A stretch of 64,000 nt of DNA, from the NCBI GenBank assembly GCA_965221775.1, contig CBDCSU010000006.1, positions 704,001-768,000 on the forward strand, written 5' to 3'. The notes beneath the pieces are model-generated. The model did not search any database. It was not told where the DNA came from and saw nothing but the letters and a program-made list of their open reading frames with translations. A program made the translations under genes and the position numbers. This document shows positions 1 through 64,000 of this stretch, in pieces (within the stretch, counting starts at the first letter, position 1; the number at the start of each line of letters is the position of its first letter). This DNA is from Candidatus Latescibacterota bacterium (GTDB lineage Bacteria > Latescibacterota > UBA2968 > UBA8231).

Positions 1-2
1 GC

Positions 3-1136
3 TGGATCCTCATCGGCGCACCGGCGGCGGTCCCCGGCGAATGCGTCGACACCTTCGACCCGGAGGCGGACTACTTCCCGCGCAAGGCGGAGCTGCGCCA
101 CGCCGAGAGCTTCGCCGTCGAGTACTTCGGCCACTACAAGCGGGTCACCGTGCACACCCCTTGGCCCGGGGCCGAGGAGCCCGTGCACTACCTGCTGGTG
201 CAGTGCGGCACCCCGGAGCCGGAGGGCCACGAGGGAATCCCCCGGATCACGGTGCCCGTGCGCCGCTTCGCGGCGCTGTCCACGACGCAGCTTCCGCACC
301 TCGAGCTGCTGGACCTCCTCGAGAGCCTGGTCGCGGTCAGCGACATCGGGATGGTCCACTCCCCCGGGGTGAACCAGCGCTTCGCCGACGGCGCCATCGC
401 CGAGATCGGCCACGGCGCCGGGGTCAATCTCGAGGTGGTGCTGGAACTGGAGACCGATCTGGTCATGACCGTCGCCTCGGCCCAGAGCCGCTACAACGCC
501 CACCCGGTCCTGCGGCAGGCGGGCGTGGCCGTGGCCATCAATGCCGAGTACACCGAGCCCACCCTCCTCGGCCGCAGCGAGTGGCTCAAGTTCACCGCCG
601 CCTTCTTCAACGCCGAGGCCCTGGCGGAGGAGCGCTTCGCCGAGATCGAGGCCCGCTACCGGCGCTACGCGGACCTGGTGCGGGACGTGCCCGCCGACGA
701 GCGCCCCTCCGTCTTCGGCGGCTCCCTGTGGCGCGACACCTGGCACGTGGCCGGCGGCCGCAGCTACCCGGCGCAGCTCATCGCCGACGCCGGCGGCCGC
801 TACCTGTGGGCCGGCGACGACTCCCGCGAGAGCCTGCCCCTCGACTTCGAGGCCGTGTACGAGAAGGCCCACGCCGCCGACTTCTGGCTGACCATGCGCA
901 ACGAGTGGCTGTCGCTGGCCGACGTGCGCGCCTCCGACGAGCGCTACGCGGCCTTCGCGGCCTTCGACGAGGGCCGGGTCTACAACGCCAACGCCCGGCT
1001 CAACGAGCACGGCGGCAACGACTACTGGGAGCGGGGCATCTCCGAGCCCGACCTGGTGCTGGCCGACTTCATCCGCATCCTTCATCCCGACCGCCTGCCC
1101 GACCACACCCTGCACTTCTACCGGAGGCTGGAGTGA
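3..1136 (+). CDS. ABC transporter periplasmic binding protein (cobalamin/Fe-siderophore, TroA/BtuF-like), 5' partial
   Basis: The frame of ORF 150..1136 is open back to the window start (..ECVDTFDPEADYFPRKAELRHAESFAVEYF..). Contains EPTLLGRSEWLKF and GNDYWERGISEPDLVLADFIRILHP, typical of this family. Confidence 0.85.
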   Translation, partial: WILIGAPAAVPGECVDTFDPEADYFPRKAELRHAESFAVEYFGHYKRVTVHTPWPGAEEPVHYLLVQCGTPEPEGHEGIPRITVPVRRFAALSTTQLPHLELLDLLESLVAVSDIGMVHSPGVNQRFADGAIAEIGHGAGVNLEVVLELETDLVMTVASAQSRYNAHPVLRQAGVAVAINAEYTEPTLLGRSEWLKFTAAFFNAEALAEERFAEIEARYRRYADLVRDVPADERPSVFGGSLWRDTWHVAGGRSYPAQLIADAGGRYLWAGDDSRESLPLDFEAVYEKAHAADFWLTMRNEWLSLADVRASDERYAAFAAFDEGRVYNANARLNEHGGNDYWERGISEPDLVLADFIRILHPDRLPDHTLHFYRRLE

Positions 1137-1213
1137 GCCCCGTGCCGGCCTCCTCCGCCGCGGCCGACGCTGGCCATGGCCCCGACCGGTTCCGCGCCGG
1201 CGCCTCCGCCCCC

Positions 1214-2728
1214 TCAGCCTCGGGTCCCGTCTTCCGCCGCATCCCGGACCGCCGCTTCCATGGCGGCGATTTCCGCGTCGTCCAGCTCGGGGAACCGCTG
1301 CCGTTTCGCCGCCGAAAGCCGGCCTTCATTCTGCATGCAGAGGCGCACGAACAGGGAGGCCCGGCGGTCCGGCATGTCGACGATCCCGCGCACTGCTTCG
1401 AAGGCGCGGTCGAAGACGGCGATGAATGCAAGTTCCTCCTTGAGATCGCGGCGGACCGTGTCGGCCACGCGGTCGTACAGGTACTCCGCGAAGGCGGTGG
1501 CGTCGAAGTAGCGGTAGAGATGGGCCGTTTCGTTGCCGACGGCGATTTCCCGCCCTGCCGTCCAGTGCCACTGGATGAACTCGAGAATCGGCCGCGAGAA
1601 GGTCTCGAGCACCTCTTCGTAGCTGCGCTGATCGCGGAGAATGGCCGCGGAGACGGGAAAGACGACCCCGGGCGGACTGTACCCCCGCCTGGCGAGAACG
1701 TGATGTACCAGGAAGCGGTGGATGCGGCCGTTCCCGTCCTCGAAGGGATGGATGAAGACGAAGGCGAAGGCGCAGACCGCGGCCGCCACCACGGGATCGA
1801 CCCCCCCCTCGACAACGCGCCGGGTCAATCTCGTCCAGGCCTGCATGAGGTCGACCACGTCCTCGGGGCGCGGGCAGATGAAGTGCACCTCCTCGCGGTA
1901 CTCCCCCACGGTCGAGCCGACGAAGTTCTGCAAATCGCGCCAGCCGCTGGCCGCGTACCGGGGGTCGACGATCTCCCCCTGCAGGCGAACCAGGGCGGCC
2001 GCGTCGGCCGGGTCGAAGTCCGGCGCCTCCTTGAGGGCGGCGACGAAGCGCTCGCTGCGCCGGGCGCCCGGGGTCTCTCCTTCGATGGCGAAGGAGGAGC
2101 GCGTCTCCTTGGTGTAGAGGTAGTTGACGGCCCGGCCGAGGATGACCGGGTCGCAGCTCTCGATGAGCGCGCGCCCCTCCCGACCCACCTGCATGCCGAT
2201 CTGCTCCGTCAGCCTCGGCGTGCGGCGGACCGTGGGGCAGAGACCGGGACCGCCGAGAAGGTTGTCGGCCACGCGGTGGCGCGGGGAATTGCGGCGTACG
2301 GCGACGATGTGCCTGCCGGGATCGAGGGCCATGACGTAGTTGCCGGCGCGGACGTCCTCCAGGTCCAGAGTCCGCCCGGTGAAGGTCTCGTAGAAGAACC
2401 AGGCGCGCCGGCTGAAGGCGCCCGTGGGTTCCCTCCTTGCCCAGGCCTCCAGCTCGGCCGGCTCGACGGCCTGGAGGGCGGCGACCAGGACCCCGAGATC
2501 GACCGGCTCATGGCGCAGGGCGAAACGGAGATGGGCCGCGATGGAACCGTCCGCGGCGTACTGGCGCGGATACCGCTCCACGATTCGCGAGCCGTGCACC
2601 TCGGTTTGCCGCGCGCCGGCTCCGACGTAGCTCTCTACCGCCGGCGCGGGGACGGCCAGGTTCAGCTCGCTCCTCAGCCAGGCCTGGCCGATGGGGTTCC
2701 ATTTTTCCTTACCCACGGGAATCTCCAT
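1214..2728 (-). CDS. Fic family protein (class II, intramolecular inhibitory helix)
   Basis: Canonical Fic motif HPFEDGNGRIHR; upstream (S/T)xxxE(G/N) motif SFAIEG. Confidence 0.9.
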   Translation of the reverse strand: MEIPVGKEKWNPIGQAWLRSELNLAVPAPAVESYVGAGARQTEVHGSRIVERYPRQYAADGSIAAHLRFALRHEPVDLGVLVAALQAVEPAELEAWARREPTGAFSRRAWFFYETFTGRTLDLEDVRAGNYVMALDPGRHIVAVRRNSPRHRVADNLLGGPGLCPTVRRTPRLTEQIGMQVGREGRALIESCDPVILGRAVNYLYTKETRSSFAIEGETPGARRSERFVAALKEAPDFDPADAAALVRLQGEIVDPRYAASGWRDLQNFVGSTVGEYREEVHFICPRPEDVVDLMQAWTRLTRRVVEGGVDPVVAAAVCAFAFVFIHPFEDGNGRIHRFLVHHVLARRGYSPPGVVFPVSAAILRDQRSYEEVLETFSRPILEFIQWHWTAGREIAVGNETAHLYRYFDATAFAEYLYDRVADTVRRDLKEELAFIAVFDRAFEAVRGIVDMPDRRASLFVRLCMQNEGRLSAAKRQRFPELDDAEIAAMEAAVRDAAEDGTRG

Positions 2729-2859
2729 CCGAGAACGCTTATGGTCGTGGAAATAGGATTAGAATAGGCCGTTGGTGTTCAATTATCAATTATTCCGCTA
2801 GTCACGGGGATTCGCCACCCAAACCGGTTATCGTCGTGCAAAAGGGGTTACAAGAGGAC

Positions 2860-3969
2860 GTGGACGTTCAATTGCCACTAGAGATCCGGCCATCGGAACG
2901 GCCGGCCGACAGCCCCCCCTGGCCCCGCCTCGGCGCCCGCCGGGGGCTCTTCCCGGCCCTGGCGGCGGCCCTGCTCGGCCTGTTGGCCCTCAGCCTCGGC
3001 TTCGGGTCGGTCTCCATCCCCCTCGACGCGGTGGTCGCCATCCTCTGGGACGGGACCGGCCAGAAGGAGAGCTGGACCCACATCGTCCACGACATCCGCC
3101 TGCCCCGGGCCCTCACGGCGGTCCTGGCCGGCGCCGCCCTGAGCGCCGGCGGCCTGCAGATGCAGACCCTGTTCCGCAACCCCCTGGCCGACCCCTTCAT
3201 CCTCGGCATCAGCGCCGGCGCCAGCCTCGGGGTGGCCCTGGTCGTCCTGGGCACCGGCGTCACCGGGGGCGGACTCCTCGCCGGGCTCGGGTTCCTCGGC
3301 CAGGCCGGAGTGGTGGCCGCCGCCGTGGCCGGAGCGGGGCTGGTCCTCGGCCTCGTGCTGCTCGTGGGCCGGCGCCTGGAGCACGCCATGACCCTGCTCA
3401 TCCTCGGCCTCATGTTCGGCTACCTGACCGCCGCCCTGGTGAGCGTCCTCCTCTACTTCAGCATCCCCGAGCAGGTGCAGACCTACGTCTTGTGGACCTT
3501 CGGCAGCTTCGGCGCCGTCACCTGGGGCCAGCTCGCCGTGCTGGCGCCGGTGGTGCTCGCCGGCCTGGCCATCGCCGGCCTGCTGGTGAAGCCCCTCAAC
3601 GCCCTCCTCCTCGGCGAGACGTATGCGCGCAGCATGGGCCTGGAGGCGCGGCGGGCGCGGCTGTGGATCATCGCCAGCGCCGCCCTGCTGGCCGGGGCGG
3701 TGACCGCCTATTGCGGCCCCATCGGCTTCGTGGGGGTGGCGGTGCCGCACCTGTGCCGCGCCCTCTTCAACACCTCCGACCACCGGGTGCTGCTGCCGGC
3801 CACCCTGATCCTGGGCGCCATGCTGGCCCTGGGCGCCGACCTGGCGGCGCGCCTTCCCGGCAGCCAGGCCACCCTGCCCCTCAACGCCGTGACCGCCCTC
3901 ATCGGCGCCCCCGTGGTCACCTGGATCATCCTGCGCCGCCGCACCCTGCGGCAGGCCTTCGCCGCCTGA
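2860..3969 (+). CDS. FecCD/BtuC family ABC transporter permease
   Basis: IRLPRALTAVLAGAALSAGGLQMQTLFRNPLADPFILGISAGA and GPIGFVGVAVPH. GTG at 2860 follows AGAGGA. Confidence 0.9.
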   Translation: MDVQLPLEIRPSERPADSPPWPRLGARRGLFPALAAALLGLLALSLGFGSVSIPLDAVVAILWDGTGQKESWTHIVHDIRLPRALTAVLAGAALSAGGLQMQTLFRNPLADPFILGISAGASLGVALVVLGTGVTGGGLLAGLGFLGQAGVVAAAVAGAGLVLGLVLLVGRRLEHAMTLLILGLMFGYLTAALVSVLLYFSIPEQVQTYVLWTFGSFGAVTWGQLAVLAPVVLAGLAIAGLLVKPLNALLLGETYARSMGLEARRARLWIIASAALLAGAVTAYCGPIGFVGVAVPHLCRALFNTSDHRVLLPATLILGAMLALGADLAARLPGSQATLPLNAVTALIGAPVVTWIILRRRTLRQAFAA

Positions 3970-3974
3970 ACGCC

Positions 3975-5030
3975 GTGGGCGCGGCCATCCTGCAGACCCG
4001 GGCCCTGGGCATCGGCTACGCGCCCCGGCGGCGGCCCCGGGTGGAGGTGGCCGCCGACCTCGGCGTGGAGCTGCACGCGGGGGAGCTGGTCTGCCTGCTG
4101 GGCCCCAACGGCGCCGGCAAGTCCACCCTCCTGCGCACCCTGGCCGGCCTGCAGAAGCCGCTCTCGGGCGAGGTCCTCCTCCACGGCCGCGACCTCCACG
4201 CCCTGGGCGAGGCGGAGCGGGCCCGCCATCTCGGGCTGGTCCTGACCGAGCGGGTGGACACGGGCAACCTGTCGGCCTATGCCCTGGCGGCGCTGGGGCG
4301 CTACCCCTACACCGGCTGGGACGGCCGCCTGTCGCCTGAGGACGAGGAGGTGGTGCGCTGGGCCATGGAAGCGGTGGGGGCTCGGGAGCTGGCGGCGCGT
4401 GGCGTCGGCGAGCTGAGCGACGGCGAGCGCCAGAAGGTGACCATCGCCCGGGCCCTGGCCCAGGAGCCGGCGGTCCTCCTCCTCGACGAGCCCACGGCCT
4501 ACCTCGACCTGCCGAGGCGGGTGGAGATCGTGCAGCTCCTGCGGCGCCTGGCCGGCGGGGGAGACCGTGCCGTGCTGCTCTCCACCCACGACCTCGACCT
4601 GGCCCTGCGCAGCGCCGACCGCCTGTGGCTGCTGCCGCCGGGGGGGCCGCTGCAGACCGGGGCTCCGGAGGACCTGGTGCTGAGTGGGGCCTTCCAACAG
4701 ACCTTCGGCGACTTCGACCCGGCCACCGGGTCCTTCCGCCTGGACCCGGAGCCGGAGGGCGAGGTCGGCCTGGAGGGCGAGGGGCTCCCGGCCCGGTGGA
4801 CGGCCCGCGCCCTGGAGCGGGCCGGCTTCCGCGTCGACCCCGGGCGCGAGAGACCGCCCCGCGTCGAGATCCTCGGCAACGGCGACGGGACCTCCTGGCG
4901 GTTGCACACGGCCGCGGGCCCGCGCCTCTGCGCCAGCCTCCACGAGGTGGTCGGCCACTTGCGGGGTCACCAGGCCGAAGCCGAAACCACCCTCGAGGAT
5001 GCCCGGGCCCCTAGTGAGTTCAAAATTTGA
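3975..5030 (+). CDS. ABC transporter ATP-binding protein (FecE/BtuD-like)
   Basis: Walker A GPNGAGKST, signature LSDGERQK, Walker B LLLDEPT, STHD. GTG start inferred. Confidence 0.9.
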   Translation: MGAAILQTRALGIGYAPRRRPRVEVAADLGVELHAGELVCLLGPNGAGKSTLLRTLAGLQKPLSGEVLLHGRDLHALGEAERARHLGLVLTERVDTGNLSAYALAALGRYPYTGWDGRLSPEDEEVVRWAMEAVGARELAARGVGELSDGERQKVTIARALAQEPAVLLLDEPTAYLDLPRRVEIVQLLRRLAGGGDRAVLLSTHDLDLALRSADRLWLLPPGGPLQTGAPEDLVLSGAFQQTFGDFDPATGSFRLDPEPEGEVGLEGEGLPARWTARALERAGFRVDPGRERPPRVEILGNGDGTSWRLHTAAGPRLCASLHEVVGHLRGHQAEAETTLEDARAPSEFKI

Positions 5031-5037
5031 ACCCACT
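5013..5037. promoter_or_regulatory. AT-rich imperfect palindrome, candidate operator
   Basis: AGTG-A-GTTCAAA-A-TTTGAAC-C-CACT at the ATPase 3' end, upstream of the cobalamin-binding gene. Confidence 0.35.
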
Positions 5038-5184
5038 TTGCGCATCTCTTGGACGTGGGGCCGCGTCCTTCGGACGTGCGCGGCCATCCTCGCCTGGATG
5101 ACGTCGATCCTCGCCTAAGGTGCAGGTCATCGCAGAGCAGGTGGCAAGCCTTGTGGCTGAGGGGCGGAAGTGAACGACTACCCG

Positions 5185-6123
5185 ATGACGGAGTCCGCCA
5201 TGCGCGTCGTCTCCCTCCTGCCCAGCAGCACCGAGATCGTCTGCGCCCTCGGCTGCCGCGACCTCCTGGTGGGCCGCTCCCACGAGTGCGACCATCCCCC
5301 CGGGGTCGAGGAACTGCCGGCCTGCACGGCCCCCAAGTTCGACCCGGACGGCACCTCGTACCAGGTCGACCAGCGGGTCAAGGCGATCCTGCAGGAGGCC
5401 GCCTCGGTCTACCGCGTCGACGCCGGACTCCTCGACGAGCTGGCCCCCGACTGGCTGGTGACCCAGTCCCAGTGCGAGGTCTGCGCCGTCAGCCTGAAGG
5501 ACGTGGAGGAGGCCGCCTGTCAGCTGGTGCGCTCGCGGCCGGGCATTCTGTCGCTGGAGCCCAACCGGCTGGAGGATCTCTGGAGCGACATCGAGCGTGT
5601 CGCCCAGGCCCTGGAAGTGGAGGAGCGGGGCCGCGCCCTGGCGGCCCGGCTGCGGGAGCGGCTCCACCAGCTCGCGGCGCTGACCAAGGCTCTCGACGAG
5701 CGCCCCACCGTCGCCTGCATCGAGTGGTTCGAGCCGCTCATGGCCGCCGGCAACTGGATCCCCGAGCTGGTGGAGACCGCCGGCGGCCGCAACCTCCTGT
5801 CCGCCGCCGGGGCCCACTCCCCCTGGCTCTCCTGGGAGGCCCTGGAGGAGGCGCAGCCGGAGTTCATCCTCCTCATGCCCTGCGGCTTCGATGTCCCCCG
5901 GTCGCGGAAGGAGCTGCCGGCGCTGACCGGGCAGCCGGCGTGGGCGCGGCTGCGGGCCGTGCGCGAGGGGCGGGTCTTCCTCACCGACGGCAACCAGTTC
6001 TTCAACCGGCCGGGGCCGCGCCTGGTGGAGTCGGCGGAGATCGTCGCCGAGATCCTCCACCCCCGGCGGTTCGGCGGGGCCCACGAGGACCGGGGATGGG
6101 AGCGCCTGGAAGCCGGACCATGA
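5185..6123 (+). CDS. Cobalamin-binding protein (BtuF/TroA-like)
   Basis: MRVVSLLPSSTEIVCALG..GRSHECDHP, TQSQCEVCAVS, DGNQFFNRPGPRLVESAEI. Confidence 0.85.
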   Translation: MTESAMRVVSLLPSSTEIVCALGCRDLLVGRSHECDHPPGVEELPACTAPKFDPDGTSYQVDQRVKAILQEAASVYRVDAGLLDELAPDWLVTQSQCEVCAVSLKDVEEAACQLVRSRPGILSLEPNRLEDLWSDIERVAQALEVEERGRALAARLRERLHQLAALTKALDERPTVACIEWFEPLMAAGNWIPELVETAGGRNLLSAAGAHSPWLSWEALEEAQPEFILLMPCGFDVPRSRKELPALTGQPAWARLRAVREGRVFLTDGNQFFNRPGPRLVESAEIVAEILHPRRFGGAHEDRGWERLEAGP

Positions 6124-6218
6124 GCCGGGACGAGACCCTGGCCGCGGAGGAGGGATACGAGATCCGCCGCCGCGGGCGGTTCCTGGTCGTCGAGCTGCTC
6201 GAGCCGCACCGGGTCATG
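6120..6218 (+). pseudogene. N-terminal remnant of a probable adenosylcobinamide amidohydrolase (CbiZ-like)
   Basis: ATG overlaps the upstream stop (ATGA). MSRDETLAAEEGYEIRRRGRFLVVELLEPHRV resembles, from memory, CbiZ-family N-termini. It runs directly into the 3' end of the antisense PIN gene. Confidence 0.5.
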
Positions 6219-6636
6219 CCGCGGCCCATGGGTCGATCACCTCGATCCCCGTCTCCGCGAAATCCCGGACGTTCCGTGTCGCCACCGTCATGCCCCGGGA
6301 GCGGGCGATGGCCGCGATCTGACCCTCGGTCTGGGAGAGCGGACGCCCGCTTGCGCGCCGAGCCGCGGCGATCTCCGCGTAGACGCGGGCTGCCGCACTG
6401 TCAAACGGGAGAACCCGACCCGCAAACAGACCGCCGAAAGCACGCTCGGCCGCCTCGGCAAGACCCCGGCGGCGCCCACCCTCGGGCAGGAACGCGATGC
6501 CCGTGCGGATCTCCGCCTCGGTCACCGCCGTCATGAATAGCTCCCGAGTCGGCCGATCGTCGAGCCAGGCCAGGACCTTCGAGCTCGGTGCGCTCTGCAT
6601 CAACTCGGAGACGACATTGGTATCAAGCACCACCAT
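6214..6636 (-). CDS. vapC: VapC/FitB family PIN toxin
   Basis: MVVLDTNVVSELM..TEAEIRTGI..IAAIARSRGMTVATRNVRDF. Confidence 0.92.
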   Translation of the reverse strand: MVVLDTNVVSELMQSAPSSKVLAWLDDRPTRELFMTAVTEAEIRTGIAFLPEGGRRRGLAEAAERAFGGLFAGRVLPFDSAAARVYAEIAAARRASGRPLSQTEGQIAAIARSRGMTVATRNVRDFAETGIEVIDPWAAA

Positions 6637-6892
6637 CGCCGTCGCTCCGGTCGAAGCGGGGTGGTTCGCCCATCGGTTCGCGCGGCGGCAGTTCCAGATC
6701 CACTCCACCGAAGGGCTTGAAGAGCTCGTGGATCGCCGTTCCCAGCCCCCTCGATGGCGCGGCCTCCCGAGCGACCGCCTCGGCCAGTATCAGTCGCGCT
6801 TCCTCTTCCATCGACCGGCCTCGCTCGGCCGCCCGCCTGCGGAGACGGGTCTTTATGTCGTCCTCGAGATTGCGGATGGTGATGCTCGCCAT
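6623..6892 (-). CDS. FitA-like ribbon-helix-helix antitoxin
   Basis: MASITIRNLEDDIKTRLRRRAAERGRSMEEEARLIL; overlaps the toxin start. Confidence 0.9.
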   Translation of the reverse strand: MASITIRNLEDDIKTRLRRRAAERGRSMEEEARLILAEAVAREAAPSRGLGTAIHELFKPFGGVDLELPPREPMGEPPRFDRSDGDGGA

Positions 6893-6933
6893 GCTCATGC
6901 TCCGTGGGTTCGGCTCGAGCCCAAGTTACACGG

Positions 6934-6950
6934 TGATTGCGATGCAATCA
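6934..6950. promoter_or_regulatory. FitAB operator (inverted repeat) overlapping the promoter
   Basis: TGATTGC-GAT-GCAATCA. The half-site resembles the TGATAGCA FitAB site and lies within a minus-strand TTGATT-N17-TAACTT. Confidence 0.6.
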
Positions 6951-6962
6951 ATGTGGCCCAAG

Positions 6963-9900
6963 TCAGCGGATCAGCATGCAGCGCCGGGTCTCGGCGACCT
7001 CACCCGTGGTGAGCCGGTAGAAGTAGAGGCCGCTGGCGACCGGGGCTCCCCGGTCGTCCGTCCCGGTCCAGCGCACCTTGTGCAGGCCCGGGACGCGCGG
7101 CTCGTCGAGGAGCCTGCGGACCCGCTGCCCGAGGAGGTTGTAGATGTCGATGCGCACCCCTCCGGCGGTCCCCAGCCGGAAGGGGATGACCGTGCCGGCG
7201 TTGAAGGGATTGGGGTAGCTCCGCATCAGCTCCGTGGTGCGCGGCACAGCGGAATCCAGGGCCACCGACGTGGGCGGGGATTCCATGGAGAACAGGCCGG
7301 CGCTCGTGGCCACGTAGAGGGTCGACGGATCGAGGGGGTCCACGGCCACGTCGGTGATCCACGGGACCCCGGGATAGCCGGTGTCGAGGGCCCGCCAGGT
7401 GGCGCCTCGGTCGGGGCTGTGGTACAGCTCGCGGTCGGCCGCCAGGTAGAGGGAATTGGGTTCCCGCGGGTGGCCGCGGAGGCGAGCCGTCCTCCACGAT
7501 CCCGACCGGGGCTCCAGGATCCGGCGCCAGGTCCGCCCGGCGTCGGCGGAGACGAAGCACCCCGCGTCGGAGGCCGCGTAGAGGACACCGGGATCTACGG
7601 GATGCCGGGCCAGGTCCAGCCCCGAAGTCCCTGGCTCGAGGCGGCCCACCACCCTCCAGTCGCGGCCGTCCTTGTGGCCGACCCAGAGGGAGTCGCCGTA
7701 GAGGACGGCCAGGCTGTCCCGCGAAGCCAGCAGGGCTCCTCCCGGGCGCAGGTCTCCCATCGACGAATCCTCGCGCTCGGCGTAGGGCCCCACGCTCTCC
7801 CAGGTCCTGCCGTGGTCCGGGCTCATCCACAGGCCCGCGTCGCCGACGTAGATCACGCCCCGTAGAAGACGGTCGGCGAAGATGGAGGGACGTGGCGGAA
7901 AGGGGTTGGCACTGAAGGATGTGCCGAATGCGTTGCTCTCCACGGGCTCCCAGGTGACCCCGCCGGTTGCGCTGCGCATATAGAGCCTGCCGAGAAGGTG
8001 GGCGATCAGCACCTCGCCATCCCATGGGTCCTGGAAGACGACCTCGTAGATGCCCCGGACCCACGGGAAGTACCGCCAACTCTCCAGCCACTGCCAGGCG
8101 CCGCTCCGCTGTCGGTAGAGGCCTATGTAGCGCTCTCCTTCCCTCGACTGGAGGGAGGTCATGTGCAGACGGTCCAGATGGTCGAACCACAAGGTGCCGA
8201 CGGGAGGACCGGTCTCCTCGACCATGGCGGGGGCGGCCGTCTCTCCCCGGTCGGTGGAGACGTACACGCCTCCCGGGGTCTCCACCAGCAGGCCGGAGGG
8301 ACCGAGGGTCCTCACGCCCTCCACATCGTCGTAGGCACCGAACCTGGCGCCGGTCCCCTGCCAGGTCTCGCCGCCGTCGTGGCTGCGGTACAGCCGCCGA
8401 TCGCTGTGGGCGTAGATCAGGCCGGGCTCGTAGTCCGAGACGACCAGACCCTCGATCGCGCTGCCCACGTCCATGTCCAGCATCCGCCAGGTGGCTCCCT
8501 CGTCCGAGGTGTGGCGAAGGCCCCCATAGACAGGCAGGTAGAACCCTCCCGGCGTCCAGGGATCCGGAACGGGAGGGTCCCGGACATACCGAACGGGACT
8601 GGTTCCCACCGGGCTCGCGCCGGACTCGTCGAGCCGCCAGAGCCGGCCTCCCTCCCCTTCCGAGGAGTCGACCCAGGCATAGGTCCGGCCCGGGTCGGCC
8701 GGATGGGATCCGACACCCAGGGCGCGGCCCTCGACGGGGAACTGCCTCCACCTCCGGCCCCCGTCGTCGGAGATGAAGATGGCCCCCTCCGCTGCGGCGT
8801 AGAGTCGGTCCGGGCGATGGTCGTCGACAAAGGCGGCGTCCACGCCCTCGGGCATGGGGACCGCCGACCATGTGGCCCCCCCGTCAAGGGTCGAGTACAC
8901 CCTCTTGAATCCGGAGTGAGGGGGTCCGCCCTCGACGACGTAAGCGGTCAGGGGGTCCTCCGCGTCGCCCCGGACCGTGCTGGTTACATCGAGGTGACTG
9001 AAACGCCAGCCGAAGGTACCGATTTCCGCGAGCATGAAAGGGGCGGGCTGCCAGGTGGCACCTTCGTCGGCAGACCGCCATACGCGCCATCTCGTGCGGC
9101 CGTACCAGGCCCCGCTCGGCGCAGGGTGGATCTGCTGGAGCGGGACTTGCAGGGGGATGCCTGGTCCCTCGGGCCTCCAAGCGCCGGCCAAGGCGGGCAC
9201 GGCGCCGGGGTCCGTCCCCGCGGGCTCCACGACGCGCGGGGGGTCGCCCACGGAGCCGACGCGGACACGCGAAGCCTCGCTCTCGCCTACGTTGCCGTTG
9301 GCGTCCTCCACCACGACGCTGACCGAGTATGCCCCCGCAGGTCCCTCCCACGAGGCCTCGTACACGCCATCCCTTTCGGCCATGGATACCTCCGCCCGCA
9401 GTGTGGAGTCCGGGAGGCCGTGAATCCGGGCGGCCACGCCGCGGATCGGGCTGCCTTCGTGGATGAAGCGGCGGCCCACCCGGACGCTCAGGCCCTCCCG
9501 GGTCGGCGAGAGCCGCACGTACTGCACCCTCGGAGGTGTGATGTCAGGGAGCCGCGTGACCATAAAAGCCGCCGTGTCGGTCCACACCTGGAACCGGGTG
9601 CGCACCTGAAGCACGAAGGTCAGTTCCGTCCCGGCGGCCCCGGCCAGGGCGAGGAACTCCGGCGAGCGCGAGCTGCGGGCGCTCTCCGGTCCCTCGGCGG
9701 CAAAGCGGACGGCCCCGTCGGACACCCGCAGGGCGGCGTTGCCGGGACTGGCCAGATGGAAGCTCAGCGCCGGGAGCAGGTCCGGCGCCGTCGCCGGCAA
9801 TCGGAGATCCAGGTGGAAGAGGTCGCCGGGATCGATGCGGTCCGTCCCCTGCCAGTCCCGCACCTGCCACTGCAGTCCCTCCTGCCGGGCGCTGATCACC

Positions 9901-11666
9901 GGGATCTCCAGATCCCGCCGGCCGATCGTGTCGGCCCCGTCGACGACGGTGAGCCGCAGCCTCGCCACTTGGGAGGAGGAAAAGCCGCCGGACACGCGGG
10001 CCCGGGGCGGGGTCGGCAGGGCGCCTCCCAGGTGGTGGACGTCCGGCCGCAGCTCGGGCAACTCGAAACGAGAAGGGGTGACGGTGAGCAGGTCGTCCAG
10101 CGGCTGCAGTGTCAGGACCGCCCCGCGGGTGGTCCGCCCGCCCCGGTTCACGGGGTCGAATTGCAGCACCCCTTCCTCGCCGGCCACGAGGACGCCGTCG
10201 CCGGTCTGGTCGCGCACCGTCACGACCCCGAACTCGATCCGCGGTCCACCGATCTCGACCCGGGCCTCGAGCCCTCTCTCCGTCACCTCGATGGCGGTGA
10301 CGCTGAACGTGCTCCGGCCCTCCCCGTCGGCGGAACTCGGGTTCGTGTGGGCCGTGAACTGCGTGCGTCCGCCGGGTCCGAAGACGTCGGTGGCGTCGCC
10401 GAGGTTGCCTCCGTGGGCCTCGGCATACGCCTCGTCCCCGGCCCAGAAGTCGAGGTTGTCGCCGCCGTGGAGCGGGTCCGGCGTGCGGCCCATGGGGAAC
10501 CCGCCCTCCTGCCAGCGGCCGTCGGCGCACTCCAGATCGACAACCCAGTGAGACTGGGAGACGTCGCCGGTGCGGTTGCCGGTGACGTGCCAGATGAGCA
10601 GGCCCTCGGCCGGGATCCCCCGGTCGTACCAGGAGGAGCGGGTCCGGTACTCCAGCAGGAAGTACTCCTCCCCGCCGGCGGGGATGCGGACCAGGTCTCC
10701 CGTCCTCGCCACGTCCCGCAGGACGATCCGCTGCGACGGTTGGTCGATCTCGGTGATGGCGGACCATCCGAGGCGGAGACGGCTCCACGCGGAGAAGCTG
10801 ACGGGGCCGTCGCCGCCCCCCCAGCCGAGGGCCCCCCAGCCCATGAGGCCCCAGTTGCCGATGCCCGCCGAATCGTCGGCCGGGTCCCGCGGCTCCTCCC
10901 GGCTGAGATAGGCCACGTTGTAGAGGTCCTTCAGCCCGAAGAGGGTGTGCCCCAGCTCGTGGGCGACGGTGCCCGCCGCCTCCGGGAAGGAGCGGCTCTG
11001 GGCGACCAGGCCGAGGCGATAAGTGATCGGGTTCCCCGCGAGGTCCGGGTCGGCGGTGGCCGCGGGTTCGAGGAGCCCCAGATCGCCGATCCCGGTGGCG
11101 CCCCCGAGGAGGAAGTTGCGCGGCAGGGCGGGTGTGAGAAGGACGAGGAGATCCACCTCTCCATCGTCGTCGCCGGAGTCCGGCCGCCCGTCGGGGCCGT
11201 CGCTGTCGAACCGGGCGAGGTCCAGATCTTCGTCCACCTGGCGCAGGATCTCCCGCACGAAGTCCGCATAGCGGCCGGGTTTCGTGGGACCGGCCGCCAC
11301 GTAGTCGATGGCGTCGCCCGAGGCGAGGTAGCGCCTTGGCGCCACGACGCCGCGGAGGGTCAGGCTGCCGAAGGACATCTCCCGGTAGAAGTGGCTGACG
11401 CTGCCGGGACGATCCGGGTCGAAGAGAGACTCGGCCCAGAAGGGCACGCCGGCCTGCTGGCCGCGGAAGCCGGCGAAGACCACCAGGGCGGTGACCTGCG
11501 AAAGGGGAGTGGAGGCGGCGGCCCCGGCCGGTCTCGAGGCGGCGATCGGGGCCTCGCCCCGGGAGGGCGGGGACGCGGCCCCGGCGGTCTGGGTGGAGAC
11601 CGCCAGAAGACCTGCCAGCAGCCAGGGGGATCCCCGGCGCCCCCTGCAGCCGGGGATGTCGCCCAT
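6963..11666 (-). CDS. Secreted M6 (immune inhibitor A-like) metalloprotease with BNR/Asp-box propeller and C-terminal FlgD-Ig/T9SS-like domain
   Basis: Signal-like N-terminus; AHELGHTLFGLKDLY and GNWGLMGWG; repeated SxDxGxTW Asp-boxes; YPNPFN..ASGLYFYRL..MLIR. Start is inferred. Confidence 0.85.
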   Translation of the reverse strand: MGDIPGCRGRRGSPWLLAGLLAVSTQTAGAASPPSRGEAPIAASRPAGAAASTPLSQVTALVVFAGFRGQQAGVPFWAESLFDPDRPGSVSHFYREMSFGSLTLRGVVAPRRYLASGDAIDYVAAGPTKPGRYADFVREILRQVDEDLDLARFDSDGPDGRPDSGDDDGEVDLLVLLTPALPRNFLLGGATGIGDLGLLEPAATADPDLAGNPITYRLGLVAQSRSFPEAAGTVAHELGHTLFGLKDLYNVAYLSREEPRDPADDSAGIGNWGLMGWGALGWGGGDGPVSFSAWSRLRLGWSAITEIDQPSQRIVLRDVARTGDLVRIPAGGEEYFLLEYRTRSSWYDRGIPAEGLLIWHVTGNRTGDVSQSHWVVDLECADGRWQEGGFPMGRTPDPLHGGDNLDFWAGDEAYAEAHGGNLGDATDVFGPGGRTQFTAHTNPSSADGEGRSTFSVTAIEVTERGLEARVEIGGPRIEFGVVTVRDQTGDGVLVAGEEGVLQFDPVNRGGRTTRGAVLTLQPLDDLLTVTPSRFELPELRPDVHHLGGALPTPPRARVSGGFSSSQVARLRLTVVDGADTIGRRDLEIPVISARQEGLQWQVRDWQGTDRIDPGDLFHLDLRLPATAPDLLPALSFHLASPGNAALRVSDGAVRFAAEGPESARSSRSPEFLALAGAAGTELTFVLQVRTRFQVWTDTAAFMVTRLPDITPPRVQYVRLSPTREGLSVRVGRRFIHEGSPIRGVAARIHGLPDSTLRAEVSMAERDGVYEASWEGPAGAYSVSVVVEDANGNVGESEASRVRVGSVGDPPRVVEPAGTDPGAVPALAGAWRPEGPGIPLQVPLQQIHPAPSGAWYGRTRWRVWRSADEGATWQPAPFMLAEIGTFGWRFSHLDVTSTVRGDAEDPLTAYVVEGGPPHSGFKRVYSTLDGGATWSAVPMPEGVDAAFVDDHRPDRLYAAAEGAIFISDDGGRRWRQFPVEGRALGVGSHPADPGRTYAWVDSSEGEGGRLWRLDESGASPVGTSPVRYVRDPPVPDPWTPGGFYLPVYGGLRHTSDEGATWRMLDMDVGSAIEGLVVSDYEPGLIYAHSDRRLYRSHDGGETWQGTGARFGAYDDVEGVRTLGPSGLLVETPGGVYVSTDRGETAAPAMVEETGPPVGTLWFDHLDRLHMTSLQSREGERYIGLYRQRSGAWQWLESWRYFPWVRGIYEVVFQDPWDGEVLIAHLLGRLYMRSATGGVTWEPVESNAFGTSFSANPFPPRPSIFADRLLRGVIYVGDAGLWMSPDHGRTWESVGPYAEREDSSMGDLRPGGALLASRDSLAVLYGDSLWVGHKDGRDWRVVGRLEPGTSGLDLARHPVDPGVLYAASDAGCFVSADAGRTWRRILEPRSGSWRTARLRGHPREPNSLYLAADRELYHSPDRGATWRALDTGYPGVPWITDVAVDPLDPSTLYVATSAGLFSMESPPTSVALDSAVPRTTELMRSYPNPFNAGTVIPFRLGTAGGVRIDIYNLLGQRVRRLLDEPRVPGLHKVRWTGTDDRGAPVASGLYFYRLTTGEVAETRRCMLIR

Positions 11667-11867
11667 GAGGCTCGCTCGGATCAACAGGGTTGCGGTGGGT
11701 GGACCGCCCCCCGCCCAAGGCACGATGGACGGGGAGCGGCCCCGGCCATGCGAGGCCCGGTCGCATGGCGCAGGTCGAAGATCCACCCCAAGGAACCTGC
11801 AAAGGTGGACCTTGACCAGATCCGGCGACCGGGCCGAGAGGCGGCGGTCCGGTCAGCCGCCGCGCTC

Positions 11868-11978
11868 TCAGGCGGCGAGGGAGAGGGTGGCGTAGTGGGC
11901 GAAGGTGGACAGGCCGGCGAAGCACAGACTGATGGCCACGGGAATGGCGATCTCTCCGGTGATGCGAAGGATCCTCAT
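11868..11978 (-). CDS. 36-aa hydrophobic small protein (sigma54 peptide family, member 1)
   Basis: MRILRITGEIAIPVAISLCFAGLSTFAHYATLSLAA; RBS GAGGAGG; sigma54 promoter at 12026-12041. Confidence 0.7.
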   Translation of the reverse strand: MRILRITGEIAIPVAISLCFAGLSTFAHYATLSLAA

Positions 11979-12025
11979 GTCGTCCTCCTCGGGCGAAGGG
12001 TCGTGAAGCTGACGCCCTCCACCTA

Positions 12026-12041
12026 TGCAACCGACGTGCCA
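12026..12041 (-). promoter_or_regulatory. sigma54 (RpoN) -24/-12 promoter
   Basis: Minus strand reads TGGCACGTCGGTTGCA, a full match to TGGCACG-N4-TTGCW. Confidence 0.85.
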
Positions 12042-12104
12042 GGTCCGTTTCTCGGGGTGGCATGCGCCGAGGCGGACTTCACTGGTGACCCGTTTCGCAC
12101 CAGA

Positions 12105-12124
12105 GGTGTTCACACGTGAACACC
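12105..12124. promoter_or_regulatory. Candidate enhancer (UAS) for a sigma54 activator
   Basis: Perfect 9-bp inverted repeat GGTGTTCAC-AC-GTGAACACC containing TGT-N10-ACA, between two divergent sigma54 promoters. Confidence 0.6.
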
Positions 12125-12244
12125 CCTCACGCGCCCGGGCCGGTCGCTGGCCGGCTCCGGCCTGCCCTTTCAGGCCGCCGGCGTCTGAGGTCGCGGGTCA
12201 GGGCCCCTTGTGCGGGCGAGCAGGATCCTGCCAGCCCCGGCGAC

Positions 12245-12260
12245 TGGCACAGGCCTTGCG
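12245..12260 (+). promoter_or_regulatory. sigma54 (RpoN) -24/-12 promoter
   Basis: TGGCACAGGCCTTGCG. Confidence 0.8.
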
Positions 12261-12294
12261 CACACCTGGACGTCTCGAAGAGAAGGAGGAAGGG

Positions 12295-12414
12295 ATGGTA
12301 CGGACGAAGCTGTTGCAGGACTTGGCGCTGCCAGGTGCCGTGACTCTGAGCTATGCCTACGCCGCCGTCATGGCTTTCACGAGGCTCGGACAGGTGCTCG
12401 AGAACCTGGCCTGA
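12295..12414 (+). CDS. 39-aa hydrophobic small protein (sigma54 peptide family, member 2)
   Basis: MVRTKLLQDLALPGAVTLSYAYAAVMAFTRLGQVLENLA; RBS AAGGAGGA. Confidence 0.7.
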   Translation: MVRTKLLQDLALPGAVTLSYAYAAVMAFTRLGQVLENLA

Positions 12415-12433
12415 ACGCGCGGCCCCGGCGCCG

Positions 12434-13558
12434 CTAGGGCTCTTCCAGGATCGCCAGGGCCGCCTCGATCCGGCCCACGGCGGCCCGGTCCGCCTCCAGG
12501 GCCGCGCCGATCAGCCGGCGGGCCTCGGCCAGCTCTTCGGGGGTGTACTCCCCGCGGCCGTGAGCGGCATCGACGAGGGCGGACAACTCCACCAGGGCCT
12601 GGTGCTCGCGGCCGTAGTCGGCGGCGGCCGCGGCCAGCGGCTCCGCCGCTTCCGGGAGCAGGCCGGTCAGCTCGCGCATGTAGTCAGCCGCAAGCTCCCG
12701 CCGCCAGGTGAGGATCCTGGCGTGATGCCGCGTCGGCTGCTTGACCGCGTCCGCGGACTCGAAGGCGGCGCTCCAGGCCTCGTAGGCGGCGAAGCCCTGG
12801 GGCCGGGTCTGGGGCCGTCCGGCCTGCTCGAAGCGGGTGCCCGCGGCAAAGGCGGCGGCGTTGCGCAGGGCCATGAGGTGGGTCGCCCGCTCGTCCGCCT
12901 CGGTGGGCCCCAAGTGGGCGGTCACGTTGAACCACCCGCCGGGATCACCGGGGCCGAGGGCGTCGTAGCGCACGGCGTAGTCGACCTCGACGAAAGGGTG
13001 GCGGATGGTGCAGGTCTCCGCCTCGGGGTCGTAGCCGACGATGAGCCCCCAGCAGTAGGCGTGGTGCGCGGGGTGATCGCTCTGCTTCTGCTCCAGGCTC
13101 ATGGGCTGCCACACCAGCACCGGGATCCCCCGCTCCAGGCTGGCCACGGCGGCATCCCGGGCCTCGGCCCTCAGCGCCGGCCAGTCGACGCCGACGCTCT
13201 TGTTGTTGGCTTCGTAGACGCGGAACCGGGCCAGCTCGGGCAACAGGTCCACGGCCAGGCTCCAGTCGAGGTTGTCGTGATAGACCATGGCGCCGCCTTC
13301 CTCCATGGCGAACTGGAAGGCGTGTCCCAGGACGCCCTGGAGGCGCGCCATCGACCACTCGGGGCGGCCGGCGGCCGCCATCAGGGGATGGAGGCAGGAG
13401 GCGAGGGTGGTGCCCTTGTGGGGCTGCAGGGGCTTGACGTCGACCGTGACGTTCATGGGCTCGGGCTCCGGGTCCCCCGCACCGTGGCCGTAACCGATGG
13501 AAGCGGCGCCCAGGACGGCGAGGACAACCCCGCCGGCCCGGGCGCAACCCCCATTCAT
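12434..13558 (-). CDS. Hypothetical protein, possible BtrH/C39-like papain fold
   Basis: Coding-like ORF starting 4 nt after the TonB receptor. ASLERGIPVLVW and WGLIVGYD are reminiscent of C39-like domains. Confidence 0.55.
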   Translation of the reverse strand: MNGGCARAGGVVLAVLGAASIGYGHGAGDPEPEPMNVTVDVKPLQPHKGTTLASCLHPLMAAAGRPEWSMARLQGVLGHAFQFAMEEGGAMVYHDNLDWSLAVDLLPELARFRVYEANNKSVGVDWPALRAEARDAAVASLERGIPVLVWQPMSLEQKQSDHPAHHAYCWGLIVGYDPEAETCTIRHPFVEVDYAVRYDALGPGDPGGWFNVTAHLGPTEADERATHLMALRNAAAFAAGTRFEQAGRPQTRPQGFAAYEAWSAAFESADAVKQPTRHHARILTWRRELAADYMRELTGLLPEAAEPLAAAAADYGREHQALVELSALVDAAHGRGEYTPEELAEARRLIGAALEADRAAVGRIEAALAILEEP

Positions 13559-13562
13559 GGGT

Positions 13563-16500
13563 TCAGCCGCCGAGTCCCCAGGTGACGGCCAGCTTGATCC
13601 GCCGGCCCTTGGGGTCGTGGGTGAAGCCGTCGTACGCCTGCTCGATGTTGACCAGGGGCGGCCTCTTGTCGAGCAGGTTCATACCCGAGAGCACCATGTT
13701 GGCGCCCATGGGCAGGCTCCACAGAAAGCTCACATCCAAGGTGACAAAGGATTCGATGGTGCCGAACAGGTCGCTGACCGCCTCATTGCCGGAGTCCAGC
13801 GACCCCCGGTCCTCGTAGGACGAGATGTAGTTGAGGTAGCTCACGAGGCCGTAGGCTTTCCAGTGATAACCGGCGGAGGCCCGCCCCTTCAGCTTGGGGA
13901 GGGAAGTGGCGATCGGATTGCCGAAGTTCAGGTAGCCGGCCGCGTCGGCGCCTTCCTGCAGCACCAGGTCGCCCAGCATCAGGGCCTTCGTCTCGTACTC
14001 GAGGATGTAGCTGCCGTCCAGGCTGGCGGAGAGTTGCCCCGGGCCCGCGGGGCTCCGCGTCCCCAGGTGCATGTCGAAGCCCGAGGTCTTCACCCCCGGC
14101 CAGTTGACGATGTCGACCTGCACCCGCTCGAGTGCGGAGGCCGCGCAGGTCCCCGTTCCGACCCCGTCCGGGCAGACGATGAACCCCTTCAGAGCCTCCT
14201 TGTTCGCCTCGTCGGCATAGAGCTCTGTGATTCTCCCGTGCGGCATGGCACCGATGACATCGCTGAAGTCGTAGCTCCAGTAGTCGAAGGTCGCATCGAG
14301 ACCGGCCTCCGTGGCAAAGACGAGGCCCGCGTTGTAGGTGAAGGCCCGCTCGGGCTTGAGGTCCTTGCTGCCGAACCGGTCCACCGTCTGGTAGGCGCCC
14401 GTCTCGTTGATCCACTCGAGCGTCGACAGGGGGTTCTCGTTCACGTCGTCCAGCGACGGCGTGCGGAACGTCGTCTGCACCGAGCCGCGCAGGAACAGGG
14501 ACTGGGTGGAGGACTCGGCCAACTGAAGGCGCCAGCCGAGCTTGGGATCGAAGCTGCTGGCCACGTCGTGGAACTCGTAGTTGGCGGCCAGCTGCGTGTC
14601 GATGCGCGGACCCAGGCTCAGGGGAATCTCCGCGAAGAGGCGGTGCACCGTCTGCGATACGTCATAGGGGTTGTTCACGTTGGTGAAGGCGTAGGGACCG
14701 AACCTGTCCTCCTCTGAACACCCGTCATCGCCCACGACCGGGCAGGGGTTGATGGTCACGTCGCCCGCGTCGTTGGGATCGCCGCTGGCATTCAGCAAGC
14801 GGAACTGGTAGCCCGTGGCGTAGCTGGCCACGTCCTCGATCCAGGTTCCGCTCAGCGTGGCATCGGCAACCAGCATGTCCGCCGTGCTCTGCAGATCGAC
14901 TTCATTGTCTGCCAGCCAGTTCCGCAACTCGGGGGTGTTGGCCAGCTCGGAGCGGTAACCGGGGTTCGCCTGGCTCGCATACCTGGAGCCGTGCTGGTCC
15001 GTGTGCTCGATGGCATTGCCGAAGGGGTTGTAGTACTGGCAGTTGCCCTGACCCGCCGCCTGGCCGTTGAGCGGACCGAGCCGCATCCCCGCCAGAGAGT
15101 TGTTGTCCGCCTCCACGCCGACGCCGCAGTCGGGTCCTCCGAAGCCGCGGAAGCCGAGGAAGAGCCGCTCGATGTACACGCCCGGAAGGTTGTAGTTGCC
15201 CTCGGTGCGGGAGTAGGAGAGGCCCAGGTCGAAGTTGGCCTCGCGGCCTCCCAAGGAGAGGTCGCGATTCGCCGAGGCCGCCAGGCGCATCGTGCTGGAG
15301 TCGCGGCCCAGGATGCGGCCGGGACCCGAGTTGCCGAAGGGGCGGCCGTTGAAATACCAGTTCTCGCCGGCCTGGCACTCGGCGTGGTACAGGTCTCCGT
15401 CCGACGCCCCGTACTCCTCGCAGAAGGCCTGCCGTCCCGGGTGGTCGGGCGCGACCTCCATGATGCTCGTGTCCGTCAGGGGGAAGGGAGGGTACGAAGG
15501 GGTGGTGTACCAGTTGGGGATGTCGGCCCGGGCCAGCAGACCTTCGACGTGATACTCCGTGCCGTCGGCCAGGGAACCGTTGATCTCGGAGAACAGACGG
15601 AGATGACTCATCTCCTCGATCAGGTTCTCGTACTGCTGGTAGCGGAAGCGGCAGGTCCAGGACTCCCGGAAGCCGCCGAAGGACTCGCAGTCGGGGGCGT
15701 GGATGGCAGCGGTCCAGGGGGCCGGGGCGCCGACGGCGAAGGTGCCCGGGTTCCCCAGGCTCGACCATCCGAGGCGCTGGCCGCCGCCGTGCCACGGCTG
15801 CAGCAGGTAGTCCCTTTCCGTAGACGGCAGCTCGCTGCGTCCCCGCCACTCCGCGGCCACGACCGCATGGGCGCCGCCGAGCTGGCCGCCCCATATGGCG
15901 CCCACGTCGGAGTCCCCCGCCCCGGCCAGGTACTCGTGCGCGGCGGAGACCTCGAAGCCCGTGAAGTCGGAGCGGGTCAGGAAGTTGGCGACCCCGGCCA
16001 CCGCGTCCGATCCGTAGATGGCCGCGGCCCCCTCCTTGAGGACCTCGACCCGGTCCAGGGCGATGGAGGGGATGGCGTTCACGTCGACGAAACGGCCGCC
16101 GATGAGGCGCGCCGGGACGTAGGTCTGGCGGCGGCTGTTGATCAGCACCAGCGTCCGCGAGGCCCCCAGGCCGCGCAGGTTGACGTTGGCGATGCTCTCG
16201 GACAGCGTGGCGGCCTGGTTGGCGTTGTACCAGCTGCTGCGCTCGCCGATCACGCCGTGGCTGGCGCTCAGGTTCTTGAAGAAGTCGACCGCCTGCGGCG
16301 AGCCTTGCTCGGCCATCTCGTCGCGGCCGGTCACCGCGACGGCGTAGGTCGAGCTGATGTGGGAATCCTTGATCGCGGTGCCGGTGACTACGACCTCCTC
16401 CAGCTGGACGGCGCTGGCGGCCAGCTCCACCCGGACCGTGGCGGTCTCTCCGGCGGCGACCATGACGGTGGTGGTGGTGCTCTCGTAGCCGATCAGCTCG

Positions 16501-16733
16501 ATGGCGACCACGTGCTTGCCGGCGGGCACCTGTTCGAGGGTCGAACGGCCCTCCTCGTCGGAGAACCCGCCGACATCGATCGCCTCGATGAAGACCAGGG
16601 CCGACGGCAGGGCCTGTCCGCCGGCGTCGACGACGGTGACGGCCACCGCGCCGCTCCCCTGGGCGTGCGCCGGTCCCGCCCACAGCAAGGCCGCGGCGGC
16701 CAGGATGGCAAGAGACTGGTTGAGGATTCTCAT
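13563..16733 (-). CDS. TonB-dependent receptor with N-terminal carboxypeptidase-regulatory-like domain
   Basis: Signal peptide; TonB-box-like LEEVVVTG; plug ANVNLRGLGASRTLVLIN..DRVEVLKEGAAAIYGSDAVAGVANF; RBS GGAGGTG. Confidence 0.93.
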   Translation of the reverse strand: MRILNQSLAILAAAALLWAGPAHAQGSGAVAVTVVDAGGQALPSALVFIEAIDVGGFSDEEGRSTLEQVPAGKHVVAIELIGYESTTTTVMVAAGETATVRVELAASAVQLEEVVVTGTAIKDSHISSTYAVAVTGRDEMAEQGSPQAVDFFKNLSASHGVIGERSSWYNANQAATLSESIANVNLRGLGASRTLVLINSRRQTYVPARLIGGRFVDVNAIPSIALDRVEVLKEGAAAIYGSDAVAGVANFLTRSDFTGFEVSAAHEYLAGAGDSDVGAIWGGQLGGAHAVVAAEWRGRSELPSTERDYLLQPWHGGGQRLGWSSLGNPGTFAVGAPAPWTAAIHAPDCESFGGFRESWTCRFRYQQYENLIEEMSHLRLFSEINGSLADGTEYHVEGLLARADIPNWYTTPSYPPFPLTDTSIMEVAPDHPGRQAFCEEYGASDGDLYHAECQAGENWYFNGRPFGNSGPGRILGRDSSTMRLAASANRDLSLGGREANFDLGLSYSRTEGNYNLPGVYIERLFLGFRGFGGPDCGVGVEADNNSLAGMRLGPLNGQAAGQGNCQYYNPFGNAIEHTDQHGSRYASQANPGYRSELANTPELRNWLADNEVDLQSTADMLVADATLSGTWIEDVASYATGYQFRLLNASGDPNDAGDVTINPCPVVGDDGCSEEDRFGPYAFTNVNNPYDVSQTVHRLFAEIPLSLGPRIDTQLAANYEFHDVASSFDPKLGWRLQLAESSTQSLFLRGSVQTTFRTPSLDDVNENPLSTLEWINETGAYQTVDRFGSKDLKPERAFTYNAGLVFATEAGLDATFDYWSYDFSDVIGAMPHGRITELYADEANKEALKGFIVCPDGVGTGTCAASALERVQVDIVNWPGVKTSGFDMHLGTRSPAGPGQLSASLDGSYILEYETKALMLGDLVLQEGADAAGYLNFGNPIATSLPKLKGRASAGYHWKAYGLVSYLNYISSYEDRGSLDSGNEAVSDLFGTIESFVTLDVSFLWSLPMGANMVLSGMNLLDKRPPLVNIEQAYDGFTHDPKGRRIKLAVTWGLGG

Positions 16734-16765
16734 CAGATCACCTCCCTTTTTTTGCGTGGAACAAG

Positions 16766-16801
16766 GAAGGGCAACCCATTCTGCAACATGGGCTGCCCTT
16801 C
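16766..16801 (-). promoter_or_regulatory. 14-bp hairpin in the TonB receptor leader (attenuator/terminator-like)
   Basis: Minus-strand RNA GAAGGGCAGCCCAU-N8-AUGGGUUGCCCUUC then CUUGUU. The single imperfect pair is G-U only on the minus strand. Confidence 0.5.
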
Positions 16802-16919
16802 GGGGTCCGGAAAGGATGCTGCAGTTCGTCCGGTTCGGCCAAGATTGTAGTCCAATGACTTGGGGGACACAAAAAGGGACACGGAGACGATCGGCGAAGG
16901 GCGACCGGCGTCCTGCCGG

Positions 16920-17447
16920 TCAGACCAGCACAATGGCCAGGCCGGCCACCCCGTTCTGGAGAGTGTGGATCGCGGCGGTGACGAAGTAGGCGTGCCCCCA
17001 GGAGCGCGGTCTCCAGGCCAGCCAGGCGGTGGAGAACACCAGGAAGGTCCAGAAGATGCACAGCCCCCAGGCGACGGCGCTGAGGGAGTGCAGGACGGCC
17101 CAGACCGCCGCCGAGGACAGGGCAGCCGGCAGCCGGCGCCCGCCCCACAGGCGCATGAGCAGGGCCAGCAGGGGCGCCATGAGCAGGGTCTCGGCCAAGG
17201 GCGCGAAGAGGACGACCATCAGCAGGAACAGCGCCGGCGACATCCCCCTCAGAGGCGCCATGGGGTCCTCGCCGAGGAAGAGGTCGTGCCCGAGCAACTG
17301 GAACACGATCGACAGGACCAGGGCGATGGCCAGGGTCGGCGCCATGGCCAGCGGCCACGCGCGCAGGACGTAGCGCAAGGGGCCCACGCTGGTGTCGAGC
17401 AAGGGCCAGGCGAGGTTGCGCCAGAGCGGTTCAGCCGGGCGGTCCAT
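16920..17447 (-). CDS. CPBP (Abi/CAAX) family intramembrane protease
   Basis: Multi-TM protein with APLAETLL, WAVLHS, AAIHTLQN. Confidence 0.75.
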   Translation of the reverse strand: MDRPAEPLWRNLAWPLLDTSVGPLRYVLRAWPLAMAPTLAIALVLSIVFQLLGHDLFLGEDPMAPLRGMSPALFLLMVVLFAPLAETLLMAPLLALLMRLWGGRRLPAALSSAAVWAVLHSLSAVAWGLCIFWTFLVFSTAWLAWRPRSWGHAYFVTAAIHTLQNGVAGLAIVLV

Positions 17448-17565
17448 GGCTCGATAGTCGCCGAAGGGAGAGATCCCGGCAAGACGGTTTGCCGCTGCTC
17501 GAGGCGCGCCGGTAGATTGCGGCCCCCCGGAGCGATGCTCCCGGTGTCCCGCAACCGAGTTCCCC

Positions 17566-18597
17566 ATGCCTCCTTCCGAGCCTGCCACTGACTCCCGCCA
17601 GCGGCGCGAGACCGCCGGCCGCCGGCTGCGCGAAGCCGTCTGGCGCGGCGACCGGGCCGCCGTGGCCGCGGCCCTCGACCTGGATGGGTGAGCCGTCGAC
17701 GAGCCCGGGCCCCACCCCCGGTGGGGCGGCCGCCCGGCCCCGCTGCAACTGGCCGCCGAACGAGGACGGCTGGAGATCGCCCGCCTGCTGCTGGAGCGCG
17801 GCGCCGACGTCGAGGGGCCCGTGCAGGGCTACGACTGGAGCCCCCTGCAGCTGGCCGCCCACTGGCGCCGCCGCGAGCTGGCGGAGCTGCTGCTGGCGCA
17901 CGGCGCCCACCTCGACATCGCCGCCGCCGCCCTGCTCGGCGACGCCGCCGCCGTGGCGCGGCTGCTGCATGAGGACCCCGCCCTGGCCACGGCGCCCGCC
18001 CTCGACGGGGCGCCGCCCCTGCATTGCGCGGCCACCCCGCCGGTCGCCAGGCTCCTGCTGGACCGGGGCGCATCCCTGGACAGCGCGTCGATTGCCGCGG
18101 CGGCACGCCGCTGGACGCCGCCCTCGGCCGCGGCCCCCCAGGCCGGTCGGTGGCCGCCCTGCTAGTCGAGCGCGGCGCCCGGCCCGACCCCTGCCACCTG
18201 GCCGCCCTCGGCTGGACCGAGCGGCTGCTGCGCCGCATCGACGCCGATCCCGCGGCCCTCGGCTTCCGCGGCCGCATCGGGGTCAACGAGGTGGTGGGGA
18301 CGCCCCTGCACGCCGCCGTCCACGCGGGGCACGGCGCCCTGGGCGGCGGTCCTCGTCCGGCGCGGCGCCGACGTCGGCGCACGGGCCGACATGGGGCAGA
18401 CGCCCCTGCACCTGTGTGCCACGGCGGGCCTGGCGCGCCTCCTCGTCGAGGCCGGGGCCGACCCGGCGGCGGCGGACGGCGAGCACGGGACCGCGCCCCT
18501 CACGTGGGCCCGCGTCGGCCTGGAGATCCACGGGGACAGCCCGATGCGGCGGCGGCTGGTGGAGTACCTGGAGAGGGTGACGCCGGGGGCCCGCTGA
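17566..18597 (+). pseudogene. Ankyrin-repeat protein, disrupted
   Basis: Ankyrin motifs (SPLQLAA, PPLHCAA, GTPLDAA, GTPLHAA, GQTPLHL) lie in three segments. There is an in-frame TGA at 17689-17691 and frameshifts near 18090 and 18340. Confidence 0.8.
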
Positions 18598-18610
18598 GGG
18601 GCCCGGGGGA

Positions 18611-19327
18611 CTACAGGCCCGCGGGCAGGAGAACCAGCTCCGGCACCCGCGCCCGTCCCGGCGTGGCGGCCACGTACAGGCAGGCGTCGGCCACGTCCTC
18701 CGGCTGCAGGGCTTTCGCCATGACCTCGGGCGGGGTCGGCGCCGGCCGCTGCAGGACGAGAGGGGTGTCGCACAGGCCGGGGAAGATCACGGTGGTGCGG
18801 ATGCCGTTGTCGCGCTCCTCCTCGAAGGTCCCGTGGGCGAGGCCGGAGAGGCCGCACTTGGTGGCCTGGTAGGCGACCCCCGAGACATCCGGCTTCTGCA
18901 CGCAGCCCGAGGAGAGGTAGATGATCAGCCCCGAGCCCCGGGCGCGCATCGCCGGCAGCACCGCCTGGGTGCAGTGGAAGGCGCCGGTGAGATTGGTGGC
19001 GATCATGTCGTTCCAGGTCTGGCGGGACAGGACCTGCAGGCTGCGCTCCGGGATGTTGGTCCCCGTGGCGTAGAGGAGGATGTCGATGCGGCCGAAGGCG
19101 TCGAGAGCGGTGCGGACGAGGCCGTCCACCTGGGCCGGATCGGTCGCGTCGGCGGGACAGGCCAGGGCGCCGTCGCCGATCTCGGCGGCCAGCGCCTCCA
19201 GCTCGCCGGCGCTGCGCGCGGCCAGCACCACCTTCGCCCCGGCTCCGGCATAGGCCCGCGCCGCCGCCCTCCCCATCCCCGAGCTGCTGCCCACGACCAC
19301 CGCCACCCGGCCGCTCAGTGCCGCCAT
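18611..19327 (-). CDS. SDR family oxidoreductase
   Basis: VAVVVGSSSGMG, YQATK (YxxxK). Confidence 0.9.
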   Translation of the reverse strand: MAALSGRVAVVVGSSSGMGRAAARAYAGAGAKVVLAARSAGELEALAAEIGDGALACPADATDPAQVDGLVRTALDAFGRIDILLYATGTNIPERSLQVLSRQTWNDMIATNLTGAFHCTQAVLPAMRARGSGLIIYLSSGCVQKPDVSGVAYQATKCGLSGLAHGTFEEERDNGIRTTVIFPGLCDTPLVLQRPAPTPPEVMAKALQPEDVADACLYVAATPGRARVPELVLLPAGL

Positions 19328-19441
19328 CGTCTCTCCTCCTTGCGGCCGGCGCGCGAACCTGCGGCCCTGGCGTGCCCGCCGCCGGCAACCCACACGTGGC
19401 CCGACATGGTCACCCGCGAGTCGACGGCGGCGTCCGACACG

Positions 19442-20656
19442 TCAGCGGACGTTGTAGTAGGTGGCGTAGAAGTCACGGCTCTCGCAACGCACCCAGTCGC
19501 GGTCGCGGCCCCTCTCGCCGAAGCGCCCGAGACCGAACTCCGCCAGGTCCTCCCCCGGGTCGCCGTCGAGCACCCAGCCCGCGAGCCAGCGGCCCACCGC
19601 GGCGGAGCCGGCAATGCCGAGGGCGGCGCAGGCCGAGGCCACGAAGAGCCCCTCCACCGCCGGCACCGGCCCGAGCAGGTAGCTGCCGTCGGGGGCGAAG
19701 GAGGTGACCCCCTGGCAGTACTCGGCCACCTCCAGCCCGGGCAGGGACGGGAAGAGCGGGGCCAGCCGGTCCGCGGCCTCGGCGATGGTGCCGCGCGGCT
19801 CGGGCAGGTCGGAGGTGCGGAAGCCCTCGTCCAGATCGACGAGATGCGGGTCCGGCTCGAAGAAGCCGTAGAGGTAGCCGCCGCGCTCCGGGCGGACGTA
19901 GCAGCTCGCCTCGGTGACGCGGACCACCGGGTGGTCGGCGGAGATGCCGGCGGCGGCGGTGCGGGCGCGCTGATGGCGGATCGTCTGCAGGGGCAGCTCA
20001 TCGGCGCCGAAGCGGCGCAGGAGCCGGCTGCTCCAGGGGCCGGCGGTGAGGACCACGCGATCGGCGGCGATCGTTCCGGCGGCGGTGCGCACGCCGCGCA
20101 CGGCGCCGCCGTCGACATCGAGACCCGCCACCTCGGCGGAGCACTCGATGCGGACCCCCAGGTCGCGGGCGGCGGCGGCGTAGGCGCGGGCGCACCGGCC
20201 GGGGTCGACGTAGCCGTCGCCGGTGACGTAACAGCCGCCCTCGAGGCGGGATACGTCCATGCCGGGGCACAGCCGCTCCATCTCGCCGCGGGAGACGAAG
20301 GCGGCCTCGACGCCGCTGGCCCGGGCGCGCTCGATCAGGCCTTCGTAGGCGGCCATCCGCTCCGGCGTCAGGGCCGCGAGCAGGCTCCCCGGCCGGCGCA
20401 GGCCCGGGTCGTGGCCGGACCGCTCGCCGAAGCCGGAGAGCAGGTCGAGGGCGTAGCGGATCGCCCGGCACATGGCCGCCGAGCTGCGCACCTGGCCTAC
20501 GAGACCAGCGGCGCGGGGCGTGGTCTCGGCCGCTACTTCGGGATTGCGCTCGAGAACGCGAACGGTTCCCGCGCCGCGCTCGGCCAGGTGCCAAGCCGTG
20601 CTGAGGCCCCAGATGCCGCCGCCGACGATGATGATGGTTTCCGTGTCGCTGCTCAT
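19442..20656 (-). CDS. FAD-dependent oxidoreductase (DAO/sarcosine oxidase beta/dimethylglycine dehydrogenase-like)
   Basis: IIIVGGGIWG, ETTPRAAGLV, SFAPDG. Confidence 0.88.
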   Translation of the reverse strand: MSSDTETIIIVGGGIWGLSTAWHLAERGAGTVRVLERNPEVAAETTPRAAGLVGQVRSSAAMCRAIRYALDLLSGFGERSGHDPGLRRPGSLLAALTPERMAAYEGLIERARASGVEAAFVSRGEMERLCPGMDVSRLEGGCYVTGDGYVDPGRCARAYAAAARDLGVRIECSAEVAGLDVDGGAVRGVRTAAGTIAADRVVLTAGPWSSRLLRRFGADELPLQTIRHQRARTAAAGISADHPVVRVTEASCYVRPERGGYLYGFFEPDPHLVDLDEGFRTSDLPEPRGTIAEAADRLAPLFPSLPGLEVAEYCQGVTSFAPDGSYLLGPVPAVEGLFVASACAALGIAGSAAVGRWLAGWVLDGDPGEDLAEFGLGRFGERGRDRDWVRCESRDFYATYYNVR

Positions 20657-20743
20657 GGCGGAAGACTACCTTGGCAGGAGCCTGGAGGCAATCGGCCTTG
20701 CCTCTCCAGCGCCGGCTCCCTCTCTCGATGGGAGACACAGACG

Positions 20744-23700
20744 ATGAAAGATCAACTACGACATCGATCACGCTCCCTGGCCCTGGCCGGGCTCATCCTG
20801 GCTGCGATACCGGCCGCGGATGCTTCACCCCCCCAGTCTGCCGGCGGGCATGCCCCTTTCAGCCGGGTCGTCTACGACGGGGAATCCGGCCAGGCCCCCT
20901 CCGCTTCCAAGGCGGCGGCCCTGAAGGACTGGCCGCAGCGCACCGTGAGGATGATCTACTTCCGGCCCGAGGACCGCCCCTTCCGCGCCGAGGTGGTCGA
21001 TTCGATGAAGGCTGCCATCGTGCAGATCCAGGCCTTCTTCGCGCAGCAGATGCGGGAGCACGGGCATGGGGACGTGACATTCCAGTATGAGACCGACGCT
21101 CAGGGGGAGCCGCTCGTCCACCGTGTGGTTGGAGAGCATGCCGACGAGCACTATATCGAGCAAGGGGGAGCCGTGCAGGAGGTTTCACAAGCCGTCCTCA
21201 GGGGAGGACGGGACATCGACCTTGTCGTCATCGACCAGAGCTCGCCTGTACTGCCTTCCCCCAGTGGAGGCGCAGGAGGCCTGGCCTTCATCGGACAGGT
21301 GAATCGTCAACCCTTCGGGACGGCCCTGGTCCCGGCCTCGGCCCACTGGACCACGGCTGCCCACGAGCTCGGCCATGTCTTTGGACTGGACCACGACTTC
21401 AGGGATGGCACGTACATCATGTCCTACGGTTTCCAGTCCCCGCTTCGCCTGTCCGCATGCAGCGCCGGGCTCCTGACCGTGCATCCCTACTTCAACCCCG
21501 ATGTCCCCGGGGCGCCGGGTCCGCCGACGACGACCATCGACTTCACCTCCCCTCCCGGCTATCGGGCCGGTTCGAGCAGCCACCCCGTGCGACTCACCGT
21601 CGGTGGCTCGGCGGGGCTCCACCAGGTGCTTTTCGTCGGAGCCACAAACCCCCCCCACTTCGCTGCCGGATCCCTCGAAGTACTGGGGTGCCGCTCCTAC
21701 TCGGGGGAGAGCGCGGCGGATGTCGAGTTCGACTACGACGGCGCCGTTCCGTCCGAGCCCCTCACGAGTCTCTCGGATCCCGTCGTTCACCCCCTTGGCG
21801 TGCGGGCCGTCGACCAATACGGCAGATGGGTCGTAGAGGGCTTCGTCGTGCATCAGCTCTCCCCCCTGCATATCGGCTCGCTGGAAGAGCCCGGGGCGGT
21901 CTCTGCCCTGGCCTTCGCCCCGGTGGGCACCTCGGTGGCCGCGGCGGGGGACCCCCTCTTCGGGCTCTGGGACGTGCAGACGCGGCAGATGGTGGCCAGC
22001 TTCGGAGAGGCCCCCGCAGCGTCGGTGGCGTTCTCGCCGGACGGCGCCACCCTGGCCACCGCGGCGTACGACGGCAAGGTCAGGCTGTGGGACGTGTCCG
22101 CGCGAACGATCACCAGCACCCTGGAAGGTCGGTCGCGATTCGCCGCCTCCCTGGCCTTCTCCCCCGATGGCGCCACCCTGGCCGCCGTGTCATCGAGGAG
22201 CACGGTCACCCTCTGGGACCTGGAGACGGAGACGGAGACCGCGGTCCTCAGTCATGATGCCCCGGTCTCCTTCGTGGCCTTCTCTCCCGACGGCTCCACC
22301 ATCGCCACCGCCACATGGAGTCCCCGGGTCCACCTCTGGGACGCAGCCGGGACCCACCTGGCCGTCCTCGCCGGACACGGGGAGTGGACCAACGGGCTGA
22401 CCTTCTCCCCCGACGGCGCCACCCTGGCCGCCTCGGGGACGGACGGTCTCGTCAAGCTCTGGGACGTGGCGGCCCGAAGGGATGTCGCCGACCTCGAGCA
22501 CAGGCGGATCGTCAGGTCCATGGCGTTCTCTCCCGACGGCGCCACCCTCGCCTGCGCCTCGGGATACATCGTCAGGCTCTGGGACGCGGGGACGCGGCTT
22601 CGGATCGACGTCCTCCCAGACGGCCAGTTCGCCGAGGCCGTCGACTTCTCCGCCGATGGCCGGACCCTGGTCTCCGGGACCCGGAAGGGGCTCGAGTTGT
22701 GGGATGCCTCGGAGTGGCTGCAGCCTCGGCCCCATGGGCTGGTGATGATCTCGGGAGACGGACAGGAAGGGGCTCCCGGCGCCGTCCTCGAGGATCCCCT
22801 GGTGGTGGAAGTGCAGGATCAGTACGGGGTCGCCATGGCGGGACAACCCGTCGTGTTCACCGTCGCCCAGGGCGATGGAAGGCTGGGCGGCAGGTTCACC
22901 ATGGAGAACACGGAGACCGATGCCAACGGCCGTGCGGAGAGCCGCCTCACCCTCGCCCCCGGCCCGGGAGCGGTCACCGTCGAGGCGAGGCTCTTCGGGT
23001 CAGATCCCGTGGTCTTCGGAGCCGCCGCCATCGGGGAACCTCCCGTCGGGGATGGAGATCCTCTCAAGTGGCACCTGCCCGACCGCGCGACGGCGCGCCT
23101 GGGCAAGGGCGCCACGGGACTGGGATTCGGCTCTCCCGTGGCCTTTACCCCCGATGGCCAACGCTTCGCCGTGGCCACCAGCATCGGCATCTGGGTCTAT
23201 GATTCGACGACCGCCCGTGAGCTCGCCCTGATAGCCGGTGCCTCGGCGACCACCCTGGCCTTCTCCGCCGACGGGACCACCCTCGCCGCCGGAGCGGGTG
23301 GGACGATCAGGCTGTGGGACGTGGCCAGTGGTGAGAGCAGGGCCAGTCTGAGAGGACATGACTCGGTATGGTCGGTGGCCTTCTCTCCCGACGGCAGCAT
23401 GCTCGCCTCCGCCTCCGGGACCATGGTCAAGCTGTGGGACGTGGCGACGCGCCAGAACACGGCCACTCTCGACGGGCTTGGCGGCACGGTGATGTTCCTC
23501 CACGGCGGCGCCACCGTCGGCGTCCTGGGCTGGGATGGCATCCTGAAGCTGTGGGATGCCACCAGCGAACCGATCCGGTCGCTCTTCGAGGTGCAACTCG
23601 GATGGGGTCCGTCCACGTCCTTCCCCATGACCCAGATGGCCTTCTCCCCCGATGGTGTCACCCTCGCCGCCGGTTGGGGAGACACGATCAGGCTGTGGGA

Positions 23701-26020
23701 CGTCGCGGCGGGAACCTCCCTCCCTTCTCTGGACAATGAGACCGGCATAACCTCGGTGGCCTTCTCTCCGCAGGGCACGACCCTGGCCGTCGGCTCACTA
23801 GGTGAGATCAAGCTGTGGGACGTGGCGGCGGGGAGCATCGTCACCACCTTCGAGGTACGGACAGGCTGGATGGGCCACCTGGTCTTTTCCTCTGACGGGT
23901 CCACCCTTGCCTCGGCATCGTCGAACACGATCACCCTGTGGGACCTGGCGTCCGGGACAGAGCTCGCCACCGTCGATCACTCCACCGAGGTCTATCCCGT
24001 GGAGTTCTCTCCGGGCGATGCCTCCCTCGTCGTCAGGTCGTCGGACGGCGTCCTGCTCCTGGAGGTCTCCACCGCGAATCTCGCCCGCCTTCGGGGCCAT
24101 ACGCACGCGACCGGAGTCAATTCCGTGGCCTTTTCCCGGGATGGCGCCACCCTCGCCACCGGTTCGATCTTCGTTGCAAACGTGTGGGACATCGTCACCG
24201 GGAGAAGCGTGGCCACCGCCACTCATCCAGCCGAGGTCAGCGCCGTGGCCTTTTCCCCCGTTGACGACGTTCTCGCCTTTGGCTCCTATGACGACACAAT
24301 CAGGCTGTGGGATGTCGAGAGGCGCGGCGACATCGCCAGCCTCGCAGGAGGGTTCGACGGCGTCATCTCTCTGGCCTTCTCCCCGGACGGAGCTACTCTC
24401 GCCGCGGGATACCAGGAGGGCATCGTCAACCTGTGGGATGTGGCCAGGACCCAGGCCCGGCTTGCCCTCGAGGGACACATGAGCGGGGTGCGGTCCGTGG
24501 CCTTCTCCCCCGATGGCGCCACCCTCGCTACCGGCTCCGTGGACGAAACCCTCCGGCTGTGGGATGTGGAGACGGGGACGGAGACCGCCCTTCTCGAAGG
24601 CCACGACGGTTGGGTCAATTCCGTGGCCTTTTCCCGGGACGGAACCCTCGCCGCCGCATGGGGGCCCACCGTCCGGGTATGGGATGCGGGGACCTGGGAA
24701 GAGGCCGCCGATCCCATGAGGCTTGGGGGTTGGGGCTATGCCGTAGCCTTTTCCCCCGATGGCACCAAACTCGCCGCCGGTTCCGGGAACACCGTTCTGC
24801 TGAGAGAGACCGGGACCTGGAGATCGCTCGCTACCTTCGATGGGCACACGGAGAGGATCAATTCCCTGGCCTTCTCACCCCATGGCGCCACCCTTGCCAG
24901 CGGCTCCCGGGACGGCACCGTTCTGCTGTGGGACATCGCCCCGGAGCCCCAGGCTCTGAGGAGGGTTTCGGGCGACCGCCAGGAGGGGCTCCCGGGGGCG
25001 CTCCTGGCCGACTCCCTCGTCGTCGAGGTGCGCGACCAGTATGGGGACCTGCTGGAAGGGGCCCAGGTGAATTTCGCGGTGACCAGGGGAGATGGAACCT
25101 TGACCGCGGCTACCGTGATCACGGATTCCATGGGGAGGGCCGCCACCTTCCTGACCTTGGGGAGCCGACAAGGCCGCAACACCGTGACGGCAACCGTGGC
25201 GGACGTCTGGCCGGTGACTTTCCGGGCCACCGGGCTGCCCATTCCCGGGGCTCTGATCAGACTCTCCGGAGAGGAGCTGGAAGGGCCGGCCGGCTCCGCC
25301 CTGGCCGAACCGTTCGTCGTCGAGGTCAGAGACCAGGTCGGCTCCCCATTGGCAGGGGCCGTGGTCACCTTTTCCGTCACCGGCGGCGGAGGGACGCTCT
25401 CCGCTGCCACCGACACCACGGATGCCGACGGCCGGGCCGCCACCAACCTGACCCTGGGCGAGGAACTGGGGGCCAACTCCGTCGAGGCAACCGTAGCCGG
25501 ACTCGAGCCGGTGACCTTCACGGCCACGGCCAGGGCTACCCCCGACTTCGACGGCGACGGCGAGGTCGGCTTCGACGACTTCTTCCTCTTCGCCGAGGCC
25601 TGGGGAGACAGCGACCCCCGCTTCGACCTGGACGGCAGCGGCTCGGTGGACTTCGCCGACTTCTTCCTCTTCGCCGAGAGCTTCGCCCAGCCGGCGCGGG
25701 CCAAGCTCATGGCCCTCGCCCGCGAACGGATCGGACTTCCCGATGGCCCCCAGCTGGGTCAGAACTGGCCCAATCCCTTCAACAGCGAGACCGTCCTCTC
25801 CTGGTTCGTGCTGCAGCCGGGGCCGGCGCGCCTGGAGGTGTTCGCCCTCACCGGGCAGCGGGTCGCGGTCCTGGCCTCGGGACACCACGAGGCCGGCCTC
25901 CACCGCCTCCACTGGGACGGGCGCGACCACCAGGGACGGCCCCTGGCCAGCGGCACCTACCTCTACCGGCTGGTCACCGCCCAGGAGGTATGGGCGCGCA
26001 AGCTGGTCCTGATCCGCTGA
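20744..26020 (+). CDS. Giant secreted protein: metzincin domain, WD40 propellers, Big_1 Ig domains, EF-hand/dockerin-like motif, FlgD-Ig/T9SS-like C-terminus
   Basis: Signal peptide; HELGHVFGLDH with Met-turn IMSY; many SVAFSPDG..LWD repeats; DFDGDGEVGFDDF..DLDGSGSVDFADF; WPNPFN..KLVLIR. Confidence 0.88.
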   Translation: MKDQLRHRSRSLALAGLILAAIPAADASPPQSAGGHAPFSRVVYDGESGQAPSASKAAALKDWPQRTVRMIYFRPEDRPFRAEVVDSMKAAIVQIQAFFAQQMREHGHGDVTFQYETDAQGEPLVHRVVGEHADEHYIEQGGAVQEVSQAVLRGGRDIDLVVIDQSSPVLPSPSGGAGGLAFIGQVNRQPFGTALVPASAHWTTAAHELGHVFGLDHDFRDGTYIMSYGFQSPLRLSACSAGLLTVHPYFNPDVPGAPGPPTTTIDFTSPPGYRAGSSSHPVRLTVGGSAGLHQVLFVGATNPPHFAAGSLEVLGCRSYSGESAADVEFDYDGAVPSEPLTSLSDPVVHPLGVRAVDQYGRWVVEGFVVHQLSPLHIGSLEEPGAVSALAFAPVGTSVAAAGDPLFGLWDVQTRQMVASFGEAPAASVAFSPDGATLATAAYDGKVRLWDVSARTITSTLEGRSRFAASLAFSPDGATLAAVSSRSTVTLWDLETETETAVLSHDAPVSFVAFSPDGSTIATATWSPRVHLWDAAGTHLAVLAGHGEWTNGLTFSPDGATLAASGTDGLVKLWDVAARRDVADLEHRRIVRSMAFSPDGATLACASGYIVRLWDAGTRLRIDVLPDGQFAEAVDFSADGRTLVSGTRKGLELWDASEWLQPRPHGLVMISGDGQEGAPGAVLEDPLVVEVQDQYGVAMAGQPVVFTVAQGDGRLGGRFTMENTETDANGRAESRLTLAPGPGAVTVEARLFGSDPVVFGAAAIGEPPVGDGDPLKWHLPDRATARLGKGATGLGFGSPVAFTPDGQRFAVATSIGIWVYDSTTARELALIAGASATTLAFSADGTTLAAGAGGTIRLWDVASGESRASLRGHDSVWSVAFSPDGSMLASASGTMVKLWDVATRQNTATLDGLGGTVMFLHGGATVGVLGWDGILKLWDATSEPIRSLFEVQLGWGPSTSFPMTQMAFSPDGVTLAAGWGDTIRLWDVAAGTSLPSLDNETGITSVAFSPQGTTLAVGSLGEIKLWDVAAGSIVTTFEVRTGWMGHLVFSSDGSTLASASSNTITLWDLASGTELATVDHSTEVYPVEFSPGDASLVVRSSDGVLLLEVSTANLARLRGHTHATGVNSVAFSRDGATLATGSIFVANVWDIVTGRSVATATHPAEVSAVAFSPVDDVLAFGSYDDTIRLWDVERRGDIASLAGGFDGVISLAFSPDGATLAAGYQEGIVNLWDVARTQARLALEGHMSGVRSVAFSPDGATLATGSVDETLRLWDVETGTETALLEGHDGWVNSVAFSRDGTLAAAWGPTVRVWDAGTWEEAADPMRLGGWGYAVAFSPDGTKLAAGSGNTVLLRETGTWRSLATFDGHTERINSLAFSPHGATLASGSRDGTVLLWDIAPEPQALRRVSGDRQEGLPGALLADSLVVEVRDQYGDLLEGAQVNFAVTRGDGTLTAATVITDSMGRAATFLTLGSRQGRNTVTATVADVWPVTFRATGLPIPGALIRLSGEELEGPAGSALAEPFVVEVRDQVGSPLAGAVVTFSVTGGGGTLSAATDTTDADGRAATNLTLGEELGANSVEATVAGLEPVTFTATARATPDFDGDGEVGFDDFFLFAEAWGDSDPRFDLDGSGSVDFADFFLFAESFAQPARAKLMALARERIGLPDGPQLGQNWPNPFNSETVLSWFVLQPGPARLEVFALTGQRVAVLASGHHEAGLHRLHWDGRDHQGRPLASGTYLYRLVTAQEVWARKLVLIR

Positions 26021-26030
26021 GGAGCATCCC

Positions 26031-26939
26031 ATGGCAGGGATCGAACCCTTCGCCGTCTCCAACGAACTCCTGGAACACCCGGGCCGCCTTCAGGAGCGGG
26101 CACGCCAGGACGGCTACCTCTTCTTCCGGGGCCTGATCGACGCCGATTCCGTCCTCGGCCTGCGCCGCGACTTCCTGGAGATCTGCCACCGCCACGGATG
26201 GGCCCGGGGCGGCGGGGCGCTGATGGACGGCATCGCCGCCGGCGGCCCCTTCGTGGAGGGCGACGACGGCTACTGGCCGGTGCTGGACGAGTTCCAGCGC
26301 CTGGAATCGTTCCACGCCTTCGCCCACCACCCGGCGATCCTGGAAATGTGCGACACGCTCTTCGGCGAGAGGACGCTCGTCCATCCGCGCAACATCGGGC
26401 GGATCATGTTCCCGGCGAACGCCAGCTACACGACGCCGGCGCACCAGGATTACATCCATATCCGGGGAACGCCGGAAACGTATACCGCGTGGATCCCCCT
26501 CGGCGCCTGTCCACGGGAGCTGGGCGGACTTGCGGTGCTCGCGGGATCGCACAAGGGCGGGCTGTACCCGGTGGAGCCGGCCCTCGGCGCCGGCAAGGTC
26601 GGCATCGACACGGCGCCCCTGGAGGCGCAGGGACTGCGCTGGGCGGCGGCGGACTTCGCCATCGGCGATGCCCTGTTCTTTCACAGCCACGCCGTGCACA
26701 AGGCCCTGCCGAACCGCAGTCCCGACCGGATCCGCCTCTCGGTGGACTACCGCTACCAGGGTTCCTCGCAGCCGGTCACCGAGGGATCGCTGCTGCCGCA
26801 CTTCAACCGCATGGCCTGGGACGAGATCTATGCCGGCTGGCAATCGACGAAGCACCAGTACTACTGGAACGCCTTCGACCTCGACACCGTCCCGCACCCC
26901 GGAACATCCGCCGCGGCGCGGGCGTCGGCGAAGGGATGA
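26031..26939 (+). CDS. PhyH family Fe(II)/2OG dioxygenase
   Basis: [37 protein letters not shown]. Confidence 0.9.
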
Positions 26940-26958
26940 CACAACAGGAGGCGATACG

Positions 26959-28017
26959 ATGAGACGGATCTTGATGGTGCTGCTGGCGGCGCTGCCGGCG
27001 GCCGCCGGCGCCGGGGAAACGGCCAGGGCCACCTTTGCCGGCGGCTGCTTCTGGTGCCTGGAGCCGCCCTTCGAGAAGCTGGAGGGGGTGAGTGCCGTCG
27101 TCTCCGGGTACATCGGCGGCCCGGAGTTGAACCCCACGTACCGCGAGGTGGCCGGGGGCAAGACCGGGCACCTCGAGGCGGTGCAGGTCACCTTCGACCC
27201 GGAGACGATCAGCTACGAGCGGCTCCTCGAGGTCTACTGGATGCAGTTCGACCCCACCGACGCCGGCGGCTCCTTCGTCGACCGCGGGCACCAGTACACC
27301 TCGGCGATCTTCGTCCACGACGAGGAGCAGCGGCGGCTGGCCGAAGCCTCGAAGTCGGACCTGGCCGCCTCGGGCCGCTTCGAGGACCCCATCGTCACCC
27401 CGGTGCGCGACGCCGACGTGTTCTACCCGGCCGAGGAGTACCACCAGGACTTCTACCGCAAGGACCCGTCCCACTACAAGCGCTACCGCTCCGGCTCCGG
27501 GCGCGACGAGTTCATCCGCGCCCACTGGGGCGGCGGCGGCGGGACCGGGACGCGCTACCTCAAGCCGCCGGAGAAGAAGCTGCGCCGCCGCCTGACCCGC
27601 CTCCAGTACGAGGTCACCCAGGAGGAGGGCACCGAGCCGCCCTTCCGCAACGAGTTCTGGGACAACAAGAAGGAGGGGATCTACGTCGACATCGTCTCCG
27701 GCGAGCCCCTCTTCCTCTCCGTCGACAAGTACGTCTCGGGCACCGGGTGGCCGAGCTTCACGCGCCCCCTGGTGGCGGAGAACATCGTCGAGAAGAGGGA
27801 CTTCAAGCTGTTCTACCCGCGCACCGAGGTGCGCAGCAAGCACGGCGACTCGCACCTGGGCCACCTCTTCGACGACGGACCCGAGCCCACGGGGCTGCGC
27901 TACTGCATCAACTCGGCGGCCCTGCGCTTCGTCCCGCGGGAGGAGATGGAGGCGGCCGGGTACGGCGAGTACCTCGCCCGCTTCGAGGCGAAGGCGCAGG
28001 CGGGAGAGAGCCCGTGA
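26959..28017 (+). CDS. msrAB: Peptide methionine sulfoxide reductase MsrA/MsrB fusion, exported
   Basis: [44 protein letters not shown]; N-terminal signal peptide. Confidence 0.95.
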
Positions 28018-28589
28018 CCCGGGACGAAGCCCTCGCCCTGATGCACGAGCACACGGCGTCGGAGCCCCTGCGCCGGCACATGTACGCCGTGGAGACCGCC
28101 ATGCGCGCCTGCGCCCGCCGCCTGGGCGAGGACGAGGAGGCCTGGGCCACCGTGGGCCTGCTCCACGACTTCGACTACGAGGCCCACCCCAACGAGGCGC
28201 GCTCCCCCACCGAGGGGCACCCGGCCTTCGGCGTGGCCCTGCTGCGCGAGCGCGGCTACCCCGAGCCCCTGTGCCGGGCGATCCTCGGACACGCCACCTA
28301 CAGCGGCGTGCCGCGGGACACGCCCGTGGCCCGGGCGCTGTTCGCCGTGGACGAGTTGTGCGGCTTCCTCGTGGCCTGCGCCCTCGTGCGGCCGTCGAAG
28401 AGCCTCGCCGACCTGGGCGTGCGCAGCGTCCGCAAGAAGCTCAAGGACCGCGGCTTCGCCCGCGCCGTCGACCGCGGCGAGATCCGCCAGGGGGCCGAGG
28501 AGTTCGGGGTGGATCTGGACGAGCACATCGACTTCGTCATCCAGGCGCTGCGTCCCGAGGAAGGGCGCCTGGGGCTCGGCCCCGGCTGA
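28014..28589 (+). CDS. HD (HDIG) domain protein
   Basis: [29 protein letters not shown]; GTGA overlap with msrAB. Confidence 0.88.
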
Positions 28590-28612
28590 AGCGGTGCCGA
28601 GCCCCTCGCTGA

Positions 28613-28696
28613 TCAGGCGCCGAAAAAGAACGGGCCGAGGAAGCAGACGACGATGGCGAAGGGAGCGGCGATCTCGGCGGGGCGGAAGGTCTGCAT
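28613..28696 (-). CDS. 27-aa hydrophobic small protein (sigma54 peptide family, member 3)
   Basis: MQTFRPAEIAAPFAIVVCFLGPFFFGA; RBS AAGGAGGA; sigma54 promoter at 28741-28755. Absent from the ORF track. Confidence 0.7.
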   Translation of the reverse strand: MQTFRPAEIAAPFAIVVCFLGPFFFGA

Positions 28697-28740
28697 GACA
28701 TCCTCCTTCGGAACGGTGGTGAGTTGTCGCCCTCACCACC

Positions 28741-28755
28741 GCAAGCGCCGTGCCA
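28741..28755 (-). promoter_or_regulatory. sigma54 (RpoN) -24/-12 promoter
   Basis: Minus strand reads TGGCACGGCGCTTGC, followed immediately by the 9-bp inverted repeat GGTGGTGAG-N8-CTCACCACC (28715-28740). Confidence 0.82.
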
Positions 28756-28840
28756 GACCCGTTCTCCCGGGGACCGCTCCGGCCACGCGAGTCAGAGGTG
28801 GCCGTCTCCGCACACGGGTGTCCGTTGGCGGACGCCCGCC

Positions 28841-29992
28841 TCAGGGCAGCGCCTCGATAAGCCGGCTCACGTCTTCCTGATTGTTGTAGACCGAGGGCGA
28901 CAGCCTCAGCTTGTCGCCGAAGCGCATGGCCACGTGCACGCCGGCCTCGCGGGTGCGCCGCACGGCCGCCTCCGGGTCGGGGGTGACGAAGGCGAGGATG
29001 GGGCTCTCGTTGCCGCGCGGCGTGATCGGCCGGTAACCCTTGGCGGGCAGCTCCTCCTGCAGGCGGTCGGTGAGGCCGCGCACGTGGCCGCGGATGTTCT
29101 CCACCCCCAGGTCGAGGATGTAGCGCAGGCTCTGCTGGGCGGCGATCACGCCCTCGTAGGAGGGATAGCTCACCTCCCAGGCCGTGGCGTCGTCCCGGGT
29201 CATGACGCTGACCTCGGGGCGCCCGCTCTCCGCGTCCCTCCAGGGCGGGTAGTTGAGGCGGACCGAGCCCGAGGGCTGCGACGCCTTGACCACCGTGTGC
29301 TGCAGGTCCCGCCGCACGTAGAGGAAGCCGAAGCCCTTCACCCCCATGAGCCACTTGAAGGTCGAGCAGGCGGCCATGTCGATGCCCATGGCGCCCACGT
29401 CGATGGGCACGGCGCCGACGGCCTGCATGATGTCGGCGTAGAGGTAGGCGCCGCGGGCGTGGGCCAGCTCGCTCAGGGCGGCCACGTCGGCAAGCAAGCC
29501 GTTGACGTTGGAGACCAGGGCCACCGAAACCAGCCGCGTGTCCTTGTCGATGGCGGCGGCCATGGCATCCATGTCGATGCGCCAGTCGCGGTTGCGCACG
29601 ATCCGCACCTCCAGGCCGGCGGCCTCCCTCACTTTGTAGTTGCAGAGGCATGCCGAGAAAGCCAGGTCGTTGGTAACGATGTTGCCGCCGGCGAGGTGAT
29701 CGGCCATGCCGTTGAGCACGTTGCTCTCGGCCTCCACGGTGCTGCGGGCGAAGGCGATCTCCCCCGGGTCGGCGTGGATCAGCCGCGCGAAGAGGTGGCG
29801 CGCCTCGTCGCGGGGCGGCGCCCAGTCCGGCCACCAGGGATCGCCCACGTTGTGGGTGACCCAGTCGACGTAGCGGTGCAGGGCCGCGGAGGTGTGGACG
29901 CTGACGGGGTGGGAGGAGGCGTTGTCGAAGTAGGCGGCGGTGCGCGCCCGGGGGAAGTCGGCGCGCACGCGATCGAAGTCGGGAGTGGTCAC
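28841..29992 (-). CDS. Aminotransferase class V-fold PLP enzyme (cysteine desulfurase/selenocysteine lyase-like)
   Basis: YFDNASS, YADIMQAVG, CSTFKWLMG, RLSPSVYN. Confidence 0.88.
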   Translation of the reverse strand: MTTPDFDRVRADFPRARTAAYFDNASSHPVSVHTSAALHRYVDWVTHNVGDPWWPDWAPPRDEARHLFARLIHADPGEIAFARSTVEAESNVLNGMADHLAGGNIVTNDLAFSACLCNYKVREAAGLEVRIVRNRDWRIDMDAMAAAIDKDTRLVSVALVSNVNGLLADVAALSELAHARGAYLYADIMQAVGAVPIDVGAMGIDMAACSTFKWLMGVKGFGFLYVRRDLQHTVVKASQPSGSVRLNYPPWRDAESGRPEVSVMTRDDATAWEVSYPSYEGVIAAQQSLRYILDLGVENIRGHVRGLTDRLQEELPAKGYRPITPRGNESPILAFVTPDPEAAVRRTREAGVHVAMRFGDKLRLSPSVYNNQEDVSRLIEALP

Positions 29993-30048
29993 GGGATGGA
30001 CCTCCGGCGGGCCGGGGTTATCTTCCCCGCCGTCTCGGGGAGAGAGGT

Positions 30049-30810
30049 ATGCTGACAGAGGGACAGACAGAGAGCTTCCGGGAGGACGGGTTCCTCATCG
30101 TCCGCGGTCTGCTCGAGCCGGCGGAGGTGGAGGCGATGAAGGCCCGCGCCGAGCTGATCTCGCGCGGAGAGGCGGGCCACGTCGACCCCGCCTGGCTCCA
30201 GCTCGAGCCCGCGGTGGCCGCCGGCGAGGCCGAGGCCGGCGGCCGGGCCGACTCCCTGAGGAAGATGAGCCACGTCGCCTTCGTGGACGGCGTCTTCCGC
30301 ACCCACGCCCTGAACCCGCGCATCCTCGACTGCGTGGAGTCCCTCCTCGGCCGCGACATCAAGCTCTACCAGGACCAGCTGTTCATGAAGCCGCCCCGCA
30401 TCGGCTCGCGCCAGGCCTACCACCAGGACCAGCCCCTCGGCTTCCACGTCGACCCGCCCGACCGCATGGTCACGTGCTGGGCGGCGCTGGACGAGGCGAC
30501 GATCCCCAACGGCTGCCTGTGGATGCTGCCGGGCACGCACCGCCACGGCTGGATCGAGCAGGAGCGCTGGCGCGAGTTCGAGCGCCGCTCCCTCGCCGGC
30601 GAGCTGCCCGAGGAGCGGCCGGTGGAGCTGGCGCCCGGAGACTGCAGCTTCCACCACGGCCACATCCTCCACGGCAGCCGGCCGAACACCACCGGCCGGC
30701 GCCGCTGGGGCTACGCCACCCACTACGTCAGCGCCCACTGCCGCTTCACCGGCGAAGGCCGCAGCGACGCCATCCTCGCCCGGGGCCGCTCGATCCCCGG
30801 GTGCCTCTGA
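30049..30810 (+). CDS. PhyH family dioxygenase
   Basis: FREDGFLIVRGLL, FMKPP, YHQD, NGCLWMLPGTH, HGSRPN. Confidence 0.92.
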   Translation: MLTEGQTESFREDGFLIVRGLLEPAEVEAMKARAELISRGEAGHVDPAWLQLEPAVAAGEAEAGGRADSLRKMSHVAFVDGVFRTHALNPRILDCVESLLGRDIKLYQDQLFMKPPRIGSRQAYHQDQPLGFHVDPPDRMVTCWAALDEATIPNGCLWMLPGTHRHGWIEQERWREFERRSLAGELPEERPVELAPGDCSFHHGHILHGSRPNTTGRRRWGYATHYVSAHCRFTGEGRSDAILARGRSIPGCL

Positions 30811-30827
30811 AGCCCGCGGCAAGGAAC

Positions 30828-31253
30828 TCAAGGGGCGGCCTCCCCCGCCGCGTCCAGCAGCGCCTGCACCTCCGGCGTCAGGCGCGGCCTCCCGTCGATG
30901 ACGCCGGTCCCCTCCATGCGCGCCCGCACCACCGGCTCTTCCCCGGGCAGGCGGAAGATCTCCTGGTCGAAGATCCAGCGGACGCGCCCTCCGCGCCCCA
31001 GGCGCGAGCCCACGACGAAGCGGTCCCCCGACCTGAGCGGGGCCAGGTAGTCGACCTCGGACCGCATGAGCACGAGATCGCAGCCCTGCTCGTGGAGGCG
31101 CGCGAAATCGAGCCCCGTCTCCAGCAGGCAGCGGTGCCGGGCGTGCTCCAGGTAGTTGAGGTAGACCGCGTTGTTGACCACCCCCTGCAGGTCGCACTCG
31201 TAGTCCCGCACCTCGAGCTCGATCTCGAAGGGGTAGTCCCGGCGGCGGCTCAC
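30828..31253 (-). CDS. Acyl-CoA thioesterase (4HBT/YbgC family)
   Basis: VRDYECDLQGVVNNAVYLNYLEHAR. Confidence 0.9.
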   Translation of the reverse strand: MSRRRDYPFEIELEVRDYECDLQGVVNNAVYLNYLEHARHRCLLETGLDFARLHEQGCDLVLMRSEVDYLAPLRSGDRFVVGSRLGRGGRVRWIFDQEIFRLPGEEPVVRARMEGTGVIDGRPRLTPEVQALLDAAGEAAP

Positions 31254-31321
31254 GCGGGCTGTCTCACGGGGTGTTTTGCCGCCTCCGGCGACGGCCTATA
31301 CTCGACGGGAAAGGAGCGACC

Positions 31322-32275
31322 ATGATACGTATCTCCGTCTGGCACGGCGACCTCTCCGACAGCTACCTGCGGCTGGTGACACAGCTCGGGGCCGACTGCC
31401 TCGACTTCGGGCAGGGGAGCTTCTGGCCGGGGGTGAAGGAGCAGGGCTACCCGGACGCCGGGCAGGTGCGGGCCATCCGCCGCCGGGTCCGCGACTTCGG
31501 CCTCGACATCAACCGCGTCTCCCTGCCCGACATGACCGAGGAGTTCTTCTCCGGGGGCCCCGGCGCCGAGCGCGAGCTGGACAACAGCTGCCGGGCCCTG
31601 GAGGCCTTCGCCGAGGCCGGCGCGCCGATCGCCCGGCAGCGCGTCGCCGGCGACACCTTCCCGTGGATGATGAGCCGCTACCGCGCCGTGCACCGGGGCG
31701 GCTACCGCTCCCGGGGCGAGACCCTGGCGCGGGACCCCGAGCCGGCGCCGGACCGAGAGGCCCTGGACCGCTGGTGGGAGCGGTTCCTAGTCCTCTACGG
31801 GCGCCTCGTGCCGATCGCCGAGGAGCGCGGTATCCGGCTGGCCATGCATCCCTCGGACGTGCCCAACGTGGACACACCCTTCGGCGGACTCGGCTTCCAC
31901 CGCATCATCGACGCCTTCCCGTCGCGCCAGGTGGGCTACCTCTACTGCTGCGGCACCCGCGCCGAGGCCGGCGGCGGCTCCCTGGTCATGGACGAGATCC
32001 ACAACTACGGCCGCAAGGGGCGCCTCTTCACCCTCCACATGCGCAACGTGCGCGGCTCCCTGGCCACGGCGGGCGCCTTCGAGGAGACCCTGCTCGACGA
32101 CGGCGACATCAACATGTTCAAGGTCCTGCTGGAACTGCGGCGGGTCGGCTTCGACGGCTGCATCAACCCCGACCACATCCCCCAGGTGGAGGGCGACGGC
32201 GAGGGCGTGCACCAGGGCCTGGCCTACTCCATCGGTTACCTGCGCGCCCTGCTGGCCGCGCTCGCCGCTTCCTGA
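31322..32275 (+). CDS. Mannonate dehydratase family protein (UxuA-like)
   Basis: LVPIAEERGIRLAMHPSD, LHMRNVRG, FEET, GDINM, PDHIP, AYSIGYLRALL. Confidence 0.8.
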   Translation: MIRISVWHGDLSDSYLRLVTQLGADCLDFGQGSFWPGVKEQGYPDAGQVRAIRRRVRDFGLDINRVSLPDMTEEFFSGGPGAERELDNSCRALEAFAEAGAPIARQRVAGDTFPWMMSRYRAVHRGGYRSRGETLARDPEPAPDREALDRWWERFLVLYGRLVPIAEERGIRLAMHPSDVPNVDTPFGGLGFHRIIDAFPSRQVGYLYCCGTRAEAGGGSLVMDEIHNYGRKGRLFTLHMRNVRGSLATAGAFEETLLDDGDINMFKVLLELRRVGFDGCINPDHIPQVEGDGEGVHQGLAYSIGYLRALLAALAAS

Positions 32276-32294
32276 CAAGAGAGAGAGGACGCCC

Positions 32295-33521
32295 GTGAGC
32301 GAAGTGAACGAGAGCCCCAGGATCGCCGCCGTGGTCACCGAGTACCGGCCGCGGTCCCACGCCGACGTCATCGTCGGCAAGTTCCTGCGCGGCTTCCCCA
32401 CCGACGACGGGTTCGTCGACCCGCGCACGCGGATCGTCTCCCTCTACATGGACCAGGTGGCGGAGAACGACATCGGCATGGAGACGGCCGAGGCCTTCGG
32501 CGTGCCCGTGAGCCGCAGCATCGTCCAGGCCCTGACCCTCGGCGGCGGGGAGCTGGCCGTGGACGGGGTCCTGCTCATCGGCGAGCACGGCGACTACGCC
32601 TTCAACGAGAAGGAGCAGCACCTCTACCCCCGGCGTCACTTCATGGAGCAGATCACGGGCGTGTTCTCCACCAGCGGCGGGGCGGCGCCGGTCTTCAACG
32701 ACAAGCACCTGTCGTGGCGCTGGCAGGACGCCCTGTGGATGCGCGACCGCGCCGCCGAGCTGGGGGCGCCCTTCATGGCCGGCTCCTCCCTGCCCGTCTG
32801 CTGGCGCGACCCCTTCCTCGAGCACGAGCTCGACGCGCCGCTGCAGGAGGCGGTGGCCGTGGGGTTCTCCGGCCTCGACATCTACGGCTTCCACACCCTC
32901 GAGGTGCTGCAGTGCATGGCGGAGCGCCGCGCCGGGGGCGAGACCGGGGTCGCCGCCGTCACCTGCCTGGAGGGCGAGGCGGCCTGGGCCCACGGCCGCG
33001 GCGAGGGCGCCTGGTGGCGGGAACTGGCCGGGGCGGCGTGCGCCACCGTGGACGGGAGCGGGCGCAAGGAGGAGGGCGAGATGGAGGACCACTGCGAGAA
33101 CCCGGCCCTCTTTCTATTGGAGTACCGCGACGGCTTCCGCGGCGCCGTGGTCATGCTCAACGGCTATCTCCACGAGCTGGCCTACGCCTCGCGGCGCACC
33201 CGCGGCGAGGTGGAGGCGACCTGGTTCAAGTGCCAGGGCCACGGCGGCGAGCAGGGCGCCTACGCCCACTTCAGCTACCTGGGGCTGAACGTGGAGGAGA
33301 TGTTCCTCGGCGGCCGGGCGCAGTACCCGGTGGAGCGCACCCTGCTCACCAGCGGCGTGCTGGAGGCGGCGCTGACCTCCCGCTACGAGGGGCACGTCCG
33401 CCTGGAGACGCCCTGGCTCGACGTGGCCTACCGCTCCTTCGAGGAGCTGCTCTGGCGGCCCACCGCTCCCTCGCCCGGCGGCGCTTGCCTCGACCCCTGG
33501 CCGCCGGAGGGCTCGCCGTGA
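32295..33521 (+). CDS. Conserved hypothetical protein (Gfo/Idh/MocA-like oxidoreductase fold)
   Basis: SHADVIVGKFL, VDGVLLIGEHGDY, PVFNDKHLS, FMAGSSLP, YGFHTLE. Confidence 0.65.
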   Translation: MSEVNESPRIAAVVTEYRPRSHADVIVGKFLRGFPTDDGFVDPRTRIVSLYMDQVAENDIGMETAEAFGVPVSRSIVQALTLGGGELAVDGVLLIGEHGDYAFNEKEQHLYPRRHFMEQITGVFSTSGGAAPVFNDKHLSWRWQDALWMRDRAAELGAPFMAGSSLPVCWRDPFLEHELDAPLQEAVAVGFSGLDIYGFHTLEVLQCMAERRAGGETGVAAVTCLEGEAAWAHGRGEGAWWRELAGAACATVDGSGRKEEGEMEDHCENPALFLLEYRDGFRGAVVMLNGYLHELAYASRRTRGEVEATWFKCQGHGGEQGAYAHFSYLGLNVEEMFLGGRAQYPVERTLLTSGVLEAALTSRYEGHVRLETPWLDVAYRSFEELLWRPTAPSPGGACLDPWPPEGSP

Positions 33522-34348
33522 GGGGCCCGGTCACCATCACGGGCTTCGCCGACGAGATCGCCGCCGACGGCGGCGAGCAGATCGACGGGCTGCTGGCCGC
33601 GGGGGTGCGCCACGTGGAGGTCCGGCGCGCCGGCGGGACCAACGTCCTGGACCTGTCCGACGACGAGACCGCGGCCTTCCGCCGGCAACTGGATGACGCG
33701 GGCATCACCGTCTCGAGCGTGGGTTCCCCCATCGGCAAGACGCCGCTCCGCTCCGACCTGGAGGCCCACTTCGCCCGCTTGCTGGTCGCCCTGCGCCGCG
33801 CCGACCAGCTCGGCTGCCGCTTCGTGCGCGTGTTCTCCTTCCGCCACGAGGGCGAGACGGCGGAGCAGGTGCGCGGCGAGGTGATCGAACAGATGCGGCG
33901 CATGACGGATGCCGCTGCCGAGGCCGGGATCACCCTGGTCCTGGAGAACGAGAGCCGCATCTACGGCGACGTGCCCGAGCGCTGCGCCGACCTGATCGAG
34001 TCGGTGGGAAGCCCTCATCTGCGCGGTCTCTTCGACCCGGCGAACTTCGTCACCTGCGGCTGCGATCCGCTGCAGGCCTGGGAGCGCCTCGCCGATCACG
34101 TGATCTGGTTTCACATCAAGGACAAGGTCGCCGCGACCGACCGCGTGGTCCCCGCCGGACACGGCGACGGCGAGGTGGAGGCGGTGCTCGCGGACGCTCT
34201 CGACCGCGGCTTCAGCGGCTTCCTGTCGATCGAGCCGCACCTGAGAGCGGACGACCCCGACTTCGGCGGCACCGGCGCCGAGCGTTTCGCCATCGCCACG
34301 GCGGCCCTGCGGCGGGTGCTCGACCGGCTCGGGGCGGAGGAGGCCTGA
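33518..34348 (+). CDS. Sugar phosphate isomerase/epimerase (xylose isomerase-like TIM barrel)
   Basis: TGFADEI, GSPIGK, LENE, FDPANF, HIKD, SIEPHL; GTGA overlap. Confidence 0.88.
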   Translation: MRGPVTITGFADEIAADGGEQIDGLLAAGVRHVEVRRAGGTNVLDLSDDETAAFRRQLDDAGITVSSVGSPIGKTPLRSDLEAHFARLLVALRRADQLGCRFVRVFSFRHEGETAEQVRGEVIEQMRRMTDAAAEAGITLVLENESRIYGDVPERCADLIESVGSPHLRGLFDPANFVTCGCDPLQAWERLADHVIWFHIKDKVAATDRVVPAGHGDGEVEAVLADALDRGFSGFLSIEPHLRADDPDFGGTGAERFAIATAALRRVLDRLGAEEA

Positions 34349-34536
34349 TGGCGCGCCGCCCGGAGCAGCCGCTTGCGCGACCGGCGGGGACCGGTTCACC
34401 GGGGCGCCTGTCTCCGCATCGCCGGACGGCGGGTCCCTCGCCCGGCCTCCGATCCTTGTGCGGACCTCCGGGGCCGCCGCCTCTGCTCTCAACATCCGCC
34501 GGACGGCGGGACCGCCGACACCAAGGAGCCAACCTC

Positions 34537-35640
34537 ATGAAACGATCACTGCTCGCCGTGACATCCCTGCTCGCGATCCTGCTCGTCCACGCCGCTCCCG
34601 CCGCCTTCGCGGAGGGAGAGGGGGACAGGTTTGACGCGCGGACCAGTCTGGACCTCTACGCAGGAGACCCGGACATCGTGCTCGCGGAGGCCCGCCTGGA
34701 GGTCCTCTACGACGGCGCCTTCTTCAGCGAGGGTCCGGCGGTGGCCCCCGACAACCGCGTCTACTTCAGCGACATCACCTTCACCCATGTCGCCGGCGAC
34801 CCGCCCCAGGCCGGCCACATCATGCGCTACGACCCGGAGACCGGCCGCACCGAGGTCTTCCGCTCGCCGAGCGGCATGTCCAACGGCCTGAAGTTCGACG
34901 CCGGGGGGCGGCTGATCGCCTGCGAGGGCGCCGACCACGGCGGGCGGCGAGTGACGCGCACCGACATGGCGACCGGCAAGTCGGTGATCCTGGCCAGCCA
35001 CTACAACGGCTTCCGCCTCAACGCGCCCAACGACCTCTCCATCGACGAGAAGGGCCGCATCTACTTCTCCGATCCGAAGTACCTCGGCCACGAGCCGATG
35101 GAGCAGGAGGTCTTCGGCGTCTACCGCATCGACCCCGACGGCTCGATCACGCGCATCATCACCGACGCCGGCAAGCCCAACGGCGTCGCCGTGTCACCGG
35201 ACCAGAAGAGCCTCTACGTCGTCTCCAACGACAACGGCAGCCACGCCTTCGACCGCTTTCCGCCGGGCACCCCGCCACCGCCCAAGGGCCGCATGGCGCT
35301 GCTGGCCTACGACCTGGCCGAGGACGGCTCGGCCTCCTTCCGCGAGATCCTGGTCGACTACGCCCCCCAGGACGGCCCCGACGGCCTGGTCTGCGACGTC
35401 GAGGGCAACCTCTACGTGGCGGTGCGCGACATGACCCGCCCCGGCATCTACGTGTACTCGCCCGAGGGCGAGGAGCGCGCCTGGATCCCCACGCCGACCC
35501 TGCCCACCAACGTCGGCTTCGGCCGCGGCGAGCGGTCGCGGACGCTGTACGTGACCTACGGCGACCGCTCCCAAGGCCAGGCCTCGGTGCTGGCGAAGAT
35601 CGAGGTGATGAAGGAGGGGTACCAGTTGCCGGCGGAGTAG
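34537..35640 (+). CDS. SMP-30/gluconolactonase family protein, exported
   Basis: Signal peptide; SEGP, YFSD, SNGL, LNAPND, PNGVAVSPD, GPDGL..D..GNLYV; RBS AAGGAG. Confidence 0.92.
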   Translation: MKRSLLAVTSLLAILLVHAAPAAFAEGEGDRFDARTSLDLYAGDPDIVLAEARLEVLYDGAFFSEGPAVAPDNRVYFSDITFTHVAGDPPQAGHIMRYDPETGRTEVFRSPSGMSNGLKFDAGGRLIACEGADHGGRRVTRTDMATGKSVILASHYNGFRLNAPNDLSIDEKGRIYFSDPKYLGHEPMEQEVFGVYRIDPDGSITRIITDAGKPNGVAVSPDQKSLYVVSNDNGSHAFDRFPPGTPPPPKGRMALLAYDLAEDGSASFREILVDYAPQDGPDGLVCDVEGNLYVAVRDMTRPGIYVYSPEGEERAWIPTPTLPTNVGFGRGERSRTLYVTYGDRSQGQASVLAKIEVMKEGYQLPAE

Positions 35641-35826
35641 CGGCAGCCCAATCCCATTCTTTGCAGAACAGGATTTGGATTCCTAATTGGTAAAGAAATC
35701 CTGCCAAGGGCGAACGGAGCTGCCGGTGGAGCAGGACTACTACCTCGTCTACGGAGGCGAGGAGAGCCAGGACCGCGCCCACGGCACCGTCCTGGGGTGG
35801 CGGGATACGGGGGAGCTGGCCAGGGG

Positions 35827-37218
35827 CTAACCCGGGATCTGCAGCGGCGCGCAGGGAAGCACCGCCACCCGCAGATTTCCCGCGGGCAGGTCCGCAACCA
35901 GCTCGTCCCAGGAGCCGTAGCGGCGGCTGTTGGGAAACTGGACCCGCCGCTTCCACTCCGGGAAGCCCTCCGAGCACATGATCAGCGGCGCCCGCCGGGC
36001 CATGACCCGCTTGGCCGCCGTGTTGCGGCGGATGGTGCCCCTCCCCTCCTCGTAGGCGCGGTAGCTGACGTCGGTGCGGTCCGCCTCGCGCCGCAGGCGG
36101 CGGTGGCCCAGCTCGCGCAGGGGGGCCAGCCCGAGGAGGGCCCCCGCGAGTCCCCGGCAGCAGCCGTTGGTGCGCGCCTGGCTGATGGCGCCGCAGAGCA
36201 TGTTGATCAGCGAGGCCTTCTGGAACTCGCTCCAGCCGTGGTAGGCGATGCCGTCGCAGGCGGGGTCGTGGAGGACCAGCCGCGCCTTGGGGAAGACCCG
36301 CCGCGGCCACTGCGACTTGGAGACCTGCACGGGATCGGCGTCGAGGGGGTAGGCGTTGGCGATCACGAGGTCCGCCTCCCGCCGCAGCTCCTCCGGGATC
36401 TCGGTGCGGTAGATGCGGCGGGCCTGCTCCACCGCCCCGGCGTGGGCGCCCCCCGGCTCGCCGGCGGTGACGGCGGCGATCTGCCGCCGGGAGTTGACCA
36501 CCACGTTCACGGAGAAGCCGAGGCCGGCGCGCCCGGCGAAGGCCTCGATCACCTCGCGGGCGTCCGGGCGGCGGGAGGCCGGCTCGGTGCCGCCGCGGGG
36601 GCGCTTGGCCTCGAAGCTGTGCAGCTCGGCGATGCTGAGGATCCCGGCGCAGCCGGGCAGCAGGATCTTGCAGCCGCCGCTGAAGCCGGTCATGGTGTGG
36701 GGCAGGACGCAGCTGACGCCGATGACGATTCCGGCGTCCATCACCCGGCCGTTGACGATCACCGGCATGCCGGAGGGCAGCCGCCCGAGGTCGCGCAGGT
36801 CCGGGCCGAAGGCGTCGTGGCAGTGGACGGGGTAGCGGCGGCAGATCTCGGCGCCCAGCTTGCGCTCCATCTCGTCTCGCGTGAGCGGCCGGTGCGAGCC
36901 GGTGGCCACGAGGAAGGAGATGCCGCCCTCGGGCACGCCGGCCTCGGCCAGGATCTTCAGCAGGTGGGGGACAATGCGGTGCGCCGGCGTCGGCCGGCCG
37001 AGGTCGTCGACGACGATGAGCGCCGTCCCCTTGCCGCGGGCGGTTTCTTGCAGGGGCGGGCCGGCGGTGGGCTCGCGCAGGGCGCGGAGGAGGTCCTCCT
37101 GGGAGAGCTCCGGCGCATCGGCCGGCGGCAGGACCTCGACGCTCCAGGCGTCGGGCACGGCCAGCTCGACATCGGTGTCGCCGTGCCAAGCGCGGGAACG
37201 CAGGGAGATCCGTACCAT
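35827..37218 (-). CDS. LarA (nickel-pincer lactate racemase) family homolog
   Basis: VVDDLGRPTP, VATGSHR, PHTMTGFSGGCKILLPG. Confidence 0.85.
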   Translation of the reverse strand: MVRISLRSRAWHGDTDVELAVPDAWSVEVLPPADAPELSQEDLLRALREPTAGPPLQETARGKGTALIVVDDLGRPTPAHRIVPHLLKILAEAGVPEGGISFLVATGSHRPLTRDEMERKLGAEICRRYPVHCHDAFGPDLRDLGRLPSGMPVIVNGRVMDAGIVIGVSCVLPHTMTGFSGGCKILLPGCAGILSIAELHSFEAKRPRGGTEPASRRPDAREVIEAFAGRAGLGFSVNVVVNSRRQIAAVTAGEPGGAHAGAVEQARRIYRTEIPEELRREADLVIANAYPLDADPVQVSKSQWPRRVFPKARLVLHDPACDGIAYHGWSEFQKASLINMLCGAISQARTNGCCRGLAGALLGLAPLRELGHRRLRREADRTDVSYRAYEEGRGTIRRNTAAKRVMARRAPLIMCSEGFPEWKRRVQFPNSRRYGSWDELVADLPAGNLRVAVLPCAPLQIPG

Positions 37219-37457
37219 CAGCGAATGGATGCGGTCGAGGGCGCCTGAGTAAGGGATGCCCGGGGGAGCCCGGGGCGCGGCCGGCGGAGACTCTCCGGGG
37301 AGGCTCGGAGACCGCCGGGCGCTGCACGATCGTCACCGGAATGTAACGACGGGTCCGGCCTCCTGTCACGGCCGCCGGCGCCTCTGTCCGGGGCCGGCGG
37401 GGCTCCGTAGCTTCAGGGTTTCCACGCCGCTCCGGCCAACCAGAGGACCGCCTCCAC

Positions 37458-38765
37458 ATGTCCCGTTCCCAGTCGACTTCCGCCGCCTTTCACGACCGCG
37501 CCGCCCGCGTGATCCCCGGCGGCGTCAACAGCCCGGTGCGCGCCTTCCAGGCCGTGGGCGGCGAGCCCCTCTTCATCCGCGAAGGCAACGGCGCCGAGAT
37601 CGTCGACGCCGACGGCAACACCTACATCGACTATGTCGGCTCCTGGGGGCCGCTGATCCTCGGACACCGGCCGCCCGTGGTCGTCGAGGCCCTGGCCGAG
37701 GTCCTCGAGCGCGGCACCAGCTTCGGGGCGCCCACCGACATCGAGGTGGAGATGGCCGAGCTGATCTGCGAGATCGTGCCCTCGGTGGAGATGGTGCGCA
37801 TGGTGAACTCCGGCACCGAGGCGTGCATGACCGCCCTGCGCCTGGCCCGCGGGGTCACCGGCCGCGACCACGTGATCAAGTTCAACGGCTGCTACCACGG
37901 CCACTCCGACGGGCTGCTGGTGGAGGCCGGCTCCGGCGTGGCCACCTTCGGCATCTCCGGCTCCCCCGGCGTGCCCGCCGACGTGGCCCGCTGCACGGCG
38001 AGCATCGAGTTCAACGACCTCGACCTGCTGCGGCGCACCGTCGACGGCATCGGCCCCGGGCAGGTGGCGGCCGTCATCCTCGAGCCGGTGCCCGGCAACA
38101 TGGGCCTCGTGCCGCCGCAGGAGGGCTTTCTCCAGGGCGTGCGCAACCTGTGCACCGAGCACGGCATCCTGCTGATCTTCGACGAAGTCATGACCGGTTT
38201 CCGCGTCGCCCTCGGCGGCGCCCAGGAGCGCTTCGGCATCACCCCCGACCTGAGCACGTACTCGAAGGTCATCGGCGGCGGCCTGCCGGTGGGCGCCTTC
38301 GGCGGCCGGGCGGAGCTGATGTCGCAGCTGGCTCCCGCCGGTCCCGTGTACCAGGCCGGCACCCTGTCGGGGAACCCCCTGGCCATGACCGCGGGACTCG
38401 CCACACTCCGCCACCTCCGCGACACCGACCCCTACGACGGACTCGAGGCCCTCGGGCGGCGCTGGGTCGAGGGCATGCGCTCCGCCGCGTCCGCCGCCGG
38501 CGTGCCGGCCACCGTCGGTCACTGCGGTTCCATGGTGGGCCTGTTCTTCCACCCCGGTCCGGTGCGCAGCTACGCCGACGCGAGCCAGTCCGACACCGGT
38601 CTCTTCCAGCGCTACTTCCGGGGCATGCTCGAGGAGGGGATCTACCTCGCCCCCTCCGCCTTCGAGGCCGGCTTCCTGTCGACGCGGCACACCGAGGAGA
38701 TGGTGGACCGCACCGTCGAGGCCGCGGGCCGGGTCCTCGGCCGCATTGCGCAGGACCCATCGTGA
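37458..38765 (+). CDS. hemL: Glutamate-1-semialdehyde 2,1-aminomutase
   Basis: IPGGVNSPVRAF, YIDYVGSWGPLILGH, NSGTEA, FDEVMTGFR, YQAGTLSGNPLAM. Confidence 0.97.
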   Translation: MSRSQSTSAAFHDRAARVIPGGVNSPVRAFQAVGGEPLFIREGNGAEIVDADGNTYIDYVGSWGPLILGHRPPVVVEALAEVLERGTSFGAPTDIEVEMAELICEIVPSVEMVRMVNSGTEACMTALRLARGVTGRDHVIKFNGCYHGHSDGLLVEAGSGVATFGISGSPGVPADVARCTASIEFNDLDLLRRTVDGIGPGQVAAVILEPVPGNMGLVPPQEGFLQGVRNLCTEHGILLIFDEVMTGFRVALGGAQERFGITPDLSTYSKVIGGGLPVGAFGGRAELMSQLAPAGPVYQAGTLSGNPLAMTAGLATLRHLRDTDPYDGLEALGRRWVEGMRSAASAAGVPATVGHCGSMVGLFFHPGPVRSYADASQSDTGLFQRYFRGMLEEGIYLAPSAFEAGFLSTRHTEEMVDRTVEAAGRVLGRIAQDPS

Positions 38766-39610
38766 ACGCCGCCGAGGCCGAACGCCGCATCCGCCACGAC
38801 GGCTTCACCCTCCTGTCCGGCGTCATCCCCGAGGGTGAGATCGCCGCCATCCGAGACACCGTGGTCGAGGCCCAGCGCCGCCGCCGCGCCGAGTCGGAAG
38901 CCCTCCTCGCCTCCATCCGCGCCAAGGGCCACCGCGTCAGCGTCACCGGCGTCGACAGCCTGCGCGGGGTCATCAACGAGACCCCGCTCTTCGCCCCCTA
39001 CCTCGCCGACGAGCGCCTCCTCGACCTCTGCCGGGCCTTCTTCGGCGACCACGTCCGCATCACCACCACCGACTGCGTCATCAACCGCCCGGGCTGCGGC
39101 CGCGGCTTCTGGCACGCCGACTGGCCCTACAACCAGACCAACGCCAGCCACATCCCGGCGCCCTACCCCGACGCCCTGCTGCACCTGTCGACGATCTGGA
39201 TGCTCACCGACTTCACGGCCGAAAACGGAGGCACGCTGCTGGTGCCCGGCAGCCACCGCTTCGGGACCAACCCCTCCGGGGGAACGCTGGACGGCGTCGA
39301 CCCCGACGCCCCGTACCCCACCGAGACCCACGCCGTGGGGACCGCCGGCAGCGTCCTGGCCTACGACAGCCGACTGTGGCACGCCGTGCCGCCGAACCGC
39401 TCCGACGAGGCGCGCGTGGCCCTGGTCGTGCGCTACGGCCCGTGGTGGCTCAACCTCGAGCCGACGCGGGAAGGGTCGGCCGAGCACACCGCCATGGTGG
39501 TGGAGACGAACGGCAAGAACTACGCCTCGCCCGAGATCCGGCCCGAGGTCTGGGCGGATCTGCCCGAGACGGTGAAGCCCCTCTACCGGCACTGGGTGGC
39601 GGCGGACTGA
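38762..39610 (+). CDS. PhyH family dioxygenase
   Basis: DGFTLLSGVI, WHADWP, LTDFTAENGGTLLVPGSH, LWHAVPPNRS. Confidence 0.9.
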   Translation: MNAAEAERRIRHDGFTLLSGVIPEGEIAAIRDTVVEAQRRRRAESEALLASIRAKGHRVSVTGVDSLRGVINETPLFAPYLADERLLDLCRAFFGDHVRITTTDCVINRPGCGRGFWHADWPYNQTNASHIPAPYPDALLHLSTIWMLTDFTAENGGTLLVPGSHRFGTNPSGGTLDGVDPDAPYPTETHAVGTAGSVLAYDSRLWHAVPPNRSDEARVALVVRYGPWWLNLEPTREGSAEHTAMVVETNGKNYASPEIRPEVWADLPETVKPLYRHWVAAD

Positions 39611-39671
39611 CCTTGGCGCCTCCGTCGGCGCCGCCTATCCTGTTTTCCCGTTCCGCCCCTCCTTCGCAAGG

Positions 39672-41132
39672 ATGCCGCCTACCGTGAACGAGCGCCCCAA
39701 CATCCTCCTGGTGATGACCGACCAGCAGCGCGGCGACTGCGTGGCCGCCGACCCCGTGGCCCCGGCGCCGCTGCAGACGCCCAACCTCGACGCCCTCGCC
39801 CGCTCCGGCGCCCACTTCCTGCACGCCTACGCCGAGAGCCCGAGTTGCATCCCGGCGCGCCGCAGCCTCATGTCGGGCACGGCGCCGGCGGCCAACGGCG
39901 CCGTCGGCTTCCGCGGCGGCGTCGAGTGGAACCCGCCGGCCACCCTGGCCGGGGAGCTGTCCCGCGCCGGCTACCAGACCGAGATGATCGGCAAGCTGCA
40001 CCTGCACCCCGACCGCCGGCGCTACGGCTTCGACCACATGCAGCTGGCCAACTCCACGCGGGGCGGCGACAACGAGTACGTGCAGTGGCTGCGCCACATC
40101 CACGGCCGCCGCGAGGTCGACCCGGCCATGGCCCACGGCGTGTCGTCCAACGGCTGGGTGGGTCGCCCCCACCACCTGCCCGAGGAGCAGATGCACACCT
40201 TCTGGGTCATCGACCGGGCCATGGAGTTCCTGCAGCGCCGCGACCCGAGCTGCCCCTTCTTCCTCAACCTCTCCTTCATCGATCCCCATCCGCCCCTGAC
40301 GCCGCCGCGGTTCTACTACGACCGCTACATCGACCGCGACCTGCCGCCCCCCGACATGGGCAACTGGGCCGACGACCTCGGCGGACCCCAACGCGGGCTG
40401 AGCACCGACGCCTCGCGCATCCACCTCGACGACGACCAGATACGCTGCGCCCGCGCCGCCTACTACGGCATGATCAACTTCATCGACGACCAGCTCGGCC
40501 GACTCTTCCAGCACTCGGGCGGCGTGCTGCGCGACACCCTCGTGATCTTCACCTCCGACCACGGCGAGATGCTCGGCGACCACCACCTCTTCCGGAAGAC
40601 CTGGCCCTACGAGTCCTCGGCGCGCATCCCCTTCCTGCTGCGGGCGCCGGCCAGCTGGAAGCTGGAGGGCGGCTTGCAGCCCACGGCGCCGGTGGGCCTG
40701 CAGGACGTCATGCCCACGCTGCTCGACGCCGCGGGGGTGCAGGTGCCGGAGTCGTGCACCGGCCGCAGCCTGCTGCCCGTGCTGCGCGGGGAGACCGACG
40801 GCGTGCGCGAGGTCCTCCACGGCGAGCACTCCGGCTGCTACGCCTACGAGGAGGGCAACCACTTCCTGGTGGACGGGAACCACAAGTACATCTGGTATTC
40901 CCAGACCGGGCGCGAGCACCTCTTCGACCTCGACGCCGACCCCCGGGAACTGCACGACCTCGCTTTGGACGCAGACGCGGAGGCGAGACTGGCCCCGTGG
41001 CGGGAGCGGCTGGTGGAGGTGCTGCGGGGGCGGCCGGAGGGGTGTGTGGAAGGGGACCGGCTGGTGGCGGGTCAGCGGCATGATACGCTGCTGCCGGGGT
41101 ATGACCCGGACAAGAGCTGGCCGTTTCTGTGA
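39672..41132 (+). CDS. Sulfatase (arylsulfatase-like, Cys-type formylglycine)
   Basis: PNILLVMTDQQR, SCIPARRSLMSG (CxPxR), GKLHL, DPHPP, SDHGEMLGDH. Confidence 0.95.
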   Translation: MPPTVNERPNILLVMTDQQRGDCVAADPVAPAPLQTPNLDALARSGAHFLHAYAESPSCIPARRSLMSGTAPAANGAVGFRGGVEWNPPATLAGELSRAGYQTEMIGKLHLHPDRRRYGFDHMQLANSTRGGDNEYVQWLRHIHGRREVDPAMAHGVSSNGWVGRPHHLPEEQMHTFWVIDRAMEFLQRRDPSCPFFLNLSFIDPHPPLTPPRFYYDRYIDRDLPPPDMGNWADDLGGPQRGLSTDASRIHLDDDQIRCARAAYYGMINFIDDQLGRLFQHSGGVLRDTLVIFTSDHGEMLGDHHLFRKTWPYESSARIPFLLRAPASWKLEGGLQPTAPVGLQDVMPTLLDAAGVQVPESCTGRSLLPVLRGETDGVREVLHGEHSGCYAYEEGNHFLVDGNHKYIWYSQTGREHLFDLDADPRELHDLALDADAEARLAPWRERLVEVLRGRPEGCVEGDRLVAGQRHDTLLPGYDPDKSWPFL

Positions 41133-41154
41133 TGCCGCCGAAGGGACAGGACCG

Positions 41155-42342
41155 ATGATCACCGAACTCAAGATCGAAGGCTTCAAGAGTTTTGGGTCCC
41201 CGGAAGAGACGATCGAGTTGGGGCCGCTCAACTTCGTGGTAGGCGCCAACGCATCCGGAAAGACAAACCTGCTCTCCGCCCTGCGATTCCTTCAGAACGC
41301 TGTAATCCATGACGTGTCCTATGCCGTGAGCGAGATGGGCGGCAATGCCGAAGTCAGGAACAAGCGCCTTCGCCAGCGCAGTGAACCGAAACCGGTCCGG
41401 CTGTCGCTGAAACTCGAGACGGAGTTCCAAGTCTCCCTGCCGGAAGACTCGAGCCAGAAGAAGGACCTGGATGTCGTGCGATCCTTCGAGTACCAGCTGG
41501 TGCTCGACCTGAGGAGTGATGCGACTCCCAGCATCGAAGCAGAATCCCTGAAAGCAGAACTCGTGCAGAACGGCAAGAGGCATGCCATTGGCCTGCAGAG
41601 GTCTGGCACCATGCTTGTCGTCATGGATCCGACAACGGGGTATGCCAGGGAGAGGACGCTTGCCGTCCCCGAGCAGGAACCAACTCGACTCGCTCTCGTT
41701 GGAGTCGGGTTCCTCCCAAGGCCGCGAACCATCCTCCGGGAGGAGATCGACGGCTGGAGATTCCACAACTTCATTCCAAGTGTTGCCAGGCAACCATATC
41801 GAGAGGAACCCGACGCTACCCTTGGTCCAGCAGGAGAGAGGCTTGCCGCGATCCTGCACGGGATGAGCGAGGAGGACCGAGCTTCGATCTCCCGGGAGCT
41901 TACGGCGATCGTCCCCGGACTCAAGATTGAAGACACCCTGGCCTTTCAGATCGTGGAGGACAAGGTCAGGGCCTCCATCATTCCTGCCTCCGTCTCAGAC
42001 GGTACCGTCCGGTTGCTCGCCCTGCTCGTCGTCACTACCTGGAGCGTTCAGGACTCCTCCCTCATCGCGATCGAGGAGCCGGAGAACGGCGTCCATCCTC
42101 ACCTGGCGGAATACCTCGTGGAGATCCTGAGGTCCGCCTCCGAGCAGAGTCAGGTCATCGTAACGACGCACTCCCCCGCCCTGCTCGATCACCTGGAACC
42201 TCAGGAGGTCATCCTCTGTGACAAGAAGGATGGATTCACGAAACTCCAGAGTGCATCGAGCGTCGCCGACATCGACCAGTTTCGAAAGCACTTCAGCCTT
42301 GGCGAGCTGTGGTCACAAGGTGCGGTCGGGGCCGTCCCGTGA
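41155..42342 (+). CDS. AAA_21/AbiEii-type ABC ATPase (defence-associated)
   Basis: MITELKIEGFKSF, VGANASGKTN, SDGT, IEEPENGVHP, QVIVTTHSP; visibly lower GC than neighbours. Confidence 0.88.
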   Translation: MITELKIEGFKSFGSPEETIELGPLNFVVGANASGKTNLLSALRFLQNAVIHDVSYAVSEMGGNAEVRNKRLRQRSEPKPVRLSLKLETEFQVSLPEDSSQKKDLDVVRSFEYQLVLDLRSDATPSIEAESLKAELVQNGKRHAIGLQRSGTMLVVMDPTTGYARERTLAVPEQEPTRLALVGVGFLPRPRTILREEIDGWRFHNFIPSVARQPYREEPDATLGPAGERLAAILHGMSEEDRASISRELTAIVPGLKIEDTLAFQIVEDKVRASIIPASVSDGTVRLLALLVVTTWSVQDSSLIAIEEPENGVHPHLAEYLVEILRSASEQSQVIVTTHSPALLDHLEPQEVILCDKKDGFTKLQSASSVADIDQFRKHFSLGELWSQGAVGAVP

Positions 42343-42378
42343 AGATCGGCTGACAGCAAACTTGGCGAGCTGATCTCC

Positions 42379-43200
42379 ATGCCCTTCACCGACGCCCAGA
42401 TCGAGCACTACAAGACCCACGGCTACGTGGCCGGTCCGCGCGTGCTCTCCGACGAGCAGATCGAGGAGCTGAAGGAGCGCATCGAGGACATCCTCCACGG
42501 GCGCGTGCCCTTCCCCAAACACCTGATGGGCGAGACCGTGGAGCAGTCCCGGGCCAAGGGACAACTCCCCTCGGTGAAGGTGGTCAACATCTTCCGCCGC
42601 GACCCCCTTTTCGCCGCCCTCGTCGGCAACGCGGCCATCAGCGCCCTGGCGCATCAGCTAATGCCCGGACCGGTACGCATGTGGGAGGACCAGATGATCT
42701 ACAAGCCTCCCCACGACGAGGAGACGGCCCTCGCCTGGCACCAGGACTACACCTTCTGGGACCACGTGGGGCCGGCCGACCTGGGCACCTGCTGGATCGC
42801 CCTCGACGACGCCACCGTCGACAACGGCTGCATGCACGTCATCCCCGGCAGCCACCTGTGGCCCATGCGCTACGACCGCGAGGACGCCGTCGTCGACGAC
42901 CCCCACTGGCTGCTGCGCCAGGAGGGGATCCCCGCTGGCGCCGACCTCACCCCCGTGCCCTGCGAGGTCCCGGCCGGGCACTGCCACTTCCACCACTGCC
43001 AGACCTTCCACGGCTCCTACGGCAACAGCACCGCCAACCCCCGCCGCAGCTACATCATGCACCTCATGCCCGGCCACACCCGGCGCCTAGGTGACAACTG
43101 GAACGAGCGGATGGGGAACGTGGAGACGGTGGGGGTGGGGGAGGTGCTGCAGGGGGAGGAGTATCCGGAGTTGGTCTTTCGGCCAGACCCCAAGGGGTAG
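42379..43200 (+). CDS. PhyH family dioxygenase
   Basis: MIYKPP, AWHQDY, DDATVDNGCMHVIPGSH, TFHGSYGN. Confidence 0.92.
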   Translation: MPFTDAQIEHYKTHGYVAGPRVLSDEQIEELKERIEDILHGRVPFPKHLMGETVEQSRAKGQLPSVKVVNIFRRDPLFAALVGNAAISALAHQLMPGPVRMWEDQMIYKPPHDEETALAWHQDYTFWDHVGPADLGTCWIALDDATVDNGCMHVIPGSHLWPMRYDREDAVVDDPHWLLRQEGIPAGADLTPVPCEVPAGHCHFHHCQTFHGSYGNSTANPRRSYIMHLMPGHTRRLGDNWNERMGNVETVGVGEVLQGEEYPELVFRPDPKG

Positions 43201-43487
43201 AAGCCTTCGCCGGGTGAGTCCCCGTTCTCACCCACCTGGATCTCGGCAGTCTACCGAAGGAATCCGCACGTCGTCCGCACACAGGCGCCCTCGGGATGGA
43301 GTCGAACAGCCTCCGGGGCGTACGAACGCCCCGAGACCGACGGACTCGCAGGGTCCCTGGAGCACTCCAGGATTCCAGACGACGACTACGCCCATGGGCG
43401 CCCCGGCAGGGGTCGGTGCTTCCGTGTCCGTGAGAGAGGCGGCGCTCGGGATCTGAATTGTAGAGGTCGCTTTTCCAACTTCTGGCC

Positions 43488-43516
43488 TTGCTTTTTCATA
43501 TCGCATGTTCTAAATT
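43488..43516 (+). promoter_or_regulatory. Candidate sigma70 promoter of the CBASS operon
   Basis: TTGCTT-N17-TAAATT in an AT-rich stretch about 160 nt upstream of 43679. Confidence 0.4.
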
Positions 43517-43678
43517 CGCTCACGCCCTCTCCCCGGACCAAGGCATCCTCGGCAGCCAGAAGCAAATAGGGGCCCCAGCCGTGGGCAACAAAGTCCTCAC
43601 AGTGAGACCGAACGCCGGATATCTGTCTCCCCCCATGACCTCACCCTCCCCCTTGACTGACTCTAGGGAGATCTGCCC

Positions 43679-44914
43679 ATGCCGGTGAGCAAGGAGGTAT
43701 TGGCGGGACGACTCCGGGCTGCCCGTGAGGCCTGCCAGATGAAGCAGGAGGATGCGGCGAACCATCTCGGGGTGTCCCGATCCACAATTGTACAAATGGA
43801 GCTCGGCAACCGCGCCGTCACAAGCCTCGAGCTCGATGGACTCGCCTTCCTCTATGGACGCGACATCCGCGAGTTCGTCGCCGACGAGTTCCGCTCGGAA
43901 GATGTCCTATTGGCTCTCTTTCGCCGACATCCAGAGGTGTCCGAACACAGCGAACTGCAGGCAGTGCTCCAACAGGCTATGGCGCTTGGCAGAGAGATCA
44001 CGTCTCTAGAACGCCTCCTCGGGGTCGAGCGAGACCCTTCTGCGCTGCCTGTCTACCAGCACCAGCCGCCTCAGACCAAGTGGGAGGCGGTACAGCAAGG
44101 AGAACGAATCGCCGGAGAAGAGCGCCGCCGCATTGGTCTAGGCAACTCACCACTCCAGAACGTGGCGGAGGTGCTCGATGGCCAAGGCGTCCGCACGGCA
44201 CAGCTTGGCCTTCCTGAAGACGTTTCGGGACTCACGCTCTTTGACCTGGAAGCCGGCGCATTTGTCGTCGTCAACAACGCCCTGCCTAGCCACAGCCGCG
44301 TACGCCGGCGTTTCTCCTGCGCGCATGAGTACTGCCATGTGCTCCTCGACCGTGACCAGAAGGGAACCATCAGCCGGGCGAGTGAGCGCCACAGCCTCAT
44401 GGAAGTGCGTGCCAACGCCTTTGCCGCAGGTTTCTTGATGCCCAGGACCGGGATTGAGGAGTTCCTTGCCCGCATGGGCAAGGGATGGGTAATCCGCCAG
44501 GCGGAGGTGTACGACGAAGGAGAGCCTCAGCGGGTTCAGGTCCGTCCCGGAAGTCAAGCGATCCAGATGCACGACTTGGTGCTCCTGGCACACTATCTCG
44601 GGGTGAGCCGGATCGCCGCACTCTACCGCCTGAAGAACCTCCGATTTCTGACCGAGCCCGAACTGGAGAGGCTTAAGGAGCAGGAAGACACTGGGATGGG
44701 TAAGGCCCTCCAGGATCTCCTTGATCTTCCTGAGTTCGACGACGAGGATGCTCGCAACGAGTCTAGCCGTCGGTTCGTAGCCCTTGCCCTCGACGCTCTA
44801 CGCCGTGAAGAAATCACACGCGCTAAGTTCGAGGAACTGGCACGGATGGTGAATATCGCTACTGAGAGGCTTGACAACCTTCTCGCCCAAGTGGCTCCTC
44901 GGCATCACGAATGA
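43679..44914 (+). CDS. XRE HTH + ImmA/IrrE family Zn metallopeptidase
   Basis: RLRAAREACQMKQEDAANHLGVSRSTIVQMELGNR (HTH); RRRFSCAHEYCHVLL and EVRANAFAAGFLMP. Confidence 0.93.
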   Translation: MPVSKEVLAGRLRAAREACQMKQEDAANHLGVSRSTIVQMELGNRAVTSLELDGLAFLYGRDIREFVADEFRSEDVLLALFRRHPEVSEHSELQAVLQQAMALGREITSLERLLGVERDPSALPVYQHQPPQTKWEAVQQGERIAGEERRRIGLGNSPLQNVAEVLDGQGVRTAQLGLPEDVSGLTLFDLEAGAFVVVNNALPSHSRVRRRFSCAHEYCHVLLDRDQKGTISRASERHSLMEVRANAFAAGFLMPRTGIEEFLARMGKGWVIRQAEVYDEGEPQRVQVRPGSQAIQMHDLVLLAHYLGVSRIAALYRLKNLRFLTEPELERLKEQEDTGMGKALQDLLDLPEFDDEDARNESSRRFVALALDALRREEITRAKFEELARMVNIATERLDNLLAQVAPRHHE

Positions 44915-45432
44915 CGAATGCCATGACCTCTACCCCGCCCAGTGAGGATCCTGGGATCCACAAGAGGACCACTGTGATTCTCGACCCCGCTCTAGCCCTC
45001 CATCTGGCCGATGCCGGACAACTCAGCCAACTCGGCTCGATAGCAGGTTGGGAATTTGCAGTGCCATCTCAGTTGGTCCAAGAGATGGGGAACAAAGTTG
45101 GCGCCAGCGCGATTGAGGCCGCGGTCCAAGCCGGCGACCTGCGTAGTGAGTTGAGCACCGAGGTCCGAGAACTCGGCTTCTATGCGGAATTCAGACAACG
45201 CATGGGGCAGGCTGAGGCCACTTGCCTAGCGATGGCCCAAGCTCGAGGGTGGAGTCTTGCTTCCGGCGACCATGGTCAGGCCTTTCGTCGAATTGTCCAG
45301 GATCAGCTTGGCTCTGACCGGCTTATTGATGGCAAGACCATCAGAGATCTCGCGTGTCGGTCAAGAATCGCCACTGGCACGGAGCTTCAAGTCCAACAGA
45401 ACGCTGAGAAGAGGGTGGGATCGCAACCGTGA
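44911..45432 (+). CDS. PIN-like domain protein (DUF3368-like), degenerate active site
   Basis: TVILD.., MGQAEATCLAMAQARGWSLASGD (compare LGxGEAxxxALA..xxxDD); ATGA overlap. Confidence 0.65.
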   Translation: MTNAMTSTPPSEDPGIHKRTTVILDPALALHLADAGQLSQLGSIAGWEFAVPSQLVQEMGNKVGASAIEAAVQAGDLRSELSTEVRELGFYAEFRQRMGQAEATCLAMAQARGWSLASGDHGQAFRRIVQDQLGSDRLIDGKTIRDLACRSRIATGTELQVQQNAEKRVGSQP

Positions 45433-46610
45433 GTCCAAGAAGGGAGCTGAAGCAAGTCGGCGCACTCTTCAAACCATGGGGGCGAGAAGTCCCCACGAAG
45501 ACCCGTGTGTTCCTGTTTGTACGTGCTGCAGGGAGGTGCCAATTCGATGGCTGCAATCGCTACCTCCTCGAACACCATCTCACGCACGCCGATGGCATCT
45601 TCGCTCAGATGGCGCACATCTGCGCGTTCAGCAAGCGAGGTCCGCGCGGTCGGCAAGGTGGGCAGGCCGTACATGACGTCTCGAACCTCATACTCCTGTG
45701 CGCGGAATGTCATAAGTTGGTGGACGATCACCCGGAGGAATACACGACAGACGTGCTCAGGAAGCACAAACTAGCTCACGAGAACCGGGTCTTCATGCTC
45801 ACCGGCACCCAGCCTGATCGCCACACAGTTGCGCTCGTCCTGTTGGCCCGAATTGCTGGGAGAACGGTGTCTGTCTCCCTACCTGAGATGCAACAGGCTG
45901 TTGCTCCTCGCTACATCGGGGCCCAGGATGTGATTACGGTCGATCTCACCGCGATTCCGGACCATCCCTCGTCGGAATACTGGAAGTCGACAGCTAGCGC
46001 CATCCAAGCCAAAGTCCAGCTCCTGTACGAACAGACCTTCGAGCGCGGTCCCATCCGCCATCTGTCTGTCTTCGCCTTGGGTGCCATCCCGCTTCTCGTG
46101 CATCTCGGAGCCTGCCTCAGCGACAAAGTACCCCTTACTCTCTATCAGCGGCATCGAGATGCCGATGACTGGAAGTGGAAGGAAGTGGGCGAGACCGTGA
46201 GTTACGAATTCAGGACCCTTCAGCGGGGGTCCTGCTCCACCTCGGTGGCCCTCTTGCTCTCCCTTAGCGGCCGGATCCAGCCTGATGATTTGCCAGCAGT
46301 GATCGACGCCAGCTTCACTACCTACGAGATCACGCTTGCCAGCGTTGAGCCGACGCCCAACTTCCTAGACCTTGAGGCATCCCTTCAAGCATTTCAGGAG
46401 GTCTTCATGAGCAGCGTGCGCCACTTGGTGGCATGCCATCCAGAACTTCAAACAATCCACTTGTTTCCCGCCGTTCCTGCGCCAGTAGCAATCTCAGTCG
46501 GTCGTGATCTCATGCCCAAACGAGACCCTGGGGTGCTCGTCTACGACTACGATAGGCGTGTAGGCGGCTTCACACCAACCTTGGAGGTTAACTACCATGG
46601 AAGCGAATGA
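45429..46610 (+). CDS. cap5: CBASS effector, HNH nuclease-SAVED (Cap5-like)
   Basis: AAGRCQFDGC..AHICAFSKRGPRG..NLILLCAECHKLVD (HNH/Zn); SAVED motifs LSVFALGAIPLLVHLG, LYQRHR, IHLFPAVPAPVAISVGR. Confidence 0.9.
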   Translation: MSPRRELKQVGALFKPWGREVPTKTRVFLFVRAAGRCQFDGCNRYLLEHHLTHADGIFAQMAHICAFSKRGPRGRQGGQAVHDVSNLILLCAECHKLVDDHPEEYTTDVLRKHKLAHENRVFMLTGTQPDRHTVALVLLARIAGRTVSVSLPEMQQAVAPRYIGAQDVITVDLTAIPDHPSSEYWKSTASAIQAKVQLLYEQTFERGPIRHLSVFALGAIPLLVHLGACLSDKVPLTLYQRHRDADDWKWKEVGETVSYEFRTLQRGSCSTSVALLLSLSGRIQPDDLPAVIDASFTTYEITLASVEPTPNFLDLEASLQAFQEVFMSSVRHLVACHPELQTIHLFPAVPAPVAISVGRDLMPKRDPGVLVYDYDRRVGGFTPTLEVNYHGSE

Positions 46611-47511
46611 CTACCTCGAAGCGATCCTGGCCCTACAAACTCTGAAAGAGGGTGGTCCAGAACTCGCCGATCTCAGAAAATGCCGCAAGGATATCGAGGC
46701 TACTCTGCGAGGTCACTTCTCAAGGCCTACTCCCTCGATCCGCTGGGGAGGGTCCGTGGCCAAGCGCACGATAATAAGGGATGCCTATGACGGGGATATG
46801 ACCTGCTACTTCCCGCATGAGGTCGAGTCCGGTAGCACTCTGGAGGAGATATACGACGACGTCGACCAGGCCCTCCGCGAGGAATACGAAGTCGAACGGA
46901 AAGGTTCTGCCCTGCGGGTCAAGGACCCTTCTATGAAGGAGGCCACCGGCTTCGCTCAAGACCTTCATATCGATGTGGTGCCCGGACGATTCACGAGCGA
47001 GGAGGAGGACGATGTCTTCCTACACCGCACCACTGGAGACAAGCAGAGACTGAAGACCAACCTGCAAGTTCATATCGATCACATCAAGGATAGCGGCGTC
47101 ACATCCGCAATTCGCTTGATGAAGCTCTGGAACGTCCGCAATCAAGTCGCCGCCAAGACCTTTGTCCTAGAGCTTCTCGTGGTCAAGCTGCTGAAGCAGA
47201 AGAGGGTCGAAGACCTTGCGACCCAGCTTCGACATGTTTGGACGGAGTTCCGCGACAGAGCCGACGATCTCGCTGTGGAGGACCCCGCTAACCCGACCGG
47301 CAACGACTTGACGCCGGTCTTGGACGAAGTGCGCCAGCGGCTGTCGAGCGTAGCGGAAACGACGCTCTACCTTCTTGAGAGTGCTGGGTGGGAGTCAGTC
47401 TATGGGCCCATAGATGACGACGATGAAGACGCCGAAGGGCGCAAGTCGGCGCTCAAGGCTGCGGCCTTGAATGTCAGGAGTCCCACGAAGCCCTGGCTGC
47501 CTGATGCATGA
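46597..47511 (+). CDS. CBASS cGAS/DncV-like nucleotidyltransferase (CD-NTase)
   Basis: GGSVAKRT..YDGD (GS..DxD), third Asp in HIDVVPGR, IRLMKLW, FVLELL, EDPANP; adjacent to a SAVED effector. Confidence 0.9.
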   Translation: MEANDYLEAILALQTLKEGGPELADLRKCRKDIEATLRGHFSRPTPSIRWGGSVAKRTIIRDAYDGDMTCYFPHEVESGSTLEEIYDDVDQALREEYEVERKGSALRVKDPSMKEATGFAQDLHIDVVPGRFTSEEEDDVFLHRTTGDKQRLKTNLQVHIDHIKDSGVTSAIRLMKLWNVRNQVAAKTFVLELLVVKLLKQKRVEDLATQLRHVWTEFRDRADDLAVEDPANPTGNDLTPVLDEVRQRLSSVAETTLYLLESAGWESVYGPIDDDDEDAEGRKSALKAAALNVRSPTKPWLPDA

Positions 47512-48179
47512 CTGCATGGCATCAGCGAAACCCAGAGATGGTCGAGGAAATCCGGGCTGGCCTTCGTAGAGGCTACCCGAACCTTCACCTCTTTCTCGAG
47601 CCTGACCACAGCAGCGAGGTCCGAGGTACGTACCCCGTACTCTCACCTGTTGGCCGCGTACTAGATCGCTACCAAGTGTCAATCCAGTTACCAGTAGGCT
47701 TTCCGAGGAGCCTGCCCGTAGTCCGTGAGACCGGAGGCAGAATCCCATGGAAACCCGACTATCACGTCAACGCTAACGGCACAGCGTGTGTACTACTTCC
47801 AGATGACCGCTGGCGGTGCTTCCCAGAGACCGCACCATTCGTCCAATTTCTCGATGGACCCGTGCACGACTACTTCCTCGGGCAGAGTCTGGTCGCTGTG
47901 GGGGAGGACTGGCCCTTCGGCCAATGGAGTCATGGGCGAAAGGGCATAGCTGAGTACTACAGATGGTTGTTTGACGCAGACGATCCTTCCACAGTCGTGG
48001 GATTCCTAAAGATTCTTGCGAAGCTCAACTTGAAGCAGCACTTGCCTTGCCCTTGCGGAAGCGGCCAGAAGATCCGCAAGTGCTGCCGGGCACGCATTGG
48101 TGATCTCCGCAGTAAGATCCACCCCACCGTTGCACGTAAGGCGTTGCGGAACCTCCAGTCGAGTCCCTCTATCAACTGA
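47508..48179 (+). CDS. Prokaryotic E2 (UBC-like) protein with C-terminal SEC-C Zn motif
   Basis: YQVSIQLPVGFPRSLPVV..YHVNANGTACVLL (E2 HPN-like motif plus Cys); CPCGSGQKIRKCC; ATGA overlap. Confidence 0.8.
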   Translation: MTAWHQRNPEMVEEIRAGLRRGYPNLHLFLEPDHSSEVRGTYPVLSPVGRVLDRYQVSIQLPVGFPRSLPVVRETGGRIPWKPDYHVNANGTACVLLPDDRWRCFPETAPFVQFLDGPVHDYFLGQSLVAVGEDWPFGQWSHGRKGIAEYYRWLFDADDPSTVVGFLKILAKLNLKQHLPCPCGSGQKIRKCCRARIGDLRSKIHPTVARKALRNLQSSPSIN

Positions 48180-48331
48180 ACTCAGGGCTGTGGAACTGTG
48201 TCATACTATCAGGCGAGAGTCGTGATACGCCAGACTCTCTCTAGTGGAGGACCAGAAACGTGTTGCTTGGGCAGGCCGGGTGGATCACTTGGAGGCCGCG
48301 AGATCACTGCCCCCTTGACTGGTCACTCCCC

Positions 48332-48982
48332 TCACACCCGCTCCCCCCGCGGCTCCGCCTTCCCATGAGTGTGATCCCACAGGTGTCCCCGCCGCCCCTC
48401 CCCTTCCATGGTGGTCTCGAAGTAGACGGCCCGCACCGGCTCATGCACCATCGGGAAGTCGTGGTGGTGCCCCATGCCGGTGGCCACGCAGTCGCCTGAG
48501 GCGACCTCGTAACTCTTCCCCTCCGAGACGGCGACTCCGCGGCCGGCGAAGAGAATCCAGTACTCGTCGCAGTCGTGGAAGTGGCAGTCGAAGGTGGTCC
48601 GCTTCTCGTAGGCGACCGGATCCCCCCGGTCGACGCGGTCGCTGTCGGCTGCCTCCGCCACCGAGAACAACCCCGAGCCGCCGACCTCGTCGCCCCAGTG
48701 GCCGGCCATGCGGATCAGGGTGGCGTCCTCGGCGACCTCGAGGATGCTGAACCCGCCCTCCTGCTCACCTGCCGGCAGGTCGATGTTGGCTCCCTCGCCG
48801 GCGGCCAGCTCCCGGCCGGCCGCGGAGACGGTGCAGGCTCCCTCTCCGACGATCAGTTTCTCCCTGGGGCCGGCGCGGCCGAAGTCGTAAGGGGCGGCTC
48901 CTGCTGTCAGGCGGACGATGTCGAACTGGCGCATTTCGCACCAGGGGGGCGCCTGGCCGGGTCCCGCGTGAAAGACCGGCAT
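48332..48982 (-). CDS. Cupin domain protein
   Basis: CHFHDCDEYWIL..MGHHHDF. Confidence 0.8.
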   Translation of the reverse strand: MPVFHAGPGQAPPWCEMRQFDIVRLTAGAAPYDFGRAGPREKLIVGEGACTVSAAGRELAAGEGANIDLPAGEQEGGFSILEVAEDATLIRMAGHWGDEVGGSGLFSVAEAADSDRVDRGDPVAYEKRTTFDCHFHDCDEYWILFAGRGVAVSEGKSYEVASGDCVATGMGHHHDFPMVHEPVRAVYFETTMEGEGRRGHLWDHTHGKAEPRGERV

Positions 48983-49035
48983 GACTTTCCTTCCTCTCTT
49001 CGTGAACCTGGGTTCGATTCCCGGATCTACAGGGT

Positions 49036-50184
49036 GTGAGTGATGGGGTGATTTCAGACCAGGAACTCGTCGCCGGGTGCAGGCAGGGAAGCCAGGACGC
49101 CTTCCGCCGGCTCGTGGACAAGCACTGGGCGGGTGTGGTCAGGGCCGTGGCTCCTGTTCTCGGAGATACCGACGACGTCGAGGACGCCGCGCAGGAGGCG
49201 TTCATCCGGGCCTGCCGGCGCCTCGGCGAGCTGCAGGACCCGGACCGGCTCCCGGCCTGGCTCCACGCCATCGCCCGCAACGCCGCCCGGAAGATGCTGC
49301 GCCAGAGGCGGCTCGAGCAGCTGCGCCTGCCGGAATACGAACTGAGCCATGGTGCGCCCGACCCGGACCTCGGGACATCCCTCCAATACAGGGACCTGAA
49401 GGGCCTGGTGAACAGCCTGGCGCCGCCGGACCGGGCCGTGGTCACCCTGTTCTACCTGGCCGGGATGGAGCTCAACCGGATCGCGGAGCGGCTGCACATA
49501 CCCGCCGGCACCGCCAAGAGCCGGCTTCACAGATCGCGCCGACAGATGCGAGAAAGGATGCGGAACATGGCACCGAAGACCGAAGAGCGCACCGGCTCCC
49601 CCGAGAGCGCCCCCCGCGACGTCATCGGGGGGATGCGGGGCCTCATCAACTGGGAGGTGGTTCCCGTGGACGAGGGCCTCACCTCCTGGCAGCCCCCCGC
49701 GTGGTCCGACCGGGACGCCCTGGAGAAGACTTGGCGGATGGAGGGCCACGCCATCGTCGGCGAGAGCGGCGAGCCCGGCGAGGAGCCGCCGCCGCTGATC
49801 GCCGGCGAGCCGACCTGGACCGACTACGAGCTCTCCTTCCTGATGACGCCGATCTCAGGCGGGAACGCGCAGGTCGCCTTCCGCATCTCCGCGGACGAGC
49901 GCAGCTACTACCTGTTCGACTTCCTCCTCGGGTGGCAGGCCGTGGGCCTCTACCGGGTGATCGACGGCCGCCTCACCAAGCTCAGCGTGGTGAACCACGC
50001 CCTTCACCGGGGCCAGGAGTACGAGGTCCAGGTCGCCGCCCGGGGCGCCTCGCTCACTTCGTACGTCGACGGCAAGCTGGTCAACCAGCTCACCGACGAG
50101 ACCTTCCGCATGGGCGCCTTCGGCCTGATGGTGTGGGAGTGCAGCACCGCGTTCCGGGACGTGCGCTACCGGCTGCTGCACTGA
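49036..50184 (+). CDS. ECF sigma factor with C-terminal DUF1080-like (ConA/lectin-fold) extension
   Basis: sigma2 DVEDAAQEAFIRA..WLHAIARN; sigma4 IAERLHIPAGTAKSRLHRSR; C-terminal WTDYELSF..YVDGKLV..AFRDVRYR. Confidence 0.85.
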   Translation: MSDGVISDQELVAGCRQGSQDAFRRLVDKHWAGVVRAVAPVLGDTDDVEDAAQEAFIRACRRLGELQDPDRLPAWLHAIARNAARKMLRQRRLEQLRLPEYELSHGAPDPDLGTSLQYRDLKGLVNSLAPPDRAVVTLFYLAGMELNRIAERLHIPAGTAKSRLHRSRRQMRERMRNMAPKTEERTGSPESAPRDVIGGMRGLINWEVVPVDEGLTSWQPPAWSDRDALEKTWRMEGHAIVGESGEPGEEPPPLIAGEPTWTDYELSFLMTPISGGNAQVAFRISADERSYYLFDFLLGWQAVGLYRVIDGRLTKLSVVNHALHRGQEYEVQVAARGASLTSYVDGKLVNQLTDETFRMGAFGLMVWECSTAFRDVRYRLLH

Positions 50185-50197
50185 GCCGGGGAGCCGC

Positions 50198-51352
50198 TCA
50201 CGGCCACAGGTCCCCGCCGTGCAGCAGCTCGCTGAAGCGGACGAAGGGCACCACCTCGATGCCGTCGGCGGTCTGCAGGGACGGCCCCTCGGGGTAGACC
50301 ACGAGGCGCCGGCGCAGGCCCTTCAGGCGGCCGAGGGCGCGCAGGCCCCTGCACCAGCTCTCCGAGAAGCTCCTCCCGGCCTTCGCCTCCACGGCGACGA
50401 ACTCGCCCCCGCGCTGGAGCAGGAAGTCCACCTCCATCCCGGTCGACGCGGCACTGGCCCAGTAGAACCACCCGTCGCACACCCCGAGATAGTCCTTGGC
50501 GGCGCGAATGAGCTGGGCCACCAGCCCTTCGAAGAGGGGGCCGCGCTCTTCCGGGGCGGGGGGGCCGGCGGCGACTCCCTTCAGGGCGCGCACGATCCCG
50601 GGGTCGCACCAGTACCACTTGGGCAGGGAGCGCTCGCGCACGCGCACCTTCGCCTGGTAACCCGGCAGCCGGAAGCAGAGGAGGGTCTGCTCCAGGATCT
50701 CCAGGTAGCCGGTCACGGTGGTGCGGGCGACGCCGGCCTCGCGGGCGATGTTGGTGACATTGACCGTCTGGCCGTGGCAGAGGGCGGCGATGGGCAGGAA
50801 GCGGGCAAAGCCGGGCAGGTTGCGCACCAGGCCCTCGGCCTGGATCTCTTCGCGCAGGTACATCCGGGCGTACGCTTCGAGGGTTTCGTCCCTGGCCTCC
50901 GACGCCCAGACGATGGGCAGCAGGCCGTGGCGCATCGCCTCGTCGAGGTCGAAGGCAGCTCCCAGCTCGGGCGGGACGAAGGGGTGCATGGCCCGATACA
51001 GGGCGCGCCCGGCGAGCAGGTTGACCCCCGCCTGCCGGAGCTTCCGGGCGCTCGACCCGCACAGCACGAAGCGCTGCCCGCGCTCCTCGATGAAGCGGTG
51101 GACCTCGTTGAGGAGGCCGGGCAGGCGCTGCATCTCGTCGAGCACCACCCAGCGGTCCCCGTCGACGGCTCTCAGTTCGGCCTCGAAGAGGCCGGGGTCG
51201 GCCAGCAGCCGCTGGTAGGTCGCTTCGGAGAGGAGGTCGATCACGTGGGCGTCGGGGAAGGCCGTGCGCAGCCAGGTGCTCTTGCCGACGCCGCGGGGTC
51301 CCATCAGGAAGAAGCTCTGACGGGGTGCGCGGAGGATGCGGGGGAAGTCCAT
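50198..51352 (-). CDS. AAA_14 ATPase with DUF4143 domain
   Basis: MGPRGVGKST, VVLDEMQR, LCGSSARKL..LAGRA, WYWCDPGI, EVDFLL..VEAK. Confidence 0.9.
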   Translation of the reverse strand: MDFPRILRAPRQSFFLMGPRGVGKSTWLRTAFPDAHVIDLLSEATYQRLLADPGLFEAELRAVDGDRWVVLDEMQRLPGLLNEVHRFIEERGQRFVLCGSSARKLRQAGVNLLAGRALYRAMHPFVPPELGAAFDLDEAMRHGLLPIVWASEARDETLEAYARMYLREEIQAEGLVRNLPGFARFLPIAALCHGQTVNVTNIAREAGVARTTVTGYLEILEQTLLCFRLPGYQAKVRVRERSLPKWYWCDPGIVRALKGVAAGPPAPEERGPLFEGLVAQLIRAAKDYLGVCDGWFYWASAASTGMEVDFLLQRGGEFVAVEAKAGRSFSESWCRGLRALGRLKGLRRRLVVYPEGPSLQTADGIEVVPFVRFSELLHGGDLWP

Positions 51353-51355
51353 CGT

Positions 51356-51398
51356 CTATCTTGCCGTCATTTTTCGCGGCAAAATGACGGCAAGATAG
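51356..51398. promoter_or_regulatory. Perfect 18-bp inverted repeat abutting the AAA_14 start codon
   Basis: CTATCTTGCCGTCATTTT-N7-AAAATGACGGCAAGATAG. Confidence 0.75.
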
Positions 51399-51420
51399 TC
51401 CGATTTGTCAATCCGGCCAG

Positions 51421-51609
51421 CTACCCCCGGTCGGCGATCGTCACCCCGCCGACGGCCCAGTCCTCCTTGGCGTGGTCCTCGATGACCACCATCGTGCCTT
51501 CGCGCTTGGCGCCGCAGATCTCGACGATGGCGTCGGTGAGGGCCTTGGCCAGCTCGCGCTTCTGATCGGTGGTGCGGCCTTCGATCATCTTGACGTTGAT
51601 GAAGGGCAT
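51421..51609 (-). CDS. 4-oxalocrotonate tautomerase family protein
   Basis: MPFINVKMIEGRTTDQKRELAKALT..WAVGG, 62 aa with catalytic Pro1. Confidence 0.93.
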   Translation of the reverse strand: MPFINVKMIEGRTTDQKRELAKALTDAIVEICGAKREGTMVVIEDHAKEDWAVGGVTIADRG

Positions 51610-51655
51610 GGCTCCGTCCTTTCGTTGCGGGGTTCGTTTTGCCGAAAGGTATGCC

Positions 51656-53023
51656 ATGACCGCGCCCGTTGCCCTTGGCTCCCGCCGGGAGCTGTTCGTC
51701 GACCGCTTTCTCGTGGACCGCCTCGAGGGGGCGGCCCTCCACCTGCACCCGCCGGAGCGCCGGGAGGTGGTCTTCCAGATCTCCCAGCCCTGGGAGAGCG
51801 CCTGCACCGCCTGCTACAACCTCGTGCAGGAAGGGGACCGGACCCTGCTCTACTACCGGGGCTTCTATCCCGTGGGCGAGGACTACGCCGACGGCGCCGC
51901 CAGCCAGACCACCAACCTGGCGGTCAGCCGCGACGGCATCCGCTTCGAGCATCCGGAGCTGGGCCTGGTGGAGTTCGAGGGCACGCGCCGGAACAACGTC
52001 CTCATCCAGGGCCACGAGAGCCACAACTTCTGCGTCTTCCTCGACGCCAACCCGGACGCCGCCCCGGAGCAGCGCTTCAAGGCCGTGGGCGGCACGGGCC
52101 GGTCGAACCTGCACGGCTTCGCCTCCCCCGACGGCCTGCGCTGGACCCCGGTGAAGGAGGGCCCCCTGGAGGTCACCGGCGCCTTCGATTCGGTCAACGT
52201 CCCCCTGTGGGACTCCCATGTCGGGCGCTACCGCCTCTTCAGCCGCTACTCCGAGAGCGCCGGCGGCGCCCGGGTGCGTGCCATCCAGAGCTGCACCTCC
52301 GAGGACTTCGTCCACTGGACCGACCCGGAACCCCACCGGTACGGCGACGGCGTGCCCCTGGAGCACTTCTACACCAACGCCACCACGCCCTGCCCCGGCG
52401 CCGAGCACATCCTCCTCTCCTTCCCCATGCGCTTCCTGCCCGAGCGCGAGCTCGACACCGCGGGCATGCCCTACCCGGGCAACGGCCTCTCCGACGCCGT
52501 CTTCATGAGCAGCCGCGACGGCGTCCACTGGGACCGCACCTTCCTGGAGGCCTGGCTGCGGCCCGGCCGGGATCAGCGCAACTGGTCCCACCGCAGCTGC
52601 ACCCCCGCCCCCGGCCTGGTGCAGACCGCCGCCGACGAGTGGTCGATGTACATCTCGGAGAACTACGGATGGTCGACGAACCGCCTGCGCCGCGTGGTCG
52701 TGCGGCCCCACGGCTTCGCCTCGGTGCGGGCCGGGTACTCAGGGGGCGAGCTGGTGACGCGGCCGCTGCTGCTCGAGGGCGGCGCCCTGCGCCTGAACTA
52801 CGCCACCTCGGCGGCCGGATCGCTGCGGGTGGAGATCCAGGACGAGTCGGGGCAGCCTGTGCCGGGCTTCGGCCTGGAGGAGATGGACCCCGTCTTCGGC
52901 GACCAGCTCGACGCCCCCGTGGGCTGGAAGGCGGGGGGCGACGTCTCCGGCCTGCGGGGCCGCCCCGTGCGCCTGCGGGTGGCGCTGCAGGACGCCGATC
53001 TGTTTGCGGTGCGGAGCGTGTAG
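51656..53023 (+). CDS. Hypothetical glycoside-hydrolase-like beta-propeller protein
   Basis: LGSRRELFVD, SxDG Asp-box-like repeats, C-terminal GELVTRPL..LRLNYATSAAGSLRVEI. Confidence 0.65.
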   Translation: MTAPVALGSRRELFVDRFLVDRLEGAALHLHPPERREVVFQISQPWESACTACYNLVQEGDRTLLYYRGFYPVGEDYADGAASQTTNLAVSRDGIRFEHPELGLVEFEGTRRNNVLIQGHESHNFCVFLDANPDAAPEQRFKAVGGTGRSNLHGFASPDGLRWTPVKEGPLEVTGAFDSVNVPLWDSHVGRYRLFSRYSESAGGARVRAIQSCTSEDFVHWTDPEPHRYGDGVPLEHFYTNATTPCPGAEHILLSFPMRFLPERELDTAGMPYPGNGLSDAVFMSSRDGVHWDRTFLEAWLRPGRDQRNWSHRSCTPAPGLVQTAADEWSMYISENYGWSTNRLRRVVVRPHGFASVRAGYSGGELVTRPLLLEGGALRLNYATSAAGSLRVEIQDESGQPVPGFGLEEMDPVFGDQLDAPVGWKAGGDVSGLRGRPVRLRVALQDADLFAVRSV

Positions 53024-53138
53024 CGGCGGCGCGGGACCCCCGGGGCCCGGGGCGGGACCGCCCTGCGCCCGGCGCGCGCTACGCCTGCCGCGCCTCCATG
53101 CCGCCGGGGTAGTGCAGGCGCTCCAGGTAGACCCCCCG

Positions 53139-53252
53139 TCACCACATCAGCCCCACGCACAGCATGGAGCCGATCAGGCGGAGGACGAACCTCGACACCT
53201 GACGGAGGCCTTCGTACAGGCGGTCGGTGGTGGAGAGCTGCTTGCGAGACAT
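53139..53252 (-). CDS. 37-aa small protein with hydrophobic C-terminus
   Basis: MSRKQLSTTDRLYEGLRQVSRFVLRLIGSMLCVGLMW; RBS AGGAG; fills an otherwise empty intergenic gap. Confidence 0.45.
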   Translation of the reverse strand: MSRKQLSTTDRLYEGLRQVSRFVLRLIGSMLCVGLMW

Positions 53253-53329
53253 GAGTATCTCTCCTATGGGGGCATCGAGCGTACACGCACGGCAGCCACC
53301 TCGGGGCTCGGCACGGGCCACCTGCGCCC

Positions 53330-55450
53330 TCACGAACCGCCGCCGCCCTGCGGCAGCGGCAGGCTCACCTCCTGCACGTGGCCGTACCCGGCCGAAGCGC
53401 GGACCGGCTGCCGGCGGGTCTCCACGTCCACGCCCGTGCCCCCGCATGTAAAGCGGTAACCCCCCGCCTCGGGCAGCACGAACCACGCCGTGCCCTGGAG
53501 GTCCGCCCGCACGGCGCGGGGCGGGACCGCCTGTCCCTCCAGCGGAGCCGCGAGGACGCAGGCCCCGGGGACCGGCTCGCCGGCGCGGGTGACGCGCACG
53601 AGCACCTCCGGCACACGCTCGCCCGCCAGTGGTCCCACGTCGCTCCCGGTGAAGCGGCGGAAGAGCCGCCGCGACCAGGCGGCCGTGCCCGTGGGGCGCG
53701 ACACCGGCCGCGCGGGATCGCACCAGTTGAGGCTCAGGCGGCGCTTGCCGCGGGCCTGTGGCGTCCCCTCGGAAAAGGGGTCGATGCGGGCATCGGCGCC
53801 GGACTGGGAGGGCCAGGCCACCTCGAAGTCGAAGTCCGCGGCGAGCATGCCGGGCACCGAGTCGTTGAAACCGCGGTAGTCCATGTCGGCGAAGAAGAAG
53901 GTCTGCAGGCCGTGGATGTTGCGCTCCCCCATGGCGGGGAGGAACTCCTCCCAGCCCTCGTGCAGGGGCGGCTGTTCCTCCTCCGTCTCGTCCCAGTGGC
54001 TGGCGGTGAAGATCCCGGCCTCGCCGACGCGCACCGGCTTCACCGGCAGCTCCCGGCGGATCGTCTCGATGCTCTGCTCGATGCTCTGCAGGCTGCTGAA
54101 CAGCCGGTAGCAGTCGATCAGCTCGATCAGCTCGGCATCGGCGGTGGAGGGATCGAAGGTGACCTCGGCGATGCGGCTGCGGTCCAGCTCCTTCACCTTG
54201 CGCAGCAGGGGCACGCAGTACTCCGGGTCCCGGGCGTCGGTGATGTCCCAGAACAGGATCGACGGGTGGTTGCGGACCCGGCGGATCCAGTGGTCGGCCA
54301 CGGCGAGGTGATGTTCCATGACCAGTGCCTTCTCGCCGGCGTCCATGTCCGGGGGGAAGACCTGCCCCGTGCCGACGCAGAAGTTGGCGCCCACTACGAA
54401 GACGCCGAGCTCGTCGGCCACGTCGTAGAGCACGGAGGGCGGATCGTAGCGGTGGTGCTCGACGATGCTGACGTTGGCGTCGGCCAGGTCGACGAACTTC
54501 CGGGTCAGCCACTGGCGCTCGTACACGTAGGGCACGGTGTGGTCGCCCCATGGCATGAGGCGCGTGCCGTTGAGCAACAGCCGGTCGCCTTCAGTCCAGA
54601 TCTCGCGGAAGCCGAAGCGGGTGACCTCGGCGTGCACCGCCGGCCCCGGTGATCCGGCCTCGTGGAGCGAAGACTCCAGGAAGTAGAGGACGGGCTCCCC
54701 GTACGGCGCCCGGCCCCAGATCGCGGGGTCCTTCCATGGGGCCGAGGCGCTCACCCGGTGAGCCGCCCCGGGCGCCAGCTCCGCCTCGCAAGCCGGCAGC
54801 TCCAGCACGGTCCCGCCCTCGCGGCGCACGCGCAGTTCGACCCGGCCCGCGAAGGAAGTCTCCCGGCCGTTGCGCACCGTCAGGGCGACGCGGATCGAGC
54901 CCTCGCGCACCGAGGTGGTCACATGCACGTCCTCGATCCGCACGCGGGACTCCAGGCTCAGCAGGACATCGGACTCCAGGCCGACGGTGGCCGCGCTGGT
55001 TCGCCAGAACAGGGTGTCGAGGGCCTTCTCCGCGTCCTCGCTGACGGAGGCTTGCCGCGGATGGGCATAGGCGCCGGTGCAGTTGTGGGTGTAGAGCAGC
55101 AGGTCGTGGGCGGAGCCCGGGGCGGCGAGGCAGGTGAGGTCGAGGCGCCAGGGCCGGCGCATGCCGTGGTGCTCGCCCAGGGGCTGCCCGTCGAGGTAGA
55201 GACGGCCGAAGTGGCGCACCCGCCCGGGGTCGAGGACGAGTCGGCGGTCCCCGGCCTCCCAGTCGGGGGGGATCTCGAGGGTGGTGCGGTACCAGCCCGA
55301 GGCGGGCGGGTCGTCCTCGAACTCGCGGGAGCGGTGGGGCACGCGGACGCGCCCCCAGCCGGCCGAGGGCGGATCCCCGTCGGCGGCCTCGGCGAACTCC
55401 CACTCGCCGTTGAGGAGAAGGCGGAGATCCGCCGCCGGGAGGTCGGTCAC
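53330..55450 (-). CDS. Glycoside hydrolase family 2 protein
   Basis: LNGEWEF, GWYRT, TRFGFREIWTEGDRLLLNG, LYDVADELG, RNHPSILFW. GTG at 55450 overlaps the TGA of the duplicated PhyH 3' end. Confidence 0.85.
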   Translation of the reverse strand: MTDLPAADLRLLLNGEWEFAEAADGDPPSAGWGRVRVPHRSREFEDDPPASGWYRTTLEIPPDWEAGDRRLVLDPGRVRHFGRLYLDGQPLGEHHGMRRPWRLDLTCLAAPGSAHDLLLYTHNCTGAYAHPRQASVSEDAEKALDTLFWRTSAATVGLESDVLLSLESRVRIEDVHVTTSVREGSIRVALTVRNGRETSFAGRVELRVRREGGTVLELPACEAELAPGAAHRVSASAPWKDPAIWGRAPYGEPVLYFLESSLHEAGSPGPAVHAEVTRFGFREIWTEGDRLLLNGTRLMPWGDHTVPYVYERQWLTRKFVDLADANVSIVEHHRYDPPSVLYDVADELGVFVVGANFCVGTGQVFPPDMDAGEKALVMEHHLAVADHWIRRVRNHPSILFWDITDARDPEYCVPLLRKVKELDRSRIAEVTFDPSTADAELIELIDCYRLFSSLQSIEQSIETIRRELPVKPVRVGEAGIFTASHWDETEEEQPPLHEGWEEFLPAMGERNIHGLQTFFFADMDYRGFNDSVPGMLAADFDFEVAWPSQSGADARIDPFSEGTPQARGKRRLSLNWCDPARPVSRPTGTAAWSRRLFRRFTGSDVGPLAGERVPEVLVRVTRAGEPVPGACVLAAPLEGQAVPPRAVRADLQGTAWFVLPEAGGYRFTCGGTGVDVETRRQPVRASAGYGHVQEVSLPLPQGGGGS

Positions 55451-55504
55451 CCCCAGCGGCTCGGCCCGACCCCCGCCGCGTCGCGGGCCATGCCGTCGGG
55501 GCGG
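55449..55504. repeat. 56-bp direct repeat, copy 1
   Basis: ACCCCCAGCGGCTCGGCCCGACCCCCGCCGCGTCGCGGGCCATGCCGTCGGGGCGG, identical to 56929-56984. Confidence 0.95.
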
Positions 55505-55678
55505 CGCCTTGGACGCCTCGCCTGTTTCCTGTGAAGCCATGCCAGGAACCTCGCCCGTTCCGGGTGCCATCTCCCGCTTCCCCAATCATAGGAGGTGCGG
55601 CTGCCCGGCGGGAAGTCATCGGGACCCGGCTCCGGCGGGGGCACCCGGCAGGCACTTGCGGACGGGGCCGGTCTGGTC

Positions 55679-55706
55679 TTGCTTAACGTAAGCAGCTTAC
55701 GATAAT
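55679..55706 (+). promoter_or_regulatory. Promoter with palindromic operator for the TA cassette
   Basis: TTGCTT-N16-GATAAT enclosing CGTAAGC-A-GCTTACG (55687-55701). Confidence 0.6.
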
Positions 55707-55719
55707 CACCCCGAGGAAG

Positions 55720-55995
55720 ATGGACAGCCCTCCAGCAAACGTGAGCGCCTGGTTGGCGGAGATCGGGCGCAAGGGCGGCCGCAATAGCCGCCGCCACCTG
55801 TCCAGGGAGGACGCCCTCGACATGGTCCGGGTCCGCGAGGCCCGCCGCGCATTCCGCGAGTTCCATGCCCAGTGCTTCTGGTACATGCCCGCCGACATGA
55901 AGATCACCCTGGAGGACGTGCCCGAGGTGGCCCGAGGTCTGCGCCAGCACGGCGGCCGCCGGGGTTTCCTGCGCGCGGCCAGACTGTGCCCCTGA
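55720..55995 (+). CDS. Small putative antitoxin/regulator
   Basis: 91 aa with LAEIGRKGG and CFWY; overlaps the nucleotidyltransferase start. Confidence 0.7.
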   Translation: MDSPPANVSAWLAEIGRKGGRNSRRHLSREDALDMVRVREARRAFREFHAQCFWYMPADMKITLEDVPEVARGLRQHGGRRGFLRAARLCP

Positions 55996-56771
55996 CCCCG
56001 ATCCAGGCACTGGCCCTCAGGACCATCGCGGCCAACCGCAGTCCGGAGAGCTACCTGGCCGGCGCCACGGTCCTCCATCGAGAGCCGGACACGCCCCGCT
56101 TCTCGCGGGATCTCGACTTGTTCCACGATCTCGCCGACAGCGTCGCCCTGAGCGCCGAGACGGACGCCGCCGCCCTGGGCGACGCCGGCTTCGAGCTGAC
56201 CTGGCTCCTGCGCACGCCCGCCTTCTTGCGGGCGGTTCTGTCGAGGGAAGGAGAGCAGCTTCGGATCGAGTGGGCGCAGGACAGCGCCTTCCGCTTCTTC
56301 CCGGTGGAGAAAGACGACGAGTGCGGGTACCGCCTTCACCACGCCGACGCCGCGGTGAACAAGGTCCTGGCCCTGGTGGGCCGGCAGGAGGTCCGCGACT
56401 ACGTCGACATCCTTCACCTCCACGACACCTACCTGCACCTCGGCGCCCTGGCCTGGGCGGCCTGTGGCAAGGATCCGGGGTTCACGCCCGGGTTTCTGCT
56501 GGAGCAGGCGGCGCGCCACACGGCTTACGCCCAGGCCGACATCGATCGTCTCAGCCTGCGGGAACCCCTGGACGTGAAGTCACTGAAGAGGAAGTGGCTC
56601 GGGGCCCTCGAAGAGGCCCGCGAGCTGGTCGATGCCCTGCCCCCCGAGGAGGTGGGCAGGCTCTATCTCGATGGACAGAGGCTGGTGACACCCGATCCGA
56701 AGTCGGAGCGCTTTGGGCACCTGCTTCGACACGAAGGCAGCGTCCGGGGCGCCTGGCCATCGGTCGGCTGA
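55986..56771 (+). CDS. AbiEii/AbiGii-like nucleotidyltransferase toxin
   Basis: YLAGATVL..RFSRDLDLF, NKVLALVGRQEVRDYVDI. Confidence 0.82.
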   Translation: MPLTPIQALALRTIAANRSPESYLAGATVLHREPDTPRFSRDLDLFHDLADSVALSAETDAAALGDAGFELTWLLRTPAFLRAVLSREGEQLRIEWAQDSAFRFFPVEKDDECGYRLHHADAAVNKVLALVGRQEVRDYVDILHLHDTYLHLGALAWAACGKDPGFTPGFLLEQAARHTAYAQADIDRLSLREPLDVKSLKRKWLGALEEARELVDALPPEEVGRLYLDGQRLVTPDPKSERFGHLLRHEGSVRGAWPSVG

Positions 56772-56926
56772 GGGCGCGCCGGCGGTCTGGCTGGACTGCA
56801 CGAGATTCCGTGTGGCCGATGTGGGCGCCGAGCTCGTCCGAGCTATCGGAGCCGGACCTGGCCGGGGCGGCGAGAGGCCTGGGGACTCCTACCCGTGAAA
56901 CCGGGGATTTCGTGCTGCCGGCGAAC

Positions 56927-57796
56927 CTACCCCCAGCGGCTCGGCCCGACCCCCGCCGCGTCGCGGGCCATGCCGTCGGGGCGGTTGGGCAGGTCGAACT
57001 CGATGTTGCGCGTGTTGAGGCTGCGGAAGAAGGGCTGGATGTGCTCCGGCAGGGTGGCCACCTGGTCCGGGTCGTAGTCCTCCACGTCGCCGATGGGACC
57101 GGCCCAGTCAGGGCGGTAGGCGATGGCGAACATGCGGCGCACCGAGTCGGAGTGATTGGGGTAGTTGCCGTGGAAGATCTTCTGGTTGATGACCACCGCC
57201 GAGCCCGCCTTGCAGCAGACCATCACCTCCTCGGGGTGGCTCAGGTAGCGCAGGTAGGGGTTGGCGTTGCGGTGCATGGACAGGTGGGAGCGCGGGATCG
57301 CCTTGAAGGGGGAGCGCTCCGGGGTCTGGTCGTCCAAGTAGTAGAGGACCCGCGCCAGCACCGGCGAGCTCGACTGGACGCCGAAGATCTGCGAGCCGTA
57401 GGGCTGGGCGTCGGTGTGCACGGCGATGCCGGGATGTCCGGGCTCCGAGACGCCGAAGCCGCAGGAGGTGCAGATCAGGTCGTCGCCGAAGAGGTCGCGC
57501 AGGAAATCCACCGTCGGCGGATGGGCGATCGTCTCGATGGCGGTGGGCGAGTCCGTCCACTGCACGTCGCGGGCGCCGCGCTGGTGGCGGCTGTAGTCGA
57601 CGCCCCGCGTCGGCAGCCGGGAGAACTCCTGGCGCAGGGTCTCCACCGTCTCCGGCGGCAGCAGGTCGGGCAGCACCACGTAGCCCTCCAGCTCGATGCA
57701 GCGGATCTGCTCGGCCCGCGTCAGGCTGGCGTAGTCGCGCTCGTCGCGGCGCGCCCCGGCCAGGCTCTCCTTTGGGTTGGTGAAGGAAGTGTCCAT
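56927..57796 (-). CDS. PhyH family dioxygenase
   Basis: EGYVVLPDLL, VHTD, IPRSH, FHGNYPNHS. Confidence 0.88.
   Translation of the reverse strand: MDTSFTNPKESLAGARRDERDYASLTRAEQIRCIELEGYVVLPDLLPPETVETLRQEFSRLPTRGVDYSRHQRGARDVQWTDSPTAIETIAHPPTVDFLRDLFGDDLICTSCGFGVSEPGHPGIAVHTDAQPYGSQIFGVQSSSPVLARVLYYLDDQTPERSPFKAIPRSHLSMHRNANPYLRYLSHPEEVMVCCKAGSAVVINQKIFHGNYPNHSDSVRRMFAIAYRPDWAGPIGDVEDYDPDQVATLPEHIQPFFRSLNTRNIEFDLPNRPDGMARDAAGVGPSRWG
56929..56984. repeat. 56-bp direct repeat, copy 2 (PhyH 3' end)
   Basis: Identical to 55449-55504. Confidence 0.95.
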
Positions 57797-57841
57797 CGCT
57801 CTCGCTCCTGATTTGTGACGTTCGGGTAGGTCCGCCCGCCT

Positions 57842-58972
57842 TCAGGCCGGCGGCTTGTCGCCCTCGAAGACCCGGCGCATCGGTTCCGTGATCCGGCCCT
57901 CGGCCTCCTGACGCTCCGCCCAGTGGGCCGGGACCCCCTCGTTCCAGCGGGCCGGCTCCGCCTGGTCCGGGTCCGGCGTGCGGTAGGCCATCAGCAGCCC
58001 CCAGCGCATGGGGGCGTCGTCGCCGCGGTGGCTCACGCGGTGCGGCATGTGGTGGACGAAGGAGACCATGCTGCCGGGGGCCAGGAAGAGGGGCTCGATG
58101 CGCAGGGGCTCGCCGGTGAAGGCGTGGACCCGGCCCCGCATCCAGCCGGCCTCGAACTGATCGTCGTACTCGCTGCGGCGGGTGTTCCACAGGTAGGGGC
58201 TGCGGTAGAGGTGGGCGCCGGGGACCACGGCCAGCTCGCCGCCCTCGGCGGCATCGCTCATGCCCTCGGGATAGCAGAGGGTGCGCACGCACTGGTGCGG
58301 GAAGTACTCCCGGCTCGGCGGGCGGCCGTTGTCGCGGCCGTGGACATCCCCGGTCTCGTGCTGGCCCTGGCGGTAGCCGTGGGCGTGCCAGCGCCGGCCC
58401 GTCGACCCCGGCGGGCGGTTGAGCGTCAGGATGTGGTCGAGCAGGACCCGCGGGCCGAGGAGCTTGCCGAAGAGCTCCATCATCTGCGGGTGGGTGGTGG
58501 TGACGTCGAGGAGGAAGTCGTCGTAGGCGGGGGCGAAGTACTCGGGCATGACCCCCTCCCAGCGGCAGCCGTCGACCCCGGGGACGGTGCCGGGCCCGAA
58601 GAGGCCGTGGTCCTTCATGTAGTCGCGCAGGCCGGGAGTCATCTGGATGACCCGCATCTGCTCCGAGCCGCCGCAGCAGGAGGCCAGGAACTCGGGGGCA
58701 TAGACCTCCGGGTCCGGCACCGGGAGGCCGCGGGCGGCGTAGTCGACGGCGCCCCAGTCGGTCCCGGTGAGGACGGCGTCGTTCATCGCCTGGAGCCGCC
58801 GCAGGGTGGCGGTCCAGCGGCGGCGGCCCTCGTCGGTGAGGACCCCGTCCCAGACCCAGTAGCCCTCGCGCTCGAAGCGGTCGCGGTCGAAGGCGGCCAG
58901 GACCTCGGGTCGCAGGAGATCGCGGCAGGGGGCGGCCCCGGGTGGGATGGTGTTCTCGGCTGGCGTCGTCAT
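57842..58972 (-). CDS. PhyH-like dioxygenase with HxH in place of HxD
   Basis: FEREGYWVWDGVL, RRWHAHGY, GGELAVVPGAH, HHMPHRV. Confidence 0.75.
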   Translation of the reverse strand: MTTPAENTIPPGAAPCRDLLRPEVLAAFDRDRFEREGYWVWDGVLTDEGRRRWTATLRRLQAMNDAVLTGTDWGAVDYAARGLPVPDPEVYAPEFLASCCGGSEQMRVIQMTPGLRDYMKDHGLFGPGTVPGVDGCRWEGVMPEYFAPAYDDFLLDVTTTHPQMMELFGKLLGPRVLLDHILTLNRPPGSTGRRWHAHGYRQGQHETGDVHGRDNGRPPSREYFPHQCVRTLCYPEGMSDAAEGGELAVVPGAHLYRSPYLWNTRRSEYDDQFEAGWMRGRVHAFTGEPLRIEPLFLAPGSMVSFVHHMPHRVSHRGDDAPMRWGLLMAYRTPDPDQAEPARWNEGVPAHWAERQEAEGRITEPMRRVFEGDKPPA

Positions 58973-59071
58973 TCGGCCCTCGATCCGTGGGCCTGAAGAT
59001 AGCCGGCTCCCGGCCGGGGCGCACCACCGGGACGTTCGAGCCGGGGGAACCGCGTCCCTATCTTTGCTGCC

Positions 59072-60001
59072 ATGCAGAGCCTGACCATGGAGCCGATCCG
59101 CGGCCCGAGAGTGTGGACCGCGGCGAACATCGACGACGCCTCGGCCTGGACCACCGCCCTGAGCGGCGAGTCCCTCCGCGAGCTGGAAACCCTCGCCGCC
59201 GGCGAGGACATGGACTCCCCGAGCCTCTCGCGCCCGCACCTGCCGCGCTGCGCAGAGGAGTTGGCCCCTGTGCGCGAGGAACTGGCCCGGGGCCGCGGGT
59301 TCGCCATCGTCGAAGGCCTCGACGAGTCCCGCTTCGGGGGCGGCGGGTCGGTGGCCGCCTACTGGGCCCTGGGCCGGCTCCTCGGCCGCCCCTTCGCCCA
59401 GGACGTGGCCGGCACCCTGCTCTACGACGTGCGCGACACCGGCCGCTCGGTCACCGACGGCGCCCGGTTCTCGGTGACCCGCGCCGAGAGCACCTTCCAC
59501 ACCGACAACGCCTTCAACGACGAGCTGCCCGACCTCGTGGGCCTCCTCTGCCGGCGCGCCGCCCTCGAGGGGGGCCGCAGCCAGCTCGTCAACGCTCTCG
59601 CCCTCTACAACGAGCTGCTGCCGTCCGTCGACCCCGAGACCCTCCACGGCGCCTTCTGGTTCGACCGCCGCGGCCAGGAGGGCCCGGGGGAGCGTCCCAT
59701 CGCCCGCCGCCGGCTCTTCGCCCGCGACGGCGGCGAGCTCTCCATGCGCTACATGGCCTACTACATCGAGGTCGGCCAGGAGCGCGCCGGCGAGGCCCTG
59801 ACCCCCGCCCAGGGCCGCCTCCTCGAGGCCGTGGAGGAGGTGCTTGCGCACCCCGGGATGCGGGTCGAGTTCGACCTGCGGCCGGGGCAGATGCTGTTCA
59901 CCAACAACCACTGGATCCTCCACAACCGCACCGCCTTCACCGATCACCCGGAGGCGGCCGAGCGGCGCCACTACGTCCGCCTGTGGCTGCGCCGCAACTG
60001 A
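59072..60001 (+). CDS. TauD/TfdA family dioxygenase
   Basis: FHTD, GLLCRR..EGGRS, LRPGQMLFTNNHWILHNRTAF..RHYVRLW. Confidence 0.9.
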   Translation: MQSLTMEPIRGPRVWTAANIDDASAWTTALSGESLRELETLAAGEDMDSPSLSRPHLPRCAEELAPVREELARGRGFAIVEGLDESRFGGGGSVAAYWALGRLLGRPFAQDVAGTLLYDVRDTGRSVTDGARFSVTRAESTFHTDNAFNDELPDLVGLLCRRAALEGGRSQLVNALALYNELLPSVDPETLHGAFWFDRRGQEGPGERPIARRRLFARDGGELSMRYMAYYIEVGQERAGEALTPAQGRLLEAVEEVLAHPGMRVEFDLRPGQMLFTNNHWILHNRTAFTDHPEAAERRHYVRLWLRRN

Positions 60002-60003
60002 GC

Positions 60004-61650
60004 GTGACCTCCCCCCGCACCCCCTTCCACCCCGACCCGTCGCTGCTGGGCCGCCTCGGCGGCGCCGGGGGCGTGCACCGCCTCATCGACGCCTTCTACG
60101 ACGCCATCGCCGCCGACGGCGAGCTGAAGCCGCTCTTTCACGACTTCCACCTGCGCCAGGGACGGGAGCGGGTGAAGGAGTTCTTCGTCGAGTGGCTGGG
60201 CGGGCCACCGGGGTACTCCCGCACCGTTCGCACCGGCATGCGCCGCTTCCACGGCCACCTGTTCATCACCCCGGGCCTCTCCGGGCGCTGGCTGGCGCAC
60301 TTCGACGCGGCCCTGCAGCAGGTGGAGGCGCCGGCCGATGCCGCCGGCGAGGTGATGGCCGCCCTGCGCCGCCTGGCCGGACACTTGGTCAACGACCTGG
60401 AGGAGCGCCGGCCCCTGATGCCGCGGGACCTGCGCTGCGTGCGCTCGCGGCTCTTCCGCGAGCCCGTGGCCCGCATCGCCGCCGACGACCTGCCGGGCCT
60501 GAAGGCGGCCCTCGAGGGCGATCCGCTGCTGCCGCGGATCAGCGGCCCGGGGGGCCGCACCCTGCTCTGGGAGGCGGCCTGGCGCGGGCGGCTGGAGATC
60601 GCCCGCTTCCTCCTGGACCAGGGCGCCGACCCCCGCGAGCCGGGCCTCAGCTCGACCTCCTCGCGGCTGGACGCCGTGGGCGCCGACCTCATGCTGACCC
60701 CCCTCTGCGCCGCCTTGTGGCGGGGCCACCCGGAGACGGCGGACCTGCTCCGCGAGCGCGGCGCCCGGGTGGATGTCCACACCGCCGCCTTCCTCGGGGA
60801 CGCGGAGGCGCTGCGCCGGCTGCTGGACGCGGACCCCGCCCGCGTCCACGAGACCCAGCGCGCCGAGGACGTGTGGCCGGTGACGCCGCTGGCCCACGCC
60901 GTGGGCGCCGGCCGCGCCGGGGCGGTGGAGCTGCTGCTGGCCCGGGGCGCCGAGGTGCGCCCCCACAGCCGCGGCCTCCTCGACCGCGGCGCCCGCATCC
61001 GGCGCGCCGACCTGGTGGAGCTGCTGATCGACCACGGCGCCGACCCGGCGCAGGTGGTCCCCGGCCCCTGGGTCGCCGAACCCGCCATCGCCCGGCTGCT
61101 GGCCGCGAGCGCCGCCAACATCGGGGACTCGCGCTGGGTGCGGCTCTCGTGCTCGGCCGACATCCGCGGCCGCCGCGGCGGCGCCGCGCTGGCCCGGGCC
61201 TTCCTCGACTTCGGCGCCGACGTCAACGGCCGGCAGGCTGACGGGCGGTGTCCGCTGCACGCGGCGGCGAAAGCCGGGTTCCTCGAGACGATGGCGCTCT
61301 TCCTCGACCGCGGGGCCCGCGTCGACGTCCGCGACCGGCAGGGGGAGACGCCCCTGCACCACACCCTGAAGGGCGGCCGCGGCGCCGACGTGATCGCCGC
61401 CATGCAGCTGCTGCTGGAGGCCGGCGCCGACATCGACGCCGCCGGCGGCTCCGGCCTCGCGGTGCTGCACCGGGCGGCGGCCCGGCGCGACGGCGACGTG
61501 GTCGCCTTCCTGCTGCTGGAGGGGGCCGACCCCACCCGGCCGGACCGCCGCGGACGCACCCCCCTCGACGCGCTGCTCGCCGGTCGCGGCCGGCCGGAGC
61601 CGGCCCTGGTGCGGCTGCTGACCGGGTTCTCCTCCGCCCGGGCCGCCTGA
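60004..61650 (+). CDS. Truncated (2/2) hemoglobin fused to ankyrin repeats
   Basis: LGGAGGVHRLIDAFYDAI..LKPLF..FFVEWLGGPPGY..MRRFH..RWLAHF, then repeated TLL/TPLH ankyrin motifs. Confidence 0.82.
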   Translation: MTSPRTPFHPDPSLLGRLGGAGGVHRLIDAFYDAIAADGELKPLFHDFHLRQGRERVKEFFVEWLGGPPGYSRTVRTGMRRFHGHLFITPGLSGRWLAHFDAALQQVEAPADAAGEVMAALRRLAGHLVNDLEERRPLMPRDLRCVRSRLFREPVARIAADDLPGLKAALEGDPLLPRISGPGGRTLLWEAAWRGRLEIARFLLDQGADPREPGLSSTSSRLDAVGADLMLTPLCAALWRGHPETADLLRERGARVDVHTAAFLGDAEALRRLLDADPARVHETQRAEDVWPVTPLAHAVGAGRAGAVELLLARGAEVRPHSRGLLDRGARIRRADLVELLIDHGADPAQVVPGPWVAEPAIARLLAASAANIGDSRWVRLSCSADIRGRRGGAALARAFLDFGADVNGRQADGRCPLHAAAKAGFLETMALFLDRGARVDVRDRQGETPLHHTLKGGRGADVIAAMQLLLEAGADIDAAGGSGLAVLHRAAARRDGDVVAFLLLEGADPTRPDRRGRTPLDALLAGRGRPEPALVRLLTGFSSARAA

Positions 61651-61658
61651 GGCTCCCC

Positions 61659-61829
61659 GTGGTCGAAGACCTCTACCGCCAGCTGTCCCGCTGGATCCAG
61701 TCCGACTTCTTCGAGTACAGCCTCGCCGCCCTCTTCGTGCTCATCTGGTGGGCGGCCAGTTGGGTCGTCGGCCTCATCCGCGGCAAGCCCGTCGCCGAGG
61801 ACCGGCCCCGCCGGCGCCTGCCCCTGTAG
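61659..61829 (+). CDS. 56-aa single-TM membrane protein
   Basis: VVEDLYRQLSRWIQSDFFEYSLAALFVLIWWAASWVVGLIRGKP..; fits tightly between its neighbours. Confidence 0.55.
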   Translation: MVEDLYRQLSRWIQSDFFEYSLAALFVLIWWAASWVVGLIRGKPVAEDRPRRRLPL

Positions 61830-61833
61830 CCGC

Positions 61834-63015
61834 ATGCAGGAACGCCAGGCCATCCGCGAGCACTGCGCCGGCCTCGACGACGCCGGCCTCGTGCGCGCCC
61901 TCACCGTCGACCGCGAGACCAACTCGGCGGCCCTCATCGACGAGGCCGGCCGCGAGCTGGACCGCCGCGGCCTCACCGTGGAGGCGGTGATGGACCGCGT
62001 CTCCGTGCGTCTCGGCCGCGACCGCGAGTCCAGCGTCTCCGCGGCCGAGGCCGCCGCCCTGGTCAACGACGAGGTCCCGCGGGGCGCCGTGGCCGCCTTC
62101 ACCCACGCCCTCGGCGAGATCCTGATCCTGCAGCGCGAGGCCTGGGGCTGGGTCGCCCACCACTACGAGGGCGAGAGCTACGGGCTCTCCTACCTGCTCG
62201 ACGAGACCGATGCGGCGCGCGCCCTGCTGGAGGCGTTCCTGGGGCTGCGGGACTGGCGGGCCCAGGCGGGCGAGGGCCATCACCTCGACGAGTGGGAGAT
62301 CGTGGTCCGCAGCGAGGAGGCCGACGATGTGCGGGCCCTGGCCGACCGCCTCGCCGAGGCCGGCATCCCCCACGTCCTGCGGGGCCCCCCCTTCACGCCG
62401 GAGGGCGATCCCACCACCTCCCTGCTGGTGCCTGCCGAGCGCCGCGAGGAGGCGATGGAAGCCACCGGCACCGGACGCCGCTCGGTGCGGCGCCTCCACC
62501 GGCTCGCCCGCGAGCGCGACGAGGCCGGCGACCGCAACGGCGAGCTAACCGTGTACGAGGAGCTGGCCGAGACCGACGCCGGCAATCCCGCCGTCCACTA
62601 CAACCGCGGCGCCGTGCTCCTGGAGCTGGGGCGGACCGAGGAGGCGGCCGCCGCCTTCCTGCGCTGCGCCGGCCGCGGGATCGAGCGCATGGAGGCCAGC
62701 CTCACCCCGGGCGGCGGCGGCGTGGGCGGAAGCGGCGGTCTGGGCGGCGCCGTGGCGCGCATGATGGGCCGCCTCGGAGACGTCGGGACCCGGCCGCACT
62801 TTCCCGACTACCTGGTGGACGCGGAGATGCAGCTGCTGGCGCTGGAGGAGCGGCTGCCGCAGCGCAAGGAGCTGCTCCACGGCCTGGCGAGCATCGCCCG
62901 GGTCAAGGGTGACGCCGAGACCGCCGGCCGCCGCTACCACCAGATCCTGGAGCTCGACCCCGAAGACGAGGTCGCCCGCTTTCAACTCGGGTACTTGCGG
63001 GCCTCCGCCGATTGA
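61834..63015 (+). CDS. TPR-containing protein
   Basis: AVHYNRGAVLLELGRTEEAAAAF and YHQILELDPED; central DUF2007-like segment LAEAGIPHVLR. Confidence 0.7.
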   Translation: MQERQAIREHCAGLDDAGLVRALTVDRETNSAALIDEAGRELDRRGLTVEAVMDRVSVRLGRDRESSVSAAEAAALVNDEVPRGAVAAFTHALGEILILQREAWGWVAHHYEGESYGLSYLLDETDAARALLEAFLGLRDWRAQAGEGHHLDEWEIVVRSEEADDVRALADRLAEAGIPHVLRGPPFTPEGDPTTSLLVPAERREEAMEATGTGRRSVRRLHRLARERDEAGDRNGELTVYEELAETDAGNPAVHYNRGAVLLELGRTEEAAAAFLRCAGRGIERMEASLTPGGGGVGGSGGLGGAVARMMGRLGDVGTRPHFPDYLVDAEMQLLALEERLPQRKELLHGLASIARVKGDAETAGRRYHQILELDPEDEVARFQLGYLRASAD

Positions 63016-63074
63016 CGATCCTCTTTCCCCCGACGCCCACCCGACGCTCACCAGACTCCGAAGGGAGCCCGCCC

Positions 63075-63836
63075 GTGACCTCGATCCGTCAGTCCGTCTG
63101 CTTCGGCCCCCTCGCCCGCGGCTTCGACGACCCCGCGGAGGGGATCGCCGCCGCCGCCGGTATCGGCTTCGTCTCCGTCGAGATGCTCCCCGAGGAGCAC
63201 TGGCCGCTGGTGCGCGACAACGGCCTCGACATCGCCATCGTCGTGGGCCACGCCTCGCTGCCCGACGGCCTCAACAACCGCGGCAACCACGGCCGCATCG
63301 AGGCGGAGCTGAAGGAGAGCATCGACAAGGCCGCCGAGCACGGCATCCCGTCGCTCATCACGTTCTCCGGCAACCTCGAGGACCGCGGCGACGAGGAGGG
63401 CTTCGACAACTGCGTGGAGGGCCTGCTGCGGGTGAAGGGCTACGCCGAGGAGAAGGGCATCAACCTGTGCATGGAGCTGCTCAACAGCCGGGTCAACCAC
63501 CCCGACTACCAGTGCGACCGCACCGAGTGGGGGGCGCGCCTGTGCCGGGCCGTCGACTCGCCGCGGGTGAAGCTGCTCTACGACATCTACCACATGCAGA
63601 TCATGGAGGGCGACCTGATCCGCACGATCACCGACAACATCGAGTGGATCGCCCACTTCCACACCGCCGGCAACCCGGGGCGCAACGATCCCGACGACAC
63701 CCAGGAGATCTACTACCCCGCCGTCATGCGGGGCATCGCCGCCACCGGCTACGATGGCTTCGTGGGCCACGAGTACTCGCCCAAGGGCGACGCCGTGGAG
63801 TCGCTGAAGACGACCTTCGCCACCTGCGACATCTGA
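63075..63836 (+). CDS. Hydroxypyruvate isomerase (Hyi) family TIM barrel
   Basis: LITFSGN, MELLNSRVNHPDY, LLYDIYHMQIMEGD, HFHTAGNPGR, GHEY. Confidence 0.9.
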   Translation: MTSIRQSVCFGPLARGFDDPAEGIAAAAGIGFVSVEMLPEEHWPLVRDNGLDIAIVVGHASLPDGLNNRGNHGRIEAELKESIDKAAEHGIPSLITFSGNLEDRGDEEGFDNCVEGLLRVKGYAEEKGINLCMELLNSRVNHPDYQCDRTEWGARLCRAVDSPRVKLLYDIYHMQIMEGDLIRTITDNIEWIAHFHTAGNPGRNDPDDTQEIYYPAVMRGIAATGYDGFVGHEYSPKGDAVESLKTTFATCDI

Positions 63837-63846
63837 GGAGAAAGGC

Positions 63847-64000
63847 ATGACCCTCACCACCGGCGCGGAACTGCAGATCCTGCCCTCGGGCGGCGCTCTC
63901 GGCGCCGAGATCCGCGGGCTGGACCTGGGCCGGGAGTTGACCCCCGAAGAGGTGAAGCAGGTGCGCGCCGCCCTGTTGGCGCACTGCGTCCTCGTCTTCC
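63847..64000 (+). CDS. TauD/TfdA family dioxygenase, 3' partial
   Basis: MTLTTGAELQILPSGGALGAEIRGLDL..VRAALLAHCVLVF. Confidence 0.8.
   Translation, partial: MTLTTGAELQILPSGGALGAEIRGLDLGRELTPEEVKQVRAALLAHCVLVF

Follow-up and report, generated by a model that had tools for sequence, protein, structure and literature searches.

The NifA UAS has the form TGT-N10-ACA, the canonical bEBP loop reads GAFTGA, and in the Psp response PspF and sigma-54 control pspABCDE and pspG. Annotation tends to overlook bacterial micro-proteins, and a regulator is known for few of them; TisB, DinQ and Hok are examples of type I toxins. [quoted passage not shown] Our literature search returned no description of sigma-54-dependent micro-proteins or of sigma-54-controlled MacB modules, and within the main text of a sigma-54 regulon survey the terms 'Gemmatimon', 'MacB', 'small protein' and 'PspA' do not occur (PMC12316311).

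Here we describe, in a window of 64,000 nucleotides (the whole stretch of DNA analysed) from a Candidatus Latescibacterota genome, a divergent pair of micro-genes, pepM and pepP, and a third relative, pep3 (Table 1). On balance we favour the reading that their products are single-pass membrane micro-proteins whose enhancer-dependent genes were drawn into an exporter regulon. A whole micro-protein family is tied, by sequence alone, to a promoter class, a two-part enhancer, candidate activators and a coherent regulon in which MacB-type exporters are accompanied by intramembrane-type kinases. Similar to NtrC/NifA sigma-54 systems, the locus has -24 GG and -12 GC elements with exact spacing, a conserved TGT-N10-ACA dyad within looping distance (about 80-140 bp upstream) as one of two adjacent sites, and a genome that encodes RpoN as well as bEBPs of the response-regulator type with an HTH_8 domain. 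Unlike in those systems, however, the half-sites read TGTYC/GRACA, a single enhancer would serve two divergent micro-genes, the candidate activator bEBP-1 has the loop GAFTDA in place of GAFTGA, and the regulon consists of exporters and micro-ORFs where that of NifA consists of nitrogen genes. Membership in a NifA-type UAS regulon was considered and rejected: the motif has the right form, but micro-ORFs, MacB permeases and HlyD genes lie downstream of it and no nif context was seen.

As in the Psp response, a sigma-54/bEBP-controlled envelope response would include small membrane proteins, and two PspA genes of this genome lie behind exact sigma-54 promoters, although the repeat upstream of these PspA promoters is of another kind (GATGGCGG-type, judged by eye) and the peptides match no Psp family. 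The peptides resemble MgrB in being very small, single-pass (predicted) and encoded by apparent targets of a two-component system, so that feedback within the membrane is possible; they differ from it in lacking any sequence relationship, in being four paralogues rather than one, and in their sigma-54/bEBP control where MgrB has an OmpR-type regulator. Relative to the Bce modules, the shared features are MacB/FtsX permeases and an ATPase beside kinases whose two TM helices are separated by a minimal extracellular loop, of 4 residues in one kinase and 7 in the other, in a regulon predicted to induce its own transporter genes. The differences are an NtrC-type sigma-54 activator acting on -24/-12 promoters in place of the OmpR-type BceR at sigma-70-type promoters, HlyD adaptors and a dozen tandem duplicated permeases, a different phylum, and the added micro-protein targets. 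This predicted architecture indicates that Bce-like transporter and intramembrane kinase logic exists beyond Firmicutes under sigma-54 control. With type I toxins and phenol-soluble modulins the peptides share a size of 20-45 aa, a hydrophobic or helical character, multiple copies, frequent absence from annotation and a dedicated stress or quorum regulator; unlike them they have no recognised antisense partner or Pmt-like operon, and their control is enhancer-dependent.

Table 1. Features of the micro-protein units and the candidate activator genes; positions are those of the window unless a contig is given.
Feature	Position	Strand	Remarks
GC-rich hairpin right past pepM stop	11840..11864	-	MFE structure; no U-tract
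pepM, 36-aa micro-ORF MRILRITGEIAIPVAISLCFAGLSTFAHYATLSLAA	11868..11978	-	stop codon included
pepM ATG	11978	-	
pepM ribosome-binding site GGAGG	11984..11988	-	5 nt ahead of ATG
pepM transcription start (predicted)	near 12015	-	
pepM sigma-54 -24/-12 promoter TGGCACGTCGGTTGCA	12026..12041	-	63 nt ahead of ATG
Enhancer site 2, weaker dyad CTGGTG-N10-CACCAG	12082..12103		TGGTG-N7-GGTCA type; pepM side, ~23 bp from site 1
Enhancer site 1, perfect palindrome GGTGTTCAC-AC-GTGAACACC	12105..12124		TGTTC-N6-GAACA
pepP sigma-54 -24/-12 promoter TGGCACAGGCCTTGCG	12245..12260	+	
pepP transcription start (predicted)	near 12271	+	
pepP ribosome-binding site GGAGG	12285..12289	+	5 nt ahead of ATG
pepP, 39-aa micro-ORF MVRTKLLQDLALPGAVTLSYAYAAVMAFTRLGQVLENLA	12295..12414	+	ATG at 12295; stop codon included
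GC-rich hairpin past pepP stop	12417..12463	+	repeat search and MFE structure
374-aa ORF downstream of pepP	12434-13558	-	convergent
pep3 unit	28613-28755	-	
pep3, third in-window family member, 27-aa micro-ORF MQTFRPAEIAAPFAIVVCFLGPFFFGA	28613..28696	-	stop codon included
pep3 sigma-54 promoter TGGCACGGCGCTTGCG	28740..28755	-	
pep3 enhancer site 1 GGCGTCCGCCAACGGACACC	28817..28836		79 bp upstream of -24 element; second site after it
bEBP-1	G000:C6:2124899-2126281		candidate activator; G000 is this genome
bEBP-2	~C6:309452-310849		candidate activator

The sequence-only reading had proposed two sigma-54 promoters, a GGAGG site followed by a 36- or 39-aa ORF behind each, and a perfect 9+9 inverted repeat between them, all of which we recovered where it had placed them, the promoters as exact copies of TGGCAC-N5-TTGC. 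That string occurs 3 times in the window against a mean of 0.06 in 100 dinucleotide shuffles, none of which reach 3, and a chance origin of these exact sites is ruled out. If one mismatch is tolerated, only a weak excess remains (7 sites where 3.1 are expected; 7 of the 100 shuffles reach 7), and across the 5.36-Mb genome the 15 exact sites compare with ~10 expected from base composition, so that genome-wide enrichment is slight. Two of these 15 lie only 204 bp apart, however, where by our arithmetic ~0.01 such pairs would be expected. Four of the 15 precede peptides of the family, and seven others stand 56-106 nt before the start of an ORF that has an SD-like site; Pfam confirmed five of those seven ORFs, as two PspA, Cpn10, Hsp20 and an ECF sigma factor. 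Since exact sites lie ahead of the peptides and of these genes, the motif evidently marks real promoters here; that chaperone and PspA genes of this uncultured lineage stand behind sigma-54 promoters is a prediction. The genome does possess rpoN (Sigma54_DBD, 206.8 bits), on whose presence the earlier proposal depended, and 15 strong Sigma54_activat (bEBP) genes. We consider it highly probable that the locus consists of real sigma-54/enhancer-controlled units.

The enhancer has two parts, TGTYC-N6-GRACA (site 1) and a weaker site ~22 bp further on, and is usually found ~80 bp ahead of the -24 element. In the divergent pair, the distance from the start of site 1 to the -24 element is 81 bp for pepM and 138 bp for pepP, and an inverted-repeat search enlarged its palindrome to 12-nt arms at 92%. 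Only 12 exact copies of TGTYC-N6-GRACA exist in the 5.36 Mb, and with at most one mismatch it is found upstream of 16 of the 17 peptide units identified in five genomes (chance per 244-bp window 1.4%), a count that is not independent of the consensus, which was derived on these same loci before being counted on them and their orthologues. In 10/17 units the distance from the start of site 1 to the -24 T is 78-81 bp, and site 2 takes the same position in pep3, in the promoter of a 64-aa HTH protein (p64) and in the class-wide MacB/HlyD promoters. The arms of the palindrome are kept in the congeneric genomes G007 and G002, the centre being changed, and when the locus is aligned with G007 both enhancer sites and both promoters are conserved, whereas the 115-bp spacer towards pepP contains indels and shows little identity.

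The earlier interpretation was borne out wherever it could be examined computationally, with corrections as to dedication, annotation and synonymous bias. The locus had been described as dedicated, which it is not, for the same enhancer type stands at two more peptide units, at p64 and at MacB-type exporter operons. Within this genome, enhancer and sigma-54 promoter together head an operon of HlyD and ABC ATPase that is divergent from bEBP-1, a row of ~12 duplicated permease genes of MacB_PCD+FtsX architecture, and p64. Moreover, the composite GTYC-N6-GRAC-N55-85-TGGCAY-N5-TTGC has 47 matches in 30 of the 132 genomes of the class, against 3 for the reversed control. Outside the genus, 8 of 24 such loci lead into the N-termini of MacB-type permeases (Pfam positive in 5/5 tested) and five more into HlyD-type genes (2/2 tested), and these class-wide MacB/HlyD genes adjoin NtrC-type activators and two-helix histidine kinases. 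Pfam confirmed the FtsX, MacB_PCD and ABC_tran domains. It gave no family at cut-off for p64, which has weak similarity to the HTH_8 C-termini of the bEBPs (blastp E = 0.02-0.2).

By association, the most likely activators of the peptide units are the paralogous response-regulator bEBPs encoded by bEBP-1 and bEBP-2, with Response_reg, Sigma54_activat and HTH_8 domains. No bEBP gene lies in the window itself. Both bEBP loci contain the same enhancer type, HlyD adaptors, ABC ATPases, many MacB/FtsX permeases and two-helix kinases; in the kinase HK-1 the TM helices span residues ~16-39 and 43-66 with the loop RNLDYPA between them, and the corresponding loop of HK-2 is DEKP. Orthologues of bEBP-1 were found in 5/5 distant genomes tested (62-74% identity), that of G059 divergent from such an enhancer-promoter, and within the genus they occur (92-98% identity) in exactly the four other peptide-holding genomes, a co-occurrence that could amount to a single loss event; the five congeneric genomes without peptides are 76-96% complete. 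Additional support comes from gene positions, with a peptide unit ~5 kb from bEBP-1 in G006 and the pepP unit of G002 situated in a cluster of MacB permeases, with bEBP-2 3 kb further on. A complex prediction that paired two copies of HK-2 residues 1-75 with the pepP alignment scored 0.01, with controls absent, and is neutral.

Four such peptide units exist in the genome, and 13 further ones were found in 4 of 9 congeneric genomes (G002, G004, G006 and G007), which makes 17 in five genomes out of the 41 searched and confines the family to one sub-lineage of one genus. Orthologues of pepM occur in G007 and G002, those of pep3 in all four, and relatives of pepP (69-74% identity) in G002, G006 and G007. 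The prediction that relatives would conserve the reading frames as well as the DNA held up: each of the 17 units retains its promoter, RBS, start codon, frame and stop, with one exception in the stop, the G002 copy of the 36-aa peptide ending early at 32 aa. All 17 have a sigma-54 site with at most one mismatch 50-64 nt before the ATG (108-109 nt in two; 50-52 nt in all four P-type units) and a GGAGG-type site 5-8 nt ahead of the conserved ATG. For pepM the GG and GC promoter elements are conserved in G007 and G002 and the GGAGG is identical in G007, where the pepP promoter is also conserved.

As proposed paralogues, pepM and pepP align ungapped over residues 1-21, and a profile-profile comparison of their subfamilies gives 91.6% probability (E 8e-7, columns 1-21), but pairwise blastp of pepM against pepP, void for pepP because its frame was read from 12296, yields zero matches, a profile HMM of the three remaining paralogues misses the 39-aa pepP, and the leave-one-out HMM recovers pep3 only at E = 0.67. 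Paralogy is therefore supported, on short sequences. The suggestion that standard annotation would miss these genes does not always hold, since 12 unnamed clusters, some of them called with false N-terminal extensions, are present in a set of 5.8 billion proteins. At E <= 1, Pfam and NCBIfam gave no family for the peptides bar one chance MamV row at 0.095, and the Protein Atlas returned unnamed clusters only, at <=0.82, inside the range of shuffled sequences.

Are these frames translated? In the proposed frames GC3 is 0.82-0.93 against GC1 of 0.53-0.64 and GC2 of 0.41-0.53 (GC1/2/3 of 0.53/0.53/0.89 in pepM and 0.64/0.41/0.82 in pepP; GC3 of 0.93 in pep3), a frame signal shared by the four ORFs and six relatives; real genes have GC3 of 0.92-0.99 and an intergenic control is flat (0.71/0.71/0.75). 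The sole indel within a subfamily is in frame, and variable columns fall 25/19/39 on the three codon positions. A synonymous bias, offered earlier as a check, is seen among pooled orthologues (pN/pS 0.53, Fisher p = 9e-4) and in pepP (0.21-0.56) but not between paralogues (0.9-1.1), while the M and 4 subfamilies range from ~0.3 to 1.5 on few changes. Such unevenness agrees with evolution that is relaxed or diversifying, or with a constraint acting on the nucleotide sequence as such, and the pepM 5'UTR is as conserved as the pepM ORF in the alignment with G007. The frame-specific GC3, the RBS and the pooled pN/pS favour translation; the paralogue pN/pS of ~1 weakens the case. The pepM frame sits inside an 81-aa ORF, itself within a 109-aa stop-to-stop frame; at 70% GC, stop-free frames are common. 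Metatranscriptome contigs (Logan; four runs, the two source studies bearing the labels marine and sponge) partly cover the flanking peptidase, 374-aa and TonB-receptor genes, and over the span 10000-14500 the same runs leave ~11510-12415 without cover; contigs cannot show absence, and this gap is silent on the expression of the micro-genes.

The peptides are 27-39 aa long and consist of a basic N-terminus (net charge 0 to +3) followed by 19-26 uncharged residues, with a best 17-residue Kyte-Doolittle mean of 1.45-2.54 across the family (2.03 from residue 10 in pepM). Judged on hydropathy, they have the hallmarks of small single-pass membrane proteins, that is fewer than 50 aa, one hydrophobic helix of at least ~19 residues and a positive-inside N-terminus, and we think it likely that the products are translated membrane peptides. 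A conserved E/D-[ILF]-A-x-P motif would lie at the membrane edge. A lipoprotein or signal-peptide reading was rejected by eye, the Cys being unconserved (Gly or Ser in several members) and a lipobox absent.

We propose that pepM and pepP are two monocistronic, divergent micro-genes that would each depend on RNA polymerase with sigma-54 and on an enhancer-binding ATPase of the NtrC type. Activator dimers would bind the two-part enhancer, both the palindrome and the weaker dyad, form a ring and open both promoters through DNA looping, and thus one enhancer would fire both genes. The products would insert as single-pass peptides with the basic N-terminus inside the cell and a helix of 19-26 residues. 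Because bEBP loci with the same enhancer encode exporters and intramembrane kinases, the peptides may be read as membrane outputs that a Bce-like circuit for envelope stress and efflux would induce, and since the enhancer appears to control MacB-type exporter genes class-wide they look like lineage-specific additions to an envelope-defence circuit. No known small-protein family was matched, so their role is argued by analogy: tentatively, they might act within the membrane as accessory or feedback subunits on the exporter or the kinase. A bolder version, in which an ancient sigma-54/NtrC circuit of MacB-type exporters and an intramembrane kinase has been made the launcher of fast-evolving micro-proteins that, as its effectors in the membrane, tune the kinase-transporter sensory complex or choose between the dozen paralogous permeases, with an added free-standing HTH protein, p64, that has the same enhancer and competes for it, we hold to be somewhat more doubtful still; if true, it would be an undescribed way to wire micro-proteins into enhancer-dependent transcription.

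The peptides could instead be cargo, produced upon induction, then pulled out of the membrane or periplasm and secreted as toxin, surfactant or signal through the co-regulated HlyD/MacB-type exporters, with phenol-soluble modulins and their Pmt exporter, and MacAB with enterotoxin STII, as parallels. Peptide and exporter genes do share an enhancer type, the peptide genes are standalone with no partner ORF, the several paralogues evolve fast (peptide pN 0.05-0.18 vs 0.01-0.04 for the bEBP-1 gene), and the twelve paralogous permeases with their variable periplasmic domains would fit diverse substrates. We nonetheless find export unlikely, as there is no signal peptide, double-glycine leader or nearby processing or immunity gene, the helices are uniformly hydrophobic and not clearly amphipathic (partly by eye), and the exporter regulon is class-wide with peptides in only 5/41 genomes, the pumps therefore having some other primary job. 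Type-I-toxin-like stress peptides, multi-copy and tightly repressed, which would depolarise the membrane and slow growth under envelope stress, are less probable again. Their profile matches in the 27-39 aa length, the single hydrophobic helix, the four copies per genome, the very tight promoter control, the conserved 5'UTRs and the lineage-restricted, fast-evolving family, but no antisense or overlapping partner was recognised, a consensus scan of 11600-12600 on both strands, crude at 70% GC, gave 0 sigma-70-like promoters, and the strong GGAGG is not obviously sequestered in MFE folds. Moreover, the predicted transcripts lack the excess folding that usually gates translation of such toxins (z = 0.0, +0.4, -0.4 and -1.3 against shuffles).

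The same near-zero z-scores also speak against a reading in which small RNAs made under sigma-54 control carry the function, the ORFs being incidental or the transcripts dual-role, as does an Rfam search of 11000-13000 at E <= 1, in which the only row was a chance mir-665 (21 bits against a cut-off of 52). In its favour, the units are short with a hairpin at the end of each, conservation of the 5'UTRs equals or exceeds that of the ORFs, pN/pS is ~1 between paralogues and in two subfamilies, and open frames come cheaply at this GC content. Against it stand the GC3 signature over a flat intergenic profile, the GGAGG site ahead of a conserved ATG in all 17 units, the conserved stop position, the in-frame indel and the survival of the hydrophobic pattern between subfamilies at 19-28% identity, and we give this reading little credence. 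Comparably improbable, though compatible with our membrane micro-protein reading, is that the minus-strand unit mainly provides promoter and leader for the gene of a 1567-aa secreted peptidase further downstream, M6-like by Pfam, pepM then being an upstream ORF. Here pepM is a clear paralogue of standalone genes, the two other members pepP and pep3 are monocistronic, each facing a convergent gene, and the stable GC hairpin directly past the pepM stop may be a terminator, as modelled from its MFE structure; that hairpin lacks a U-tract, however, and a canonical terminator scan found none. The gap between pepM and the peptidase gene showed no further promoter-like site, and the two follow each other on the same strand, ~200 nt apart, in all three pepM genomes (this one, G007 and G002), so that the minus-strand promoter may serve more than the peptide.

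The sequence-only reading had proposed a dedicated divergent pair of micro-genes, pepM and pepP, each with its own sigma-54 promoter and ribosome-binding site around a shared palindrome, and the window sequence matches this layout exactly, with GGAGG, then 5 bases, then ATG downstream of both promoters (see table). These sigma-54 units are very probably real, but the pair does not stand alone, as it belongs to one family of four in the Latescibacterota genome under study (G000; 5.36 Mb, 70% GC) and its enhancer is common to an exporter regulon. The exact pattern TGGCAC-N5-TTGC occurs 3 times in the 64-kb window versus a shuffle mean of 0.06, a count that none of 100 shuffles attains; the excess shrinks once one mismatch is tolerated (7 vs 3.1 expected), and two close pairs of such one-mismatch sites, a class near chance level, lie at 24760-24897 and 41573-41618. 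RpoN, without which the proposal would fall, is encoded in the genome, along with 15 strong genes for NtrC-type sigma-54 enhancer-binding ATPases (bEBPs). Genome-wide we found 15 exact sites where ~10 are expected on composition alone: 7 lie upstream of an ORF start with a Shine-Dalgarno-like site (two PspA/IM30, Cpn10, Hsp20 and an ECF sigma factor, these five identified by Pfam, plus a 150-aa and a 64-aa ORF), 4 precede mutually similar micro-ORFs, and 4 are intragenic or have no convincing ORF. In this lineage sigma-54 appears to control genes for chaperones and the envelope-stress response; both PspA promoters have, by eye, a different upstream repeat of the GATGGCGG type.

Features of the micro-gene family and of other sigma-54-associated genes (plain positions, window; C4, C5 and C6, contigs of G000)
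Feature	Position	Strand or placement	Basis or remark
pepM sigma-54 promoter TGGCACGTCGGTTGCA	12041->12026	minus	sequence read
pepP sigma-54 promoter TGGCACAGGCCTTGCG	12245-12260	plus	sequence read
pepM ORF, 36 aa	11868-11978	minus	ORF call
pepP ORF, 39 aa	12295-12414	plus	ORF call
Inverted repeat GGTGTTCAC-AC-GTGAACACC	12105-12124	between the two promoters	sequence and repeat search
pep3 ORF, 27 aa	28613-28696; promoter 28740-28755	minus	same window
Fourth member, 38-aa ORF	C6:998593-998706		micro-ORF behind exact sigma-54 site
PspA/IM30	C4:263679	plus	exact sigma-54 promoter
PspA/IM30	C5:50087	minus	exact sigma-54 promoter
Cpn10 (GroES)	C4:914098	plus	exact sigma-54 promoter
Hsp20	C6:602758	plus	exact sigma-54 promoter
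ECF sigma factor	C5:586730	plus	exact sigma-54 promoter
HlyD + ABC-ATPase operon		divergent from bEBP-1	enhancer and sigma-54 promoter
~12 tandem duplicated MacB_PCD+FtsX permease genes, ~800 aa each	C6:2131823-2159266	one strand	first gene checked by Pfam
64-aa free-standing HTH-like protein	C5:978487-978839 (L080)		exact sigma-54 promoter and tandem TGTCC-type enhancer

Within the family, pepM and the 38-aa ORF share 54% identity (tblastn E = 1e-7), and the paralogy of pepM and pepP that had been read from the sequence is supported, on short sequences, when the profile of the pepP subfamily is compared with that of the other members (91.6% probability, E = 8e-7, residues 1-21). When all 93,915 stop-to-stop frames of at least 18 aa in the genome were searched with an HMM built from the four peptides, only those four came back (E = 6e-22 to 8e-12; next E = 8), and in leave-one-out searches pepP was missed and pep3 was marginal (E = 0.67). 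A search of 40 related genomes, a check suggested at the outset, found the family in 4 of the 9 other genomes of the genus (G002, G004, G006 and G007) and in none of the 31 that represent other genera of the class. The same four assemblies, labelled Gemmatimonadaceae or Candidatus Latescibacterota MAGs, were the only ones returned by a one-genome-per-species scan of 185,579 species, for which the query was a single 9-residue motif of the M/4 subfamilies. Searched with HMMER, 1.84 billion representative proteins yielded 14 matches, of which the 13 inspected are unnamed tiny members (29-139 aa, some falsely extended N-terminally) and the fourteenth has 1270 aa; Pfam and NCBIfam models did not match the peptides.

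Counting a promoter, ribosome-binding site and micro-ORF as one unit, there are 17 (4 in G000 and 13 in relatives), and every one has a sigma-54 element that departs from the consensus at no more than one base, 50-64 nt upstream of the ATG in all but two, where a 5'UTR insertion gives a distance of 108-109 nt. This insertion is ~48 nt long and is found in the 38-aa-subfamily units of G007 and G002 (L005 and L010), the former also having an interrupted enhancer dyad. The GGAGG-type site, start codon and frame are kept in 17/17; the G002 pepM orthologue (L007:1507-1602) has TGA at codon 33 and is hence 32 aa long. The divergent pair is retained in G007, and in G002 pepM is in place and a pepP-type gene lies on another contig, amid MacB-type permease genes and 3 kb ahead of bEBP-2, one of two candidate activators.

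Upstream, all units have a dyad of the form TGTYC-N6-GRACA, which in 16/17 lies within 260 bp and deviates at one position at most, against a chance of 1.4% per search window (from 319 genomic sites, 12 exact) that has to be read knowing that the consensus was drawn from these same loci and that orthologues among the 17 units are not independent. The dyad starts 78-81 bp upstream of the T of TGGCAC in 10 units, and a second, weaker dyad follows ~22 bp farther on (12082-12103 at the pair locus). In a G000/G007 whole-locus alignment the ORFs, UTRs, promoters and both enhancer sites are conserved, the palindrome centre is altered, and the 115-bp spacer from enhancer to pepP promoter has indels and is poorly conserved, a pattern that would be expected as the footprint of protein-binding half-sites.

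Three further units in G000 are headed by the same enhancer type and a sigma-54 promoter (see table). The other candidate activator, bEBP-1 (L026:3400-4782 = G000:C6:2124899-2126281), is an NtrC-type response regulator of 461 aa (Response_reg + Sigma54_activat + HTH_8), with a 452-aa kinase at its 3' side that has two TM helices joined by a loop of 7 residues; the sigma-54-contacting loop of bEBP-1 reads GAFTDA, the canonical form being GAFTGA. Among the five peptide-bearing genomes, the stretch that separates bEBP-1 from HlyD hardly varies. The permease run (C6:2131823-2160310 with its upstream region) has a single one-mismatch sigma-54 promoter at C6:2160206, with an exact TGTCC-N6-GGACA 103 bp upstream. 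The 64-aa protein has orthologues in G002, G006 and G007, is weakly similar to the DNA-binding domain at the C-terminus of bEBPs (blastp E = 0.02) and could be an anti-activator that competes for the enhancer. A paralogous module (C6:299300-312150), headed by a hybrid site and TGGCACGGGATTTGT, contains HlyD, ATPase, FtsX permeases, bEBP-2 and a kinase (HK-2) similar to that of bEBP-1; the HK-2 TTG start overlaps the bEBP-2 TGA stop (cTTGA, L051:11547-11550 = G000:C6:310846-310849), which suggests translational coupling. By eye, the sites of the pair are TGTTC/GAACA and those of pep3, the 64-aa gene, the 38-aa unit and the bEBP-1 module are TGTCC/GGACA, from which we would guess that the pair may answer to bEBP-2.

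Across the class, GTYC-N6-GRAC-N55-85-TGGCAY-N5-TTGC has 47 matches in 30 of 132 genomes (3 for the reversed control). Downstream of the 24 extra-genus loci we found MacB-type permease N-termini in 8 (5/5 Pfam-tested positive) and HlyD-type genes in 5 (2/2 positive), the other 11 being chance-like or without clear gene assignment. All 5 distant genomes tested have bEBP-1 orthologues (62-74% identity), one of them divergent from an enhancer-promoter of this kind, and another distant genome has a bEBP-2-like gene 9.6 kb downstream within an enhancer-headed operon. Within the genus a bEBP-1 orthologue (92-98% identity) is present in exactly the four other peptide-bearing genomes, and the five peptide-less congeners have only paralogues (<=42% identity) and lack a credible enhancer-promoter match. 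One peptide unit of G006 lies ~5 kb from bEBP-1, with a 64-aa-type gene directly upstream. We conclude that the enhancer is a property of an old exporter regulon, which the micro-ORFs and the 64-aa gene joined recently.

Whether these units act through peptides or RNA can be weighed from their composition and substitutions. In the proposed frame, the four ORFs and six relatives have GC3 of 0.82-0.93, GC1 of 0.53-0.64 and GC2 of 0.41-0.53, known genes here have GC3 of 0.92-0.99, and a 203-bp intergenic control is flat (0.71/0.71/0.75). Variable alignment columns fall 25/19/39 by codon position, and the sole within-subfamily indel is a whole codon. The anticipated synonymous bias holds for orthologues (pooled pN/pS = 0.53 over six roughly independent pairs, Fisher p = 9e-4) but not for paralogues (0.9-1.1), and it is carried by the pepP and pep3 subfamilies, the other two scattering around 1 with few changes. 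Values near 1 would suit RNA-only products, against which stands the frame-specific GC3; power is low because the genomes are close (bEBP-1 gene pS 0.04-0.17). The faster change of the peptides (pN of 0.05-0.18 versus 0.01-0.04 for bEBP-1) also weighs against translation. In its favour, a basic N-terminus, E/D-x-A-x-P and a hydrophobic helix are kept between subfamilies despite 19-28% identity. Folding of the predicted transcripts is unexceptional (z = 0.0, +0.4, -0.4, -1.3), and all have a GC-rich terminal hairpin lacking a U-tract. On balance we favour fast-evolving translated peptides, though the transcripts may have an RNA role as well.

Taken together, the best-supported model is that an envelope signal would reach the two-helix kinase, possibly via a MacB-type transporter, much as Bce modules do (PMC11009047), that the kinase would phosphorylate the bEBP, and that the latter, on the two-part enhancer, would open both flanking sigma-54 promoters to give two monocistronic mRNAs and two single-pass membrane peptides. 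By analogy with MgrB (PMC2789325), we favour peptides that act within the membrane on the kinase or exporter; they might instead be cargo for export or type-I-toxin-like depolarisers. A search of main texts, largely from open-access journals, provisionally found no description of such an arrangement. Sigma-54, NtrC-type enhancers and small membrane proteins are textbook parts; what appears to differ is a standalone micro-gene family under enhancer-dependent promoters, its tie to a MacB exporter regulon that is Bce-like and under sigma-54 control, and its limitation to one sub-lineage.

For pepM only, a leader role may be considered for the downstream M6-like peptidase gene, in favour of which G000, G007 and G002 all have this gene after pepM on the same strand. 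The product of the gene (6963-11666, minus) is secreted and 1567 aa long, with weak matches to Peptidase_M6 and Sortilin-Vps10/BNR and a C-terminal FlgD_ig domain as a sorting-domain-like tail. Nested perfect inverted repeats (11754-11764/11825-11835 and 11745-11753/11761-11769) occupy 11745-11835, within the gap that separates pepM from the start of the peptidase gene. On the other side, a 374-aa ORF without a Pfam family (12434-13558, minus) is convergent with pepP and is conserved in G007 and G002 at 83-87% identity.

Follow-up and report, generated by a model that had tools for sequence, protein, structure and literature searches.

A 27-codon open reading frame (ORF) on the minus strand at 28613-28696 stands behind a sigma-54 promoter, and the question is whether it is a gene and what its product would do. 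The original prediction treated it as the third, dispersed member of a sigma-54-driven peptide family in the window (the whole stretch of 64,000 nucleotides that was analysed). The ORF, the ribosome-binding site and the -24/-12 elements were all found where they had been placed, and the unit proved to be truly paralogous to the pair at 11.9-12.4 kb; it was assigned to paralog group D. Our best reading, to which we give an even chance, is that the monocistronic group D unit encodes a translated single-pass inner-membrane micro-protein of a sigma-54 regulon, which would act as an accessory or feedback partner of an exporter or a kinase. The unit had the following parts.

28571-28605, minus strand: GC-rich hairpin without a U-run, directly after the group D stop codon
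28613-28696, minus strand: group D ORF, 27 codons (28616-28696) and stop codon (28613-28615)
28701-28708, minus strand: ribosome-binding site AAGGAGGA, 4 bases 5' of the ATG, with a GGAGGA core invariant in 5/5 group D units
28715-28740, minus strand: 9-bp stem-loop starting right after the -12 box, present in the minimum-energy and centroid folds
28741-28755, minus strand: sigma-54 promoter, exact TGGCAC-N5-TTGC; TGGCA[CT]-N5-TTGC was kept in 17/17 family units from 5 genomes
28756-28768, minus strand: purine-rich tract (GGGAGAA..GG..C) abutting the -24 box, common to paralog groups A, C and D
28798-28835, no strand assigned: candidate upstream activator site, composed of the inverted repeat GTGTYCG-N4-CGRACAC at 28818-28835 and a second, imperfect repeat at 28798-28815

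The candidate activator site lay 60-80 bp 5' of the -24 box, and the stop codon of an aminotransferase gene stood 6 bases before its start. A likeness to the unit at 11868-11978 had been noted in the DNA 5' of the -24 box, and both units indeed carried a GAGAA..GG..C tract abutting that box. Since the 9-bp stem-loop directly follows the -12 box, it would lie at the 5' end of the transcript or close to it. It was kept in 5/5 group D units, and in the G006 genome changes on both arms preserved the pairing, as judged by eye. Groups A, C and D had a conserved GAGGGCG.CAACTCAC stretch in their untranslated leaders. The hairpin behind the stop codon overlapped the end of a convergent HD-domain-like gene (gene identified by eye) and is a probable bidirectional terminator; its stem was retained in four of the five group D units, and the loop-proximal bases varied.

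The other two units of the window were divergent from each other and shared one candidate activator site, 82 bp from the A promoter and 139 bp from the B promoter.

11868-11978, minus strand: paralog group A, ORF of 36 codons and stop codon
12027-12041, minus strand: sigma-54 promoter of paralog A, consensus match
12106-12123, no strand assigned: palindromic candidate activator site common to the A and B units
12245-12259, plus strand: sigma-54 promoter of paralog B, consensus match
12295-12414, plus strand: paralog group B, ORF of 39 codons and stop codon, the most divergent paralog, with a D-L-A-L-P core

A six-frame translation of the 5.36-Mb genome contained exactly four matches to the predicted peptide motif, and all four followed one of the 20 exact TGGCA[CT]-N5-TTGC sites found genome-wide, each with a ribosome-binding site and an ATG. 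The genome thus held exactly four paralogs of 27-39 residues, three in the window and the fourth 266 kb away. Each was built in the same order: doubled inverted-repeat activator site, sigma-54 promoter, 5' stem-loop, ribosome-binding site, ORF and terminator hairpin. As a control, 41 random matches to the core-codon pattern in metagenome contigs were inspected, and none had a sigma-54 promoter within 200 bases on the 5' side; the arrangement of promoter and peptide is far beyond chance. The genome scan that had been suggested as a check therefore bore out the link between promoter and motif, but a genome-wide multicopy family, as originally proposed, was not what it revealed: there were four copies, restricted to one sub-clade of one genus. 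Orthologs occurred in four same-genus genomes, giving 17 units over five genomes. Among 1.84 billion protein representatives there were 13 unnamed relatives and no more, and a narrow family alignment searched against genome contigs recovered the same four genomes only. None of the 41 metagenome loci matched by the degenerate core-codon pattern was a family member, in a collection that may omit records near the genome of the window. The neighbours of the units were an aminotransferase, an HD-domain-like gene (by eye), a secreted peptidase and a TonB-type receptor (by eye).

The ATG, ribosome-binding site, open frame and promoter were retained in 17/17 units of the five genomes. Three group D orthologs encoded identical peptides and differed at 3-5 synonymous third positions (synonymous/non-synonymous 5/0, 3/0 and 4/0), and the window copy differed by an in-frame 3-base deletion. 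Variable columns were distributed over the codon positions as 25/23/43 (binomial p=0.004); these pairwise and column counts drew on 3-5 closely related sequences per group. The GC content was 0.72-0.96 at codon position 3 versus 0.41-0.74 at positions 1 and 2, indels of the family stayed in frame, and conservation across paralogs was seen at the peptide level despite diverged DNA. Group A of G002 had a premature stop with a loss of 4 residues. Owing to the excess of third-position substitutions and the in-frame indels, the units are most likely translated. Six RNA-library runs contained small shares of the region, as assembled contigs only. A 1554-base contig of a relative spanned the group D unit, had the extra codon of the orthologs and extended into both neighbouring genes, and a low-depth contig covered the ORF in one sequencing run. 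Because the RNA-library contigs also span neighbouring convergent genes, they do not establish a transcript, its start or its strand.

The N-terminus of each peptide was short and mostly basic and was accompanied by an E-I-A-x-P motif, and all 17 peptides had an uncharged stretch of 19-27 residues. The best 19-residue hydropathy was 1.40-2.30, and in 16 of the 17 the N-flank carried a net charge equal to or above that of the C-flank. Group C, at 1.40-1.59, fell below the classical threshold of 1.6 for a membrane helix. In the group D micro-protein, a short N-terminus and the E-I-A-x-P motif were followed by a 19-residue uncharged helix reaching the C-terminus, with a best hydropathy of 2.15 and a net charge of 0 to +1 in the N-flank and 0 in the C-flank. 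Each paralog kept its own conserved C-terminal tail, and many C-termini ended in small residues (e.g., ..A-x-A or ..G-A). These features fit a single-pass membrane micro-protein, and we consider it very likely, judging from sequence, that a real coding gene and a membrane helix are present. As had been anticipated, the peptides matched no described family: searches of Pfam and NCBIfam with the four peptides gave no match at E<=10, the PDB profile search gave chance-level matches only (E 0.25-1), and the best score in the ESM Atlas, 0.82, was under the useful range. The open-access literature searched contained no paper on the family. No RiPP-modifying enzyme, pilus gene, double-glycine leader or exosortase was found beside the units. 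Among the roles proposed earlier, a regulator of a membrane protein fits best, the units having an activator site in common with a two-component system and a MacB-type exporter. A search for co-occurring processing enzymes or activators had also been suggested; none of the former kind was seen beside the units, and the genome encoded 15 sigma-54 activators (strong Sigma54_activat matches).

That the units are sigma-54-driven was corroborated by the exact consensus promoter, by its retention in every family unit, and by rpoN, present as one Sigma54_DBD match (E 5e-61). A sigma-54 unit is expected to have its activator site about 70-150 bp 5' of the promoter, and the family units had one as a predicted site, the doubled inverted repeat, 51-139 bp 5' of the promoter and conserved in the orthologs. 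Its consensus occurred within 160 bp 5' of 6 of the 20 exact sigma-54 sites, where about 0.08 would be expected from its 131 matches genome-wide, and a relaxed scan gave 8 matches versus 0 in the reversed genome. The pattern of promoter plus site was counted 6, 6, 4 and 2 times in same-genus genomes, once in G011, a genome of another genus, and 0 times in all controls. Outside the peptide units, the repeat stood beside a sigma-54 promoter at only three places in the genome: an operon of an HlyD adaptor and an ABC ATPase, divergent from genes for a histidine kinase and a response regulator of the NtrC type; an array of about 11 duplicated permeases of the MacB/ADOP type; and a gene for a 64-residue Fis-type HTH protein. 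This upstream inverted repeat, common to the peptide units and three other sigma-54 targets, is newly described here. Membership of the group D gene in the regulon of the activator site is likely. A place in a Psp regulon was rejected; the two pspA-like genes of the genome had sigma-54 promoters, and the activator site of the peptide units was absent from them.

The NtrC-type regulator divergent from the adaptor operon is the favoured candidate for the activator, with somewhat better than even support. The inverted repeat sat in the regulator/adaptor intergenic region and was conserved there in four same-genus genomes and in G011. Orthologs of the regulator (92-98% identity) were found in the four peptide-bearing genomes and only paralogs (<=42% identity) in five same-genus genomes lacking the peptides, a co-occurrence confounded by phylogeny, as the five carriers are close kin and many genes would match this profile. 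The group D gene of G006 lay about 5 kb from the regulator. Only its position links the site to this regulator, and the genome encodes 14 other sigma-54 activators. The best model for the regulator was PrsR (TIGR02915), at 402.8 bits under a cut-off of 502.6. The adaptor and the ATPase scored best on peptide-export models (DarC/DarD-like, MacB and a lactococcin-972-type exporter), with scores under the curated cut-offs (152 vs 450 and 263 vs 375 bits). The histidine kinase had two membrane helices with about 6 residues of loop between them. A complex prediction with two copies of kinase residues 1-120 and a group C peptide scored 0.00, was run without controls and counts neither way.

In the best reading, lineage-specific micro-proteins were recruited into this regulon. 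Judging from the common cis-site, one regulator may govern the micro-protein genes together with the kinase/regulator locus, the adaptor-ATPase operon and the permease array. Triggering of the kinase would lead to phosphorylation of the regulator, which would then bind the inverted-repeat sites, so that all promoters fire together. The micro-proteins would insert into the inner membrane with the N-terminus inside and may assist, or feed back on, the co-induced exporter or its kinase, by analogy with AcrZ and AcrB or MgrB and PhoQ. If they have a target, they probably modulate the pump or its kinase; that they modulate a partner at all we propose tentatively. A more specific and rather improbable version holds that the four micro-proteins are dedicated membrane-embedded adaptors of a sigma-54-controlled, Bce-like sensing and export machine. 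Each would either direct the only adaptor/ATPase pair towards some of the orphan ADOP/MacB-type permeases, of which there are roughly 11, or report transporter activity to the loop-less kinase. Bolder still is the idea that the peptides are orphan signal-peptide-like baits, extracted by the machine and released as hydrophobic signals.

Two alternatives assign little importance to the peptide itself. The units could be paralogous copies of a Qrr-like, sigma-54-dependent small regulatory RNA, with an incidental or secondary ORF. Qrr genes are multi-copy and sigma-54/LuxO-dependent, and a unit of about 150-170 bases with its own activator site, sigma-54 promoter and terminator has a similar layout; the conserved 5' stem-loop and the common stretch in the leader of groups A, C and D would also suit an RNA. 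However, the third-position excess, the synonymous-only divergence of group D, the in-frame indels and a peptide conserved across paralogs whose DNA has diverged all argue for a protein product, as does a strong, properly spaced ribosome-binding site before an open frame in 17/17 units. No Rfam family reached the gathering score in the whole window, and we regard an RNA product as very unlikely. Chance ORFs, whether annotation noise behind the promoters of other genes or non-functional remnants, would account for the very narrow taxonomic range and for the premature stop in group A of G002, but all four motif matches stood behind perfect promoters, the units were conserved in five genomes with a coding signature, and hairpins lay directly 3' of the ORFs, with the next genes convergent or not conserved. 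This reading is already largely refuted, and we give it almost no credence. A leader-peptide or attenuator role was likewise rejected, because the hairpins lie 3' of the ORFs and the genes beyond them either are convergent or lack conservation.

Two further alternatives accept the peptides and differ on what they do. They could be cargo: hydrophobic, signal-peptide-like molecules extracted from the membrane and exported by the MacB-type adaptor/ATPase/permease machinery as signalling or antimicrobial peptides, in the manner of leaderless multi-peptide bacteriocins or peptide pheromones. The common activator site points to co-regulation of the peptide units with the exporter, the adaptor and ATPase resemble peptide-export models most, and four related peptides, many with small C-terminal residues, would be consistent with export. 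Yet all transporter scores were under the curated cut-offs, and the peptide genes were dispersed rather than clustered with the exporter. Judged as class II or leaderless bacteriocins, the peptides had no leader or double-glycine motif in the alignment, and beside the units there was no export or immunity cluster, peptidase-domain ABC protein or immunity gene. One long unbroken hydrophobic stretch of low net charge resembles a membrane anchor and not a soluble amphipathic bacteriocin, and we consider the cargo role unlikely. Alternatively, the peptides could be stress-induced and membrane-active, like type I toxins or TisB/YohP: by depolarising or remodelling the membrane, they would slow growth or protect the envelope under whatever stress the kinase senses, with no specific protein partner. 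Their size, single helix, monocistronic layout and structured 5' end would agree with this, as would the predicted group D fold, in which the ribosome-binding site paired with the 3' part of the ORF, and the tight off/on control typical of sigma-54. Small membrane proteins of this kind are described (PMC12719787). Against it, no Pfam or NCBIfam toxin profile, including those of the Fst/Ldr, Hok and TisB kinds, matched at E<=10, and the fold of the whole group D transcript was not more stable than shuffles (z = -1.55). Four conserved paralogs with their own conserved C-terminal tails suggest specific contacts over generic membrane damage, and a membrane-active role appears to us improbable.

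Small membrane proteins are under-annotated, and beyond model enterobacteria and firmicutes few families have come to light. The present family, from an uncultured lineage, could be placed from sequence alone in a defined regulon with a site, a promoter, a candidate regulator and kinase, and a co-induced exporter. This provides a testable lead on the control of a pump system, in which a large drug- or peptide-export pump and four micro-protein genes are apparently switched on together. Duplicated permeases of the ADOP type abound in several environmental phyla and, to our knowledge, have no assigned signal, regulator or partner; the common cis-element ties an array of them to four micro-proteins, a single adaptor/ATPase pair and a two-component system, and so allows concrete hypotheses. 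The distribution also suggests how the regulon may have grown, as G011 has the regulator and the site at a single promoter, whereas the clade of the window gained self-contained cassettes of site, promoter, ORF and terminator. If the adaptor or reporter version were true, it would open the function and regulation of ADOP permease arrays to study for the first time and would represent the first sigma-54 regulon made up largely of micro-protein genes.

Several known systems resemble parts of this arrangement. Flp/Fap pilins are also short proteins, whose hydrophobic helix has a conserved acidic residue close to where it begins, and a match to them had been named as a possible refutation. The peptides are not Flp pilins: no Flp_Fap match was found at E<=10, the G/xxxxEY processing motif was absent from the alignment and no tad-type genes were seen next to any peptide unit. 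The pspG gene of the enterobacterial Psp response is, like the units here, a monocistronic sigma-54-dependent gene for a small membrane protein, in an envelope-stress regulon; PspG is PspF-dependent and about twice as long as the peptides here. Bce modules of Firmicutes combine an intramembrane-sensing kinase with an FtsX-domain ABC transporter and an OmpR-type regulator. The kinase here likewise has two membrane helices with almost no outside loop, and it is encoded beside, and would control, FtsX/MacB-type ABC transporter genes. The present system differs in its NtrC-type regulator and sigma-54, and in a periplasmic adaptor and about 11 duplicated permeases. We know of no micro-proteins that are part of Bce modules.

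The regulon of the PEP-CTERM box and PrsK-PrsR (Haft et al. 2006, PMC1569441) has many dispersed single-gene operons, each with an activator motif followed by a sigma-54 motif, and is controlled by a membrane kinase and a response regulator that is NtrC-like; PrsR was also the best-scoring model for the regulator here, which is not a PrsR equivalog (402.8 vs 502.6 bits). In contrast to a C-terminal PEP-helix-Arg sorting tail, each peptide here is an entire protein, 27-39 residues long, with a basic N-terminus and with the motif where the helix begins, and the co-regulated genes encode an ABC exporter and not exopolysaccharide functions. A PEP-CTERM system was rejected because no exosortase was found (Exosortase_EpsH had 0 matches genome-wide in a genome 96.8% complete); there was also no Pfam match at E<=10, and the order of the motif was reversed. 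A further parallel is with MgrB-PhoQ and AcrZ-AcrB, small membrane-protein regulators covered in a review (PMC12648545), which also gives SafA and UgtS as lineage-restricted. The peptides here have no sequence similarity to MgrB or AcrZ, form four paralogs with their own promoter modules, have a putative partner only, and depend on sigma-54 with an NtrC-type activator instead of sigma-70 with PhoP or MarA. The likeness lies in a length under 50 residues with a single membrane helix (predicted here), a gene apart from that of its target under the same regulator (suggested here by the cis-site), and a lineage-restricted distribution. By this parallel, the co-regulated partners here would be the two-helix histidine kinase and the MacB-type exporter.

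Examination of the minus strand at 28613-28775 of the window revealed the sigma-54 promoter, ribosome-binding site and 27-codon ORF (group D) claimed there by the original prediction, together with two secondary structures that had gone unnoted.

28841-29992, minus strand: aminotransferase class V gene, one flank of the unit
28741-28755, minus strand: sigma-54 promoter, exact TGGCAC-N5-TTGC, read from the sequence
28715-28740, minus strand: 9-bp stem-loop directly past the -12 box, found by folding
28701-28708, minus strand: ribosome-binding site AAGGAGGA, read from the sequence
28694-28696 (ATG) to 28613-28615 (stop), minus strand: group D ORF of 27 codons, read from the sequence
28571-28605, minus strand: GC-rich hairpin past the stop codon

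The promoter, ribosome-binding site, ORF, 5' stem-loop and 3' hairpin together made group D a compact monocistronic cassette. It was flanked by the aminotransferase gene and a convergent gene, HD-domain-like by eye, into whose 3' end the hairpin ran. Two very large ORFs were also seen in the window. The one at 6963-11786 (minus strand) carried M6 peptidase, BNR/Sortilin and C-terminal FlgD_ig domains. The other, an over-extended open frame at 18833-26020 (plus strand), appeared by eye to encode a secreted product with many WD40-like repeats and a C-terminal tail resembling that of the first.

The window, C6:704001-768000, belongs to a genome of 5.36 Mb and ~70% G+C, in which a genome-wide scan found only 20 exact TGGCA[CT]-N5-TTGC sites. 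Six-frame translation gave exactly four occurrences of the peptide motif proposed in the original prediction, each downstream of an exact sigma-54 site and accompanied by a ribosome-binding site and an ATG start. The copies besides group D were as follows.

11868-11978 of the window, minus strand: group A
12295-12414 of the window, plus strand: group B, divergent from group A
contig C6, ~998.6 kb, outside the window: group C, the fourth copy

Since the motif scan and a profile search of the genome both stopped at four, the family is not genome-wide multicopy as had been proposed; the underlying observation was confirmed, and "small paralog family" is the right description. Among 40 relatives, members at E<=2e-7 were found only in four genomes of the same genus (G002, G004, G006 and G007). 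Other matches had E>=0.037 and lay within long ORFs or were very short, and five further same-genus genomes, 76-96% complete, contained no members. A 17-member profile searched against 1.84 billion protein representatives gave 14 matches at E<=0.001, of which 13 clearly belonged to groups A-D and the last was a repetitive protein of 1270 residues; no cluster member carried a meaningful name, the sole named one being an evident clustering oddity. When 185,579 species genomes were scanned with a pattern, only the same four matched; their records describe them as metagenome-assembled genomes of Gemmatimonadaceae or Candidatus Latescibacterota. In metagenome contigs, a codon pattern gave 41 chance matches and no family member, and sigma-54 promoters were found upstream of none of the 41. 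Searches of Pfam, NCBIfam and PDB at permissive thresholds revealed no relatives, and an Atlas search with the peptides gave nothing usable. The micro-protein family is new and very narrowly distributed.

Every predicted peptide began with a short and mostly basic N-terminal part. Next came an acidic residue and I/L-A-x-P (Pro invariant, Ala nearly so), and then 19-27 uncharged residues whose highest 19-residue Kyte-Doolittle means were 1.40-2.30. The uncharged stretch of group D extended as far as the C-terminus. The way the charges are distributed suggests that the N-terminus would lie inside. In 17 of 17 units from five genomes, the frame was open from its ATG and the promoter and ribosome-binding site were kept; the group A unit of G002 met a premature TGA four codons early, which left 32 of the 36 residues. 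Three group D orthologs encoded identical peptides, their DNA differences being confined to 3-5 third positions, and the window copy had, relative to these three, a clean deletion of 3 bases. Across the four ortholog groups, variable columns at codon positions 1, 2 and 3 numbered 25, 23 and 43 (binomial p=0.004), in a comparison of few sequences related to one another. Third-position GC was 0.72-0.96 versus 0.41-0.74 at positions 1-2, as is expected for genes in a genome of ~70% G+C. Because these signals agreed despite the small, related sample, we take the ORFs to be translated. The evidence here clearly weakened two readings that had been considered, that the ORFs are noise and that the units are Qrr-like small RNAs.

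Alignment of the units at the -24 box showed that an inverted repeat, GTGTYCG-N4-CGRACAC, was conserved in groups A, C and D, with a second, imperfect repeat 2-4 bases past the first and the pair located 51-82 bp upstream of the promoter.

28818-28835 and 28798-28815 of the window: group D repeats, upstream of the 28741-28755 promoter

In the window a single palindrome (12106-12123) was common to groups A and B; in G002, group B lay on a separate contig with its own repeat. A scan of the genome with the consensus, allowing up to 2 mismatches, gave 131 matches, and the site lay within 160 bp upstream of six of the 20 exact sigma-54 sites versus ~0.08 expected. When one promoter mismatch was allowed, eight promoter-plus-site matches were found versus none in the reversed genome; one of the eight (C6:202771) looks spurious. 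Four other exact sigma-54 sites, C4:263679, C5:50087, C4:914098 and C5:586730, lacked the activator site and preceded two pspA-like, one groES-like and one ECF-sigma-like gene, named by eye from translations. Within group C, the 5' untranslated leader was ~48 bases longer in G002 and G007 than in the other units, and the G007 unit was missed by the exact promoter-plus-site pattern because its upstream repeat was degraded.

The same site preceded genes of other kinds.

C6:2124780, minus strand: adaptor/ATPase operon promoter, two genes downstream
C6:2160206, minus strand: permease array promoter, TGGCGC-N5-TTGC with both repeats
C6, ~2131.8-2160.1 kb: ~11 tandem duplicated FtsX-domain permeases on one strand (loci L114 and L115)
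C5:978747, minus strand: small HTH gene promoter, exact sigma-54 with doubled activator site, 64-residue product
L033:2988-3179 (C5 near 978.5 kb), minus strand: the small HTH gene behind that promoter, stand-alone Fis-type HTH, 64 residues

The operon encoded an HlyD-family adaptor (448 residues) and an ABC ATPase (244 residues) whose best models, DarC/DarD-like, MacB and LolD, were all sub-cut-off. Diverging from it across a common intergenic region were the genes of an NtrC-type response regulator (461 residues; Response_reg, Sigma54_activat and HTH_8 domains) and a histidine kinase (452 residues; PAS, HisKA and HATPase_c domains). The kinase N-terminus had two hydrophobic helices with a connection of about six residues, and therefore no outside sensor domain. 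The permease array lay 4-33 kb from this locus; its proteins aligned with the ADOP model over the full length (E 1e-74 to 1e-82, below cut-off), and its promoter and site were kept in G002, G006 and G007. Promoters sharing the 15-mer of the small HTH gene were found in the same three genomes. In a single comparison, its product was 33% identical over 40 residues (E 0.004) to the regulator's C-terminal Fis-type HTH; it may serve as a decoy or in feedback.

Several further genes were observed around these loci. Downstream of the ATPase gene, on the operon's strand, a 412-residue ORF (L035:1879-3117, minus strand) matched Pfam Beta-lactamase2 at E 3e-12, a weak sign of a domain like class A beta-lactamases. 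In G004 and G002 (loci L119, G004:C118, and L120, G002:C22), an additional activator site and sigma-54 promoter 3' of the kinase gene preceded a gene whose start resembled a receiver domain; a relaxed scan picked up no equivalent in the genome of the window. A second FtsX-type permease cluster at C6:302-310 kb, beside another sigma-54 activator gene and with weak matches to the same repeat nearby, may be a paralogous module.

Regulator orthologs of 92-98% identity occurred in exactly the four peptide-bearing relatives, and the five same-genus genomes lacking peptides had nothing closer than paralogs (<=42% identity). The group D gene of G006 was ~5 kb from the regulator. Promoter-plus-site matches numbered six in G002, six in G007, four in G006 and two in G004, and reversed-pattern controls gave none. 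The site between regulator and adaptor was kept in the four same-genus genomes and in G011, a genome of another genus, whose regulator was 67% identical and whose only promoter-plus-site match was the transporter operon. This fits a two-component/exporter module that would be older than the peptides, with a regulon enlarged in the window's clade. Our confidence in the NtrC-type regulator as the activator of these sites is moderate, since its co-occurrence with the peptides is confounded by the kinship of the genomes and the genome of the window encodes 14 other sigma-54 activators.

The model that we propose builds on features established from sequence, namely the cassette anatomy, paralogy and orthology, coding signature, shared cis-site and co-sited gene identities, and places the micro-proteins in a putative sigma-54 regulon around a MacB/ADOP-type exporter. 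The kinase/regulator pair would fire all site-bearing promoters together, and the peptides would insert in the inner membrane and, by analogy with known small membrane-protein regulators, may modulate the co-induced exporter or kinase. Two other readings, that the peptides are export cargo or that they are toxin-like and membrane-active, stand beside modulation of a partner, the evidence here not separating the three. The peptides were ruled out as PEP-CTERM proteins by the absence of a Pfam match, by alignment and by the absence of an exosortase in the genome. The system hangs together, can be tested and bears on the unexplained ADOP arrays; the organism, however, is uncultured and the function putative.

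Small membrane-protein regulators are described as often lineage-specific (PMC12648545). Small membrane proteins under two-component control are a known kind of arrangement, here with a new family. As a layout of regulation, the nearest precedent is the PEP-CTERM box/PrsK-PrsR system, outlined in PMC1569441, where each of many single-gene operons has its own activator and sigma-54 motifs.

Follow-up and report, generated by a model that had tools for sequence, protein, structure and literature searches.

An HTH-M78 peptidase and PIN gene pair at the head of an E2-only CBASS locus in a Latescibacterota genome

Gene content and layout of the locus

Five open reading frames on the plus strand, listed as co-directional and overlapping, occupy positions 43679-48179 of the window, that is, the whole stretch of 64,000 nucleotides that was analysed: gene 1 (43679-44914, 411 amino acids), gene 2 (44911-45432, 173 amino acids), gene 3 (45429-46610, 393 amino acids), gene 4 (46597-47511, 304 amino acids), and gene 5 (47508-48179, 223 amino acids). 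Genes 1 and 2 overlap by 4 nt (ATGA, read directly in the sequence), genes 2 and 3 by 4 nt, with the GTG start of gene 3 lying over the TGA, genes 3 and 4 by 14 nt, and genes 4 and 5 by 4 nt. The GC content of positions 43500-48499 is 0.57-0.63 as opposed to 0.69-0.75 in both flanks, all five genes being low, and the island looks acquired. Overlapping co-directional genes in lower-GC DNA had been described in the original prediction, and this description holds, with one caveat about the start of gene 2 that is given below. No terminator-like site was found inside the five-gene run, and none of the open reading frames of the island was seen to encode an integrase or a transposase. Neighbouring genes encode a cupin-like protein, an ECF sigma factor, and an AAA_14/DUF4143 ATPase.

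Ahead of gene 1, a repeat search (family D1) and reading of the sequence identified the plus-strand direct repeat GCTTTT(C/T)CA at 43469-43498. The 9-nt element occurs there twice with a spacing of 21 nt, within a patch richer in AT that lies about 180-210 nt before the gene. This patch is a weak candidate for an operator/promoter region; a search of the leader gave neither a sigma-70-like promoter nor a terminator. A promoter-like site with 9 of 12 matches is located at 46569-46598 immediately before gene 4, and the CBASS could in part have a promoter of its own; about 0.9 sites of this quality are expected by chance.

Gene 1 encodes an Xre-type HTH domain (residues ~5-67) fused to a CapP/IrrE-like M78 zinc peptidase domain (~170-267), with a linker carrying an ALFR motif (79-82) and an all-helical C-terminal domain (297-403). 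Matches were obtained with the Pfam models HTH_3 (1.1e-8) and Peptidase_M78 (2.4e-15) and with the PADLOC models RmrA (5.8e-26, the best of 16 RmrA models matched) and capP (2.2e-14), while an NCBIfam repressor/antitoxin model matched below its cut-off. The HEXXH residues H216, E217, and H220, the third ligand E242, and R82 of the ALFR motif are invariant in 21 homologues. The best sequence match in the PDB was 9vzy_A (3.7e-5). The best Foldseek matches of the AF2 model (pLDDT 83.1) were CapP (7t5t, 8.5e-5), IrrE (3dte), and ssDNA-bound PprI (8sln), and the CapH N-terminal domain (7t5u) stood at rank 48. Gene 1 is thus likely a repressor-antitoxin of the CapH-CapP-fusion-like or VapB52-like kind.

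Gene 2 has no direct match in Pfam, PADLOC, or NCBIfam, and was assigned as a PIN-fold (VapC-like) nuclease by its family and its fold. Its relatives comprise 229 representatives at E<=1e-3; 20 of 61 aligned family members match Pfam PIN (PF01850) at E<=1, the best at 1.1e-4. All top Foldseek matches of its AF2 model (pLDDT 89.8) are PIN proteins, including 2mdt, HARP RNase P, and VapC. The protein had been called a degenerate PIN, a label that does not fit this confident fold and the retention of D25, E58, E102, and D120, of which D25 and E58 are invariant in the family. The sole near-invariant acid that is changed is at position 119, where 57 of 61 family members have Asp and the PIN of the window has Gly. 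Several further consensus positions are also changed and the C-terminal RFxMxFxSF motif of the family is missing, which points to a divergent family member that may be weakened or inactive. Conservation is lacking over the first 18 residues, and P0001, the closest relative, begins opposite M5, so the true start may be at 44923, in which case genes 1 and 2 would be separated by 8 nt instead of overlapping.

Gene 2 is likely the toxin partner of gene 1. The predicted complex of the two proteins scored 0.78 (best control, 0.02), with at least 86% of contacts in common between runs and a partner pLDDT of at least 76; 58 of 80 solved complexes, and 2 of 110 mismatched pairs, came up to that mark. 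The score may simply reflect likeness, since a like complex, VapBC52, has already been solved. In the predicted interface, residues 3-8, 46-67, and 374-386 of gene 1 face the PIN near E58 and at residues 97-104.

By their sequences, genes 3 to 5 are a CBASS of the ordinary E2-only ("short type II") kind, and all their catalytic motifs are intact. Gene 3 encodes an effector with an N-terminal HNH endonuclease and a C-terminal SAVED sensor of cyclic oligonucleotides (Pfam SAVED 2.9e-40, HNH_2 1.8e-6; PADLOC endonuclease effector PDLC00746 9.8e-139); the genome has no other SAVED match, and the H...N...H motif of this protein is kept in 12 of 12 clade members. Effectors of this kind are known as Cap5, and E2-only cores as "type II short". 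Gene 4 encodes the CD-NTase, or cyclic oligonucleotide synthase (PADLOC cyclase PDLC00803 5.2e-66; Pfam SMODS 9.5e-4, below cut-off), in which the clade keeps both GS...DxD and the third Asp (IDVVPG). Its last residue is not conserved in the Cap5-cyclase-E2 clade, and no sequence relative at E<=0.01 was found in the PDB. Gene 5 encodes a Cap2-like protein with the E2 part only (PADLOC E2 PDLC00861 1.1e-60, profile positions 2-219 of 232) and a C-terminal SEC-C-like CPCGSG..CC zinc knuckle, for which the SEC-C motif match is below cut-off (0.0031). All 14 sequences keep the H-x-N...C motif (HVNANGTAC), and the 13 that extend far enough all keep the CxC..CC motif. No E1 or JAB gene was found at the locus including the flanking genes, the sole Prok-JAB match of the genome being on a different contig. 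The predicted E2-only core was thereby borne out, as were all five gene and domain assignments, by Pfam and PADLOC or, for gene 2, by PIN family and fold.

Distribution of the leader pair and its cargo

Within the phylum of the window, the PIN family occurs in 65 of 168 genomes, and in the 20 wide loci fetched the PIN was directly preceded by a gene-1-like gene in every case. Outside this phylum, 59 of the 80 best relatives of gene 1 are followed by a member of the same PIN family, and another 2 have no room for a PIN gene. About half of the pairs head varied defence cargo, including CBASS of types I-III, Dsr2, Druantia, SoFic, and others, and pair and cargo lie close together, 0 to ~130 nt apart in many loci.

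PADLOC recognised a defence gene directly downstream on the same strand in 9 of 11 wide loci scanned from the phylum of the window and gave a match in 12 of 16 loci from other phyla; these fractions are not unbiased rates, because loci were chosen for a close same-strand neighbour, and related genomes among them are not independent. In the phylum of the window, the same-strand cargo comprised patatin with a cyclase; a cyclase with E2 and PDC-M32; a cyclase with HORMA, TRIP13, and NucC; a cyclase with 4TM; PDC-M71A/B; Dsr2; a TIR-like protein; an E1-like protein; and E2. In other phyla, PIN-bearing leaders were followed by Cap5 with a cyclase and E1-E2, by DruE, by a cyclase, by SoFic, or by a TmtA-like protein, and gene-1-like leaders that have no PIN were followed by HmaA, by DrmD with DrmMI, or by DUF4238. 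One further locus, outside the 16 (L098), has a type III CBASS recognised by its similarity to another locus (L059).

Eleven loci of the Cap5-cyclase-E2 clade, the window included, were informative. An M78-peptidase regulator adjoins the core in 7 of these, in both same-strand and divergent orientations, and the HTH-M78 and PIN pair itself in 5. The complete order of gene 1, gene 2, Cap5, cyclase, and E2 recurs in two loci from other lineages (L003 and L009), and in two others (L001 and L006) the pair is divergent from Cap5 at 110-250 bp, the classical position of a regulator. These comparisons, together with the many other defence operons headed by the same pair, lend support to the original prediction that the leader may couple stress-triggered proteolysis to CBASS. 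No M78 gene was found nearby in four of the eleven loci (L008, L011, L012, and L013), so the module is not obligatory for this clade.

Comparison with known systems

CapP cleaves CapH on ssDNA, which de-represses CBASS (Lau et al. 2022, bioRxiv 10.1101/2022.04.27.489752). Like that pair, gene 1 combines an HTH repressor and an IrrE-family HEXXH zinc peptidase adjoining a CBASS, and its model matches CapP best and the CapH N-terminal domain with its N-terminus. Unlike it, HTH and peptidase are fused, a PIN gene lies between regulator and CBASS, and the leader is overlapping and on the CBASS strand, whereas the CapH/CapP cases of that report are all stated to be upstream and on the opposite strand. 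Gene 1 also lacks the cysteine switch and GAF domain of CapP and has an all-helical C-terminal domain. The same report mentions 15 CBASS systems with an apparent capH-capP fusion, which may include loci like the present one, and a DISARM locus with a vapC-like gene and a CapH-CapP fusion.

In the presence of ssDNA, VapB52 of Mycobacterium tuberculosis cuts its own chain at an FR motif, and the PIN tRNase VapC52 is released (NAR 2026, PMC13273310). The architecture is shared: an N-terminal Xre-like HTH, a middle IrrE/CapP-like HEXXH peptidase, a C-terminal domain, and then a PIN toxin, with the FR motif at the HTH-peptidase junction (F81-R82 in gene 1) and the antitoxin N-terminal domain touching the toxin, as is predicted for genes 1 and 2. 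The differences are that VapBC52 is a stand-alone pair and the present one heads a CBASS operon, that gene 1 lacks the Cys of the cysteine switch, and that the PIN of the window has the Gly described above. Sequence similarity is low; the best PDB match of gene 1, 9vzy_A, may be VapB52.

Systems in which HTH-DUF955 (COG2856) and PIN-like proteins form three-component or fused toxin-antitoxin systems were predicted earlier, with the families COG2405, DUF4411, PIN_14, PIN_20, and PIN_26, and the protease was proposed to degrade the HTH of its own protein under stress (Matelska et al. 2017, PMC5499597). Both arrangements have a PIN-like gene that follows a fused HTH-DUF955 gene; a link to CBASS or to swappable cargo does not appear in the available portion of that account. 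In RosmerTA, which is anti-phage, the antitoxin RmrA is an ImmA protease and has varied toxins as partners (Ernits et al. 2023, PMC10440598). Gene 1 shares with it the matches to the RmrA models, yet gene 2 matches no PADLOC model, RmrT included, at E<=0.01, and RosmerTA is a stand-alone pair. Anti-phage RosmerTA (RmrT/RmrA) systems were reportedly also described by Millman et al. in 2022.

The regulators CapK and CapS and the VapKSC system use a GHKL kinase and a STAS protein (EMBO J 2026, PMC13373217). There, too, a sensor of ssDNA or DNA damage either lifts the repression of an immune operon next to it or sets a VapC-like PIN toxin free, although the proteins are unrelated and the two outputs belong to separate operon types, whereas both appear combined here. 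The core of the locus resembles E2-only type II CBASS with Cap5 in its CD-NTase, its E2 without E1 or JAB, and its HNH-SAVED protein, and differs in the leader module. The original prediction had taken the whole architecture to be undescribed. The gene 1 and gene 2 kind of module is already known (predicted in 2017, seen beside DISARM in 2022, and as VapBC52 in 2026). The same-strand translational coupling of the pair to CBASS and the general context of a leader with swappable cargo appear to be new, neither having been found in print in our literature search.

Interpretation of the locus

We consider it fairly probable that the locus is one horizontally acquired operon of two modules, an alarm pair and an E2-only type II CBASS. 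By analogy with its characterised relatives, the pair is most likely a damage-sensing repressor/antitoxin leader, a VapBC52-like or CapH-CapP-fusion-like alarm module. In resting cells, gene 1 would probably repress the promoter upstream of itself and hold the PIN nuclease inactive through its HTH domain and C-terminal helices. As in these relatives, ssDNA from phage replication or DNA damage would switch the peptidase on, which would then cleave its own protein near the conserved ALFR linker, with two outputs: the whole operon would be de-repressed and the PIN RNase, presumably toxic like its counterparts, would be freed. In the second module, the CD-NTase, primed or regulated by E2, would make a cyclic oligonucleotide of a kind suggested by characterised systems, and its binding to the SAVED domain of Cap5 would lead the HNH domain to degrade DNA, resulting in abortive infection.

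The pair often stands alone, and genes 1 and 2 could be a self-contained toxin-antitoxin or RosmerTA-like system that autoregulates only itself, with a separate CBASS packed beside it only by defence-gene clustering and compaction. This independence, which we regard as unlikely, would agree with a complete and widespread two-gene unit for which the next sizeable gene is on the opposite strand or far off in 23 of the 44 cross-phylum loci that have the PIN and enough flanking sequence. Among the 20 wide loci from the phylum of the window, 9, all outside the PADLOC scan, looked likewise stand-alone. The RmrA and NCBIfam matches of gene 1, the stand-alone function of VapBC52, and the four clade loci without an M78 gene are also in its favour. 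It is opposed by the 4-nt overlap of genes 2 and 3 with no terminator-like site between them, the recurrent gene order, the divergent regulator positions, and the short gaps to cargo. At orthologous chromosomal sites, moreover, the flank and gene 1 are 86-98% identical and the cargo differs, and nucleotide similarity stops within ~7-30 nt of the PIN stop codon; the cargo is exchanged right at this codon while the leader stays.

The sharp junction at the PIN 3' end, with a conserved leader and variable cargo at one chromosomal site, would also suit a pair that does no infection sensing for its cargo, and that mainly stabilises a costly cargo by killing cells that lose the island or acts as the conserved anchor for recombination at a hotspot of cargo exchange. 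Stabilisation is the classical role of toxin-antitoxin systems, and the low-GC island looks acquired. We nevertheless judge this improbable. Gene-1-like leaders without a PIN also head defence operons (HmaA, DrmD with DrmMI of DISARM, DUF4238, and a UvrD-like helicase), which makes the HTH-peptidase, and not the toxin, the common denominator. The closest characterised peptidases are ssDNA-activated sensors, and the open reading frames of the island show no integrase or transposase.

Finally, the PIN is translationally coupled to Cap5 and occurs in five of the eleven clade loci, yet that it is an integral CBASS component, a second effector or RNA-processing factor for the CD-NTase in place of a toxin partner of gene 1, is very improbable, given that the same PIN family follows gene-1-like genes at loci without any CBASS, that it always travels with gene 1 even when the pair is divergent from CBASS (L001, L006, L103, and others), and that its predicted interface is with gene 1.

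The gene cluster and its CBASS core

Five co-directional genes lie on the forward strand in the ORF list, encoding an HTH-M78 peptidase (gene 1, 43679-44914, 411 aa), a PIN protein (gene 2, 44911-45432, 173 aa), an HNH-SAVED protein (gene 3, 45429-46610, 393 aa), a CD-NTase (gene 4, 46597-47511, 304 aa) and an E2 protein (gene 5, 47508-48179, 223 aa). Successive genes overlap by 4, 4, 14 and 4 nt, with ATGA at 44911-44914 confirmed by reading the sequence, and GC content is 0.57-0.63 over 43500-48499 compared with 0.69-0.75 on either side, so the original prediction of five overlapping genes in lower-GC DNA stands. Gene 2 may alternatively start at its fifth codon (44923), because its first 18 residues are unconserved and its closest relative, P0001, begins at the residue aligned with M5; this start would leave an 8-nt gap between genes 1 and 2 and no overlap. 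A promoter/terminator scan detected no terminator in 43100-48600, and hence none within the cluster. It returned one promoter-like site where 0.9 were expected by chance, and its outcome is uninformative for this organism. The five-gene cluster is real and most likely forms one operon.

The flanks code for a cupin-like protein, an ECF sigma factor and an AAA_14/DUF4143 ATPase. The gene at 49036-50184 (+) combines an ECF-type sigma factor (Sigma70_r2, r4) with a C-terminal 3-keto-disaccharide hydrolase-like domain (4.4e-5, under the cut-off). A short way upstream of the cluster, in its own low-GC patch (0.60-0.62), a gene at 41155-42342 (+) encodes an AAA_21/SMC-like ATPase (Pfam 4.3e-32; PADLOC HEC-01A 9.3e-59) and possibly acts alone as a further defence gene; next to it downstream lies a PhyH dioxygenase gene of higher GC (42379-43200), and an obvious partner gene is absent.

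Gene 3 matches Pfam SAVED (2.9e-40) and HNH_2 (1.8e-6) and the PADLOC endonuclease effector PDLC00746 (9.8e-139), and is the sole SAVED match in the genome. Gene 4 matches the PADLOC cyclase PDLC00803 (5.2e-66), with Pfam and NCBIfam matches under their cut-offs, and gene 5 matches PADLOC E2 models (best PDLC00861, 1.1e-60). A CD-NTase search with one genome per species yielded 13 related loci (L001-L013), and the order Cap5-cyclase-E2 is maintained in all those with sequence on that side. The HNH motif of gene 3 is kept in 12/12 clade members, the nucleotidyltransferase motifs GS...DxD...D of gene 4 (GGS, YDGDM, IDVVPG) are conserved in the clade, and the E2 motif HxN...C of gene 5 is kept in 14/14 sequences. 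The C-terminal SEC-C-like zinc knuckle of the E2 protein (CPCGSG..CC, residues 174-202) is found in all 13 sequences reaching that region. Searching the PDB by sequence gave no match for gene 4 and a single one for gene 5, the SEC-C peptide of the YchJ C-terminus (9l6b).

Neither E1 nor JAB (Cap3) is encoded in the operon, the flanking genes are unrelated, and the single Prok-JAB match in the genome lies on another contig (C4). From these domains, flanks and the JAB location, genes 3-5 are therefore assigned to E2-only CBASS with an HNH-SAVED effector, a known kind to which we take the names Cap5-type and "type II short" to apply. The predicted core with E2 and without E1 or JAB is thus borne out by the PADLOC and Pfam matches and the retained motifs, and is in itself ordinary. 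Gene 4 and the cyclases of L001-L013 share a conserved TKPW motif near the C-terminus (47440-47511 in gene 4), and their final residue, taken from mechanical ORF ends, varies over 14 sequences (A, A, A, A, E, A, E, F, S, G, N, L, R, R); the variation would be notable should type II CBASS require conjugation through the cyclase C-terminus. A short-type CBASS of such kind is mentioned by Kruger et al. 2024.

The predicted repressor-peptidase and its PIN partner

Gene 1 carries an N-terminal Xre HTH domain (HTH_3, 1.1e-8) and an M78/IrrE peptidase domain (Peptidase_M78, 2.4e-15). Among 21 aligned homologues, H216, E217, H220 and E242 (HEXXH and third ligand) are invariant, as is R82 of the ALFR motif (residues 79-82) directly C-terminal of the HTH, in which L80 is at least 90% conserved; no conserved cysteine that could serve as a cysteine switch lies between HEXXH and E242. 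The AlphaFold model (mean pLDDT 83.1) was best matched in Foldseek by CapP of Thauera (7t5t, E 8.5e-5), IrrE (3dte/3dti) and PprI (8slm/8sln), the latter in free and ssDNA-bound forms, and its N-terminus resembles repressors of the Xre type, among them the N-terminal domain of CapH (7t5u, rank 48).

These matches point to several known systems. CapP is an ssDNA-activated peptidase that cuts the repressor CapH and induces CBASS; an apparent capH-capP fusion was described in 15 CBASS systems, a Nocardia DISARM locus combines a vapC-like gene with a CapH-CapP fusion, one third of CapPs have the cysteine-switch loop, and the cases discussed there are all on the opposite strand (Lau et al. 2022, 10.1101/2022.04.27.489752). 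Like CapH and CapP together, gene 1 unites an HTH repressor with an IrrE-family HEXXH zinc peptidase. Unlike these two genes, which are upstream and divergent, gene 1 is fused, lies on the same strand and overlaps the next gene, and it lacks both the cysteine switch and the GAF domain of CapP, since its residues 297-403 are all-helical in the model.

Toxin-antitoxin systems offer a second comparison. HTH-DUF955 proteins paired with PIN-like toxins, with self-degradation of the HTH, were predicted by Matelska et al. 2017 (PMC5499597). A VapB52-type antitoxin with ssDNA cuts itself at an FR motif and frees a tRNA-cutting PIN toxin, VapC52, which also adds to phage defence (PMC13273310). Genes 1 and 2 share with VapBC52 the three-part antitoxin (HTH, HEXXH peptidase, C-terminal domain) followed by a PIN gene, and the FR motif at the HTH-peptidase junction, which here lies within ALFR. 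RosmerTA systems combine ImmA-protease antitoxins with varied toxins (Ernits et al. 2023, PMC10440598), and 16 PADLOC models of their antitoxin RmrA (HTH and ImmA peptidase) match gene 1 (best 5.8e-26), as does the PADLOC capP model (2.2e-14). Strict membership of genes 1-2 in RosmerTA was nonetheless ruled out, because gene 2 matches no RmrT toxin model, or indeed any PADLOC model at E<=0.01. CapK/CapS is built on a different damage sensor, which either regulates an operon or, joined by a VapC-like toxin, forms a toxin-antitoxin system (PMC13373217).

Gene 2 gave no direct family match to domain profiles, and a word-based homologue search found P0001 as its single relative; a full HMMER scan recovered 229 representative relatives at E<=1e-3. 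We aligned the window protein with 60 near full-length sequences picked from the 150 matches listed (n=61), of which 20 match the Pfam PIN profile PF01850 at E<=1 (best 1.1e-4) and 11 match PIN_6. Every top Foldseek match of the gene 2 model (pLDDT 89.8) is a PIN protein, among them 2mdt, HARP RNase P and several VapC toxins, and this fold and family membership rule out a degenerate non-PIN filler. D25 and E58 are invariant in the alignment, and E102 and D120 are present; the active-site residues of VapC52 are D6, E48, D99 and E117 (PMC13273310). At position 119, gene 2 and the 80%-identical P0001 have G where 57/61 family members have D, and the family C-terminal motif RFxMxFxSF is absent from gene 2. 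The term "degenerate PIN" in the original prediction is overstated: gene 2 is a divergent PIN that is not clearly dead.

Complex prediction with both alignments gave genes 1 and 2 a score of 0.78, against 0.02 for the best control, a mark attained by 58/80 solved complexes and 2/110 mismatched pairs. The runs have at least 86% of contacts in common, with a partner pLDDT of at least 76, and place the HTH and last helices of gene 1 over the PIN face with E58 and residues 97-104. The predicted model supports binding of gene 1 to gene 2; the score may, however, reflect mere likeness, because the similar VapBC52 complex has already been solved.

Conservation of the pair and exchange of the genes behind it

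The PIN profile was found in 65 of the 168 genomes of the window's phylum. In 20 of the 30 short loci from this search (the window included), those with strong PIN matches, a gene-1-like gene adjoins PIN; one of the other ten is truncated and nine, the weakest matches, have no such gene. The 20 wide loci taken from around the best-scoring PIN places all carry a homologue of gene 1 (E 1e-60 to 1e-78) immediately 5' of PIN. An alignment search with gene 1 across all phyla confirmed at least 468 relatives among 569 candidates. The best 80 of these (46-56% identity) come from Acidobacteriota, Myxococcota, several Proteobacteria, Gemmatimonadota, Planctomycetota, Verrucomicrobia, Actinomycetota, Chloroflexota and Rhodothermales; the same PIN family comes next in 59, two leave no room for a PIN gene, and 19 have something else.

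Beside the CBASS clade itself the pair is less constant. Upstream sequence was sufficient in 10 of the 13 related loci, and thus in 11 with the window. The pair is on the same strand in the window, in L009 and in L003, where a contig end cuts it, and divergent in L001 and L006, the latter with a PIN that matches PF01850 only weakly (E 0.0059). L005 has an M78 protein on the same strand without PIN, and L007 a divergent sigma-70-like gene and M78 gene, an arrangement also reported by Lau et al. 2022 (10.1101/2022.04.27.489752); no M78 regulator lies near L008, L011, L012 or L013. The HTH-M78 and PIN module is a recurring accessory of this CBASS clade, not a core part. The original prediction had asked whether homologues of the CD-NTase and E2 keep the ImmA-PIN pair; 5 of the 11 loci of the CBASS clade do.

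PADLOC was run on the same-strand genes directly after PIN in 11 of the 20 wide loci, chosen for a close, low-GC3 neighbour; the nine left out had opposite-strand or housekeeping-like neighbours. Nine of the 11 gave matches: patatin and cyclase (L053), cyclase and PDC-M32A/B (L054), cyclase, HORMA, TRIP13 and NucC (L059), a cyclase fragment and 4TM (L061), PDC-M71A/B (L055), Dsr2 (L046), a TIR-like protein (L057), an E1-like protein (L063), and E2 (L058), the last preceded by ORFs that resemble the L053 patatin and cyclase N-terminally (the PADLOC match is on E2 only). L056 and L062 gave none; the L062 gene is a pentapeptide-repeat membrane protein.

Closely related loci reveal where these genes are exchanged. 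L053 and L062 are 98% identical in the flank gene, 97% in gene 1 and 85% in PIN, and their first cargo genes are unrelated; nucleotide similarity of 93% breaks off within PIN, 7-13 nt from its 3' end. A portion of the L062 pentapeptide-repeat gene recurs farther downstream in L053 (79% over 680 nt), and the L053 CBASS therefore looks inserted directly after PIN. L054, L057 and L058 agree at 94-95% in the flank gene, 86-94% in gene 1 and 75-77% in PIN, and their first cargo genes have no mutual similarity; L054 and L057 part about 30 nt inside PIN, and L054 and L058 have about 1.7 kb in common downstream (89%). In both sets, similarity ends about 7-30 nt from the PIN stop codon at the same chromosomal site and behind the same leader pair. 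Farther downstream, the gene of a pentapeptide-repeat membrane protein and a large gene of methyltransferase-like type recur and form a constant frame.

Chance adjacency of the pair to the CBASS genes is countered by the overlap of genes 2 and 3, by the order recurring in L003 and L009, and by the cargo swapped after PIN.

The best 80 cross-phylum loci were compared locally with verified cargo proteins from the window's phylum. Cap5 lies directly after PIN in L077 and a type III CBASS after PIN in L098, and in ten loci, including Thauera sinica and several Burkholderiales, a CD-NTase and/or patatin gene lies upstream of the pair in divergent orientation. A PADLOC scan of 20 proteins from 16 further, hand-chosen loci gave matches in 12. 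Leaders with PIN stand with cyclase and E1-E2 (L077), DruE (L108), cyclase (L102), SoFic (L127), TmtA-like (L090), NERD (L096) and a weak E1 (L066), and leaders without PIN with HmaA (L080), DrmD and DrmMI (L097), UvrD-like (L081), DUF4238 (L094) and a weak match (L089). By a crude rule, of the 44 loci that have PIN and sufficient flank, 21 carry a same-strand gene of at least 150 aa close to the pair and 23 carry none, and the pair is thus a stand-alone unit and a leader alike. In L103 (Thauera sinica), L096, L112, L114, L118, L132 and others, from several Betaproteobacteria and other bacteria, the pair is divergent from a CD-NTase and patatin CBASS; L102 and L112 have a second cyclase immediately after PIN.

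A possible alarm module ahead of defence genes

A question under active study is how bacteria hold suicidal defence systems in check until the need arises. The operon in the window is most likely an alarm module of repressor-protease and PIN, similar to VapBC52 and to the CapH-CapP fusions, that is co-transcribed with an E2-only CBASS, and by analogy with these relatives it would act as they do. In the literature covered, we found neither a same-strand, overlapping HTH-M78, PIN and CBASS operon nor a leader with swappable cargo; supplementary tables may hold such loci, and Table S1 of Lau et al. 2022 may already list some of this type.

Our findings suggest that one compact module can do two jobs, release of a nuclease toxin and activation of a downstream immune operon, and that it is re-used in evolution as a constant front end ahead of varying defence cargo. 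If so, it would provide a simple, testable model of damage-gated expression of E2-only CBASS, account for the VapC-like gene that accompanies CapH-CapP fusions, and supply a genomic flag for new defence genes, namely the gene right after this PIN. What merits pursuit is this wider pattern of a constant sensor-toxin leader followed by defence cargo that can be exchanged.

In its fullest form, which we put forward tentatively and consider rather more apt to fail than to hold, the pair would be a portable dual-output alarm leader across many phyla, marking a site of cassette exchange. A single ssDNA-triggered self-cleavage event would free the PIN RNase, and the same cleavage would turn on the defence operon inserted right after the PIN stop codon, with CBASS types I-III, Dsr2, Druantia, SoFic and unnamed cargo exchanged behind a constant sensor. 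The unannotated genes in this slot would then be predicted new defence genes. Candidates for such undescribed genes are those directly after PIN in L085, L092, L125 and L142, for which PADLOC gave no match at E<=1e-5. The L085 gene (9833-14476, + strand) encodes a protein of 1547 aa, and the slot genes of the other three loci are large or medium.
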